Part shown: one piece after another, positions 1-64,000 of the stretch | Position numbering within the stretch: the stretch's first letter is position 1 | Layout: every line of letters starts with the position of its first letter | NCBI GenBank assembly: GCA_951406725.2 | Contig: OX597817.1 | Location: forward strand, 100,750,001 to 100,814,000 | Reading direction: 5' to 3' | From: Octopus vulgaris | Lineage: Eukaryota | Length of the DNA stretch: 64,000 nucleotides | Program-made: the position numbers and the translations under genes | Notes under the pieces: generated by a model | Databases searched by the model: none | Seen by the model: only the letters and a program-made list of their open reading frames with translations | What the model was told of the DNA's origin: nothing

Positions 1-698
1 AGCTAGTGAACATGTCGTATGCCGCGTGTTTTGTACCGCTTCATAGTTATTACTAAGTCTGCTGCTATAATTCAAGTAATGGTTATTGACATATTTATTT
101 CTGATAAAAGAATGAATAATATTTTTAAAAAGAAGCTAATAATATTTGTAATAACGTACAGTAAATAGGTCTGAAGAATTAAATTCGGGGCAATGTTTTT
201 AATAACTACATGCATCAAATACACTCTCATAGAATCAGTTAGAAACTGTTAAAGCATCTGAAAGTTAGCTGCTGTTATTACTGCTAACTGTGAGTGCAGT
301 TGCAGCAGTGAAGGCGTTAGAAACGCATCGCATTTCTGTGAATGGCAGTTAAAGGGACGGCAGCAGGAGCAGCTTATATTCACTAAATTATCGCTTGCAC
401 TTATACACTGCTTGTAGCTGCTAGAAGTCTGCGATAAAAAAAAAATATATATACAAACATATACACCCACCCACTACCCCAACGCACATATACGCAGATA
501 CATTCGCACACACAAAATCGCACGCGTACATACGCACATACACTTATAGCCATATCTATGCATCCTGACATGTGTAGCACACAATTATACACGCAGATCA
601 AAAGAAATAAATTTCTATTGCATTCTAAAATAGTCAGACAAGTTTAAAACATTTTAAATATATATGCGTATTGTTTTGATAGTGCATACACAGACACA

Positions 699-747
<49 letters not shown>

Positions 748-2249
748 ACACACACACATGAATCTGAAGGTACACGTGCTTTTACTACAGTGAATCAGCT
801 GGAACTGTCGCGCGAAATATCCAGACGGTTCTAATAATCTGCTAATAGTACACATAATGAAAATAGTTTGATAAGGTAGAATGAAAAAAAACTGAGCTGG
901 TGAGAAATACAGACAGCAGGGAAGAGAAAGGAAGAAATAAGGAGTGATAACCACATTTATCTGATATATTAAAGTGGCAGATAAACTTCGCTCCGAAATA
1001 TAAACACACACACAACCACCTGCTTCAACACAGAGAAAGACAGAAGAGAAGGAAACACAAGCATTAAATGCGAATGGATAATTCTTAGACATTAAGATTA
1101 GCAACAATAGTAGTTGGAACAGCATGGGACAGAGAGAACGAGGAAATAGTAATCAAATAGAATCAATGGACCAGTATTAAATCAGCTGATGAAAGGTAAA
1201 TATACATGTTCATTTTTATGTACTCTGTCAGAATGTATGGCGTCTGTGCCTGTTGATTGTAGCGGCATTAATAAGTAAATATTGAAGTAGTTACAACATT
1301 CATACGTGATGATAAGTTGTCGGGAAAATAAGTTCAGTACCGAGTCTCAGTCGCCAACTGGAGGTGTTTCATTTTTACTTCTGTTGCAAGCATTTTCGAG
1401 TAATGCATGAACAGTACAGCAAGCAATTCAAAATAAAATTTAAATCTTAGCTTCATGTCTATATAAGTCATTATATACATTTTAGGGGTTTCCAATCAAC
1501 TTTCAGTATTCCGATTACATGAAATGGACATCTATTGTATTATTGAAAATGTTCATACAAGAATAGTCTTTAAGTTGATATCTATTTGACTTTTTAAATT
1601 AAAAAATGGAAATTAAAAAGAATTTACATGGCTCCAAATCGATATTTAGGCAGTTCTAAGGCAGTTTATAACTTTCTTTTGTCGCTGCAGGCTTATTATC
1701 AATATATAGAGAGATCTTGGGAATTATATGTTGATGTGAAAAATATGTTGTACTGTGACACATATATATCCAATTAATAGAAATAACTAAAACAAATAAT
1801 TTAACAGATTTTGATATTAATAAAAATAGGTGGTGAAATAGCAGGAGCACGTCATCGGACTAAACGCCATCTCCTTTTGTCTAAATTGATCTCTATTAAA
1901 TAATTACCAGCAATACACTTAATTTGATTGAATTATCTGAATCCCATCCCCAACGAAATTTGGTTTTGTAATAAACTAATAAATCAATATAAAAGAGTTA
2001 CACAATTAAGCAAACTCAACTGACGGAATATTGTTATTTCATAGATATCTTACCAAACAATCCAAATATTGATGGAGAGAAAGGAATAGTTTTTCAGTAT
2101 GCATACATACATATATGCTCACACTCATAATGGCATTTACATACATAAGTACATGCATACAAAATACGTAGTACGCATATACATACATATGCACACGCAT
2201 ACACACGAATATGTACATATTCATATGTGTGAGTGTATATGTGCGTCTG

Positions 2250-2404
<155 letters not shown>

Positions 2405-2798
2405 TCTTTACTCTTTCTCTTTTACTTGTTTCAGTCATTTGACTGCGGCCATGCTGGAGCATCGCCTTTAGTCGAGCAAATCGACCCCGGGACTTATTCT
2501 TTTTGCAAGCCCAGTACTTATTCTATCGGTCTCTTTTTCCGAACCGCTAAGTGACGGGGACGTAAACACACCAGCATCGGTTGTCAAGCAATGCTAGGGG
2601 GACAAACACAGACACACAAACCTATACATATATATACATATATATATACAGTTTCCGTCTACCAAATCCACTCACAAGGCATTGGTCGGCCCGGGGCTAT
2701 AGGAGAAGACACTTGCCCAAGATTCCACGCAGTGGGACTGAACTCGGAACCATGTGGTTGGTTAGCAAGCTACTTACCACACAGCCACTCCTGCGCCT
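2405..2798 (-). mobile_element. tRNA-derived SINE (octopus OR-like), full length
   Basis: Minus strand begins AGGCGCAGGAGTGGCTGTGTGG (A-box-like), then a GTTCAGTCC B-box and a CORE-like CTTGGGCAAGT, with an internal CA/TA tract. Near-identical copy at 6359-6760. Confidence 0.9.
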
Positions 2799-2857
2799 AT
2801 ATATATATATACATACATTTATATATACATACATACATACATACATACATACATACA

Positions 2858-2893
<36 letters not shown>

Positions 2894-3640
2894 TACACCT
2901 AACTGAATGGTCAAAATGTAATGAACAATATTAGAGATACAACAAATATGAGTGGCTTGAATAGAATTAAAAACATAAGAATGATTTAATGATTTGCTAC
3001 CGGATTAAAGAGGATTGATTATCTTTAAACATCCTTAAAATATAAAAATCTTTAGAACATTTCAAACTATGTTATGTCAAATTAGAGTTACGATAATTAC
3101 AATTACCATAATTTATTATTAGATAAATATGTAAATGCACATTACATCGGCACAACAAAAATATGAATTGCTAAATGAAATATAAGGTATTTAAAACTAT
3201 GTACCGAAATAAATATACATAAATGGTTTCAAATATTGTCATCTGCAACTAGCAATGTTTCTGCAAAATATAGCGTATCATATAATATGAAACATTGATT
3301 TTGAGGGTGTTAAAGCAAGCGCTAATATTTGTCCTTTGGGTAGCAATGATTGTTTTGACATCGAGAGGATGTAAGGTAAAAGTCAAATTTGATTTGGATT
3401 CAGAACAAGCAGAAAAGAAACAAAATTCTCAAAGGTATTTCATTCGATATTCCATCGTTTCTTTCATTCTACTACATCTATATTCATACAACTGACATTG
3501 CATGGCTTACGTTGCATAATATAAATAATATACGATTTATATCATTTTGAATTATTATCTACTTGTATGCACACACAGACGTGTGTGTGCGTGTGTATAT
3601 GTACACACGCATATATATGTGTGCTTGCATGTGTGTATGC

Positions 3641-3674
<34 letters not shown>

Positions 3675-3744
3675 TTTTAGAAAAACATAAATCTAGAGAA
3701 GAAGCACACTCTAAGGAGTAGAGCAGTGTATATTATTTCCAGGC

Positions 3745-3918
3745 GAAGGCCGGTTTATGGGGTTAACCTGAGTTCCCCGTCCATAAAGGGTTTAACTTTA
3801 TGGCGTAATCATCAGATCCCCAAACCTATAGGCCAACAGTCTTGGGGTCTGACGATACGCCATAAAGTTAAACCTTTTATGGACGAGAAACCCAGAGTAA
3901 CCCCATAAACCGGCCTTC
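3745..3918. repeat. Fold-back inverted repeat (~78-bp arms, 18-bp loop) carrying hammerhead motifs
   Basis: 3745-3823 is the imperfect reverse complement of 3842-3918. Confidence 0.95.
3844..3904 (+). ncRNA. Type I hammerhead ribozyme motif
   Basis: GGGGT-CTGACGA-(CCATAAA...TTTATGG stem II)-GAAA-CCCAGAG-TA-ACCCC; perfect 5-bp stem I and intact core. Confidence 0.85.
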
Positions 3919-3940
3919 ACAAGAAAAAAAAAATATATAT

Positions 3941-4268
3941 CGTCTGGCATTCAGTCGGTTACAGCGACGAGTGTTCCACTTGATCTGATCAATAGAACAG
4001 CTTGCCCGTAAAATTAACATGCAAGTGGCCGAGCACTCTACAGACACGCATGCCCGTGATTAGTACACAGGACGATTCAGCGTGATACAAAATGTGGCAG
4101 GACTGGCCTTTTGAAATACAGGTGCTGCACATTTCTGCCAGCTGAGTGAACTGGTACATCGTGAAATAAAGTGTCTTGCTTAGAGACTCAACGCGCCACC
4201 AGATATCGAACTCATGACCTTATGATAGCGAGCGCCGAATACTCTAGCCACTTAGCCACGCACTTTCA
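3941..4268 (-). mobile_element. tRNA-derived SINE, second family, diverged
   Basis: Minus-strand head GTGGCTAAGTGG...GAGTTCGAT (A/B boxes) followed by AGCAAGACACTTTA. Confidence 0.75.
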
Positions 4269-4527
4269 TATATATACATACATGTACAAATGTAAAACAC
4301 AAACACATGCATATGTTTATATATATATATATAAACATTCCATTGTCTCGAGCACGGTCGAACAATGATGATGATGATATATATATGCTTTCGTATTTCG
4401 TATTTCATGTTGTTTACTTTTTGTGACGTCCTGTACCCATATATGCATATATATGTAAATATGTACATATATTTATGTATACATGCATATATGTATATAT
4501 CATATATCATATATATATATATATATG

Positions 4528-4612
<85 letters not shown>

Positions 4613-4615
<3 letters not shown>

Positions 4616-4795
4616 TGGCAGGGCCAGACTGCTTTTAATTCTGTTTTTTATATAAATTTTTCATCTGTCCTGCCCGCCAAATTTGGTTCTGGTGTTCGCT
4701 GAATTTTTCCTCTAGAGAATTCCCTTTGTAGTTTGATCGTTGATGATCTATTTCTAGCATTTGGCCGACTACCTAGCAGTCTGGCCCTGCCAATA
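4613..4795. mobile_element. MITE-like element with perfect terminal inverted repeats
   Basis: TA|TATTGGCAGGGCCAGACTGCT ... AGCAGTCTGGCCCTGCCAATA|TA; non-coding interior. Confidence 0.75.
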
Positions 4796-4913
4796 TACAC
4801 ATATATCAGAATTTTCTCTGACTTCTCAGATTTTTTGTATGCTGGACTACTAGTTTTAAATTGATATTAAAATTGATATTAATTTATCTCCCTCATCATA
4901 TTATATATATATA

Positions 4914-4968
<55 letters not shown>

Positions 4969-5810
4969 TGTATGTATAAAATGTGAGTACAGTCAATCAT
5001 CTAAATATATTGAAAACAGCATATTATTGGTTTCAGTCACTGGAATGCAGCCATGGTGTACAAACACTTTCAAGCGTTTAGTTGAGCGTATCGCCCTTTT
5101 TACTTGAGTCACGTGTCTATATCTATATTTAGAACAGATAAGGAAACAAAGGGATATAAATACATGATATATTAACACACACATACGCGCATATATATGC
5201 ATATACATGCATACACACAAATATGTATATACACATGCATGTCTATATATATATTCATACACATATAAATATACCTGCTGAATATAAAATTCCACTCACA
5301 AAATATTTATCAACATGAAACTTTGGTAGAAGTTCATGGCCAAGGTTCCTCGCAATGTGACTGACACCGGAAACGCATAATTGGACAGTGAACTTCATAT
5401 ACAGTCATATTAAATTAAATATGAGACTTTGAAGTCTCTAAGTTTCATATGCTGCATAGATAATCATCATGAGTCGATATAATCATAATGTGTATTTTGC
5501 ACGGTGTTATGTGAGAACAAGCGAAAGTGCCAAAATGTAATATATTTATGAGTGTTTATCTGTGTGTGTGTTTAATTAGTAAGGGATATCTCCAAACGTT
5601 TACCGGTTTGCTCACAGTTAGGTATTTAAAGTAAGATATTCAACGGTATTATAGTAAGGTCGCAATTGCAACGGGTACCAACCGATGCTGTAGAGACATA
5701 TGTAGTCTATTTAAGACTGTGTATATATAAAAAAGAATCAAAGGTAATACTAATGATACTTCATAATAATCCTTATTATATGTATATATGTATTATAAAT
5801 GCATGTATAT

Positions 5811-6297
5811 AATTTAGAGAAAAACCAGTATTAAACAATTCAATAGATAATAATAAAATCAATTCGATTCAAAATTAAATCGAACTAAAATTTATTCTAT
5901 TTAAAAATTATTTCTATTCAAAAATATTTAAAAATAATTCTATTTAAAAATATATTTTTTTAAATAGAATTATTTTTAAATAGAATTAATTTTAGTTCGA
6001 TTTACTTTTGAATCGAATTGATTTTATTATTATTATCCATTTGAAAATATAGCCATGAAACGTGCGTAGTCTTTTTACTACTGTTTAGTATTTATTGTAC
6101 TTTATTGATTTAAAATAAGGTTCTTTTTATAGTATATGTTTTCTATATGGTATGAATAACACCTTTCTTTATTGAACTGCTTAATAGTGTTTTTCTCTAA
6201 ACTATATACATATATTATATATTGTGAAATTTGATTTAAAATTGTTAAATTGAATTTTTCCCTGTAAGTATTGAAATTATATTCCCTACTATTATTA
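5811..6297. repeat. AT-rich fold-back repeat (probable PLE pseudo-LTR family) with HHR remnant
   Basis: Arms ~5846-5910 and ~5970-6037. The terminus TTTTTCCCTGTAAGT...ATTCCCTA is shared with 12376-12727 and 23685-23730. Remnant TTGAAAA..GAAA-CGTGCG-TA at 6041-6068. Confidence 0.7.
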
Positions 6298-6312
6298 TTA
6301 TATTGTATATAC

Positions 6313-6358
<46 letters not shown>

Positions 6359-6361
<3 letters not shown>

Positions 6362-6760
6362 CGCAGGAGTGGGTGTGTGGTAAGTAGCTTGCTTACCAAC
6401 CACATGGTTCCGGGTTCAGTCCCACTGCGTGGCACCTTGGGCAAGTGTCTTCTTCTATAGCCTCGGGCCGACCAAAGCCTTGTGAGTGGATTTGGTAGAC
6501 GGAAACTAAAAGAGGCCCGTCGTATATATATATATATATATATATATATGTGCGTGTGTGTTTGTGTATCTGTGTTTGTTCCCCTAGCATTGCTTGACAA
6601 CCGATGCTGGTGTATTTATATCCCCGAGACCGATAGAATAAGTACTGGGCTTACAAAGAATAAGTCCCGGGGTCGAGTTGCTCGATTAAAGGCGGTGCTC
6701 CAGCATGGCCGCAGTCAAATGACTGAAGCAAGTAAAAGAGAGAGAAAATGAGAGAGAGTA
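6359..6760 (+). mobile_element. tRNA-derived SINE (octopus OR-like), full length
   Basis: AGGCGCAGGAGTGGGTGTGTGG...GGTTCAGTCCC...CCTTGGGCAAGT; same family as 2405-2798. Confidence 0.9.
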
Positions 6761-6770
6761 TATATATATA

Positions 6771-7363
6771 ATCGTAAATATGTGGGTAATAAATTGAAAT
6801 TATTTATTACTATGCATAAATAAAAGTCATTTGATAACATATCTTTAAAAATATAAGAGTGTATAAAAGGAGACCATTTATAGGTCACTTTACATGCTAA
6901 AAAGGCCAGTTAAAAATTAAACCACGAGAAAGAGAATTCATGAGGCTCGAAAAATAAATGAATGAGTTAATCCCAAACTCGAGTTTCACTCTTAATTGCT
7001 AAATACACTAATGTGGACTGTGCAGCTCATCAGCGGAATCGCCAATTAATGAATAATTATGTAGTTGCATATACGTATCGAAAACACGTGTGCAAGGCAG
7101 CTACAAATTTATCCATATAAGCATTCGAACTAAGTGCGCGAGCGTAAATATATAGTTCAGCTGTAAATAAAGAAATTTAAAACTGTGTCCTATACATCAT
7201 CGGAATTAAATATTACTATCGTAAATAGGAGGGTAATAAATGGAAATAATTTATTACCAGTCGTTAGGTGCATAAATAAAAGTCATAAGACAACATATTT
7301 TTAATAAATTAAGCGCGTATAAAAGGAGACCATCGACAGGACTCCTTACATGTGAAAAAGGCC
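6771..7363 (-). mobile_element. Non-coding partial-tandem repeat (pLTR or retrozyme-like) with a central HHR
   Basis: Direct repeats 6771-6908 and 7218-7363 (ATCGTAAATA...AAAAAGGCCA), flanked by (TA)n. Confidence 0.7.
6969..7040 (-). ncRNA. Minimal type I hammerhead motif
   Basis: GATTCCG-CTGATGA-GCT...AGT-GAAA-CTCGAG-TT-TGGGATT; palindromic stem III, stem I with G-U pairs. Confidence 0.75.
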
Positions 7364-7366
7364 ATA

Positions 7367-7402
<36 letters not shown>

Positions 7403-7406
7403 CCAA

Positions 7407-7611
7407 TATGAGGGTGTGCTGAAAGGTTCCTGGTTTTAAGGGTATCGTGAAAGGCTTGGTTTGAGGCCCAACCTTCCGAGTTCTTTTACAGGGCTTAGAA
7501 AAACCTGAAGAGCCGCTGCAATAAGTGTATTAATCTGAGGGGAGAATTATAATTAACTGACCCTCCTGTATTCTTTTTACCCAAGCCAAGAACTTTTCAG
7601 CGCTACTCGTG
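7407..7611. mobile_element. Mariner-type MITE (~200 bp)
   Basis: TIRs TATGAGGGTGTGCTGAAAGGTTCCTGG / CCAAGAACTTTTCAGCGCTACTCGT, resembling the TIRs of the mariner at 58960-60231. Confidence 0.8.
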
Positions 7612-7659
7612 TATGTATATGTATATATGTGCGGGCGCATGTATGTGTGTGTGTGCGCG

Positions 7660-8320
7660 AGTGTGTGAAAAATTATTAACAAAGGCAAAGTTTGACCTTA
7701 GCAACAAAGACCAATCATTCACTGTATCTAAATGTAATGATAGTCGATGTAGCACATGCCAATTCATACATACCGGCCAATATATGAACATAAAAGCCGG
7801 AAAAATATTCACAAATGCAAATAGGAACTGCAAAAGCAGAAATTTAATTTACTGCATCAAATGCTCGAACTGTGAAGAACTATATGTGGGGCAAACTGGA
7901 AATGCACTATCAAAACGTTTACGTGTGCACCGACAGCAAATTAGAGGCCCAGATGTCCGTCAGATACATTTGAGTAACCATCTAGCAACATGTGGTCGAA
8001 AAATATTTATAATATTTCTATTCTACAAACTACACATTGCAAGTGAAATTGGAAGAAAAATCAGAGAAAAGAACTTTATTAATAAATTCCAACCCAAGCT
8101 AAATAAACAATAATACTAATACTTAGGGGTTATATTTCTACTGCTACGACCACTACCACTAACGACAACAATACTAAAGGTGCTCATGATGACAATAGCA
8201 GGAAACTTCTAGCTAAGTCAAGAGAAAAGTAAGTAAAAATAATCTTATTTTGGGGTTTAAAGTTCTATTACTACAGCTACTCCTACCACCACCACCACCA
8301 CCACCACCACCACCACCACC

Positions 8321-8352
<32 letters not shown>

Positions 8353-8904
8353 CAACAACAATAACAACAACAACAACTTCGACAACAATAATAAAGGAGA
8401 TGATAACGGTGATGATGATAATTGAAATGTAAAAATCCCCGAAAAATGTTGTTTACAACATTTCTAAAGATAACCCAACAATTACTGCTTTGGCCAGGGA
8501 AAAAATATAGGTTTCTTGACATGTTCAACAAACCGTGACGCTGAAACCTAACACTAATCAACTTAAATAATTTAGTGAAGTCACACACTGATTGGTCAGA
8601 ATACAGTTTGCAAAAATTAACTTTCTGGAGTCTATGCAAATGTACTTAAGGCACACAGTTTAGCCATCTCACCAGAGTTGTAAATTGCAAAACATAACTT
8701 TCCCCGCTACTACATGAACCTGAAGATTGCATAGTTTAATGCATGAAAGTACTGGTTCAATCAGGATGGACATTTAATATTCTATCATTTCGTTATAGTA
8801 TATTATCTTATATTATATTGTTATAAGATTGTAAATAAAACGTGAAAATCAAAGTTAGAATTTCTTTGAGTAATATATCCTTCTAAAAACAATCATACAA
8901 ACCC

Positions 8905-8905
<1 letters not shown>
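7660..8905 (+). mobile_element. 5'-truncated Penelope-like element: GIY-YIG endonuclease (to 8113) plus 3' pseudo-LTR
   Basis: C-x4-C-x2-C linker, NLIYCIKCSNCEELYVGQT...R...H...E...LN; shares protein and 3' terminus (ACAATCATACAAACCC) with 26343-27285. Confidence 0.92.
8715..8759 (+). ncRNA. Minimal type I hammerhead-like motif with a non-canonical cleavage triplet
   Basis: TGAAC-CTGAAGA-TTGCAT..ATGCAT-GAAA-GTAC-TG-GTTCA; lies in the PLE 3' region. Confidence 0.7.
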
Positions 8906-8964
<59 letters not shown>

Positions 8965-8969
<5 letters not shown>

Positions 8970-9797
8970 ATATATAAATATATGCCTATATACCTACATA
9001 TGTATGTATATATACATGCATATATAGGTACAGGACATAAAAAAATGTTGAACACAATGAGAAACGAAAACATAAAAACAAACTTAGAAACGAACTTTTT
9101 TCGAACAACGAAAAAAAAAACATAGAGAAACGAGACATACAACATAGAGAATATTCCTCTTCTTCAGTTGTCCCTATTTCATCTACTCCACGTTCGAAGG
9201 CAAGGAGAAGACGCGACTTCGTTGAAACAGTCCTTTCCGCAAAGCAAATTTAATAAAATTTGGAATTTTTTGCGGAGGGTGAAAGTGCTAACAAGAACAG
9301 GGCAGTGAGAACAAAACAGTAAAAACAAACGGTGAGGATTGTCAAGTCGAGACGATTAAAAAATATTTTGAACGCGAGGAAGACGAGCTTATGAAGGAGA
9401 CAGTATAAGCACGTTTTTTCTTTTCGAAGGTTGTGGACAGAAGGACACATTATCTTTCGTCACGAGTCAGCGACGAGAGAATTGAGGAGGAGGATAGTAA
9501 AGGTAGAAGAGTGCGCATCGTAATTATTAAAATAAAACTTACTTGGAAAAGGATGTGTGGCGTTCGATCATATAATAATATATATAATATATAAATATAT
9601 GCCTATATACATATATATATACATACCTACATATATATGTATATATACATGCATATATGGGTACGGGACATAAAAAACGTTGAACACAATGAGAAACGAA
9701 AACATAAAAACAAACACATAGAAACGAGATATACAACATAAAGCATATTCCCCTTCTTCAGTTGTCCCTGTTTCATCTACTCCACGTTTCGAAGGCG
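8965..9797 (-). mobile_element. Partial-tandem non-coding repeat carrying the reversed-order hammerhead-like motif
   Basis: Direct repeats ~8965-9200 and ~9585-9797; related ends at 4380-4445 and 63700-63870. Confidence 0.75.
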
Positions 9798-9875
9798 TAT
9801 ATATGTATATATATATGCATATATATATAAGTATGAATATATATATATATATTTTTTTTTCTTTCTTGTTTGGAT

Positions 9876-9927
<52 letters not shown>

Positions 9928-9942
9928 CTTGTTTGGATTAAC

Positions 9943-9973
<31 letters not shown>

Positions 9974-9988
9974 TTTTCTTGTTTGGAT

Positions 9989-10027
<39 letters not shown>

Positions 10028-10147
10028 GAGGGTACTATTATTCATAGGTACCGCACGCTAGGATGACTCTTGCAGTCAAAACTACTAAAATAAACAAATT
10101 GTACCGAATGCAAAACTTCAAAGCAAGTCATTTAAAAACAGAATTTA

Positions 10148-10211
10148 GTTACATATCACCTGTGATTTCGCAATCAATGCAGAATATGCATTCTATGCTC
10201 TTCAGTGCAAC
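10148..10211 (-). ncRNA. Type I hammerhead ribozyme motif, apparently intact
   Basis: GTTGCA-CTGAAGA-GCA...TGC-GAAA-TCAC(AG)GTGA-TA-TGTAAC; all core residues and three stems present. Confidence 0.88.
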
Positions 10212-10362
10212 GAACTCAAGGCATGTAAGGAAAAAGCACAATATAGCATACCCGACAGCCAACCGTAGAATTCGTCGTAGCATGTACGAATGTTTATCTT
10301 TACATATCTATGAAAATGGCGGGCTTATTCGCAATGCATTTCGGTACAATCTGCCTATTTAA

Positions 10363-10418
<56 letters not shown>

Positions 10419-10516
10419 GTCATAATGTATTTATATATGTTTGTATTATATGCGTACATACACATATATATGTATATATGTATATGTATGTATTTATGTA
10501 TGTGTCCCTCCCGTTA

Positions 10517-10595
<79 letters not shown>

Positions 10596-12295
10596 ATATA
10601 CATAAACAAGCACACGCACACACATGTACATGCAATATCTTTTGGAGAATAAGTAAAAATAAATTAATATTATAAGGTACTCTACTTCATCAGAATGTTA
10701 AAAGAAAAAAACGATGAATCTGTGATGTAGATATGGAATATGTATTCCAATGTCACGAGAATGTCCAATATATCAAGATGGAACAAATTTAATATATCAA
10801 TTTCTCCAGAAAGAGAGAAAAGTTTAAGTGATAACTAGTGATATCATGGAAAAACTGATATTCAGACCGATGTGCAGTACGATACAGCATGGAAATGAAA
10901 AAGAACAAGAGCATAAATATATGCGCATGTATGTATGTATGTATGTATGTATGTATGTATGTATGTATGTATGTATGTATGTATGTATGTATGTATGTAT
11001 AAATGTATGCACACACACATATATTCTTTTATTCTTTCACATGTTTCAGTCATTTGACTGAGGCCATGTTGGAGCACCGCCTTATATATATAATGTAGAT
11101 AACAAAATCAATGTCACATTTTAAACTTGAGAAAAGTCTTGCATTTTGCTACAATTCTACATACAGATTATATTTGCAATGTACGAGTTAGCTTGTTGAT
11201 TTTCTTTTTTCTGAAAAGTCTAGATTAGCTAGATTGTTACTACGCAATTACTCACAAAACGAAGTTCTCCGATTATTCTTGGTATAAATGTGAATTCATA
11301 ATCTGAATATAGGAGGTTTCGAAGCAGTTGTCCATAGTTATCCTCTTTGATTTTCGGAGATATTTTCACATCAGCAGGACAAGTGACCGCCATGATTGTA
11401 AATACTTTTTCTTGTGTGTTTATGGAAATGTTTCAACAATATTTTACGTGTCGATGTTTGTGTATGTATGCGATAACAGGGGAATTCTCTATATTTATTC
11501 TAGGACAGTTTTTTTTCCCGAATATCATAGTATATTGTTATTGCGACAACGTCATGCCACATAAGGAGGTAGTACCTTGATGACATTTTTGGGTAGCGTT
11601 AATCACATATATGATGTCTTCCACAGAAATATAGCATAATCTACATTTTCGGTAGCGTCTTGGAGCTCCAAGGGATTCATTGTCCCTTTTGTGTATTAGT
11701 TATTTCGTAGCCATCTCCAGTTCTTGGATTGTAAATTCATAGCCTTCGATGTGAGAGCCAAAGAGAGGCTTCGCTTCATGTCAATATAACTGTCTTCAAG
11801 TCTTCGAACATAACCATGGATAATCTTTTGTCTTGGTATGCCGAGCGTTTCATAACCAGGTCTTCTTTGAGGTATATTAGTCCGGCTGTTTTGGTGTTGT
11901 ATAGGAAGTCATCAGGAAGGGAGTACTTTCTGAGGTGTTCGCTGTTGACATGTATGTATGTGTATATAGTTATATTTAAGAAAGAATAAGAGATAAACTC
12001 CTGTTTTCCCCCAAAAAGATAAATATATAAGTGAGGATAACATTAGATAAATCAGTCCACAAACAATAATCCACCCCGCTTTCATGAATAGAATTGATAC
12101 AGAAGAATCAACAGAAGCACATAATTATTATATAGAATATATTAAAATACACAGATACATTAAAAATATATAAATATATCGATATATTAAAAATATATAA
12201 ATATATAAATTCATTAAAAATATATAGGGTAATTGATACATTAAAAGATATACAAATGAGAACATTGATACATTGATATATTAAAATATATCGGA

Positions 12296-12374
<79 letters not shown>

Positions 12375-12386
12375 ATATTAGGGAAT

Positions 12387-12727
12387 AAATCCAAACTTAC
12401 AGGGAAAAATCAGATTTAGATTGAATCCAATTTATAGTAAAATATTATATTATATAAATTAGAGACAAAACCACTATTAAACAAAGAAAGACAATCCAAT
12501 ACAAAAATTAATTTATATTATTTAGTAATTTAACAATTATTATTAATAATAATTATTATTAATAATTGTTAAATTACTAAATAATATAAATTAATTTTTG
12601 TATTGGATTAAGTCTTTCTTTGTTTGATTTGCATAATAGTGGTTTTGTCTCTAATTTATATAATATAATATTTTACTATAAATTGGATTCAATCCTAAAT
12701 CTGATTTTTCCCTGTAAGTTTGGATTT
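12387..12727. repeat. Near-perfect ~340-bp palindrome (fold-back) within (TA)n
   Basis: The arm AAATCCAAACTTACAGGGAAAAATCAG... is mirrored by ...CTGATTTTTCCCTGTAAGTTTGGATTT; centre near 12551 with no spacer. Confidence 0.95.
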
Positions 12728-12733
12728 TATATA

Positions 12734-12767
<34 letters not shown>

Positions 12768-12832
12768 CATATATAAATTTAGTCCGACTCAGAATAAAAA
12801 CGAAATTAATGAAGGAAATGAAAGTTAAAAAT

Positions 12833-15800
12833 GCCTTATGGCCGTTTCTGGGTGTTAATTGGCCATAAAAATAAAGAGTGTATATACTCATTATTGAGCA
12901 ATTCCCCCTTCTTCAGGGTTAATAGTGGTTGTGCAAGTTCACATTTAGTATGTATGTACATACATGATGGCCATCCACTCATGACCAAGGAAGACCATTG
13001 CTGACCTTTAGGAACATTATGCGCTCTAGGACTTATATTTTGCATTTGCGGCCGCGTTGGTGGCTAATGAGCCCTGCTCTTGACATGTATACACGACTGC
13101 AAACGTTGCAAACCAAGCTTTTCCCATTCACTATGCCAGCAGTGCGCTTTCGAGCAGCACGCTTAAATTCTTCATGAAGAATATGTGCTCATTCAAAGGT
13201 GTTGACCAACTCCTTAACCTGCTTCCTTCATTTGTGGCGATGAAGGCATTGCTCTCCCAGTCGGTCTTCTGCATATCGCAGGCCTTTAATGAGGACTTGA
13301 TAAGTCCTTAAATTGCAGCTTTGGTTTCTGCCGGGTCTCTTTCCACTAACAAGTTCCCCATATAGTGTCTGCTTAGAGATCCTGTTATCCTTCATTCTAA
13401 GAAGTTTTCCAATCCAACATAATCGGTGTTTATGCACCATCGCCTTAATACTCAAGATATCGGCGTTCCTCAAGACGTGTATGTCTGGAGTTTTTAAGGT
13501 CCAGTCGACATTCAGAATGTGTCTCAGACATCTCTGATGGAAGCGTTCAATGATTTTACATGACGTTTGCAAAGGGTCCATGTCTCACATGAGTAAAGAA
13601 GTGATGTCAATACACATGCACGGTACACAGCAATTTTTGTTTACCTTGTGATGTTGTGCTGGGACCAAACACGAAACTCCAGAGACCGGAAGGAATCAGT
13701 TGCGCTCTGCAGCTTGAAAGATATTTCATCATCCAGGGAGCAAGAACGACTGAGTGTGCTCCCCAGGTAGACAAACTTGTCTACCACTTTCAGTATTGCT
13801 CCTTCAACCAAGATAGCTGGTTCCACATATGGATTTCCTGGTGCAGGCTGGAATATTATAACAGTCTTATCGAGGATAATGCTGAGTCCAAATGCCTTGC
13901 AAGAAGCAGAAATACGATTCATAAGTATTTGCATGTCATCCACCGTATAAGAAAATCTATACCTGACATATATTCCCAGAGAGCTAACCCTAGTACAAGC
14001 ATGAGTAAAAGCAACAGAAAAGTACAAAGAAGAGAGAGTTGGAGCGAGGATGTCACCCTGCTTGACACCATGAGTTCCGCTATGCCACCATCAACATTGA
14101 ACCAAGCCTCCATCCCATCATGAAATGATTTAATTATAGATACAAAGTAATCTGGACATCCAAAGTTTGTCAAGTATTTTCCATACCAAGGCCCTATTCA
14201 AAGACCTTGGTTAAATCAATGAATACGCGGACAAGATCCATATTCTGCTCATAGCATTCTGCATCTATCTTGCTGTGAAAATCGCATCCATTGTCCCTCT
14301 ACCAGATCGGAAGCCACACTGAGATTCTGATAGGACATCATTTACGAGACACCCATTCAGGTGGGTAAGAAGAATATTTGCCAGAAGCGTGCCAGCAGCT
14401 GATAGTAGAGCAATACTTCTGTAGATACCACACATTTTTCTGGCACCTTTTCCTTTAAGAGAGGAAAAATAATTGCACCCATCCAGTCCTTAGGCATTAC
14501 ACCATCCTTCCAGACTACACTAATAAGTTCATGAAGGGACTGTATGATGTAATCACTACCAAATCGCAAGTCTTCAGCACAAATTCCATCTCTTCCAGGT
14601 GCCCCACCTATATTCAATTTACTTATTGCTGTCATTACTTCATCTATTGAGGGTGTTGAATTTTTGGAGCCAATGATAGATCTTTGTTGATTATTCTCAA
14701 TCACTGTTTCATCCACAGCTGACTCATGGTTTAGGAGTTCAGAGAAGTGTTCAATCCAGCGATCTGTGATTTCTATTGAGTTAGTAAATAGGGTAGAAGA
14801 CCTTTTGGCAAGAAAAGGAACTGATGCAGAGCTCTTAAGGCCCATAAACTTGCTTCATAAGATGGTAAACCTTCTTGCTGTCATTTGCATCAGTAGCAGT
14901 CTGAACATCACGAACAAGATCCTCCCACCAAGTATTCTGCATCTTCCTGAGAGATCGCTGCAGTAATGATTTTAGACTGCAACAGTGGGCTAGTGCTAGA
15001 TATCGCTGCACATCTGAAAGCCCTCTATGCAGTAATACATTGTGGGCATGGCGCTTTACAATCAATAGTCGCTGAACATCAGCATCATTTTCATCAAACC
15101 AGTCTCTGTGTCTGGCAGTAGCATTTCCCAGTGTTTCAGCAGCATATTGAAGAACCTGATCTCGAAAAATCTTCCCATATTGTAATATTTTCAATGTTGG
15201 ATAAGCGAATCTGAAGCTCTTTCCTCAACACAGCATCATATATCTTGTGGACATTCAGACGCCGAGGATTGCCAACTGGCTCTCTTCTCTCTTTCACTCT
15301 AATCATCATCGGGAACGTTGCTCACACCAGACTGTGATCTGTCCAGCATTCTGATCCACGAAAGGGCTTGACATTACAAATGTCATAGATGTCACGCTTA
15401 CGGATGATAACATAATCTAACAAGTGCCAAATTTTAGAGCTTGGATGCATCCACGTTGTTGAGTGATCTCCTTTGTGCATAAAATGAGTGCTTGCGATGT
15501 AAAATCCATGTTCATCGCAAAGCTCCAGCATCATGAGACCATTGCTATTCATTTTCCCTTCACCAAAATGTCCTAGAGACTTCCATGTTTGCCAGTCTGT
15601 TCCAACCCTGGTATAGAAATCCCCCAGTAGAATGACATTATCAGAATTGGGGATTTTCCTAAGTAAGACTCTCAGCTGGGTATAAAAATTAGTTTTATCT
15701 TCATCACAACTAGTCAAAATAATGCATAGGCACTTATTAGAGTAGCAAGCCGCCCACCTTTAAGGTGCAATCGTAGTCACTAGACGTTCATTTATAGGAA

Positions 15801-17000
15801 CAAGGTGCTCTTCCAACTTCTTAAGGATATCAGATCGAGCTTCAAAGCTAACTCTGCGCTTCTTCAGCCTCCCCTTAAAAAAAACAAAACAAAAGTTGTG
15901 TCCACCTCCTACTTCCCCAGGCTGACGATCACCCTCTATACGAGTATCTGGAAGTGCAGCTATATCAATGTTATAGCAGTTCAGCCCGCGAGCAACAAGT
16001 ACAATCACACTTGTTATCCAACAGAGTGCGCCCATTCCTACATGAAGTGTTCAAGTTCCATCTAGATTTTGTAAAAAAAACGTCTGTTCTCGAGCGCAGG
16101 GTGGACAGATATAGAACTGAAAGATATAGAAAGACTGAACAGATATAGAAAGACAGGCATTTTTTGGTTCACTTTTTCTAGAAACTCCTCTGCTTCTGGG
16201 TGCCTTCTCCAAATGGAGCTGCTCAGACACCCATGCAGCAACCGAATCGTATTACTGCCTACGTGCTGGTCATTGACTACATGCCTCCAACCCGTCAGGT
16301 CTGCATGCTTCGCCACCTTCCCATCGCCTCAGGACTTCCGAATAAAAATGAAATAAGTATATACTGAAAATAAATAAATATATACTAAATATAAAGATAC
16401 ATATATGCTGAAAATAAAATAAATATATATAGGGAAAAAAGCAGCACATATCAAGCAGAGATCAGGAATGCCTGTGCAGAGTTTTAGGTCCAATAAGGCT
16501 TGCACGATACATCATAGACCCTCTCCACTCTATTGACATTATCCAGAGACATGCCAGAGCGAGATTTCTGGTGACAATATGAGTCGCAGGCTCAGGGATG
16601 TGAGAGCGCCATGATCTCTAGCACAAAACAAAGATCTCCAAAATGTCCAGTGTTGAGTCACTTATGAGACTCTCATAAGTGCTACTGGTAACATGGAATC
16701 CAGTACAACCGGTTGCATGGTCGAGTTGTCGGCGTCTAAACCGGCACCCTCACCAGGCTTCCCTGGTGAACAGGGTTGCTAGAAACCCAGCAGGATTAAA
16801 AACAAGACCTGTTGAAAGGTCGGATGAACCTAGTGCAGGCTCAACGGCCATCTAGCAATATCACGGGTACGCAGAAATTCCGGGACGGTGTCCGGCGTGC
16901 TGAAAGACCACTGGCAGTGAGGCACCCTCAGCTTCTATTGAAGCTTTTCTCCAGGTGAAGGTCTCTCTAATATAAAACCAGATATGCAGGGAATAGCACT
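12833..17000 (-). mobile_element. RTE-clade LINE, near full length, decayed (APE endonuclease, RT, C-terminal Cys/His motif)
   Basis: ILLGDF, TWMHP..WHLLDY, TDH (EN); QCGFRSGR, FIDLTK, FVYLGSTLS (RT); FHQRCLRHIL; CNVC...GLISH; many frameshifts. Confidence 0.93.
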
Positions 17001-19059
17001 GGACATACATACATAAAGACATAAATACATACATACATGCATACATACATATATACACATATACATACATATATAATATATATATACATACATACATACA
17101 AACACACACTCACATATAAGCAATTATGATTCAGTTGAATTAGGTACTTAAGTTGAAGCACCAAGTCAGTCCAGTATTAGCCGCACAGCTCGAAGTAAGG
17201 TGAATAAAATCAAAATAGGTAACAGAATGTCAAGTAATAATGCCGTACGACCGTTCCAAGCGACTCCATTTAACGGAACAATGCAATCGTTGCACCAATT
17301 TAAATTAGCGCTATCTTCAGCTGCACAAATATGGATTTTCAACAGATAAGATATATTAGTAAAATGTATTTTAAATATCTTAACAGAGCAACAGGATGGA
17401 AAAATTTCATGTTGTAACTACTGTAGCAAAAATACAGAAGTACAAAACAATAATTTTTAGTGTGGCATGGAACACAGTGGGGTCATAGGGTTGTAATTCA
17501 TTTCCAATTTATGCATCTCCTTATCATCATCAAAAATATACCAGAAGACGGCGTATATTTAGAATAAAGAGCAAAGTGAGTTGATAGCTCATAGCTGGAT
17601 GTTGGTCATGAATTTCATACTATCACAGGTATCCCACCAACCCACAAGAATAAGAAACAAAATTTTAGAAAAAGTGAATTAGATAGTAGTAATTATCCAT
17701 AAAAGAAGGTATGGATGGCCTTACTCCATGATGTGATTATAAGTTAAAGGGGCAAGCACTATGAAACTTAGGATGCTACAATGGGATCCAGAAAACATTA
17801 GGGGTTCAGTGGGAGAACGTTTATAAACAATATTTTAATTTTGTATAAAAATAAAAATAAAATAAAAGAATAGAAATTTTCTTGTAGAAAGGGATATCAT
17901 AACCAAGTTAGCTAAAAGAGATTTGTAGATCAATTTGAACATTAAAAGATTATTATGTGGAATCAACTAAATATCTCATCTTTACTTAATTAATTATTAG
18001 GTGGCCATTATAAAGCTCACCCAAACCATTAATATATGGAATTTATCTGGAAAGGTATACATAATACCTATTGATCGAAAGTAAGGAATCAGAAGCAGGA
18101 TAATAAGATAAATGATAATATGTAGACATAATTAAACATATGTATACAAGAAAAAGTGTGTACTGATATAAGGTGTAGTAGTATAAAAATAAGGCATACA
18201 GATACATATACGAAAAGGGTTTTATGTATACACACACACACATACACACACACACAGACACACACGCGCGCACACACACACATACACACACACATATATA
18301 TATATATACACACGCTTATATAAAGAATATAGTATAATTAATTAGTGTAAATATAAGTAACTGAAAAATATCAATTTAAGAACCATATTGAGCCACATCT
18401 TAACCTACATGCATGCAGAAAGGAGATGCAACATCCCCAACGATTCATAGAATGCTATACCAGTATATGCGAAGATAAATAGGAATGCAAAATATAAAAT
18501 TCGATACCATACAAAATTTTATAATATAAAGGTAAATCATAAAATAAGAGATTAATAAAGTAAACATACCAAAATAAGAATCAAAATAATAACTTATAGA
18601 AAATAATAAGAAATGTATATAAAGATAGTGGATTAAAATAAAATGCAGGAAAAGATAAAAATAACCTAAAAAGGGGTAATAGGTATGGAAATAGTGAGGA
18701 CAGTTTAAGGTATTCATATCGAATTAGTTTTGTAAGTTATAATATTACAGGTGCTATTGTATATATGATTGTATAGCTCTTAGCGGGTATAAAATTTGGT
18801 GAAGGAATACTTACTATCTCAAAATCATTACAAATATACTTAATATGACTGATAGGGTAGAAATTCATAGAAAGAAAGAAGAGTGTAATCAACAAATAGG
18901 ATGAACTCAGGCTAACTAAGCAGGGGTTTTTATCGGGTAATATTACATGTAATACATCACATAGCGTAATACATAGCATATAATATATGTAATGTAACAC
19001 ATTAAACTATATAATATAATATCCTATATTAGAGGGCAAGTTATAAAGGATACGGCGTC

Positions 19060-19494
19060 CGAAGTTAATTTCACGCAAATATAAATAACAGGACATAACA
19101 ACAGGTGTCTTTCGACTAGGGACGAATTAAATTAAGCTGGCGTGTGTGGAAATAAAGCCTTACAGCAAGGTGTGACATTTTTGACTTTTTTTCGTCCTTG
19201 TTTCGTATGCATTTGCTGCTTTCTTCCAAGGAATGTAATGCTCTTAGCTTATTTTTCCTTGGGACTGGCCAGATTGGAGCAATCTCGTGTATAACCAGCC
19301 GAAATTGCAAAGATAATATGGAACTCGACTGAGGATAGAAAACTCTGAATGATCCGTCCTTGTTTTCCTTGTATCGTCTGTCTGGATATTTTGTTTTACC
19401 TATCTGTGTGGATGTTTTGTGTTCTTGTCCCATTTTTGTATTTTTTATATATAAAATATAGCGGCGTATGTACACTTTGGTCTCTTATATGTAA

Positions 19495-19495
<1 letters not shown>
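19060..19495 (+). repeat. Non-coding repeat with the reversed-order hammerhead-like motif (19279-19335)
   Basis: GCAA-TC-TCGTGT...CC-GAAA-TTGC...ACTCGA-CTGAGGA, followed by a T-rich tail ending at (TA)n. Confidence 0.6.
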
Positions 19496-19536
<41 letters not shown>

Positions 19537-19541
<5 letters not shown>

Positions 19542-21063
19542 TAAGGAAAAATTTTTTTTAAAATGCAGAATGCTCAAATGAAAGAAAATTTTAATAAAAT
19601 GAGAAATTGATAAAATATATAAATATATATTTATTCAACCGGTTTTCGTCATTGTATGACTTGTCAAGAATATTTATGTTTTAAAAAGTTTTTTTAAAAA
19701 TTAGAAAGGGGAAAAAAAGAAAATTGCATTGTTTTTTGTAAAAGAATAATGATAAAAATGTACAAAAATTAAAAAATAAGTTCTCCGATACATTGTGAGT
19801 TCGTTGTGTATCTTGAGTTTTATGGTTGTTTACGAAAAAATTACCTTGAGGTGTTAAGATCCAAAGGGATTAAGAGCATGTGTTGTGTTGTTAAATTCAG
19901 CATGTTTGCAGGACAGGAAGTAGTAGTAATTGTGGTCCTGGTTCTTCAGTTCCTGTGTTGTGAGTAAGGGGAGACAACTCTTTTGAGTTGCCAACATAAT
20001 TATGTTGGACAAACGAGTCTCCCGTTACGTAAACGAGTAACGGTGCATAAAGAACAAATAAATCTCCCGGAATACCGACAAATTCCACTGAGTGACCACT
20101 TAGACTCATGTGCTAAAGACTTAAACCCCAAATTCTATATATTCCCCTTCTACCAATGTAAAGACGGGATCACCACACAGGAGAGAATTAACAAGGAGAA
20201 TCTCTTTATTGAAAAATTCCAAACACAACTTAATATGCAAACTCCTCGTTGATCAAACTTCCTTTCTCTACCTCACTCTTCATGGATGGACTAACACAAA
20301 TATATAAAGATACCATGCATTCATCACTTCAAGCTAAAACTTATATTCTTTAAATATCATTTTTACTATTGTTGTTATTACTATCATTTTTATTATAAAT
20401 GATATGACAATTTGAAATGCAATTGTCTATGCAGATTTATATAATTAGAAAATAATATAAATAAAGTGTTAAAATCTGAAAGTTAAGTTAACAAGCAATT
20501 ATATAAAAAAGATAACGCAAATGAAGCTAAAATGATAATTTTATAATTTGGGTTTTATTGAAGAACTCAAAAGAGTTGTCTCCCCTTACTCACAACACAG
20601 GAACTGAAGAACCAGGACCACAATTACTACTACTTCCTGTCCTGCAAACATGCTGAATTTAACAACACAACACATGCTCTTAATCCCTTTGGATCTTAAC
20701 ACCTCAAGGTAATTTTTTCGTAAACAACCATAAAACTCAAGATACACAACGAACTCACAATGTATCGGAGAACTTATTTTTTAATTTTTGTACATTTTTA
20801 TCATTATTCTTTTACAAAAAACAATGCAATTTTCTTTTTTTCCCCTTTCTAATTTTTAAAAAAACTTTTTAAAACATAAAAATATTCTTGACAAGTCATA
20901 CAATGACGAAAACCGGTTGAATAAATATATATTTATATATTTTATCAATTTCTCATTTTATTAAAATTTTCTTTCATTTGAGCATTCTGCATTTAAAAAA
21001 AAATTTTTCCTTACTTATCATTTCTCCACGTGCGGTCAACACAACCCCACCATTTATTGAACT
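19537..21063 (+). mobile_element. Young truncated Penelope-like element with inverted pseudo-LTR
   Basis: 19537-19989 is a near-perfect reverse complement of 20564-21018. Between them lies the GIY-YIG C-terminus (YVGQT...RVTVHKEQI...LN, 19990-20252). Confidence 0.93.
20883..20923 (+). ncRNA. Minimal hammerhead variant with U3-A8 core; inverted copy near 19633-19673
   Basis: TATTC-TTGACAA-GTCA(TACAA)TGAC-GAAA-ACCGG-TT-GAATA. Confidence 0.75.
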
Positions 21064-21079
21064 ATATATATATATATAG

Positions 21080-21599
<520 letters not shown>

Positions 21600-22402
21600 C
21601 ATACGCAGAAATGCACACACACACTCGGACTCGAAGGTGCGAGTAGCAATGACATTAATTGTTCACTCCTAATAAGTAAAATTCAGCATCATTTATTGAG
21701 TACTGGTGCTATTATTTGTAAACCAAACCTTATACACACGCACACGCCACACCCTCCCCACACACACGGCATTCACGCACACACACAAGCACATACATAC
21801 GCATACGCACACACACACACACACATACATATACATACACCCATACACACACACACATATAGTTCAAATTTACAGAAAATAAAATACGAAGATATGTGGG
21901 GGAACAACAAGCAGATATATTAGTTTGATGCTCGGGAAGAATGGAAAAGTTTTTGATGTCTCGAGCCCTCGCTCTTCGACAGAAAGGATTGAGAGGGGTA
22001 AATGGAGAGAGAACAAAAAAGGAAGCAGATAGAAAGAAAAAAATTATATATATATATATATATCTGCGTGTGTATGTGTGTGTGTGTGTGTGTGTGTGAA
22101 AGCGCATGGTGCGTTTTTTATGTATTCTCATACCGGCGATGCGTTGTCGCTTTTAGCAAAACACTTCCTTTCACGTTACTCTGCCAACTCAGCTGTAAAT
22201 GGATAATTTTGCGACGGAGTGGCGTTCCTTTCAAGGGTAGTGTTGTCCGCTTAGCCAGCGAGCTGGCATTATTCGAAAGTTGAAACACTAAGAAGGAGTG
22301 TATTGTAACTAGAGGTCTGTAGCAACAACCCATAGTCTGGCCGATACACTGATATATGTCTGTGTGTAGGCGCGCGCGTGCACAAACCTGAGTATATGTG
22401 CT

Positions 22403-22434
<32 letters not shown>

Positions 22435-22538
22435 TGTATGTATGTATGTATGTATGCATGAATGTGTATGTATGTATATACGTATGTGAGTGTGTGTGTA
22501 TGTATGTATGTATGTATGTATGTATGTATGTATGTATG

Positions 22539-22634
<96 letters not shown>

Positions 22635-22637
<3 letters not shown>

Positions 22638-22839
22638 ATAAATTAGGGTATCTACGAGATACAACCATGCTGAAAATAGCAGCCATGATCTGACTCTAAA
22701 ACCACCTTAATTGTCCATATATCAACACGGAGAGAAAACAAAGTGACAAGATGAATAATTCTAGATCCCGGATTTCTGATTTTGCATTTAGTAATGTTTT
22801 GCCTCGTCAGTGGAATACACACAGAAGAGAAACATAAAT

Positions 22840-22924
<85 letters not shown>

Positions 22925-23304
22925 CTAGTTTCATCTTGTCTCTTTGTTTTCTCTCCGTGTTGATATATGGATAATTAAGGTGGTTTTAGAGTCAGATCAT
23001 GGCTGCTATTTTCAGCATGGTGGTATCTCGTAGATACCCTAATTGATAATGTTAATAATTATTACCTTTGAAGGTTATTTTTTCCATGCTGAGCACTTGA
23101 TAAAATGGTTATTTTATTTTTAAATTAACGATCTTATCCTTATTCATATAAATTTAAATTTATTTCGTCACTGTATTTACTGCGGCGATATTTTGACCAT
23201 ATCTCACATGGAATTAAACGGCGGGTATTTTGAACTAGCCATGATGCATACGTGCATATATATGTAGGTATACCTTCCTATATGTAAGTATTCGTATGCT
23301 GTGC

Positions 23305-23354
<50 letters not shown>

Positions 23355-23682
23355 GTATTTGTGATTCTCTTCTGTGTGTATTCTAATGACGTGGCAAAGC
23401 ATTACTAAATGCAAAGTCAGAAATCCGGGATCTAGAATTATCCAGTAATTTTTTACTAGTTTTATCTTCTCTCTTTGTTTTCTCTTCGTGTTGATATACG
23501 GACAATTAAGGTAGTTTTAGAGTCAGATCATGGCTGCTATTTTCAGCATGGTGGTATCTCGTAAATACCCTAATTTATAACTTTAATAATTATTACCTTT
23601 GAAGGTTATTTTTTTCCATGCTGACCATTTGATAAAATCGTTATTCTATTTTTAAATTAACGATCTTATCCTTATTTATATA
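22635..23682. repeat. Three copies (one inverted, two direct) of a pLTR-like repeat
   Basis: The block GAGTCAGATCATGGCTGCTATTTTCAGCATGG occurs at ~22665-22696 (reverse), ~22990 and ~23520. Confidence 0.9.
22758..22816 (-). ncRNA. Type I hammerhead motif; second copy with mutated core at 23380-23438 (+)
   Basis: ATTCCA-CTGACGA-G...GAAA-TCCGGGA-TC-TAGAAT; the second copy has the perfect stem I ATTCTA/TAGAAT. Confidence 0.75.
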
Positions 23683-25982
23683 ATATTAGGGAATATAATT
23701 CCAAACTTACAGGAAAAAATCAATTTAGTAGTACTAGATCAAATATATATATAGATTAGGGAAAGACCACTTTTAAGCAATTCAAACTATGATAGACGTA
23801 AAAATCACACCATATAGAAAAAACAAAAGATATGATAAAGCATTTACCTAAATCTCAATAAAGTACATAATAAATAAATAAATAGTATATAATTAGTATC
23901 ATATACTAATTATACACACTCATGCAAATATACGTATACATGCAAGTATGTATGTATATCAATCTATATAAATATATATACTCTTTTACTCTTTTACTTG
24001 TTTCAGTCATTTGACTGCGGCCATGCTGGAGCACCGCATGTGTGTGAATGTAATTGAATAGGATTGAAGCAGATTGGCCAAACGATTTACACTGAGTTTA
24101 CTAGTTTACTGACTACGTATGAATGCTATAAACTCGCCACCGAACTATCGCTATGTTTCTGTTAGTAGAGAATTCGTATAGATTTACGACATGGCAGTCA
24201 CTCGTATATGCCAGTGGAATACTGAATTTGAAGTTACTTTCTACAATTGTTCTGATTAGAAAGAACAAATGACTTGCATTACTCTATTGGCGTGGCTAGC
24301 AGAAATATGAGTTATAGTAATGGCTAAGGACACAGAATTATACATCGTAAAAAACTAAATATCCATTTTCAAATGTATACGGAAGCATTTTCCCCATTCA
24401 AACCATTTTTCTTCTTGGTTCGAGGCAGCAGCCATATTGTAATGTATATTTCCATTAAAGCAAAAGAAATATAGTCTAATGGTTTCTGCTTCTTTCAACT
24501 CAATCGAATGTGAGTGGTGATCGTCATCATGCATTACTTAATTCAACTGATGTTACATACGCTGCGCAATATTTTTTTCTACGATAATAAAGTTCTTCCT
24601 TATATGAGGGTGGTCCCTCCGTGATCGAAATAAGCTTTTGTAGTGTAGTGTTTTGGTTTTTAAAGTTTTCATCATAATTACGAGATACACAGATTATATG
24701 TAATTCTAAAGTTGAATTTTAGTTATCATTATTACGAAATAACTCTATATTGGAAGAAAATGTCCCCGTCACAGAAGTAAAACAAATGGAATGATCTATT
24801 TAAATGACAACTGTAGACCTGTTTTTTTGTTTTAGTATTCTATTACTTGAATGTATCACTACGAATCTGAAGTCAGTTAAAGAGAGCAGCATAGCAGTTA
24901 AATATGATCAGTCAATTGGGTAAATATAATTGTGATTGGGTCTATTGTGAGCAATTCCTTAGCCGTAACTATAGGGGATGGCACAACATTGAAAAATACT
25001 GGTGATAGGAGAATTATAGCAAAATATTACTCACTGGCTATCATTTAGACTGCCTGTCCGAACAGCTCGAACCAATACTAAATGTCAATATCTAGTAAAC
25101 ATAAAATAAATTAGAAAATAACCATAAATATAATGTGCAGGGATATTTCAGAATAACCTTTTTAATGCCTACTACAGAAATCTTATGAGGAACTTCTTGC
25201 TATCGCAGCTTGAGCCTGAATTCTGAATTAATTCCATACTTATTGATTTATTGAAGTATGTAATGAGATTTATATCTTGTAATCACGAAAGTCTAAGAAA
25301 AGAGTCCAGAGAAACCAAAATTCTGTAAATCCGGTCTATTAGCAGAGCATGAAGATCGCCTCTGTGTGCATGCGCACACATATGTGTGTGTCATTGTATA
25401 TCGCTCTCACTGTATGTATTAATATATGTTACTGTGCGTGTGTACTTGTGTATGCTTGTGTGTATATATTTCTATATATATAGTTTACTTTTATTTAGCT
25501 TTCGGACGCTATATCAAGATTATTTTAGAGAACGTTGGCAATTAGAATTTTACTTGTTTGTTTCAGTATTTTAAAAATATCTGCACTTTACTTACAGTAT
25601 AAATATTTATCTACAGCATAGATATTTCCTAGTATTCGTTTCGCTGGATACACTATATTAGCGTTTTTCACTATATTTAAAACTGTTTAAGTGTTGATTT
25701 TTATCAATGTCTAATATAATAACGACGGTGCATCAGCATGGCCGCAGCTCTGAGCTGAAACTATAGAAAAAAAACTTTCAGAAAAGAGAATTATTAAATA
25801 ATATTAATTTTTGTTCATTGAAATGTTACAATTTTTGAGAAGATCGATTTTGAGAAAGTTTAAAATATGAATTTATTATTTTCTTGCAACTCTAAGTACT
25901 ACAAATTTCATTGGTTCTTACCTTTGCAGTTAATGAATTAATGTATACGTAATGATTGGAGAATACATGTTGAAAAGAATAT

Positions 25983-26041
<59 letters not shown>

Positions 26042-26311
26042 GCCAAGTCATTGACAACAGGCGAGTGTACCATATTATACTACGACACTTCATATATGAT
26101 TTGATATTCAAGGAATCAATGACAATCATCTTACAGCAATATGTAAATTCTCAGTATAGCTTAGTCCGGGAAATATATTTAGTTCCCCATTGAAACGTTT
26201 CACTTCATTATTGCTCTCGGAAAAAGAGTGAACTATAAGTTTTCTACTGTCTCTTCTCCTGACCGGCGATCCTATCCGTATTGTTAATAAAAGACGCCAA
26301 AATCCTGGCAG

Positions 26312-26342
<31 letters not shown>

Positions 26343-26343
<1 letters not shown>

Positions 26344-27285
26344 GGGGTTTGTATGATTGTATATAGAGGGATATATATTATTCAAAGAAATTCCAACTCT
26401 GTTTTTATGTTTTATTTATATTCTTTATAATATTAGTGTAGAATATAGAATATATAGTATAAATGATAGATATAGTATATATAGTAAAATGAAATGAAGT
26501 ATTGATTGTCTTATTGAATAGATGAAATATTGAATATAAAATATTAAGGGACTAGTATACTTTCTTGCATTAAAGCAGTCTTCAAGGTCCCAGGTTGTGA
26601 CAGGAGTGTTTCAACTGTGGTTGACTGGCTGTCTTTTGTCCTTTATATATGTTCCTGTGGGCAGCAGTAGTAGTTGTTTGGCTATTTTTAGAAATGATGC
26701 CAAACCATTTTTCAATGTTTATTTTTAGATATGATGACAGCAGTACTATTTAGAGATTTTTTGTTTTGGTTATAGAGATAAGATTTTTAGACCCCAAATA
26801 AGATTAATTTAATCATTGTTTGTTAAGCTTGGGTTTGAATTTCTTAATAAAGTCCTTTTCTCTCAGTTTTCTCTCAATTTCATTCAGGTTGTAAAGTTTA
26901 TGAAATAGGAATATCATAAAAGTTTTCCGACCACATGTTGCCAGATAGTCACTCAGTGGTATTTGGCGGACTTCTGGGTTTTTAATTTGTTGTCGATGCA
27001 CACGCGAGCGCTCTGAAAGTGCATTACCTGTCTGGCCAACATACAGTTCTTCACAATTTGGGCATTTGATGCAGTAGATTAAATTTCTGCTTTTGCAGTT
27101 CATGTTCGCGTTTGTGAATATTTTTCTTGTTTTTATGTTCATATATGGGCCAGTATGAATTAATCGGTATGTATCGCATCGGCTATCATTGCATTTAGAT
27201 ATAGTAAATGGTTGATCTTTGTTGCTAAGGTCAAACCTTGCCTTTGTTCAAAACATTTTCAAGCTTTTAGGTTGTCTCTTACAGT
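26343..27285 (-). mobile_element. 5'-truncated Penelope-like element (GIY-YIG, 26813-27280) plus pseudo-LTR
   Basis: NLIYCIKCPNCEELYVGQTGNAL...KLNKQ; paralogous to 7660-8905. Confidence 0.92.
26548..26591 (-). ncRNA. Minimal hammerhead motif with one extra U in the core
   Basis: GGGAC-CTTGAAGA-CTGC..GCAA-GAAA-GTATAC-TA-GTCCC. Confidence 0.72.
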
Positions 27286-27335
27286 AGAAAATACGATAAG
27301 AAATAAATGAAATATTACACGCACCTTAATATATG

Positions 27336-29440
<2,105 letters not shown>

Positions 29441-31961
29441 GTTCAAAGTGATAAATTTTCTAAACTTTATTTATATTCTGTATTTTCTTTTTGATAAATG
29501 TTTTAGAAAAAGTGCTTTTTATTTCCGTCTTACAAGCGTAATTTGATGATATTTAATTTTTCTCTCTCTTCCCAAACTGTAACATGGAAAACTGTTGATT
29601 TAAATTGCACTACTTTTTAATGACATGAAATAAAATAATTTGTGTTCACTTTGAACAAAAAGCTTACTCTTTCCTTTCACAGTCCTTAAAAAGAACGTCA
29701 TTTGAAATTTCTAAGACATTATTTGGAAGCTAACATGGTTTCTTATTTTATTACAGAACTATTATCTTTCATTTCAGCTGCATAAGATTTCTTTTTCATT
29801 GAAAAGAGTACTTCATGAAGCAATTTTAAAGAAACCTATATTTATTTTTGAAATTAAGTTAATCATTATTTCCTGTAAATTGCTTAAATTTAATCCTTCC
29901 GCTATGACACTCAACCCTAATAAAAACAACAAAGAACGATCCACATTAATACTACCAAAAAAATATTTGTAAGCTTTACAATATTGAGTAACCTATTATA
30001 GGGTATTCACTTTCAGTTAAGTGTTTATTTGCTAAGATTTCAGTTTGTTGACCTTGAACAGAATGGTAAACCACAGATGAGATATGCCTATTCGACCCAG
30101 AGGAAGGCAGTCACCACTATCGACACGCACCACTTGTAACTCTCACATACCAAATTACAATTACATAATTGCTTGGGATTGGAAAAAAGTGATATACATT
30201 TTTATTTTTCACTTGAGCTACGACACCATTCGCTATTAAGTTCAACCGAATTAAGTAAAGATTAATTAATTAACGCTTAATAGGATTACTTCTTACTTTC
30301 TTTGTTGCTCAGTTACAGAAAATTAATTTCACAGAATACAGTTATCAAAATATGTTTAGCGTAAAATTCTGTACTTTCTTACTTGGTCTACAACAAGTCT
30401 TCAAGAATATATTTCCCTCGAACTGAATCACATATAGCTCTATTTAGTTAGCAGTTGTGAAAAATAGAATATAGTTCGTATAATCTCAATTCGTGGAAAC
30501 GATTTGAGGATTACAATTTAATGAGAAACGATAACATTTTTCAGACTCGGTGTAATGTTTGCTTCTTTCACTTTTTGAACAGATTCTTACTGAAATATTG
30601 ACTGATATTTACTTGTACATCCAAAGTTTAAGAAAGTTAGGAGTAAACTTTTAGCTTAAAGTGAAGGAGACCGAAAGACGAACGAGCATTTGTGGAAATA
30701 CTATTGAATAAGAATCGATTACATTCATATACAGTTTTCGAAATATTTTATGCACTCTGAATAAATGTTAATTAGGTAAAATGACACATATTTATAAGTG
30801 AAAATGTGTGACGTTCTAGCGCATTAGTGAAGTAAGTGATTTGAATTAGCTTCAAACAGGAAATCAAACTTGCACCGCGTACGACACATGCCAAGAGCTT
30901 ATATCTTGCTCCTCAATGCTCTGTTATAGTCACTAGAGAAGTGATATTGAGACAGGCAAGCATACCAACAAATAGTGTTCTTTCCTAACTGATTTGTGGC
31001 CTTGCGCTAGAGTAAAAAAAAGTTCAATATTATCGCTTCTGTATCTCAAAAAATTACTAGAAGAGTAATTTCGTGTGGAGTCGTTGTCAGTAACAATAAA
31101 ACATTTGACTCGTCTTTCACTTTTATAGAGAGTTGATATAAGAAATTCCAGGAGTACAATGATGGAAGTGTCACTAATATATTAGGAGAAATAAACCTTT
31201 AGAGTTTGGGGCGGTAAAATGACATAAATGGTAGTTCACTACAACAAATATCTTGCAGTATGTAATTTCGTATATCTAATTCTGATTTCAAATTCAGCCA
31301 CTAACTACCGTGTCTTTAATCCTTTTTGAGTCGATGAAACGGTATGTTTGCTGCATTCTTTTCCGTTTAGGATGTAAAAGCAAATACGTTTAGTACAAAA
31401 CTTTTCAAAACCTTCAGTCAAACTCATAAATATATTCAAACTTATTTGATATACATCCCAGAGACTGTACATACTGTTACATGAGAAACGATTAAGAAAT
31501 AATTGAATTACAACGAAATTTAACAAGTTGGGTTCTTTTACTAGTAACAACTTGTCAACATATGGTTTTATTTTATTATTACTTTCTAAGTAATCACGAA
31601 ACGTAAAAACAAGATATATTTTAATAAACTAATTATTAGATAAAGCTGAGATATTTTTCTGAGAAGTGTTGTTTCTGCATCCACATATATTGTATCAATA
31701 TTATATTATTTAAAATTACACATGGGAATATCATTTAAAATATATATTAACTAGTATACCCGTGTCATAAAAAATGTTGACTGTTTTATTAATGATAGAA
31801 CTTGCCATTATCAAAACAATGAGAGAAACCATTGATAGATGTCAGCAACCAAGTAGATATATATTTATTTACATTGAATTGAAGCATTTCAAGAATCAGG
31901 TACGGTTGTAAGGTCCCTGTTCAAAATAGCGGACACATAATGTATGTTTGTGTGTTATATA

Positions 31962-32170
31962 TTCTTTTATTCTTTTATTTGTTTCAATAATTTGACTGCG
32001 GCCATGCTGGAGCACCGCCTTTAGTCGCAAATCGAACCTAGTACTTATTCTTTGCAAGCCTAGTACTTATTCTATCGGTCTCTTTTGCTGAACTGCTAAT
32101 CTACGGAGACGTAAACACACCAGCATCGGTTGCCAAGCGATTGTGAGGAGACACAAACATACACACACAA

Positions 32171-32237
<67 letters not shown>

Positions 32238-32743
32238 TACACACATACAGATATATATATATAAAACAAAAGAAAAGATAATGGAGATTAGGAAGTTAAT
32301 AATTGTTTATTATTAATAACACATTGGCCATCTTCGCTTCTTACAGCTGTTTCAATTAATACTTTATAGTTTAATTACAAATTTGTACATTAAATTTACA
32401 TTTATGTGACATACATATAAGCTCACATCCAAAGGTACATCTTTTTCCCTCTGATGAAATTATATTCATGACACACATGTAATTTTGATGTACAAATTTG
32501 TAATTAAATTACTGAGTATTAATTGAAAAAGTTGTAAGACGCGAAGATGGCTAATTTGTTGTTAATAATAAACAGTTATTAACTTATTAATCTCCATTTT
32601 ATTTTCTTCTTTTAAATATATATAGACTATATGCTTTATATATATGTATTGTTTTAAGAGAATTTCATTCCCCCAAATACAAGGTATTGAACCAGTACTT
32701 CCCTGGAATCAACCATCCTTTCACAGAGTTAACATACCATCTA

Positions 32744-32841
<98 letters not shown>

Positions 32842-32985
32842 CCTATATAATCACACAAGTATATATGTGTATACAAGCATAGATACCTACCTACATAACT
32901 TTTATACATACATACATCTTTCAGTTTTCGCGTACCATATCACCTCACAAGGTTTTGGTCGGACCTACGATATACTAGAAGACTA
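31962..32985 (-). mobile_element. OR-like SINE interrupted at its internal CA/TA tract by another repeat
   Basis: The 3' part (31962-32170) matches 2405-2620; SINE sequence resumes at ~32917-32985. Confidence 0.75.
32265..32612. repeat. Fold-back repeat with an HHR-like motif (32448-32539, long stem II region)
   Basis: Arms ~32265-32400 and ~32478-32612; CTGATGA...AATT-GAAA-AAGTTG-TA-AGA, with the other arm reading GAAA-CAGCTG-TA-AGA. Confidence 0.8.
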
Positions 32986-33021
32986 TATATATGTATATAT
33001 ACGTGTGTGCGTGCTTATGTG

Positions 33022-33079
<58 letters not shown>

Positions 33080-34123
33080 GTTATGGTATACTCTCTTAAG
33101 AACGTAGTAAAGTACAATATAAAGGTCGTCCACCTTCGGATTTATCCAGGGCTATCCAGTATTATACGTACTCCCAGGTTTGTGTTTCAGTATCTGTTGT
33201 ATGTGAATATATAATTGAAAAACTTGGAGTCAGCAAGGAGGGGTCTGGTTGAACATTTAGTTTTTAATCGCTACAATTGTTTCTACGCAACGTAGTTCTC
33301 CAGGAGTGCAGGTACTTGATTATGCAACTGTTTCCCTGCAATATGATATCTAGTTGTGTTTTCTCAGGTGATATGTAAGTATTATCTACGTAAGTTTGAA
33401 ATCCTCGGCTTCAAGAACATCCCCTCTGTCCGTGGTGTCCTGAATTTAGTAGTAGTTACTTAGCTTATCAGGCTGTGTTGTTGCTGAAGGGCCGTTGGCA
33501 AACTGCTATGAGTGTGTAGATGTAGTGGGATGGTGATTCTGGTGCTATTAAAGTGGTTGCCGTTTAAAAGGAATTGGCATTTTATTCCTTTGTCCTGCTG
33601 ATTTGTTCTTCATAGTGGGATACACATGCGATTTTCTTTAGCTGAAATTTATGATTCAAAGCCTGGACACAAACATATACACACGCACATACAGACACAC
33701 ATACACACATACACACATACATATATATATATATATATACACACATTCACGTACGCATACATACGTACATACGTATACACACACACGCATATATATAACA
33801 ATGCAAATAATTAACGGATTAGCCAACACATCTGTTGGACCACATCTGTAGCTCGTTTTTTAATACAAAGCATGACATTACTAAATAGGTAACGTAACAT
33901 ATCTTACGGCCGTTACTGATCAGATTGCTAAAATGCAGTCTATACATAAATGCGAGAATAAAATTCTTCATCTTCATGGGGCATTCGAATTAAGGCAATG
34001 AATTTTCATCAGAGTGAAAAACAAGAACATATAGTATAAACAAAATAAGAATGTAAAGGAAAGAAAACATGAAAACATGGCTTAGACAAGTAGTATAGAA
34101 GCCCAGTATGTTAACATATACTC

Positions 34124-34850
34124 TTAACTAAGTCTATTGTTAATATTCTTATTTAAATCTAAGGATACATGTAGGAAATTGACAACCGTCAGGTTGATAT
34201 CTGTAATTATGCTAAGACCGAAAGTTTTCACCATTTTCATAATGTCCTTCCTAAACCGATCTTGCGCTGGTCCATTGGTATTTGTGGTTAAAGCGAGGAC
34301 ATCATCTTTGTAAATGGCGAAAAATACGCCAGAAAAAGTCTTGCTCAACGTATCGAGTAAGAATAGTCTAATGAGATTGCATATGCCTGCTCCATCATAT
34401 GACCCTATGCTCACATCGAAAGCACCCTCTGTATAGGTAGTCTTGACCCACTTTGCATTCTCACTGAAGAGTTAAGTCTTCGTAGCATGGAAGATTATGT
34501 CCTGATCTTGTCAACTAATTTCTATAAATTTGCTTGCGAAGGTGAGAGCTTTATCTAGCAGTTCCTTAGATAGAGGCATAGAAATCGACAATATTGAATT
34601 GCGTCAATCTCCCTTTATTCTTATTCGTAATGGCTTTAAACCAGTCAACGACTTCTATACTATTCGACCATTGTACTAACCTAGTAGCATTCCCGACTTT
34701 TGCAATAATTTTTCCTAAAATTTCTTTACTAATAATACCAAGTTCTGATAAGCCTACATTTAGAATTAGATAGAAAATTATTTTTATGGTCTTTAATAGT
34801 TATAAAGGCCTCTTTTTTTGGAAGGACCTCTATTTTTTAAATCTAATTTA
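34124..34850 (-). pseudogene. Penelope-like RT fragment (Naiad-like type)
   Basis: FDVSIGSYDGAGIC...IYKDDVLA...VNFLHVSLDL. Confidence 0.85.
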
Positions 34851-35493
34851 AGTCTGGCAGCGATGACGCTAGCTTCTTTATTAATTTCGTTATAAATTTA
34901 GACATGTTTATGAATATAATTGCGCGAGTATGGCTATGTGTACATGTGTATGTATGTGCGCGTGCGCGGATATGTATGTGTACATGTGTATGGTTGCATA
35001 TATATGTGCACATATAGGTGTGTGTGTGGGTGTGCAGTATGTGTTTCACGCGAGTGTGAGTGAGCATATGCATACAGGCACATGTACGAATTCTATGAGC
35101 GTTTTTTTACTTTCTCCCATTCGGGTTTTTTCCCTTTATTTAACGGTCAATCTAATAGCTCTTTTGTTTGTCTTAATAACGATCATTTACATTGTAATTT
35201 CCCTTTGTTTAACGGTCATATTCTTGCGAGATGACGGAGCAGATTTCGATTTCCGCCCCGACATTCGAAACTGGGAGTTTTATTATGGCAACTGAATAAT
35301 TATCAGTTATTATATTACAGATAAATTCCTGTATTTACATAATATCGAGGTCTCATTCATTCTTTTGTTGTCATTCTATTACTATTAATATATATATATA
35401 TATATATATGAATGTACATAAATTTATATGTATGTACGTATGTGTGTGTATGTGCGGGTATATATATGTGTATGAATGTGTATACGCATGTAC

Positions 35494-35534
<41 letters not shown>

Positions 35535-36189
35535 AATATATTTGTATATGTCTACGTGAAATACAAAAAGGAAGAAATATGATAAATATTTGAATTTAAC
35601 CGTTGTCTGTGAAAATAAAGACACATATGTGTAGATGGATAAACTTATATATGTGTATACTGTAATGTAAGATAATACGTATTTATGTGTGTGTATACGT
35701 GTTTATATCATTGTGTGTGCTGGTTATGAAATATAAATGTTGAAGTGAAACTAACGGTTTTCGTGTGTTCTTGAATGGCTTACAAACATCTGCTACGCTG
35801 CAATTGTTTTTGTTTCAGCACACGATCTCAGATCAAGTCACTTGTTATGCAAGAACATCTCCGTAACTATAAGGTGTGCTCACCTTATAGTAGGTAATTT
35901 ATCTAAATTTGGCACGCCGCCATATCTTCAGTTATCCGGGCATCGGAAAAATGCTATGAAAAATGATCGTTATACAAAGGGAAATTAATGTGTGATTGAC
36001 CGTTATTAAGACAAAAGAGCTATTTGAATGACCATACCTACACATGCGCGCCCGCACACCCACGTGCATGCGCCTAAAAGTATACATTCATCCACCCTCA
36101 CTTGAAAACGTACACATCCTCACTCTCACCATTCGCCACAATATAGAAAAGGCACAATATAGAAAACAACTTCTATCTGTAGTCTCGGG

Positions 36190-36820
36190 TGGGTGACCAA
36201 AAACGTAACAAATATTTAGGCACATATGGGCATGATCCGAATGGTTCAGTTCTTGAATTCAGACATGTAGCGGGGTCTAAGCTGCTTTTCCAGATGAGCC
36301 TTCTTTCCATATCACATAGACCGCACTTTCCACTGCCGTTGGTGTAGGGCTTACACTTGGCTAAGATCTTCCAATGGATGTTGTAACTGACACCTTTATC
36401 TTTTAATGACCATATATGACTGGATAATTTGGTCGTTTTCCTTTTATCCCAGTGTCTAAACTCAAGGTGTGAGTATTGAACCTGGCATTGAAATTACCCT
36501 CTGTAAGGCCCACGTATTTCTTCGTCGAAATCGTGTCTTTAGTGGGTATAGAGTCCACGGTGGCTTCGTAAATGATGGTCTAGGATATGCAAACTCCATT
36601 TAGCGGGCAAAAATTCTTATCACTGCATGAACAGCTGGTTTCGTATTGTGGTTTTTGTGTGTTGTGTACGATTATATTTTAAAAATTAGTAGTTGAGCTG
36701 AAACTGATTTTTAAGTTGTGTCTATTGAAGAGCTTCCTGTAAGTATGGTTGACTGGAAAATGCCTATCTATCAGTGCTAAGAAATACTTGCCTATATTGA
36801 AGGTCACCTCACGCGAATAC
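36190..36820 (-). pseudogene. Cys-rich GIY-YIG endonuclease of a Penelope-like (Naiad-like) element
   Basis: Manual translation: CSCSDKNFCPLNGVC..IIYEATV..KYVGLTEGNF..RF..H; WKILAKCKPY..KCGLC..LNSRTE. An inverted pLTR piece at ~36865-36915 mirrors ~35988-36035. Confidence 0.82.
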
Positions 36821-37060
36821 TATGAACTTTTTTTACCCCCTTACTCTTATTCCCTCCCCTTACTTAGCGGTCATTCAAATGGCTCTTTTGTGTTAATAAC
36901 AGTCAATCACACAGTCCCGTTCTGATTACTTTCTCAAATACTTTCTTGTAAACTGTTTTTAACATTTTCTTATTATTATTAAAGAATGTATTTCTGTTTT
37001 TTAATACTATTGTGATAACCAGTACTTAACACAACAAAGCTCATACAAAGCTTAACATTT

Positions 37061-37104
37061 TACTTTTGACAATCTTTTTCTAAAAAAGTGAAATCGGTCA
37101 AGTG
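37061..37104 (+). ncRNA. Minimal hammerhead variant with U3-A8 core
   Basis: TACTT-TTGACAA-TCTTTT..AAAAGT-GAAA-TCGG-TC-AAGTG. Confidence 0.72.
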
Positions 37105-37139
37105 AATAAACATCTTAAAAATTGCATTTTCAAACCTTC

Positions 37140-37203
<64 letters not shown>

Positions 37204-38481
37204 AAATGGGCTCAACACAAACATTATTTTCACAATGGAATACAGCCCTCAACAAATTCCCTTCCTCGACATCCTCATTAAAATTCACAACAAAAAAATA
37301 GAAACAGACATATACTACAAGCCCACAGACTCCAAGCAATACCTCCCTTTCAATTCATGCCACCCTAGACACGTTAAAATTAACATTCCCTACAACTTAG
37401 CCAAGAGAATTTGCACTATAGTCTCCAATAAAAACACTCGTCTCTTACGTCTACAAGAACTTAAGGACACATTAACAAGCAGGGATTACCCCACGTCACT
37501 AATTGACAATGGGATCCAACGCGCCCTAAAACTCAGCACACAGGAACTTAGACGCCCTAAACCTGTTACATCGAAACCCCATACTCTACCATACATCTCT
37601 ACACACAACCCCCTCAACAATGAAGCTTTTGACACCATCCTCCAGAACATTCCTGTATTAAAAAAGGACCATAGAATGAACCAAATCCTCCTAACACACG
37701 AAATCATAAAGAGCAAAAGGCAACCCAAATCATTGAAAACCATCCTAACAAATGCCAAAGTACTGCCAACCACAACAACTAAACCCACAGTAAACAAATG
37801 CAATAGACCCAACTGTGGTATATGCATCAACCTAATAGAAGGTCCGGAATTCCTTTTTAAACAAGGACAACGTTTCACAGTAAAACACAACTTCACATGC
37901 GCATCAGAAAACCTAGTATATGTCTTAACTTGCTCGGGCTGTAATGAACACTACATAGGCCAAACTAAAAATAGCCTCCGCCAACGCATGACTGTCCATA
38001 GATCCCAAATAAAAATACAGGAATAAAGAAAAATAGCACTTAGTGCACATATTGATACCTGTGCCGCACAACTTCATCCCAATTTTAGAATCTTTCCCCT
38101 CTACAAATTTAAAGACAATGCCACTCATACCCAGCGAATAACCATGGAATCCCACCTTATTAATAAATACAGACCACTTCTAAACACATCCCCCTAACAC
38201 GAACCCACAACAAACACACTTACACCTGCACACACCCTACACACACTTTTACCCAGATATTAACACCATGACACACGCAAATATATGGTTCCACACATAC
38301 ACATAATTTGATACGGGTGCAAAACATCCAACACTATTTTTTGGAAATGACTGTAAATATTGACTTCACACAAACACGTTGCTTCCCGATACAGGCACAA
38401 GGCCAGCAGAACTATAAATATTGAAAATTGTACCCACACACGCACACATATATACACGCGCGCGCGCCCCAACATACATAT

Positions 38482-38515
<34 letters not shown>

Positions 38516-38736
38516 GCGCGCACACATACATACATATAGCTCTTCCTGTCCTAAACGAACTTACTTATCCAGCTCAAATTCAGTCAAGTGGAAAATACAC
38601 TCCTTAACTACGCGCTAAAAAGCTATTTAAAATATCCACATGACGTCTACTGACCAGCCTGAACAATAAGAATTTTCAACAACGCTATTTTCGAAAACTC
38701 CATACACCACCCACATCAACATTCATTCTAAACATT

Positions 38737-38994
38737 CACGTGACCTCTCTATTATGACCACATCCACGTGACCTCTTTATTATGACCAATAAGAAATTTT
38801 AGGCGCGACACTAGCCAAATTTTAACATTTCTGGAGCCTATTTTCTTACCCCAACACCAACTTCTATTCAAACATTCACGTGACCCCTTTATAATGACCA
38901 ATCAAAATTATATTGACCATTGTCCACAAGAAATTTTAGGCGCGAAACCAAGCAAATCTTAAACAACTCTGGAGCCTCTTTTTTCACATATAAG
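38737..38994 (+). promoter_or_regulatory. Putative Pol II promoter module in the pseudo-LTR
   Basis: CACGTGAC x3 (38737, 38765, 38877), CCAAT x2 (38786, 38898), GGCGCGA x2 (E2F-like) and TATAAG at 38989, within a ~140-bp tandem duplication. Confidence 0.55.
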
Positions 38995-39072
38995 AGACAG
39001 CAAACCCAACATAAAGTCAGATAAGAGAAAAAAATCTATCAGAAAGGAACTCTATCTCTCTTAAAAAAAATA

Positions 39073-39112
39073 TCTTTTGATAAGCATAACAAATGCGCAA
39101 CCGGTAAAAAGA
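39073..39112 (+). ncRNA. Minimal hammerhead variant with U3-A8 core (GAAA mutated to GCAA)
   Basis: TCTT-TTGATAA-GCAT(AACAA)ATGC-GCAA-CCGG-TA-AAAAGA. Confidence 0.65.
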
Positions 39113-39176
39113 ACTTTCACCTAATTAAAAACACTCTCCCTTACTTAAATTATTTTGTCAGCATTTTCTTCATTTC

Positions 39177-39214
<38 letters not shown>

Positions 39215-39215
<1 letters not shown>

Positions 39216-40940
39216 CACCTACATATCCTCAGTGATTTGGTCAACTCCTTTGGTTACTGCTTTGTCACCCATATCTTCTGATAGGTAATTGTTAATGCCT
39301 TGATAAGCTTTGGCCCTCCATGTTTTAGGAGCTCAGATGAGACATTAGCTATTCTTGGGGATTTCCCATTTTTGAGCATGTGCACGGCCATTTCAACTTC
39401 CTCCTGAAGAATTGGAGAATCCCCAAGTTCTCTGTTGTTGTTGGAATTGTCTACGATATTGCTATAATGTTTGATTGTAAAGGTCTTTGCAATGCTCAGA
39501 CCGCGAGAAGCAGACCGATTTTCTCCTCAATGTTAGTGGTTGCGTGTTTCTTTGCTTTTGTTAAGATTTTGAAGGTTTCATAAGCAACCTTGCTGTTGTC
39601 CTTCTTTATCCCAGCCTTGCACTAGTCTGCTGTCAATTTCTCTTTGGTCTCCTTCATTTCCTTCCTAACTTTCTTATATACAGTATTGTATTGCTGACTC
39701 ACCTTCAGACCCGTTAGCTTGATCATCCTCAAGTTCAGTCTTAATCACATACAACCAAGATGTCATTAGGGACACATGTTTTTTCCTTCTTCCTTTGCTT
39801 AGAACGTCTAGAGCCATTTCCTGAAGTGCTTTTTGATGCTGTTCAGCAAGTTTATCATCTTCCAGAAAGTTAAGGGTTGTAAACCAGCCACCTAGTATCG
39901 GCTCAAGCACCGTTGCAACCCAGTGATCTTTCAAACCCAATACGTGTGACTCTTCTTGTGGGGCCTTTTCAATTTGAGCATCGTTATTATCATGACCAAA
40001 TCATGATCATGACACCAAGGAATTTCTTAGTCTTAGCCTTCTTGATGCTAGACTTGAACTTTTGAGATGCGAGGATGAAACCAATTTGGTTGTGAGTCTT
40101 ACTTCTAGGCGCATGCCTACTTCTGCGTGAGGTCTTGTGTGGGAACAGTTTGTTGACTAGGGTTAGATTGGGTTTATTAGCAAATTCTATGAGTCGCAAT
40201 CCACAATCGTTGGTTTTCCGGGTCAGAATCGTCCCACTGTTATAACCCATTGGTCATTTGCATCCAAGATTACTCTGGCGTTCCAGTCTCCCAGGACGAT
40301 GAAGACATCTTTTTTAGGAGCTATCTCCAGGTTCTCATAGAATTCTTCAATGATATCATCATCATGTTCAAGCGCTGGCGCATAAACTTATATGATGGCA
40401 GTATTCAGTGGTCTTGCAGACACGTGTATGGTGAGGAGCCTGCTGGATACTAGTGTATAACTCATGACTGAGCTTACTGTGACCTTGTTAACGAAGAAGC
40501 CTATTCCATGTTTATGCTTGGTGTCATATCCACTGTATCCCAGTTTGTAGCCTTCACTTGTTGTCTCGTCAAATCCAGTTTACTTGATTTCAGCCAGCCC
40601 TAGGATATCCCAGGTGTACCTGTTAAGTTCGTGAGTAAGTTTCTTAAACCATTCACAAACATACAGGGTGCGGACGTTCCGTGTCTCAAAGACAATATTG
40701 ACTTGGGAAGGCTGAAGGTTGTTAGTGTACGTATCTTTGTCACTGCTATTGTCATTCCAGTTGCACATTGTTCAGGCACACTCTGGGAAATAGCACTAGA
40801 GGGTGTAGCCATTGGTTTTCCGGGTCCTGACTGATATGGCTAGTTAAGTCTTGTCTGTGTGGTCATTATTGTATTTCAGTGGACTTTAGAAATGTTTGGT
40901 GGTGCCCATGTCCTCTCCAAGAGTTCAGACCCTCATTAAA
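39215..40940 (-). mobile_element. RTE-like LINE 5' half (APE endonuclease), decayed
   Basis: NVRTL...ELNRYTWDILGLAEIK, HGIGFFV, GLRLIEFA...LVNKLFPHK, NQIGFIL. Confidence 0.85.
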
Positions 40941-40952
40941 TTTAGCCTGCCC

Positions 40953-40953
40953 A

Positions 40954-41045
<92 letters not shown>

Positions 41046-41095
41046 GTCTGTCTGTCTGTCTTTCTGTCTGCCTGTCTGCCTGTCTGCCTGTCTGC

Positions 41096-41180
<85 letters not shown>

Positions 41181-41193
41181 AATCTATCCATCC

Positions 41194-41270
<77 letters not shown>
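40953..41270. repeat. (TATC)n/(TGTC)n array; continues at 46990-47177 and 47988-48195
   Basis: One microsatellite array split by two LINE insertions. Confidence 0.97.
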
Positions 41271-41509
41271 CGGACGTGCTGTCACTTCGGCTTCGAAGGT
41301 AATCGTTTATTTTGACTATTTATAGCCCATATTTTGTGTACATTTTTGTAAATAAGGTGTGTAAGGCACCCAACTTTCGTTTGAGTGCTTTTCCAAGGGA
41401 GGAATTCGCCCCTAGGGGTAGTTTCAACCCTATTTAATTTGTGTAATTTTCTTCTCGACATTAAAAAATGTCGAGAAATTTTATTGTAGAACGCTGGTCG
41501 CATTCCTTT

Positions 41510-43331
41510 ATGGACCAGCATTTTCCTAGTCTGGAAACGCTAGGAGAAAAAAAGAACTTATGCACGCAAAATGCAAACCTGAATGACGTGGTAGTGAACG
41601 CTGCAACCACTTGCGGTAACAGCCCTGTCACCACCACCACTAACAACAACAACAACGAGACTACTACTGCTACCCCCCCACACCACTTCCACCACCACCA
41701 CCACGACCAACATAAATGATAAAAATGAAACTCACGCGAATACTATTAAGAAAAACAACAACAACAACAAGAACAACAATAAAAATGAACTATCTAATAG
41801 TGAAGATGTTAATATAAAAGAATCAACAACACCAGTAAATTTCGCTGACACTCTGCGTCAGAAAAAAGAAATTGTAAAATTTACAAATGAAGAATTAATA
41901 GAAACGAGAGCTCTCTTTACAACCCGAGGGCAAGATTTAGTGCTGCATACACCTCAACACATAAAGGAACAAATAGAAAATAAGACAATTATATATAAAA
42001 TTATAAGAAAAAACAAAAAACAAAATGAACAGATTACAAAAACGGATATAGAAAAATGTTTAAAAAACATAATGAAAAAAAAAGAATATATAAACTGGGG
42101 TCCCCAGTTTAACACAGTAGTGGTCCGCTTCCCTAACCAGGAAGTGGCAAAAGCTCACTCTACCGAGTCTTTGGAAAATGATGATATCAAAATGGTACCT
42201 TATTACAAAGGCCAGTGAGTGAGTAGAATTACTATTAAAAATGTACCCCCCGAGATCCCGAACAAATGGATAACAGGGGCAATCTGTTACCAATTGAAAA
42301 AGAAAAATATTTTAGAAACCGCCGTGTACCTAAACGACAATTGGGGTGGAAAAACAATAGTAGTGACCATCCAGATTGAGGGGGCCTCTATCGAGAACCT
42401 ACCCGATAGGATCCACTTAGAAAATGGGCAAAGCCTATATGTTGTGGCAGAAGGCAAAAAGCCTAGATGCTACAACTGTGGCAGCCCAGAGCATTTAATT
42501 GCCAAGTGCGCTCTGGCACAGAAAAAACAAGAAAGAACAAATCAGAAAACAAATAAAAAACCCTTGTTGCCAACACCAACACCAACACACTCAATTATGG
42601 AACAATGCCAAGAAAAACAACAAACCAGCAAACAAACCTCAACAATATCACCAAGAAAAGAAACAGTACCAACACAATCACCGTTAACGTCGCAACTAAT
42701 TCATCATGCTGAACCAAAAGATAGATCCACACCAACACCAAGGACGACAATTAAAAAGACAGAAAACAGTGACGAGAAGACAAATTCTACCCCTAACACC
42801 ACAACAACACAAACACCGCACAAAACATCAACAATTTCTACAAGCATACATATTAACGCAAATGCTTTGCCTTTACCCCCTTCTGATACGTCGGACAACG
42901 AAAGTTCGACGGAATGGCAAATAGCCACAGGGGGTACAAGGAAAATATCAAAAAAGCCCACCAAACAAGGAAGTAAAGCAGGGAGATATTTAACTCCGGA
43001 CAGCATCTCCCTAGACAATCAAAAAATCAATGAACCCGCAAAACCACACACACAACTAACTGCAATAGACACAGACAATAAAAAATTAATGGATTACATT
43101 GCATACAACACGGACATCTGTGAAGATGACTTTAAGACAAACAATCATCCGCGCACCACACCACCGAAACACATAAGAATTGTACACATAACACAAACAC
43201 TACACCATACACTGAAAACAATATTTCCAAATGCGGTAGGCGGGTTTCAACGATACCTCTCCAAAAAACTATACAAACACCTCATCAAAGACACTACAAA
43301 AGAAGAAGAAAAAAATGAACTTTCGAAATGA
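41510..43331 (+). pseudogene. LINE ORF1 (CCHC zinc-knuckle nucleic-acid-binding protein), disrupted
   Basis: CYNCGSPEHLIAKC knuckle; in-frame TGA at 42216 and further lesions upstream. Confidence 0.85.
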
Positions 43332-43405
43332 GTAAGTGACCTTCCCTCTTGCCTCTTGTCTCTACCAATGTAGTGTGTGAAACACAATTTTCGTAAACGT
43401 CAATT

Positions 43406-46400
43406 ATGCTTAAATTAGGTTGTGTGAATGCGCGTGGCTTGGCGTCGGCTTGGAAGCAAGGTTACCTTCTAAACGACATCAAGTCACTGAACGTGGATAT
43501 AGTAGCTATCAGTAAAACCAGACTCAGCAAGCCGCGGGCCCTCGCGTCCATGTTTGGCGATCAATTTGACATTTATTTTTCTCCCTGTCTGCCGAACATG
43601 GGTGGTGGAGGTACCGCGGTGCTTTTTCGAAAGAGTCTAAATGTAAAAGTAAGAACAATATTCCTAGACCCGGAGGGTAGGCTGGTTGTCTTGGACGTGG
43701 ATGGCAGAAATGGGTGTGCATTCCGTCTGATGGCAGTTTATGCACCGTCCTTGACGGGTCGGGCGGATTTCTTCAGACGTCTAGAGGTTTTCCTGGGTAC
43801 GTCTAGACCTTTACTGTTAGTAGGGGATTGGAACGATACCTTGGACACGCATCTAGATTATGTGGGAATGGATAGGAATAGAAGGGGGTGTAAGTGCCTC
43901 AAAGACCTACTCAGACGTTTCCATTTGTCTGACAGATTCCGACTCGCCCATCCGAACTTGCCAACGTGGACTTGGACAAACCGCGTCGGATCGTCGAGAT
44001 CTTATCTAGACAGAATTCTATGCAGGACAGCGGATAGGGATAGTGTAGGATGTCCAAAATAGTCAGCTACACAGATCACAAATTTGTGACGTGTGCGCTC
44101 GACTTAGATAAGACACATAGACAGGGTCCCGGTTACTGGAAACTGAACACGTCGCTGTTAGCGCGACAGGTTTACAGGAACCGGATTAGCGAGTTAATTA
44201 ATTGGGCGCTGACGGGAGCCGTCGTTAACAACCGCTGGTGGTTCGCCCTGAAAATGGCAATAACATCGGAATCAATTAGGTTTAGCAAGGAATTAGCGAT
44301 AGTTAAGAAACTAGAAGGGGCACTTACCACTGGCAGCGCAACCAACGTGCTGGTTGCGAGTATGGCCCTCGACCAACACCTCAACGCCAAGCACAAAGGT
44401 TGCGTCGTCAGAGCTAAAATGCGTGCCTTAAGGAACGAAGGGATCGAAGCTGCGCGAGGGGCCTGGGTAGCGGAGGCGCAGCGTGGCAACAGAGCCACCA
44501 TTCGATCTCTAATAGATCAACAGGGATGCAGTTTACTCGAACCCGAAAAGATGTGTAAGGCCTTTCAACAGCACTTTGCTCGACTGTTTGGTGCGAGTGG
44601 TGGGTCAGAACGCGGGATGGATTTCAGTGCTGCGCAAGGGATAAGTCGCCTGGATTGGATGGTTTACCCTACGAGCTGTATTGTCAAATGCCAGACTTGT
44701 TTGGCGACCTCTTGGCATCTGCAACTGGCAACAAAACGGGAGAATCCCCGGTTTCGTGAGCCGAGGTGCAGTGACGTTGCTGAAGAAAGACCCAAACAAG
44801 GGAAATTTTATAGATAATTTCAGGCCCATCACTCTGCTCAACGCAGATTTGAAAATTTTGGCCAAAGTAATAGCCGAAAGGCTGACGCTTGTCATTGGTA
44901 AACTGGTCGACTGGGCGCAAACATGCGCCGTGCCGGGCAGAACCATACATGACAACCTCCATCTGATGCGCTACATTGTGGACAGGGTAGTTAAGGATCC
45001 TGGCATGGGTGGGGCGCTGATCAATTTGGATCAGTCTAAAGCCTTCGATAGGGTCGACCATCGGTACTTGGCGGCCGTCCTCAGAGCGGCTGGCTTCGGT
45101 CCCGTCTTCCGCGGTTGGATCGCTGCCTTGTATAGCGGCATCCGATCGGTGATTCGGGTGAACGGTCACATGTCGAAACCGTTTGACATCACGCGTTCGG
45201 TCCGTCAGGGATGTCCCCTGTCGGCGCTTCTGTATGTATTGACTCTCGAGCCGCTACTGCGGAAGCTGGCAACACTGAGGGGCATCCCACGGGAACTGGG
45301 TTGCGGGACGAGCGTGTCGGCATATGCGGACGATGTCACCGTCATAGTGTCGAGCGACAAACACATCTAGATGATAGGCGAGGCACTAAGAAAATACGAA
45401 ACGGTGATGGGAGCGAAGATTAAACCGCAAAAGTCAGTGGGTTTGCTACTCGGCAACTGGAGAAGCAAGCCCATGCCGTCCGACTGCGGCTCAGTAGCGG
45501 GACGCTGGACGGACGGACCCGTTAAATTGCTCGGGGTCTGGTTCAGTCCGGACCTCCAAATAGATAAGAACTGGGACGAGATCACGAGTAGAGTGGTCGC
45601 TCTCAGCCAAACATGGGCCGAGAGAAAGCTGTCTCTAAAAGGCCGGGCGGAGGTGGCGAACGCGTACATCGCATCCGTCATCGATTACCGCCTGACCGTC
45701 GTACCTTGTCCCGACGCCACCATCATCAAACTGGAACGCATACTCTTCCGCTTCCTGTGGAAGGGTGGCGTTCCGATGGTGAGGAAGTCCATTTGCTGTC
45801 AACATCCGTTGAATGGAGGACTGGGCATGCCGTGGTTGATGATGCGCAGGCATGCGCTGAGACTGTGGCATCTCTGGAACTTCATCGACGACGGTGAACA
45901 GGTGTGGGCGCCGTTTGTGAGGCGCGCCTTCCCGCAGCTCGTCTCACTGACCGAACTGCAAACGTGGATCAAGAAGAGACCGAAACTGGGCGATTGGCAC
46001 TGAGAGTGTCGCCAAGCTCTACAGCAGCTCTGCCGACCGGGGTCAAACTTGTGCAACTTACAAACGACTAAAGCGTTCTATAGAGGACTAGTGGAGGGGA
46101 GGTCCGACGACACACTCGGGGCAAACCTGGGCGTCGACGAGAAATTCCTAACCCGCCTGTTCAGGACGACGTTCGGGCCGGGGCCTATGGATAACTTCCA
46201 GAAATCCCTGGCTTGGCAGTGCTATCGAGACGCACTACCTGTTCGAGAGAAGAGCTACAGACACGGTTCGAAAACCATCACCGGACCGACCTGCCCGAGA
46301 TGCGGTCAGAGCGACGAAACCGTTCTGCACGCACTCGTGCAGTGTCCAGATATTTCAGAGCTGTGGACCTTCGTCGAACAGCTGTTGTCACGTGTAGGTC

Positions 46401-46700
46401 GGGCCCGCCTATCGGCTGAGTCTATCGTGAATATTGTTCCACCACCTTCCTTTAAACGGGAAGGGAAAACGGTTTTCGTTACGCTGATGGCTATGACGAA
46501 AGAATGTGTGTGGTGGACGCGTTTGAAAGGACTGCAAACAAACACCTTCCTCTCTGGTCAGTCTCTCGTCAACTTTTTTGAAAAGGAGGATGAGAATAGA
46601 GAGGAAGGCTTTGTCGAACGAATGTTTTAATAAAAAGTGGGTAAAAGTGGCAAAAATGGCCAGTATGAAAGACGACACTATTTTAAGCATAAATCTGTAA
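43406..46700 (+). pseudogene. LINE ORF2 (APE endonuclease, RT, Zn domain) with a few stops and frameshifts
   Basis: NARGL, VYAP, GDWN, SYLDRI, TDH, YWKLN; FRPITLLNAD, LDQSKAFDRV, VRQGCPLS, AYADD; CPRC...H...C; stops at 45368 and 46001. Confidence 0.95.
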
Positions 46701-46988
46701 TCAAAAGAGACAACGAGAAGTAAGGCGACTTACTCATGTGTTCATTTTCGAACTGTCTGAGGTGACCTTGGTCTTTTTTGTAGGTTTTTCTTTCCAAGGC
46801 TACACCTAAACTGTGAACCTTATATATATATATATATATTGCTTTTTATACACCACACAACCCACAGATCCCTATTGATCAAACGTTTTTTTTGTGCCCC
46901 ACCCATCCCACCTCGAAAAGAAAAAATTCTACATTGTATTTCGTCCATTTTTATTCTGTGTTTAGCCCTGTGTGGCTACAATAAAAAG

Positions 46989-47081
<93 letters not shown>

Positions 47082-47090
47082 CATCCATCC

Positions 47091-47177
<87 letters not shown>

Positions 47178-47987
47178 CAGACACGGCTCGAGAAACACGG
47201 GGCCGACCTGCCTGAGATGCAGTCAGAGTGACGAAATGCACCCACTCGTGCAGTGTCCAACAATTTCCGACATGTGGGCCTATGTCGAACAACTGCTGTC
47301 ACGTGTGGGACGAGTCGGTTTATCAGCCGAGTCTATCGTCAATATTGTCACCCCTCTTTCATTCAAACAGGAAGGAAGAGCTATTTTTATCATCCTTGTG
47401 GCTATGGCAAAAGAATGTATCGGGTGGACGCGTCTGAAAGGATTGGAGACAAACACTTTCCTCTCTGGTCAATCTCTCATCAACGTCTTCAAATATCACT
47501 TGAAAAGGAAAGTGAGAGTAGAGAGGCAAGTTTTGTCTAGCGAATGTTTTTAAAAAAGATGGGTGAATGTAGCAAGGATGGCACGTATGAATGACGAAGC
47601 CACCTTGAGCATAATCCTATGAACCCCGGAAATTTAAAACAGAGGGTTACCTACTTGCAAACAAATGTGGTAACATGTAACATCATTGACCGAGGTTACC
47701 GTGGTCTTTTCCGTAGGCTTTTCTTCCCACGGATAAACCTTATCTGCTTCCCCTTTTATACTTTACATCATGACACTGTGATACACGATCCTTATTGATC
47801 GTTCTTCTTCTTCTTCTTCTTCTTCTTCTTCTTCTTCTTCTTCTTCTTCTTCTTCTTCTTCTTCTCTTCTTCTTCTTCTTCTTTCCCTTTTACGATCCCT
47901 TTAAAAAATATTTTTACCTAAAAAGAAAAGCTCTACTTTGTAATCTGTCCCGTCTGTGTGCAGCCCTGTGTGGCTAATAAAGAAACA
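47178..47987 (+). mobile_element. 5'-truncated Tx1-like LINE of a related subfamily in (TATC)n
   Basis: [14 protein letters not shown]...[10 protein letters not shown]...[10 protein letters not shown]; tail CCCTGTGTGGCTAATAAAG. Confidence 0.92.
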
Positions 47988-48020
47988 TATCTATCCATCC
48001 ATCCATCCATCCATCCATCC

Positions 48021-48180
<160 letters not shown>

Positions 48181-48428
48181 GTCTATCTATCTATATAAAG
48201 TATATAAAGACTCGTAAATCCTTCTTGTGAAGACCTTCATGTGAAATGAAATGTATTTTTGTCGGACTCATGATATGGATTAAACCATACATACATACAT
48301 ACATACATACATACATACATACATGCATACGCACTCAGATACATATATAGATAGTTACATACACGCGTACATATGTACATACATGCATACATACATACAC
48401 ACACTCATATCTTCTATTCTATTCTATT

Positions 48429-48470
<42 letters not shown>

Positions 48471-48561
48471 AGGTGCGAGAGTTTCGTGCGTTTGCACTGA
48501 AAACACACGAAACCCTCGGACCCTGAGTCAGTCTGTTACTTCTGCAATACATACACACGCG

Positions 48562-49570
48562 TAATAATAATGTTCGTCCTTCGGTTCGAAGATGACCAAC
48601 TGACATCATCTGATGGAACTGGCGCCATGAGACCGGAGGTGGCTGGTGAGGCCAATCCGGGCAAGGAAGCCCCTCCCACAGGTGGGGCAGAAGTGGGTAG
48701 GGGCCGTGCTACTGGTGCAGGCGGCTCTGGCTTTACGCATCTGACGTTTCTGCTCCGCTGACCGAATCCGTCCCTCCTCGGCTGTCCCTGCTCCCACGGT
48801 GATTGCGCTGCGCCAGGATGAGCGGTTGGCAGCAAGGGTCTCCCAGGTCTCTGTTCCGATGGAGAAGTCTTTGAGAGAGACCTTGAGACTATCCCTGTAG
48901 CGCTTCTTCTGCCCTCCGACTTTGCGCCTGCCCTGGCCGAGTTCACCGTAGAAGAGCTGTTTTGGGATGCGAGTGTCGGACATGCGGGAGACGTGGCCCG
49001 CCCATCTCAGCTGGGCCTTGCGCATGATTGTGATGGTGCTAGGGAGATCTGCCTGCTTCAGAACTTCCGTGTCTGGGACTTTGTCCTGCCAGCGGATGTG
49101 AAGGAGGTTCCGAAGACACCTGAGATGGAAGTGGTATATCTGGCGCTCGTGCCTTCGGTAAGCAGTCCACGTCTCGCAGCCGTATAATAGGGTGGTAAGC
49201 ACGACTGCCCGGTAGACTTTCAGCTTGGTGTTGAGGCTGATTCCTCTCCGCTCCCAGACTTTCTTTCGCAGTCTCCCAAACGCGCTGCTTGCCTTGGAGA
49301 TTCTGTTGATGGTTTCAGCATCTATGTTGGCATTGCAGGAGAGAGTGCTGCCCAGGTAGGTGAAGTTTTCCACCACTCGTAGGATCCGTCCGTTCACCCT
49401 TATCTGAGGCTCATGGTATTGTTTGCCGGGGGCTGGCTGAAACATCACTTCGGTTTTCTTGGCACTGATGGTGAGACCGAAGTTGTCACAGGCTGATGAG
49501 AACCTGTCCATCTCGAGCTGCATCTCCTGCTCATCGATTGCATTAAGGGCGCAGTCGTCAGCAAAGAGAA
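48562..49570 (-). mobile_element. Young 5'-truncated RTE-clade LINE with an uninterrupted ORF (48606 to ~49570)
   Basis: LFADDCAL, KKTEVM, FTYLGS, LLYGCETW, LRWAGHV, CPTC...GLTSHLRSH; short 3' UTR and (ATT)n tail. Confidence 0.95.
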
Positions 49571-49845
49571 AAAATTCAAGACTCAGTCTTCCGCGGAAAA
49601 GTGATGCTAACCCTCTTTTGAGACTCAAAAGGGCCTATACTAGAAGACTACCTGGCTGTAGGCAAAGTGTTCCAGTACCTCAAAACCCAATAGGTTAATG
49701 GTTTCAAAGGTCTGGGTGGTTGTGTGTGTGTGTGCATTGTTACGCAACAACAAAACTTTCTTCGGCAATAGACTACAGCGTTTGGTGCGAACTGTTGGCT
49801 TCAGTTTGTTGGCCAGCAAAGCACTGTATCTTGCACTGTTGACTA
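49569..49845. pseudogene. Mariner transposase fragment with an internal inversion
   Basis: Plus strand KFKTQSSA/KVMLTLF*DSKGPILEDYL (49569-49655); minus strand VNSARY...VLLLRNNA..H...GFEVLEH.AYS (49653-49845). Confidence 0.8.
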
Positions 49846-49965
49846 CCAAATCCACTCACAAGGCTTATAGAAGAAGACACTTGCCCAAGGTGCCACGCAG
49901 TGGGACTGAACCCAGAACCATGTGGTTCGTAAGCAAGCTACTTACCACACAGCCACTCCTACGCC

Positions 49966-49967
<2 letters not shown>
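49843..49967 (-). mobile_element. OR-like SINE 5' fragment
   Basis: Matches the head of 2405-2798. Confidence 0.88.
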
Positions 49968-50019
<52 letters not shown>

Positions 50020-50173
50020 TGTATGTATGTATGTATGTATGTATGTATGTATACATTTGTAAAACCGTCTCTGTTTTCCACATTTACTGAGCACTTCCTG
50101 TTGTTTTGTTATTTTTGTTTTTAATGTTCGATCATTCGATTTGACTTCGCAAGATAAGTAATCTCTGTTTACT

Positions 50174-50452
50174 GTGAAAAAGTATGAGTCAGGTCGTTTC
50201 CATTACAAATTCTACAAGAAATGTTACAATTTATACAAAAGGTGGTACTGTAACAATCCCCATTTGTTGTACGTAGCTGAATGCGTCAAACACTATTTGA
50301 TTTATATTGGTTGCACAACAGAAAAGTTAAGCGATAGATTTCATGGGTACGGCCATGAAATCAGGTACAATAACACTGCATCAACTGAAATTGTCAGATA
50401 TTCTACTCCAAACGATTGTAATGTTAACGAACAATCTAAAGTGATTTTCTAA
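50174..50452 (+). pseudogene. Old GIY-YIG fragment (Penelope-like)
   Basis: LLYVAEC..H.LIYIGCT.EKLSDRF. Confidence 0.65.
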
Positions 50453-51389
50453 GAAAATATTCTGACTCCACTGAACTTTCAATCCTCAAAACACCATAGC
50501 AACAATGATAGCAGCACCTGCTACAAGACTAGAAGAAGCACCAACACCAATAACGGCGACGACAATATGGACAATGGAGGTAATTGCAATCGAAACAATA
50601 GAAGATACACTATTATTATGGATAACATGACAACAAGAACAGAAAACCCCAAAAGAACAACAGAAGTACCAATAACAGAGCAAAACCACAAACCCCCAAG
50701 ATATATCACTCCCCAAATCACACCACGTAGGCATGTCATGTGGTGAAGGTGAAGATAATGCCTAAATGGTAAACAGTTACTAATGGAAAGAAAAATGAAA
50801 ATAAAAGCAATAATATGCCAACGATAAAAGAAAAAAAAACTGGGAGATATAATAAATGTAGGAGTTGTTTTCGAGCAACGATACACAGACTGCCTCACCC
50901 TTAGCAGCTACATCAGAACTATTAAGACCGTCATCTTCATCACCAGCAGCACCACCACCATTCTCACAGATACCAACCTTAGAAGCAAAACCTAATTCAC
51001 ACACGTACCAACAGTAAAATTTTCCAACATGAACAAAAACAATAATTACACGATAATTAACACGAGCAATAAAATCTAATGGATCACACACACCAATGTT
51101 CAAGCATCAAACACAATAACTATGTTACATTTGCTAATAGTATTCCTGCACGCATAAAAATCATCCAAATACACAAAGCATACAGCATTTTAAAAATGAA
51201 TATCCCAGTGGTGTAGGATATTTCAGGGAAAATATAAAGAAAAGAATGTTTAAAGGTCTGATTGTGGAAACACCCATAACCAGTCAATGGGACGGAATGC
51301 CTGTCTCTTTACAGGAATAAGGTAAGTGGGCCTTTCTTACCTTACAAATTCAATATAATATGGACTTACTTAGCATAGGCAGTATAAAT

Positions 51390-52450
51390 GAAAGAAACTC
51401 GGGGTCGCTACGGAAGTAGAGCCACCCCATTCAACGACCTCAAGTCACTGGATGGGGGCCATCAGCGTGACCATAATTTTCACTGGATACGAAACGGACA
51501 CATCTCAAAAAATCGAGAGGCGGAGTGGCTGTGTTGTTTTGGAAGTGTCTGAATCTCACTATAGGAAATATCTTCATGAATCCAGAAGGTAACTTGGTGG
51601 TCTAGGACGTAAACAGCAGTGAAGGGTTACTGACAGACTAGTAGTCATCTACACCCAGATTTCTTCAGTCATCTAGTAATTTTCATGAGAAGCCCGATCT
51701 TTAATGATAATGGGCGATTTAAATTCCCTCTGAGATGCTCGTTTCGAATACTGCCGGGTGGTGGAGTGCAAAAGTTTCCCTATCTTGCTTAGAGTTTTCT
51801 AGTTGTCTGAAAGTACCATGTGAACTGTACCCTCTCACTGGAAGCTGAACATGTTCCCGGCGCGCCAAGCTTACAGAGTCGTGATTAATGAAAAGGAGTT
51901 AAATGGATAAGGTTTATATATTTTATAGTGATAGATGAAATTAGAGTAGAGGGGGGATTTAAGAATTTAGAAGAGTCGCTGAGGAAAAGCATCGAAATCG
52001 ACGTGTTCGCAGAAAGATTAGCTCTCGAACAATTCTTCAACATGGAGACCGCATTGTCAAAGCTAAGGCGAACATGGTTGGTGGATGTGCAACATGGCAA
52101 CAGTTCAGCCTTTGGTGGACCGCAGCGGGTACATGTTATTCGACCGCAAGCAGATGCTTTCGATTTTTCTGTAGCCCTTTGTTGGACTATTCGTGACGAG
52201 AGGTGGACAAGAACGCAGGACGGTTTTAGTGACATCTCGTCATGAGAAACGAAGTCGATCAGAGCCGTTTAAATACGGCGATTGATGGTTAACTGCATTC
52301 TGGGGCAAATCACCTGCTTTCAATGGTCTACTTTACTAGCTTTAGTTTTATATATCAAACTTGTTAGAAGACGTCTTGGCAGATACCTAATGCAACTAGC
52401 AGTAGAACTGGAATGTTCCTCGTTCTGTGAATCAAGGACCGCCGGCACTT
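51390..52450 (+). pseudogene. Highly decayed Tx1-like ORF2 fragment
   Basis: GGVAVLF, IFMNPEGNLVV and WKLN segments parallel to 43406-44600. Confidence 0.7.
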
Positions 52451-52513
52451 CTGTAAAAGTACCCAAATAAAGAGGATAATTATTGGCGTTAATTATTATT
52501 ATTATTGTTGTTG

Positions 52514-52587
<74 letters not shown>

Positions 52588-53147
52588 GATTGATTGAGAG
52601 AGCAGTGCAAGTCATCAAAGTGACACTGGGGTAAAATATACGAAGCCCTGTATACCCATCACGACTACTCGTCTGATAAGGGTGCCCCAAGCACATGCAG
52701 CATGGCCATATGTGCATGACATAGTGAGTTCATAGCAAGATAAACAGCGTATGACTTTGCAGGTGGGGTCCAGTTAGAATTTTCTTCAGCTCAAGTAGCC
52801 CATCCCACTCAAAAGGTCCCTGAATAAGGGTTGTTTAAGGATGTTGAACGAAACACCTATGTTTCCAGAGGTGAATTATCCGAATCCCAAAGAATTATTC
52901 TCAACACATGGTAAGGATGCTCCCCAACAACTTCTGCTTGTGATCAGAGATGCACATATCGTCAGCTACTAAGGGACATGTTCAACTGGTTAAGGTGAAA
53001 CAAGTGAAAAGCAAATCTGTGGTATTGAGCAGAATATTTGCTGTGACCCATCTTTTATACCAATACAAAACAATGTACATGATAACACTTTTAATCAGTT
53101 AAGATCAGAAGCCATGAGAGCCACTGTCTGGTACTGCATCAGGGCAT
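52588..53147 (-). mobile_element. ~550-bp non-coding interspersed repeat bounded by (TAA)n; copies at 55833-56377 (+) and 61676-62064 (-, truncated)
   Basis: Three alignable copies with ends ATGCCCTGATGCAGTACCAG and GCTCTCTCACTCAATAA; strand assignment is inferred. Confidence 0.85.
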
Positions 53148-53212
53148 TTATTACTATTATTATTGTTGTTGTTATTATTATTATTATTATCATTATTATT
53201 ATTATTATTATT

Positions 53213-53299
<87 letters not shown>

Positions 53300-53370
53300 T
53301 AGTTTTATTTTTATAGCGTGCTTTCACTTCACTACCGAGCGCAGCTCTGTGTGCCTTGGGTATGTGCTTG

Positions 53371-53429
<59 letters not shown>

Positions 53430-53440
53430 CATTCCACCGT

Positions 53441-54763
53441 TTCCAAAATCCCAAGTACTTAGAGCCCGTCTCCTCTATCTGTTTCATAACCTCCCCCGAT
53501 AGTATCGATAGTATGTCCATACATTTGATTTTGCCTCTCTTCAAGACTAACACATCACACTTTCTCAATCTGAACCCCATTCTGATATCAGCACTGAAAG
53601 TATACACTGTATCAATGAGGGAAATGACTTGGGCTGCATCTTTACCATAAAGTTTGAGATCATCAATGAATAACAAATGGTTGACTCTTTGTTGGCGGTT
53701 TTTGAATACATACCCAACTTTTGCTTTCCTTAGTATCAGTGTTAGTGGTATCAAGCACAGTACAAAGACCAGTGGGGACAGGCACTTCCCGTGGAAGATG
53801 CCCTTCCTGCTTTCTGCTGTCCCTAAACTTCTTCCGTATCCTGTCAAGTCCGTCCTCCAATTCGCCATACTTTTTCCAAGCAATCGTTCAATATTCGATG
53901 CAATATCAAATAGGGATAGTCGATCCATGACATGGCTAAGTTAATTTTCCTCCTCTTGTAGTCTCTAAGTACAGTTTTGTCTATCAGGAGTTGATTCTTG
54001 GTACATCTGCACCATTCAGCATCCTTCTTGTGCTCCTTGTCATTGCTCCAGATGTCGCTCCAAAACCTTTGACTTTCATTGTTATATGTTATCAAGTTTT
54101 CATCTGTACACTCTCCATTAATTTCTTTATAGAATCTCCTCTGATCTACTCTGAATAACCTATTCTGGTGGTAACTCTTCATTCTTTGGTCGTATCTTAC
54201 CAACTTTGCAGTCTTTTCAACAAGGTGCTGCTTCAGTTCCTCCATTACCACTTTCAGGCCCTTTCTTTCAATATTATACTTCCTTTTCAGTGCCCTGCAT
54301 TTTTGTTCACTTAAGCTCCCCTTTCTCTTTTCAGTCTAACACAGAGATTTCCTTCGAGAGCATATTTAACCCTGTCTGTATTCCTCTTTTCCACCATGGG
54401 TCTTTCCTTTTGTCACTCCCATTGTATTTCTTTTTCTTGACATCAACACCCACATTTTCTGCTACAATACTTGCTGCCTTGATCAAGTTATTTGTTTCTG
54501 TGATGTTGTTTGTTCAGATGTATTTCAGAATATCATTGACGTTCTTCATTTCTTGGTTCAGCATCCACCGGTCAACCTTTTTAAGGTTGCAAATAATGTC
54601 GCTATCGTTCTTTTGTAGTCTTGTCTTTATTCTGTCGTAGATTGCCCTTTGTTCATCTGTCATGTCGCCACTAAACTACCACTGCTCTTTTCCTGTGCTA
54701 TGGTATTACTTTTATTAGTAAGAACTGTATTTTCATCGTTATCTCTGTTGCTATTTTCCAAGA
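53441..54763 (-). pseudogene. R4/Dong-like LINE RT fragment
   Basis: GIFHGKCLSPLVFVLCLIPL, NHLLFIDDLKLYGK, QNRLFRVDQRRFY, FWSDIW. Confidence 0.9.
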
Positions 54764-54779
54764 TCCGCCGCCGCCGTCG

Positions 54780-54963
54780 TCTTCTTCTTCTTCTTCTTCT
54801 TCTTCTTCTTCTTCTTCTTCTTCTTCTTCTTCTTCTTCTTCTTCTTCTTCTTCTTCTTCTTCTTCTTCTTCTTCTTCTTCTTCTTCTTCTTCTTCTTCTT
54901 CTTCTTCGTCTTCTTCTTCTTCTTCTTCTTCTTCTTCTTCTTCTTCTTCTTCTTCTTCTTCTT
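54780..54963. repeat. (CTT)n microsatellite
   Basis: Read directly. Confidence 0.98.
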
Positions 54964-55148
54964 TCCATTTATTATTAAAATGTATTATTAAATGTTGTTT
55001 AGTTTCAACTGTTGTCTTGTACTTGAGAGAATCATAAATATGTGAGTGTTGAAGGGAATAGTAGGAGGAAGAGTAGCAGCTTGGTGAATGGACCAGATTC
55101 TACAGGTCTGTAAATAAATTCAGCAGATAGTGAGGAGGTCAGCAATAG

Positions 55149-55219
<71 letters not shown>

Positions 55220-55221
<2 letters not shown>

Positions 55222-55731
55222 GTATAGGCACACACCAGAAAAGGTCACAGAAAACGAGAAAGCAACCATACTCTGGGATATGCCGATACACACAGACAGA
55301 GAAATTAAGGCCAACAGACCAGATATAGTTGTCAGAGACCATGAAGAAAAAAATGCTTTCTAATTGATGTATCAATACCGGCTGATGACAACGTGTCTCT
55401 AAAAGAAATGGAGAAACTCTCAAAATACAAAGACCTGGAAATAGAGGTAACTAGAATGTGGAATCTGAAAACAGAAACAATTCCTATCATAGTAGGTGCA
55501 TTAGGCATGATAAAAAAATATTCAGACAAATACATAACAAAAACACCAGGACTTACAAACACATATAACATACAGAAAATTGCACTACTAGGCACTGCAC
55601 ACATCCTACACAGAACACTTTCCATAAAATAACCATCAGAGCATCACAACAAATCACAGCACATACCCAAGGCACACAGAGCTGCGCTCGGTAGTGAAGT
55701 GAAAGCACGCTATAAAAATAAAACTACTGAA
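55220..55731 (+). mobile_element. R4/Dong-like LINE 3' end with restriction-like endonuclease, inserted in (TAA)n
   Basis: ILWDMPIHTDREIKANRPDIVV...LIDVSIP...KEMEKLSKYKDL...IPIIVGALG; (TAA)n on both sides. Confidence 0.92.
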
Positions 55732-55760
55732 TAATAATGATAATAATAATAATAATAATA

Positions 55761-55810
<50 letters not shown>

Positions 55811-56482
55811 AATAATAATAATAATAATAATAATGCCCTGATGCAGTACCAGACTGTGGCTATCATGGTTTCTGATCTTAACTGATTGGAAGTGTTATCA
55901 TGTACATTATTTTGTCTTGGTATAAAAGATGGGCTACAGCAAATATTCTGCTCAATACCACAGAGTTGCATGTCAGTTGTTTGACCATAACCAGTTGAGT
56001 ATGTCCCTTAGTGGCCAACGATATGTGCATCGCTGATCATGAGCTGAAGTAGTCGGAGAGCATCATAGCCGTGTGTTGAAAGGAATTCTCAGAGGTTTGG
56101 ATAATTCGCCTTTGGAAACATGGGTGTTTCGTTCAACATCCTTAAACAATCTTTATTCAAGGATCCTTTGAGCGGGATGGGCTACTCGACCAGAAGAAAA
56201 TTTTAACTGGGCCCCACCTGCAAGGTCATGCGCTGTTAATCTTGATATATTACCATGTCGTGCACATACGGTTGTGATGCATGTGCCTGGTGTACCCTTA
56301 TCAGACGGGTAGTCATGATGGGCTTCGTATATTTAACCCCAGTGTCACTTTGATGGCATGCATTGCTCTTTCACTCAATAATGATAATAATAATAACAAC
56401 AACAACAATAACAACAACAACAACAACAACAATAGTAATAATAATAATAAGTATTATTATTATTATTATATTTATTATTATA

Positions 56483-56543
<61 letters not shown>

Positions 56544-56544
56544 C

Positions 56545-59500
56545 TTTCGTCCACTCTGTATATGGTTGTTGTTCTGCCGATATTGGTTTGCTATGTATCA
56601 AGTTGCATCCAGAAACCTTAGGTATCTAGAATCTTTATTATACTCCTTGCTATACAAATCCAACACACTTTGTTTAGAATCAGGACATTTATTTCAGCTA
56701 TCAACATCCATCAAGCATCTTGCAAGTCTTCCTAAATTCCTTCTTGTAAATGAGATAATGATAACATGGTAATTTTAAATTCTCTGAAATGCCAGGTAAT
56801 TTTCTATTTTCTCACGTTCTGTGCCTATTGCTCTCTTTAAAATGGGTAAACACCATCGATAAAGCAACACACTCTTCTACATTTAATATGACATCTGGGC
56901 GTAAATATTCTGTTTGTTTATTTGTTTAAATTCTCCTATCCCATAGCATCTTTAGATGGCTATTTCATGGAGATGTTCTGTTTTATGATCATACCATTTT
57001 CCTACATGCTCAAATGCATATTTGTTTTATAGATTCGAAAATGTACTATTTAAGGAACTCGGTGATGTGTCACGTTCGTATAAAACCTCTGTGCAAGTAT
57101 TTTCCATTCGGAAACTGCATGTATAACCATCTTCCCTCTTTTACCACGAAGTCTATGCAGATGAGATGCCTTATTCACCTATATTCCTCCTCATTTATCT
57201 AGTTTTGGTCACGTGATCCAGCTTATGTAGGATTAAGCCTTCTACCTCTTTCTTAATACTCACTTTGTTAGACCATGAAACGATTTCTGATTTCGATACT
57301 CTTATGTTGAACAATACAAAAAACTCCTTCCGTGTACATTTTGCTATTCGAATAATTGCTTTTTAACCTCGTTCAAACCTTATTGTTTTCTTTCAGCTAA
57401 TATCTCCACTATTCTTCCTGCTTTCAAAAGCACCTCATCACTATCAGCATCGTACTTCCTGCTTGTGGGTGTAAGGTGCTGTCATTGTCAGCAGTCCCCG
57501 CCCTTCTGTCAATGTTCTCACGATCTTCCTTTGTTGATTTGATAATTCTGATGCTTAAGACAGTGGCGGTATCTATACCATTCAAATTAGACTTTAGTAT
57601 CCTTATCTTTCGGAAATATTGTTCTGATTTTGTCTTTCAGTGTTCTATTGTTTATGCTATCAGCTTCCAATCTACAGTATCTTTCGTTCTCGTTCAGTAG
57701 ATTTATTGTGTCACTATCATAGTATTTTTTTCCTCAGAAGTATTCTACGCTTGGAAATAACAAATGTCCTTGCTGAAAACTGTCTGTACCGACAAGGTTA
57801 TATGATTCTTTCATAGTCTTGTCTATATAACTTAAACCTAATACTCCAACAAAAACTGGTATGACTTAGGTTTTTGCTCGTTGCTATTCGCGCATTCTGA
57901 TATTTATACTTTTAATTCGGTATATTTCGAATCTTTTTTTTTGTCTGCTACGTTTTTATGTGAAAGAATTGCAGCGTCTATTACGAGTTATTTTCTCGTT
58001 TTCGCTGTCCTGTAATATTATCTAGTCTACGGTGTTTAATTAATCTGTCAGTATATCAAAATTCTATAGAATGTTTGGTTTATTATGTTCATTCAGAGCC
58101 TTTTCCGGTACATATTTGTTTTATTTCTCCATGTTTTATACCCATAGGTTTACAAAATGATCAAATTCAAACAAACGTTATTATGCCATCACTTTTATTT
58201 GAGCCTGATATTAATATGGCCAATATTTCTCACTCACTGATTACACAGGCGGAACTTATTCGTTGAAGTTGTGGAATGATTATCACAGTTCACTGAATTA
58301 GTGTTTGATCTCGACCAGCTACTAACAAACTCTCTGTTTCCCTCCTGTTATTTCGATTCCGATGTCACTCCCACAATATGTCGTGATTTTTCACATTCTT
58401 GGTATCTCTGTGTACGTTTTCATGCTGCTACATTTCTTTCGAGCTTTCTTTCTTTCGCTGCTTCCTTCCCTTCAAGTCGAAATGCAAGTAACACCATATT
58501 TAAGTACTGCTTCTTCAGTCTTTGCAAATAAGTGGTTTGCTGACCTTTGATCCCCATCCACACAATCCGAAATGCTAATAACTCCCTCCCCAACATTCTG
58601 CTTCATATACAACCGACATCTCAATTCATATGAGGCGATCCATGCATTCTTAGGGATTTTTTATTTTTCGTCCATTTCACTAATCCTCATTATAACGCAA
58701 GACCGCAACCGCCTACGTGCTCATCGCATTTATCAAATTCTTGATTTAAGTTAGGACCTCAATACCGGCTTTTATCTTTCCAAATACATTGTTTTCAATT
58801 TTTCTTCGTTCATTTTGTAATATATCAAATTTCAGTATGGCTAGATACTTGCACCCACTTTTAGGATCTACAATCCATTCTTCTGATAAAATTATTCATC
58901 TAAATTCACTATCTTTCTTTCCACATTTTGGTATACCCCTTTCCAATATCAATGTTATACGAGGGTGGGCTGAAAAGTTCATAAGCTAACTATGATGGCG
59001 CTAGCGCTGTGAAGTTTTGCGTGCATTAATTTCAACACGTCTTTTTAACAACTACATTGTTTTTCTCCAACTAAACTAAAATCTAACTGCTCAAAGAAGA
59101 CTTTAAAAGTAACTAGTTACGAGTTCTCTTGAAAACCGACAAAATTTGGCGTCGTGCTGTTAAGCAAGTACTTGCAGAAAAGGGGTTTAACCCCCAAGAA
59201 CATTCATGATGATATGATTGCTACATTAGGGGTTGACAAGTCAGCTTTATCAACACTGCAAAAATGGGAAGCTGAATTTCGGAGGGGATGGAAGAGTCTT
59301 GACGGTGACCCAAAGTCTAGAAGTCCTGCAACTGCCACCATGGAGGAGAACATTGATCATGTTCACCACATGCTGATGGATGATAGACGATTGATTACAA
59401 AATCAAACAGCCAATGCTATTAGCGTATCCCGAGTGAGAGTAGAGAATGTTCTACCTAATGAACTTGGCATGACGGAGGTTTCTGCTCAGTGGCTGTCAT

Positions 59501-61260
59501 GTTTTCTGATACCTGATCTAAAGTGTACCAAGTTGATCACATGATGGGAAAATCTGACATAGTTTCAGGCATCTCTAGCTGGTTTCCTCAAGTGTTTCCT
59601 AATCCAGGATAGGTGTTGGCTTCATCACTTTGAGTTAGAGAGAAAGAGACAATCCATGCAGTGGGAACACCTTTCCTCATCTGATCTAAATGGCAGGGAA
59701 GGTGATGGCCTCGTTGTTTTTGGAAGCAGAACGAGTTGCATTTATTGACTATCTTCAAAAGGACCACACCATCAATAAAGAGTTATGTGCCAACTTGCTG
59801 AGGCAGTTATGAGAGGCTGTGAAGAGACCAAATAGCCAGGAAAACTGACGAATGGTATCTTGTTTCATCAACACAATGCTTCAGCAAACAAGTCCTTGGT
59901 TTCAATGGCTGCTGTATGTGACTGTGACTTTGAACTGGCTGATCAGCCCCACTATTCTTTTGATCTGGCCCCATCTGGCTATCATATGTTCCCCAACATG
60001 TAAAAATTCTTGGTTGGGAACCAGCGTCGCAGTGAAAATGACGTCATATCTAGTTGATCACATTTTCCTACCAACAGGTTGAAAGCTTTTTCACCAAAGA
60101 GATTCAAACATTGCGACACCGATGGAATAAATGTGTGGACTGCAATAAGAACTAGGTCGAAAAATAAACCTAATTTGTCACATTCCTTGAGAGTATCTTG
60201 GTCAGCCTATGTACTTTTTAGCTGACCCTCGTACACTTTTACAGTATTCTGAAATGAATTGATTTATTTTTCTGACTTTGTAGTCACCATGAAGAATAGA
60301 TAATTTAGAGAAGGTTCATGTTTCCTTTCTCCCTAGTTTGTTGCCCATGTTGACTTTTCTAAATGGTATTGTTATTGGTATTACTACAATAACAAATAAC
60401 ATTGGAGAGAAACAGGGTATCACCTCTTTTAACAACCAAATTTTCATGTGATTTCATGTTCACCACCAAGTTCGCTTTCCAATATGTCAAGTACGATATG
60501 TCACACTAGCACTGAAGATGTTGATGAGTTTTTCTGCTATAGCAAACATTGTAAATGACCCCACAATCCAAGAACGTGGTATCATGATGAAGACCCTTTA
60601 GAAGTCGACTCCTGCCATCTGCAAATCGGTCTGTCGACACTTCCAGTTCTTTATTGCCATACTGTAAATGACCAAGCTACGCTTTATTACTGTTGAGTTT
60701 CTTGTTGCTCTTCTGTTCAATTGATAGTAATTAGTTTTCTATCAAATGATTATGTTTTTTTTATGAGGAAAAAAGGAATGAAGGTTAGTAACTTTCAAAC
60801 AGATCGAGACAGGTGAATGATCAACAATTTTCTATCGTATTTCCTGTCGTTGGATCTTTCATACTCAAAGATACTCGTCTCTCAACTATTCACTCTGATA
60901 TACTTTCTTGTATTAGAACTTTAGATGATTTATTCCCCATTTTACCGTGCGCCTCATTTAAAATTCTTGGGCTGCATCTTTTCAAGTTGCTAAAATTATT
61001 CTTGCTGCAGGACATCGTTCTCACTTATAGTGGCTGGTTTCGCTTTTCTGCATTCTGCATTTTCATCATGAGTAATCCTAAAATTCCTATTTTCACCCTC
61101 ATTTGGTGTTAATATTTTCATTGTATTTCTTCGAATGTAGCAGTAGAGCTGAGTTTCATTCGATCCAGAGTAATACTTTAGTCTTGGTTGATTTTGCGCG
61201 GGCTCTTACTTGATCGATGTTTTGCATTCATCCGTTCAGCAATACTTACTGCAGCTACAC
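56545..61260 (-). pseudogene. Old, heavily decayed R4/Dong-like LINE interrupted by a mariner
   Basis: Scattered minus-strand remnants (HRRLDI, DDLKLY-like, YKYLG-like) on both sides of the mariner; boundaries uncertain. Confidence 0.55.
58960..60231 (+). mobile_element. Full-length (~1.27 kb) decayed mariner/Tc1 transposon with TA target duplication
   Basis: TA|CGAGGGTGGGCTGAAAAGTTCATAAGCT ... AGCCTATGTACTTTTTAGCTGACCCTCG|TA; transposase remnants KWEAEFRRG, GKVMAS, IDYLQK, YSFDLAPSGY. Confidence 0.93.
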
Positions 61261-61372
61261 AAATTAAATTTTTCTTGTCTGATAATAATCTTTTCAACTA
61301 GAAGCAGAAAGCTTGAAATTTTGGTGGAAGAGACAAATAGATTACACGACAACGACGACGACGACGACCACC

Positions 61373-61439
<67 letters not shown>

Positions 61440-61459
61440 GCATCACCATCATCATTATT

Positions 61460-61586
61460 AAGGCGGAGAGCTGGCGGACTCGTTAGCACGCCAGGCAAAC
61501 TACTTAGCTGTATTTCCCCCGTCACTACGTTCTGCGTTCAAATTCTGCCGCGGTCGACTTTGCCTTTCATTCTTTCGGGGTCGATA

Positions 61587-61590
<4 letters not shown>
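61460..61590 (+). mobile_element. tRNA-derived SINE fragment with Nin-like domain; further pieces at 62151-62347
   Basis: GGCGGAGAGCTGGCGG...GTTCAAATTC...GCCTTTCATTCTTTCGGGGTCGATAAAT. Confidence 0.78.
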
Positions 61591-61676
<86 letters not shown>

Positions 61677-62091
61677 GAGTGAGAGAGCAGTGCATGCCAT
61701 CAAAGTGACACTGGGGTAAAATATACGAAACCCTGTATACCCATCATGACTACCCGTCTGATAAGGGTACATTAGGCACATGCATCACAACCATATGTGC
61801 GCGACATGGCTATCTCATATCAAGATAAACAGCACATGACCTTGCAGGTGGGGTCCAGTTAGAATTTTCTTCTGGTCGAGTAGCCCATCCCGCTCAAAAG
61901 GTCCCTGAATAAGGGTTGTTTAAGGATGTTGAACGAAACACCCATGTTTCCAAAGGTGAATTATTCAAACCCCAAGGAATCTCTCTCAACACATGGCTAT
62001 GATGCTCCCCCACTACTTCTGCTCGTGATCAGAGATGCAGATATCGTCAGCCACTAAGGGACATATTATTATTATTATTATTATTTTATTA

Positions 62092-62150
<59 letters not shown>

Positions 62151-62346
62151 GTAAGGCGGTGAGCTGGAGATTACATCGACTCCAGTGCTCATCTGGTGCA
62201 TATTCTATCGACTAGGAAATGAGGAAAGATAAAGTCTATCTCATCGAAATTTGAACTCAGAGAAATTTGAACTCAAGGTAAAGACCCGGATATAAATGCC
62301 GTTCAGCAATATGTCCAGTATGCTAACAATTCTGCAAGCGCCGCCT

Positions 62347-62428
<82 letters not shown>

Positions 62429-63522
62429 GTTAAAATGTCTCGAATTTAATAGTTTTACATTTTCTGAATTATTTAGTCTTTCATTTAATAGTCGCAAAAT
62501 AGTTCGCATTTCGTTTTCTAAACCTTCAGGTATTACAAATTCTCCCATGGCTGTGTCACTGGCATGTGCTTTCATTAAATATTCAGTATTGCTAATTCCA
62601 TCGTCATTATTTATATTGACTCTATTTTCCACTTTTAAGCAAACATGATTGCTGTTCACACAGTTTAAGCTGTTTTCATTTAACTCTTCAATTTATACAA
62701 TCACTTCATCGATCCTTTCCTCGAGATCGATCCAGTTTTCAATGTTTCTTTTCGAGTATAATTTCTATTTCAACTAATATTAACCAAGCTCTTCTTTGGA
62801 TCATGTACTTTGTTTATTAACTTATTTTCCATTAATTCAAGTTTACTTTTTGTTTTTAAAGTTTTGACAGTATGTTTCCACCGACATCGCTACCTTTCCT
62901 TCTTCTTAGGTCTCAAGACATTCGATCAATTCTCTTGTATAGTGCTCTTGCTTCGTCTGGGCTTATCCTAAGTCCTACGAAGCATTGCTGGATGACGATC
63001 GAGTACTGTTTGCTTCAGAATGAGGTTTCATTTCTGTTTACGTGGTTAATGCTGTCTGGTTTATTTTTAAACTCCATATGTAATTGGAATTAATACAGTG
63101 ATAAGTGACGCAGCCACTAATGCTTTTCTTAACGAAACACCATCACCAAAATGTGTGCCGACCAGACGTGAACTAGCCTTCCTCTTTGTGTGGCAGACTT
63201 AACCTTGGCAGACGCCAACTTGGTATCTTATGGAATCGGGGTATGTTTTAATATGACACTAACACCAAACATTTTATCGATACACCGTCTCTAGAGGAGT
63301 TGTCAAGTAAGCAACTCCGAACTTCATTGCTTCGGGGTAATTGTTAATATTATTCGTATTTTCACCATTATTATTACCGATTTACAACCACCCATAAGAC
63401 CTGGAAAGCGCATACATCAAAAAATATACATATACATACTTATATTTACGTATATGCATATACACATATATTGATGTACATTATATACACATACATCCAC
63501 ATACACATAATGCATATATGAA

Positions 63523-63581
<59 letters not shown>

Positions 63582-63699
63582 TTATATATGTATACATATA
63601 TGTATATATATATATATAGTGTAAAAAATAAAATATATGCATACATACATATATGTACGTACCTACATCTACATGTATATATACATGCATATATAAATA

Positions 63700-63870
63700 T
63701 ATATACGTGAGTACAAGACACCACAATTAGGCGTAGAACTCAACGAGAAACGAAAACGAAAAAACAAGCATGGAACGGACCTTTTTTTTTAACAACAAAA
63801 AAACTGTGTACAAGACAAACTACACAAGGAAAAATCCCCTTCATCAGCTGTCCCTAGTTCAACTCCGTCG
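63700..63870 (-). repeat. Truncated relative of the 8965-9797 repeat
   Basis: Minus strand GGAGTTGAACTAGGGACAG-CTGATGA-AGGGG matches AGGGACAA-CTGAAGA-AGGGG. Confidence 0.7.
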
Positions 63871-64000
63871 ATTCGATTCGATTCGATTCGTTTCCTTTCG
63901 TTTCGTTTCTCCTTCTCCAAGTACAGTTTTTATATATAATTATGACGCGAAACTCTATTACTCTTTGCTTGACCTTCCCTTTCTCTCTCTCTCTCTCGCC

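Follow-up and report, generated by a model that had tools for sequence, protein, structure and literature searches.

A predicted split-core hammerhead ribozyme in an abundant octopus repeat and its probable link to Naiad Penelope-like elements

The six-type scheme of hammerhead ribozymes, as set out in the sections of PMC10085705 consulted, assumes that the CUGAnGA word and the two stem strands that flank it (block C) are inseparable. A very high-copy, non-coding repeat of Octopus vulgaris raises the question of whether a hammerhead can be built with this block broken open and, if so, what kind of element would carry it. The copy studied here lies at 19076..19490 (+) of a 64,000-nucleotide stretch of contig OX597817.1 (assembly GCA_951406725.2, positions 100,750,001 to 100,814,000), hereafter the window; its right edge is the end of the stretch analysed by reads, and a (TA)n run follows at ~19496-19539. 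The window is AT-rich and microsatellite-laden, and holds six GIY-YIG fragments of Penelope-like elements along with LINE fragments. We predict, with good but not overwhelming confidence, that the repeat contains a self-cleaving hammerhead with a split core, likely serving the terminal repeat in a Penelope-like retroelement of the Naiad type or in a non-coding element derived from one.

All parts of the motif are on the plus strand, where the hammerhead blocks follow one another from cleavage site to GAAA to CUGAnGA (S-G-C order) on 19279-19335. The core bases are all present: CUGAnGA at 19329-35, GAAA at 19301-04 and the NUH triplet at 19282-84. Block S (19279..19290) consists of a stem III strand, an AUC triplet ending at 19284, after which the cut is predicted, and the 1.x strand of stem I. 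Block G (19295..19308) consists of the 11.x strand of stem II (C11.1 = 19300), GAAA and the second stem III strand, with CCGAAATTGC at 19299. The 2.x strand of stem I and CUGAGGA (C3-A9) occupy 19323..19335, with no stem II strand after them. The pieces named by a sequence-only reading of this DNA, the AUC triplet among them, are all where they were said to be, with GCAATC at 19279, TCGTGT at 19285, ACTCGA-CTGAGGA at 19323, CCAGATT at 19269 and AATATGG at 19315, and the helices claimed for them pair in the window letters at 5/5 positions in stem III, 5/6 in stem I, 6/7 in an outer helix (O) and 8/8 in an upstream hairpin (H). Its model of the architecture holds for these helices but missed stem II, whose partner is upstream, and a sixth helix, X.

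The 10.x strand of stem II (19263..19268, G10.1 = 19263) lies upstream of the cleavage block and pairs with 19295-19300, at 5/6 positions in the window letters and 6/6 with the majority letter of the mapped reads, G, at 19264; the six-helix scanner chose the same pairing. Helix X is formed by 19220..19225 and 19336..19341, the latter directly after A9, and closes the domain (5/6 in the window, 6/6 with majority A at 19336). Hairpin H (19226..19262; arms CCAAGGAA at 19226 and TTCCTTGG at 19255) forms its eight outer pairs with no linker to the X 5' strand or the stem II strand. The strands of helix O are 19269..19275 and 19315..19321, and majority C at 19318 brings it to 7/7, as majority A at 19288 brings stem I to 6/6; stem III is complete in both sets of letters. 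Counting G10.1-C11.1, the motif forms 34 of 38 pairs in the window letters and 38 of 38 in the majority letters, and stems I, II and III surround a core with U16.1-A15.1 and G10.1-C11.1. That this fold is real we regard as very probable.

The strands are strung in the order X5'-H-II-O5'-III/AUC/I-II'/GAAA/III'-O3'-I'/CUGAnGA-X3', with five crossing helix pairs in the architecture common to this repeat and a second family near 9.2 kb, and with zero-base junctions X-H, H-II, II-O and core-X in both. A9 (19335) is not contiguous with G10.1 (19263), either directly or through one or two bases, and helices X and H bridge the gap. Read from 5' to 3', helix O comes after the 10.x strand and before the 2.x strand, exactly where the stem I-II helix of type SGC and CSG hammerheads stands, and for this reason we read the motif as SGC/CSG circularly permuted, with the opening placed within block C at the A9/G10.1 linkage. 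Published hammerhead descriptors permit one extra U between A9 and G10.1, so this linkage tolerates a bulge. To our knowledge there is no working hammerhead with a backbone break at A9/G10.1. An Rfam covariance-model scan gave 113 matches at E up to 1, none of them a hammerhead family or ribozyme. A canonical type I/III reading from the hairpin and the CGAAU after 19335 was rejected by eye, because A15.1 and a partner for stem I are both missing.

Part of the stretch is present in twenty listed sequencing runs filed under six organism labels, with no RNA run recorded among them. Three DNA runs and one RNA run were mapped onto 18800-19490. Contig depth rises from ~500-2000 to as much as ~1.5 million (summed) from 19064-19088 onward in 3/3 DNA runs, whereas single listed contigs have a depth of roughly 40-70; the summed depth is no copy number, and the data suggest a copy number in the order of ten thousand. 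In the 64-kb window the repeat is a single copy. Loose ends are found at 19076, and opposite-strand joints connect 19076 with 19201 (5' inversion). An 11-base direct repeat (19194-19204 and 19355-19365, 161 bases apart) flanks the ribozyme domain, and in all runs loose ends accumulate at 19201, inside its left unit.

Variant counts refer to 40 of 220 variant rows, the other 180 being outside them. Among these 40 rows, six majority differences fall inside 19220-19341. Four of the six mend the sole mismatch in X, II, I and O, and the other two turn one G-U, the inner pair 19235/19252 of hairpin H, into C-G, the one two-sided change seen within the family among these rows. Core positions are unchanged in all 40. 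The letters at 19288 and 19318 mend stem I and the outer helix, which had been named before the reads were mapped, and those at 19264 and 19336 complete stem II and X, which had not; at 19336 the majority letter is A in 3/4 runs (~25%, 63%, 80% and 70%). Such repair is a sign of a perfect ancestor, not of covariation. Failure of other copies to keep the pairings had been named as grounds for giving up the motif; the copies of this family retain and repair them.

The minimum-energy fold of the majority letters holds X, H, O and III together (-46.2 kcal/mol). The window letters form neither X nor O in their minimum-energy fold, and so the window copy, in which four helices have a mismatch each, is probably inactive or cuts slowly; we think it unlikely that this particular copy would be active. 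With z-scores of -0.62 and -0.86, the nested folds of the two window copies are unremarkable, and at 19.3 kb the opposite strand gives the better fold (z -2.30), which counts against the ribozyme reading.

The second family has the same six-helix order at 9156..9280 (-), with X at 3/5 pairs, H 7/7, II 4/6, O 9/10, I 5/6 and four stem III pairs beside the core; its site is GUC, with the predicted cut after 9210. The core nucleotides, strand order, outer helix and upstream hairpin had been said to be the same in the two families, and they are, except that GAAA is one A short in the 9.2-kb window copy. A partial sister copy at 9796 keeps GAAA, and sister copies supply GAAAC and mend further pairs in X and O. 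One sister, a 5'-truncated tandem copy with intact GAAAC (9570..9797, -), gives the family a pseudo-LTR-like arrangement; a third copy, also 5'-truncated, lies at 63707..63876 (-) with an inverted piece at 63910-63969. The truncated copies align from 8 and ~12 bases past the predicted cut, respectively, and these truncation points (n=2) fit templates that start at the cut and also fit a reverse transcriptase that stalls at the pseudoknot. At the 5' junction of the third copy (63876-63910, -), before the inverted piece, a G-block-like pentamer is reiterated several times, as if reverse transcription had stuttered.

Between the families, 35 base pairs can be registered, of which 18 are changed on both sides, one is changed on one side, seven are the same and nine are broken in one or the other of the two decayed copies. 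The claim that every stem differs in sequence is contradicted by the seven identical pairs and by the domains themselves, which are alike at 73 of 116 aligned columns; because they align to this extent, the two families are distant kin. The larger claim, that compensatory change keeps one hammerhead-type architecture in two diverged families, is borne out by the 18 two-sided changes.

What carries the motif can be approached through Naiads, a group of Penelope-like elements that target (TA)n, lack canonical hammerheads and in some cases have half cores (Craig et al. 2021, PMC8557442, sections consulted). Of the Naiad consensus file we covered CTGATGA places 1-55 of 62, CTGACGA places 1-15 of 23, CTGAGGA places 1-15 of 25, CTGAAGA places 1-30 of 43, and part 25; pairings were read by eye, and the counts are lower bounds because line ends hide matches. 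In these passages the split-core wiring is seen in at least 11 of 54 Naiad consensus 3' ends, in 8 sequence families with other helix sequences. Headers and file order identify Naiad_Bfor, three near-identical Acropora elements, Naiad_Obim (Octopus bimaculoides), Naiad_Ovul (O. vulgaris) and Naiad_Esco (Euprymna), and four more can be placed by file position only, among cnidarians and arthropods. Naiad_Bfor has a stem I of just 2-3 bp, with X and part of H out of view, and Naiad_Esco is partly decayed, with stem II at 4/5. CUGAnGA was not visible in the 3' ends of Naiad_Adux and Naiad-1_Skow, and in the part of the file viewed no core was seen among bivalve Naiads. Six other consensus sequences, including Naiad-1, -2 and -3_Nbra, were read by eye as type CSG with a long stem I-II helix (File S5 of PMC8557442, parts 13-17), and one as a contiguous SGC with a long insertion.

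We consider it quite probable, on this shared architecture, that the motif of the two window families is Naiad-derived, and the families themselves are probably non-coding derivatives or tails of unsampled Naiads, linked to them by architecture only. A real ribozyme on another carrier, either a non-Naiad Penelope-like family or a free retrozyme-like repeat, is compatible with the split-core fold and is the strongest of the alternatives, if an unlikely one. It draws on the window itself, where a Naiad ORF (N-terminal GIY-YIG, CxC and DKA motifs, C-terminal RT) was not found beside either family and five of the six GIY-YIG fragments are at the 3' end of their elements, and on the description of Naiads as remnants in cephalopods (PMC8557442, in part), set against the great abundance of the 19.3-kb repeat. 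The setting of the two families, at (TA)n runs and with partial tandems or inverted 5' pieces, fits that described for Naiads, although other Penelope-like clades share these traits. Nine of their short motifs are absent from the Naiad consensus files as searched, where line ends can hide matches. Against another carrier, the passages viewed show the split wiring in no file but that of the Naiads, and the Hydra, Penelope and Chlamys rows viewed in the hammerhead table are canonical type I.

If the motif acts as we propose, X, H, O and III would form a nested scaffold on which stems I and II dock later as pseudoknots. X would stack end to end on H and so bring A9 and G10.1 side by side, as if through a short tolerated bulge, and helix O would stand in for the stem I-II contact. 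A transcript of tandem copies would fold the domain and cut after H17 (19284), dividing the precursor. Division of tandem precursors by hammerheads has been proposed for other Penelope-like elements, with their pseudo-LTR hammerheads. About 24 bp (X, II, O and III) would hold the products together, which would favour slow release or re-ligation. Self-cleavage of the motif we judge likely. With less assurance, on a balance that tips moderately in its favour, we suggest that this is a seventh natural hammerhead wiring, its core cut open at A9/G10.1 and held by a coaxial two-helix clamp, that it is active in Naiads from comb jellies to octopus, and that the split-core, CSG and SGC forms go back to one reversed-cycle ancestor as its circular permutations, interconverted by tandem pseudo-LTR duplication.

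The fold may instead be real and not cut unaided, being a terminal-repeat signal, such as a binding site for an element protein or a held-off state, that needs protein or has lost cleavage; we give this a somewhat lower chance than a different carrier. The single RNA run (raw reads) gave 934 reads, in both directions about equally, with no site where many molecules begin or end, and the absence of an end at the predicted cut agrees with an inactive fold. Such an absence neither supports nor refutes cutting, because the canonical Penelope hammerhead likewise left no RNA-seq ends and needed protein in vitro. That canonical ribozyme did not cut unless its protein was present, and insertion in vitro did not require the ribozyme (PMC11167929, sections consulted), which itself favours dependence on protein, as does the unprecedented split core. 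Exact C3-A9, G12-A15.1, U16.1-H17 and G10.1-C11.1 in diverged families would, however, be hard to keep without catalysis, and related Naiads carry uninterrupted CSG and SGC forms of a class shown to cleave (PMC10085705 and PMC8557442, in part).

An ordinary type SGC hammerhead, whose stem II strand after CUGAnGA was lost to decay and whose upstream pairings are fortuitous, would explain the S-G-C block order, and in the 9.2-kb copy the bases after CUGAAGA could, by eye, pair with the stem II' strand. We think this very improbable. When at least 3 bp were required, no stem II strand 3' of CUGAGGA was matched in the 19.3-kb window copy, and majority letters in the variant rows listed create none. 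With majority letters the upstream strand pairs 6/6, the bases after the core pair 6/6 with the X 5' strand, and the upstream pairing was likewise seen by eye in the Naiad consensus sequences viewed. A self-cleaving motif with an upstream stem II remains our preferred reading.

How often such a motif would arise by accident was addressed with several controls. A relaxed S-G-C descriptor without stem II matches once in the window, compared with 0.02-0.08 times per shuffled 64 kb (100 shuffles), and 2-7% of shuffled windows contain it; taken by itself, the core therefore exceeds chance only modestly. The six-helix descriptor, designed after both sites had been seen, has only two matches in the window, with scores of 75 (19.3 kb) and 72 (9.2 kb), and the best of 200 block shuffles reached 58. 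The shuffled-sequence control proposed at the outset is passed clearly by the full descriptor and by the core only modestly (2 to 7 per 100 shuffled windows). With core and hairpin H kept and the flanks shuffled, 1/1000 (19.3 kb) and 3/1000 (9.2 kb) reached the observed score. In real DNA, an S-G-C core occurred in 4 of 124 loci picked for their G and C blocks, with scores of 42-62; a viral scan with generic G and C words gave 123 loci and no split-core case, and a metagenome scan gave no match to the 19.3-kb pattern and one to the 9.2-kb pattern (L001), which was rejected as a GC-rich chance match without a cleavage block. The possibility that the motif is a chance match, or was left behind by local inverted duplication in AT-rich repetitive DNA, has the relaxed core in shuffled windows in its favour but is practically negligible given the pairing repair and the descriptor, flank-shuffle, between-family and real-DNA controls, and five crossing helix pairs are impossible from one inverted duplication. 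Four of the viral loci (L045, L046, L025 and L026; two pairs of copies) are ordinary type II hammerheads by eye, and such pairs in phage contigs are spaced ~1-1.4 kb.

The window holds other features of the same general kind. A 5'-truncated Penelope-like element at 19537-21018 has its GIY-YIG tail (19986-20240) inside an inverted pair (19537-19989 and 20564-21018; 455 bp, 99% identical), in which CUGAAGA occurs at 20604 with a possible stem I and no placeable GAAA block. Motifs resembling canonical minimal type I hammerheads, with palindromic stem III, were noted by eye at 8712-8765 (+), ~26590-26540 (-), ~22820-22755 (-) and ~23380-23450 (+), each either following a C-terminal GIY-YIG frame or lying in an inverted repeat with (TA)n flanks; that near 8720 has G at the cut position. 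A type I scan of the window gave scores of 27 and 31 against a shuffled best of 31, with no separation. Both strands of a long near-perfect inverted repeat at 3778-3885 carry CUGAnGA, at 3849 (+) and 3815 (-). Pieces of a broken LINE (zinc knuckle, endonuclease, RT and zf-RVT) are spread over 42219-46630 (+), and two fragments of another LINE-type RT lie at 48606-49628 (-) and 13228-14027 (-).

By the stated rule, none of the three hammerhead blocks can be interrupted; the split core would break it. The non-circular permutations, known from a few hundred environmental RNAs, would also become very high-copy residents of animal chromosomes; if this is true, non-circularly permuted hammerheads are abundant in animal genomes and are not rarities of viroid-like RNAs. 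The proposal gives the puzzling lack of a ribozyme in published Naiad retroelements an explanation that can be tested directly. Designers of RNA switches would also have a use for a ribozyme with clamped products and, at A9/G10.1, a natural port for insertions.

Among known hammerheads the nearest are types SGC and CSG, and the statements on them here rest on the sections of PMC10085705 (Eckert 2023) consulted. Type SGC was validated in vitro and found only in metatranscriptomes, type CSG was reported from two metagenome sequences, and, one weak GCS case apart, no RNA of the permuted set was found in genomes of known organisms. The reversed order that the sequence-only reading described is thus itself a published class; the novelty lies in the split core, in the occurrence in animal genomes and in the link to Naiads. 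The literature covered, which excludes most subscription papers and bioRxiv supplements, contained no split core and no permuted hammerheads in Naiads, and described SGC and CSG only in the 2023 paper. No precedent for a helix inserted at A9/G10.1 appeared in the parts of PMC3088659, PMC10162972 and PMC13725137 consulted; the last reports variants with additional helices, which are not traceable there to A9/G10.1.

The motif shares with SGC and CSG the reversed cyclic order of site, GAAA and CUGAnGA blocks and the multiple pseudoknots. SGC and CSG ribozymes with an O-type helix cleave in vitro and require the stem I-II helix, and the motif has, as type SGC demands, a helix tying the distal stems I and II, namely O (7/7 in majority letters, 9/10 in the second family). 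The linker between stem I and stem II strands is 4 and 2 nt in the motif and typically 3 in SGC/CSG. Unlike either type, the motif has block C broken at A9/G10.1, carries the extra helices X and H and occurs in animal chromosomal repeats. Its stem II strand is upstream, whereas in type SGC it is directly 3' of CUGAnGA; lacking this one defining feature, the motif is, as far as its letters tell, best filed as a hammerhead variant. It resembles the minimal type I hammerheads of Penelope pseudo-LTRs and non-LTR retrozymes (PMC4209133; bioRxiv 10.64898/2026.07.22.740005; both in part) in genomic role, position and core bases. In those sources the blocks of the minimal type I run C-G-S, its stem II is a hairpin and its stem III is short and palindromic, whereas the motif has a full stem III within one molecule and no hairpin stem II. 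Compared with the Naiads themselves (PMC8557442, sections consulted), the window families have no ORF in the window and no match among the short motifs searched in the Naiad files, and no hammerhead fold was reported for Naiads there; they agree with Naiads in lying 3', in targeting (TA)n and in showing partial tandems and 5' inversions, and Naiad_Ovul and Naiad_Esco, both marked as half-core, show the split wiring by eye.
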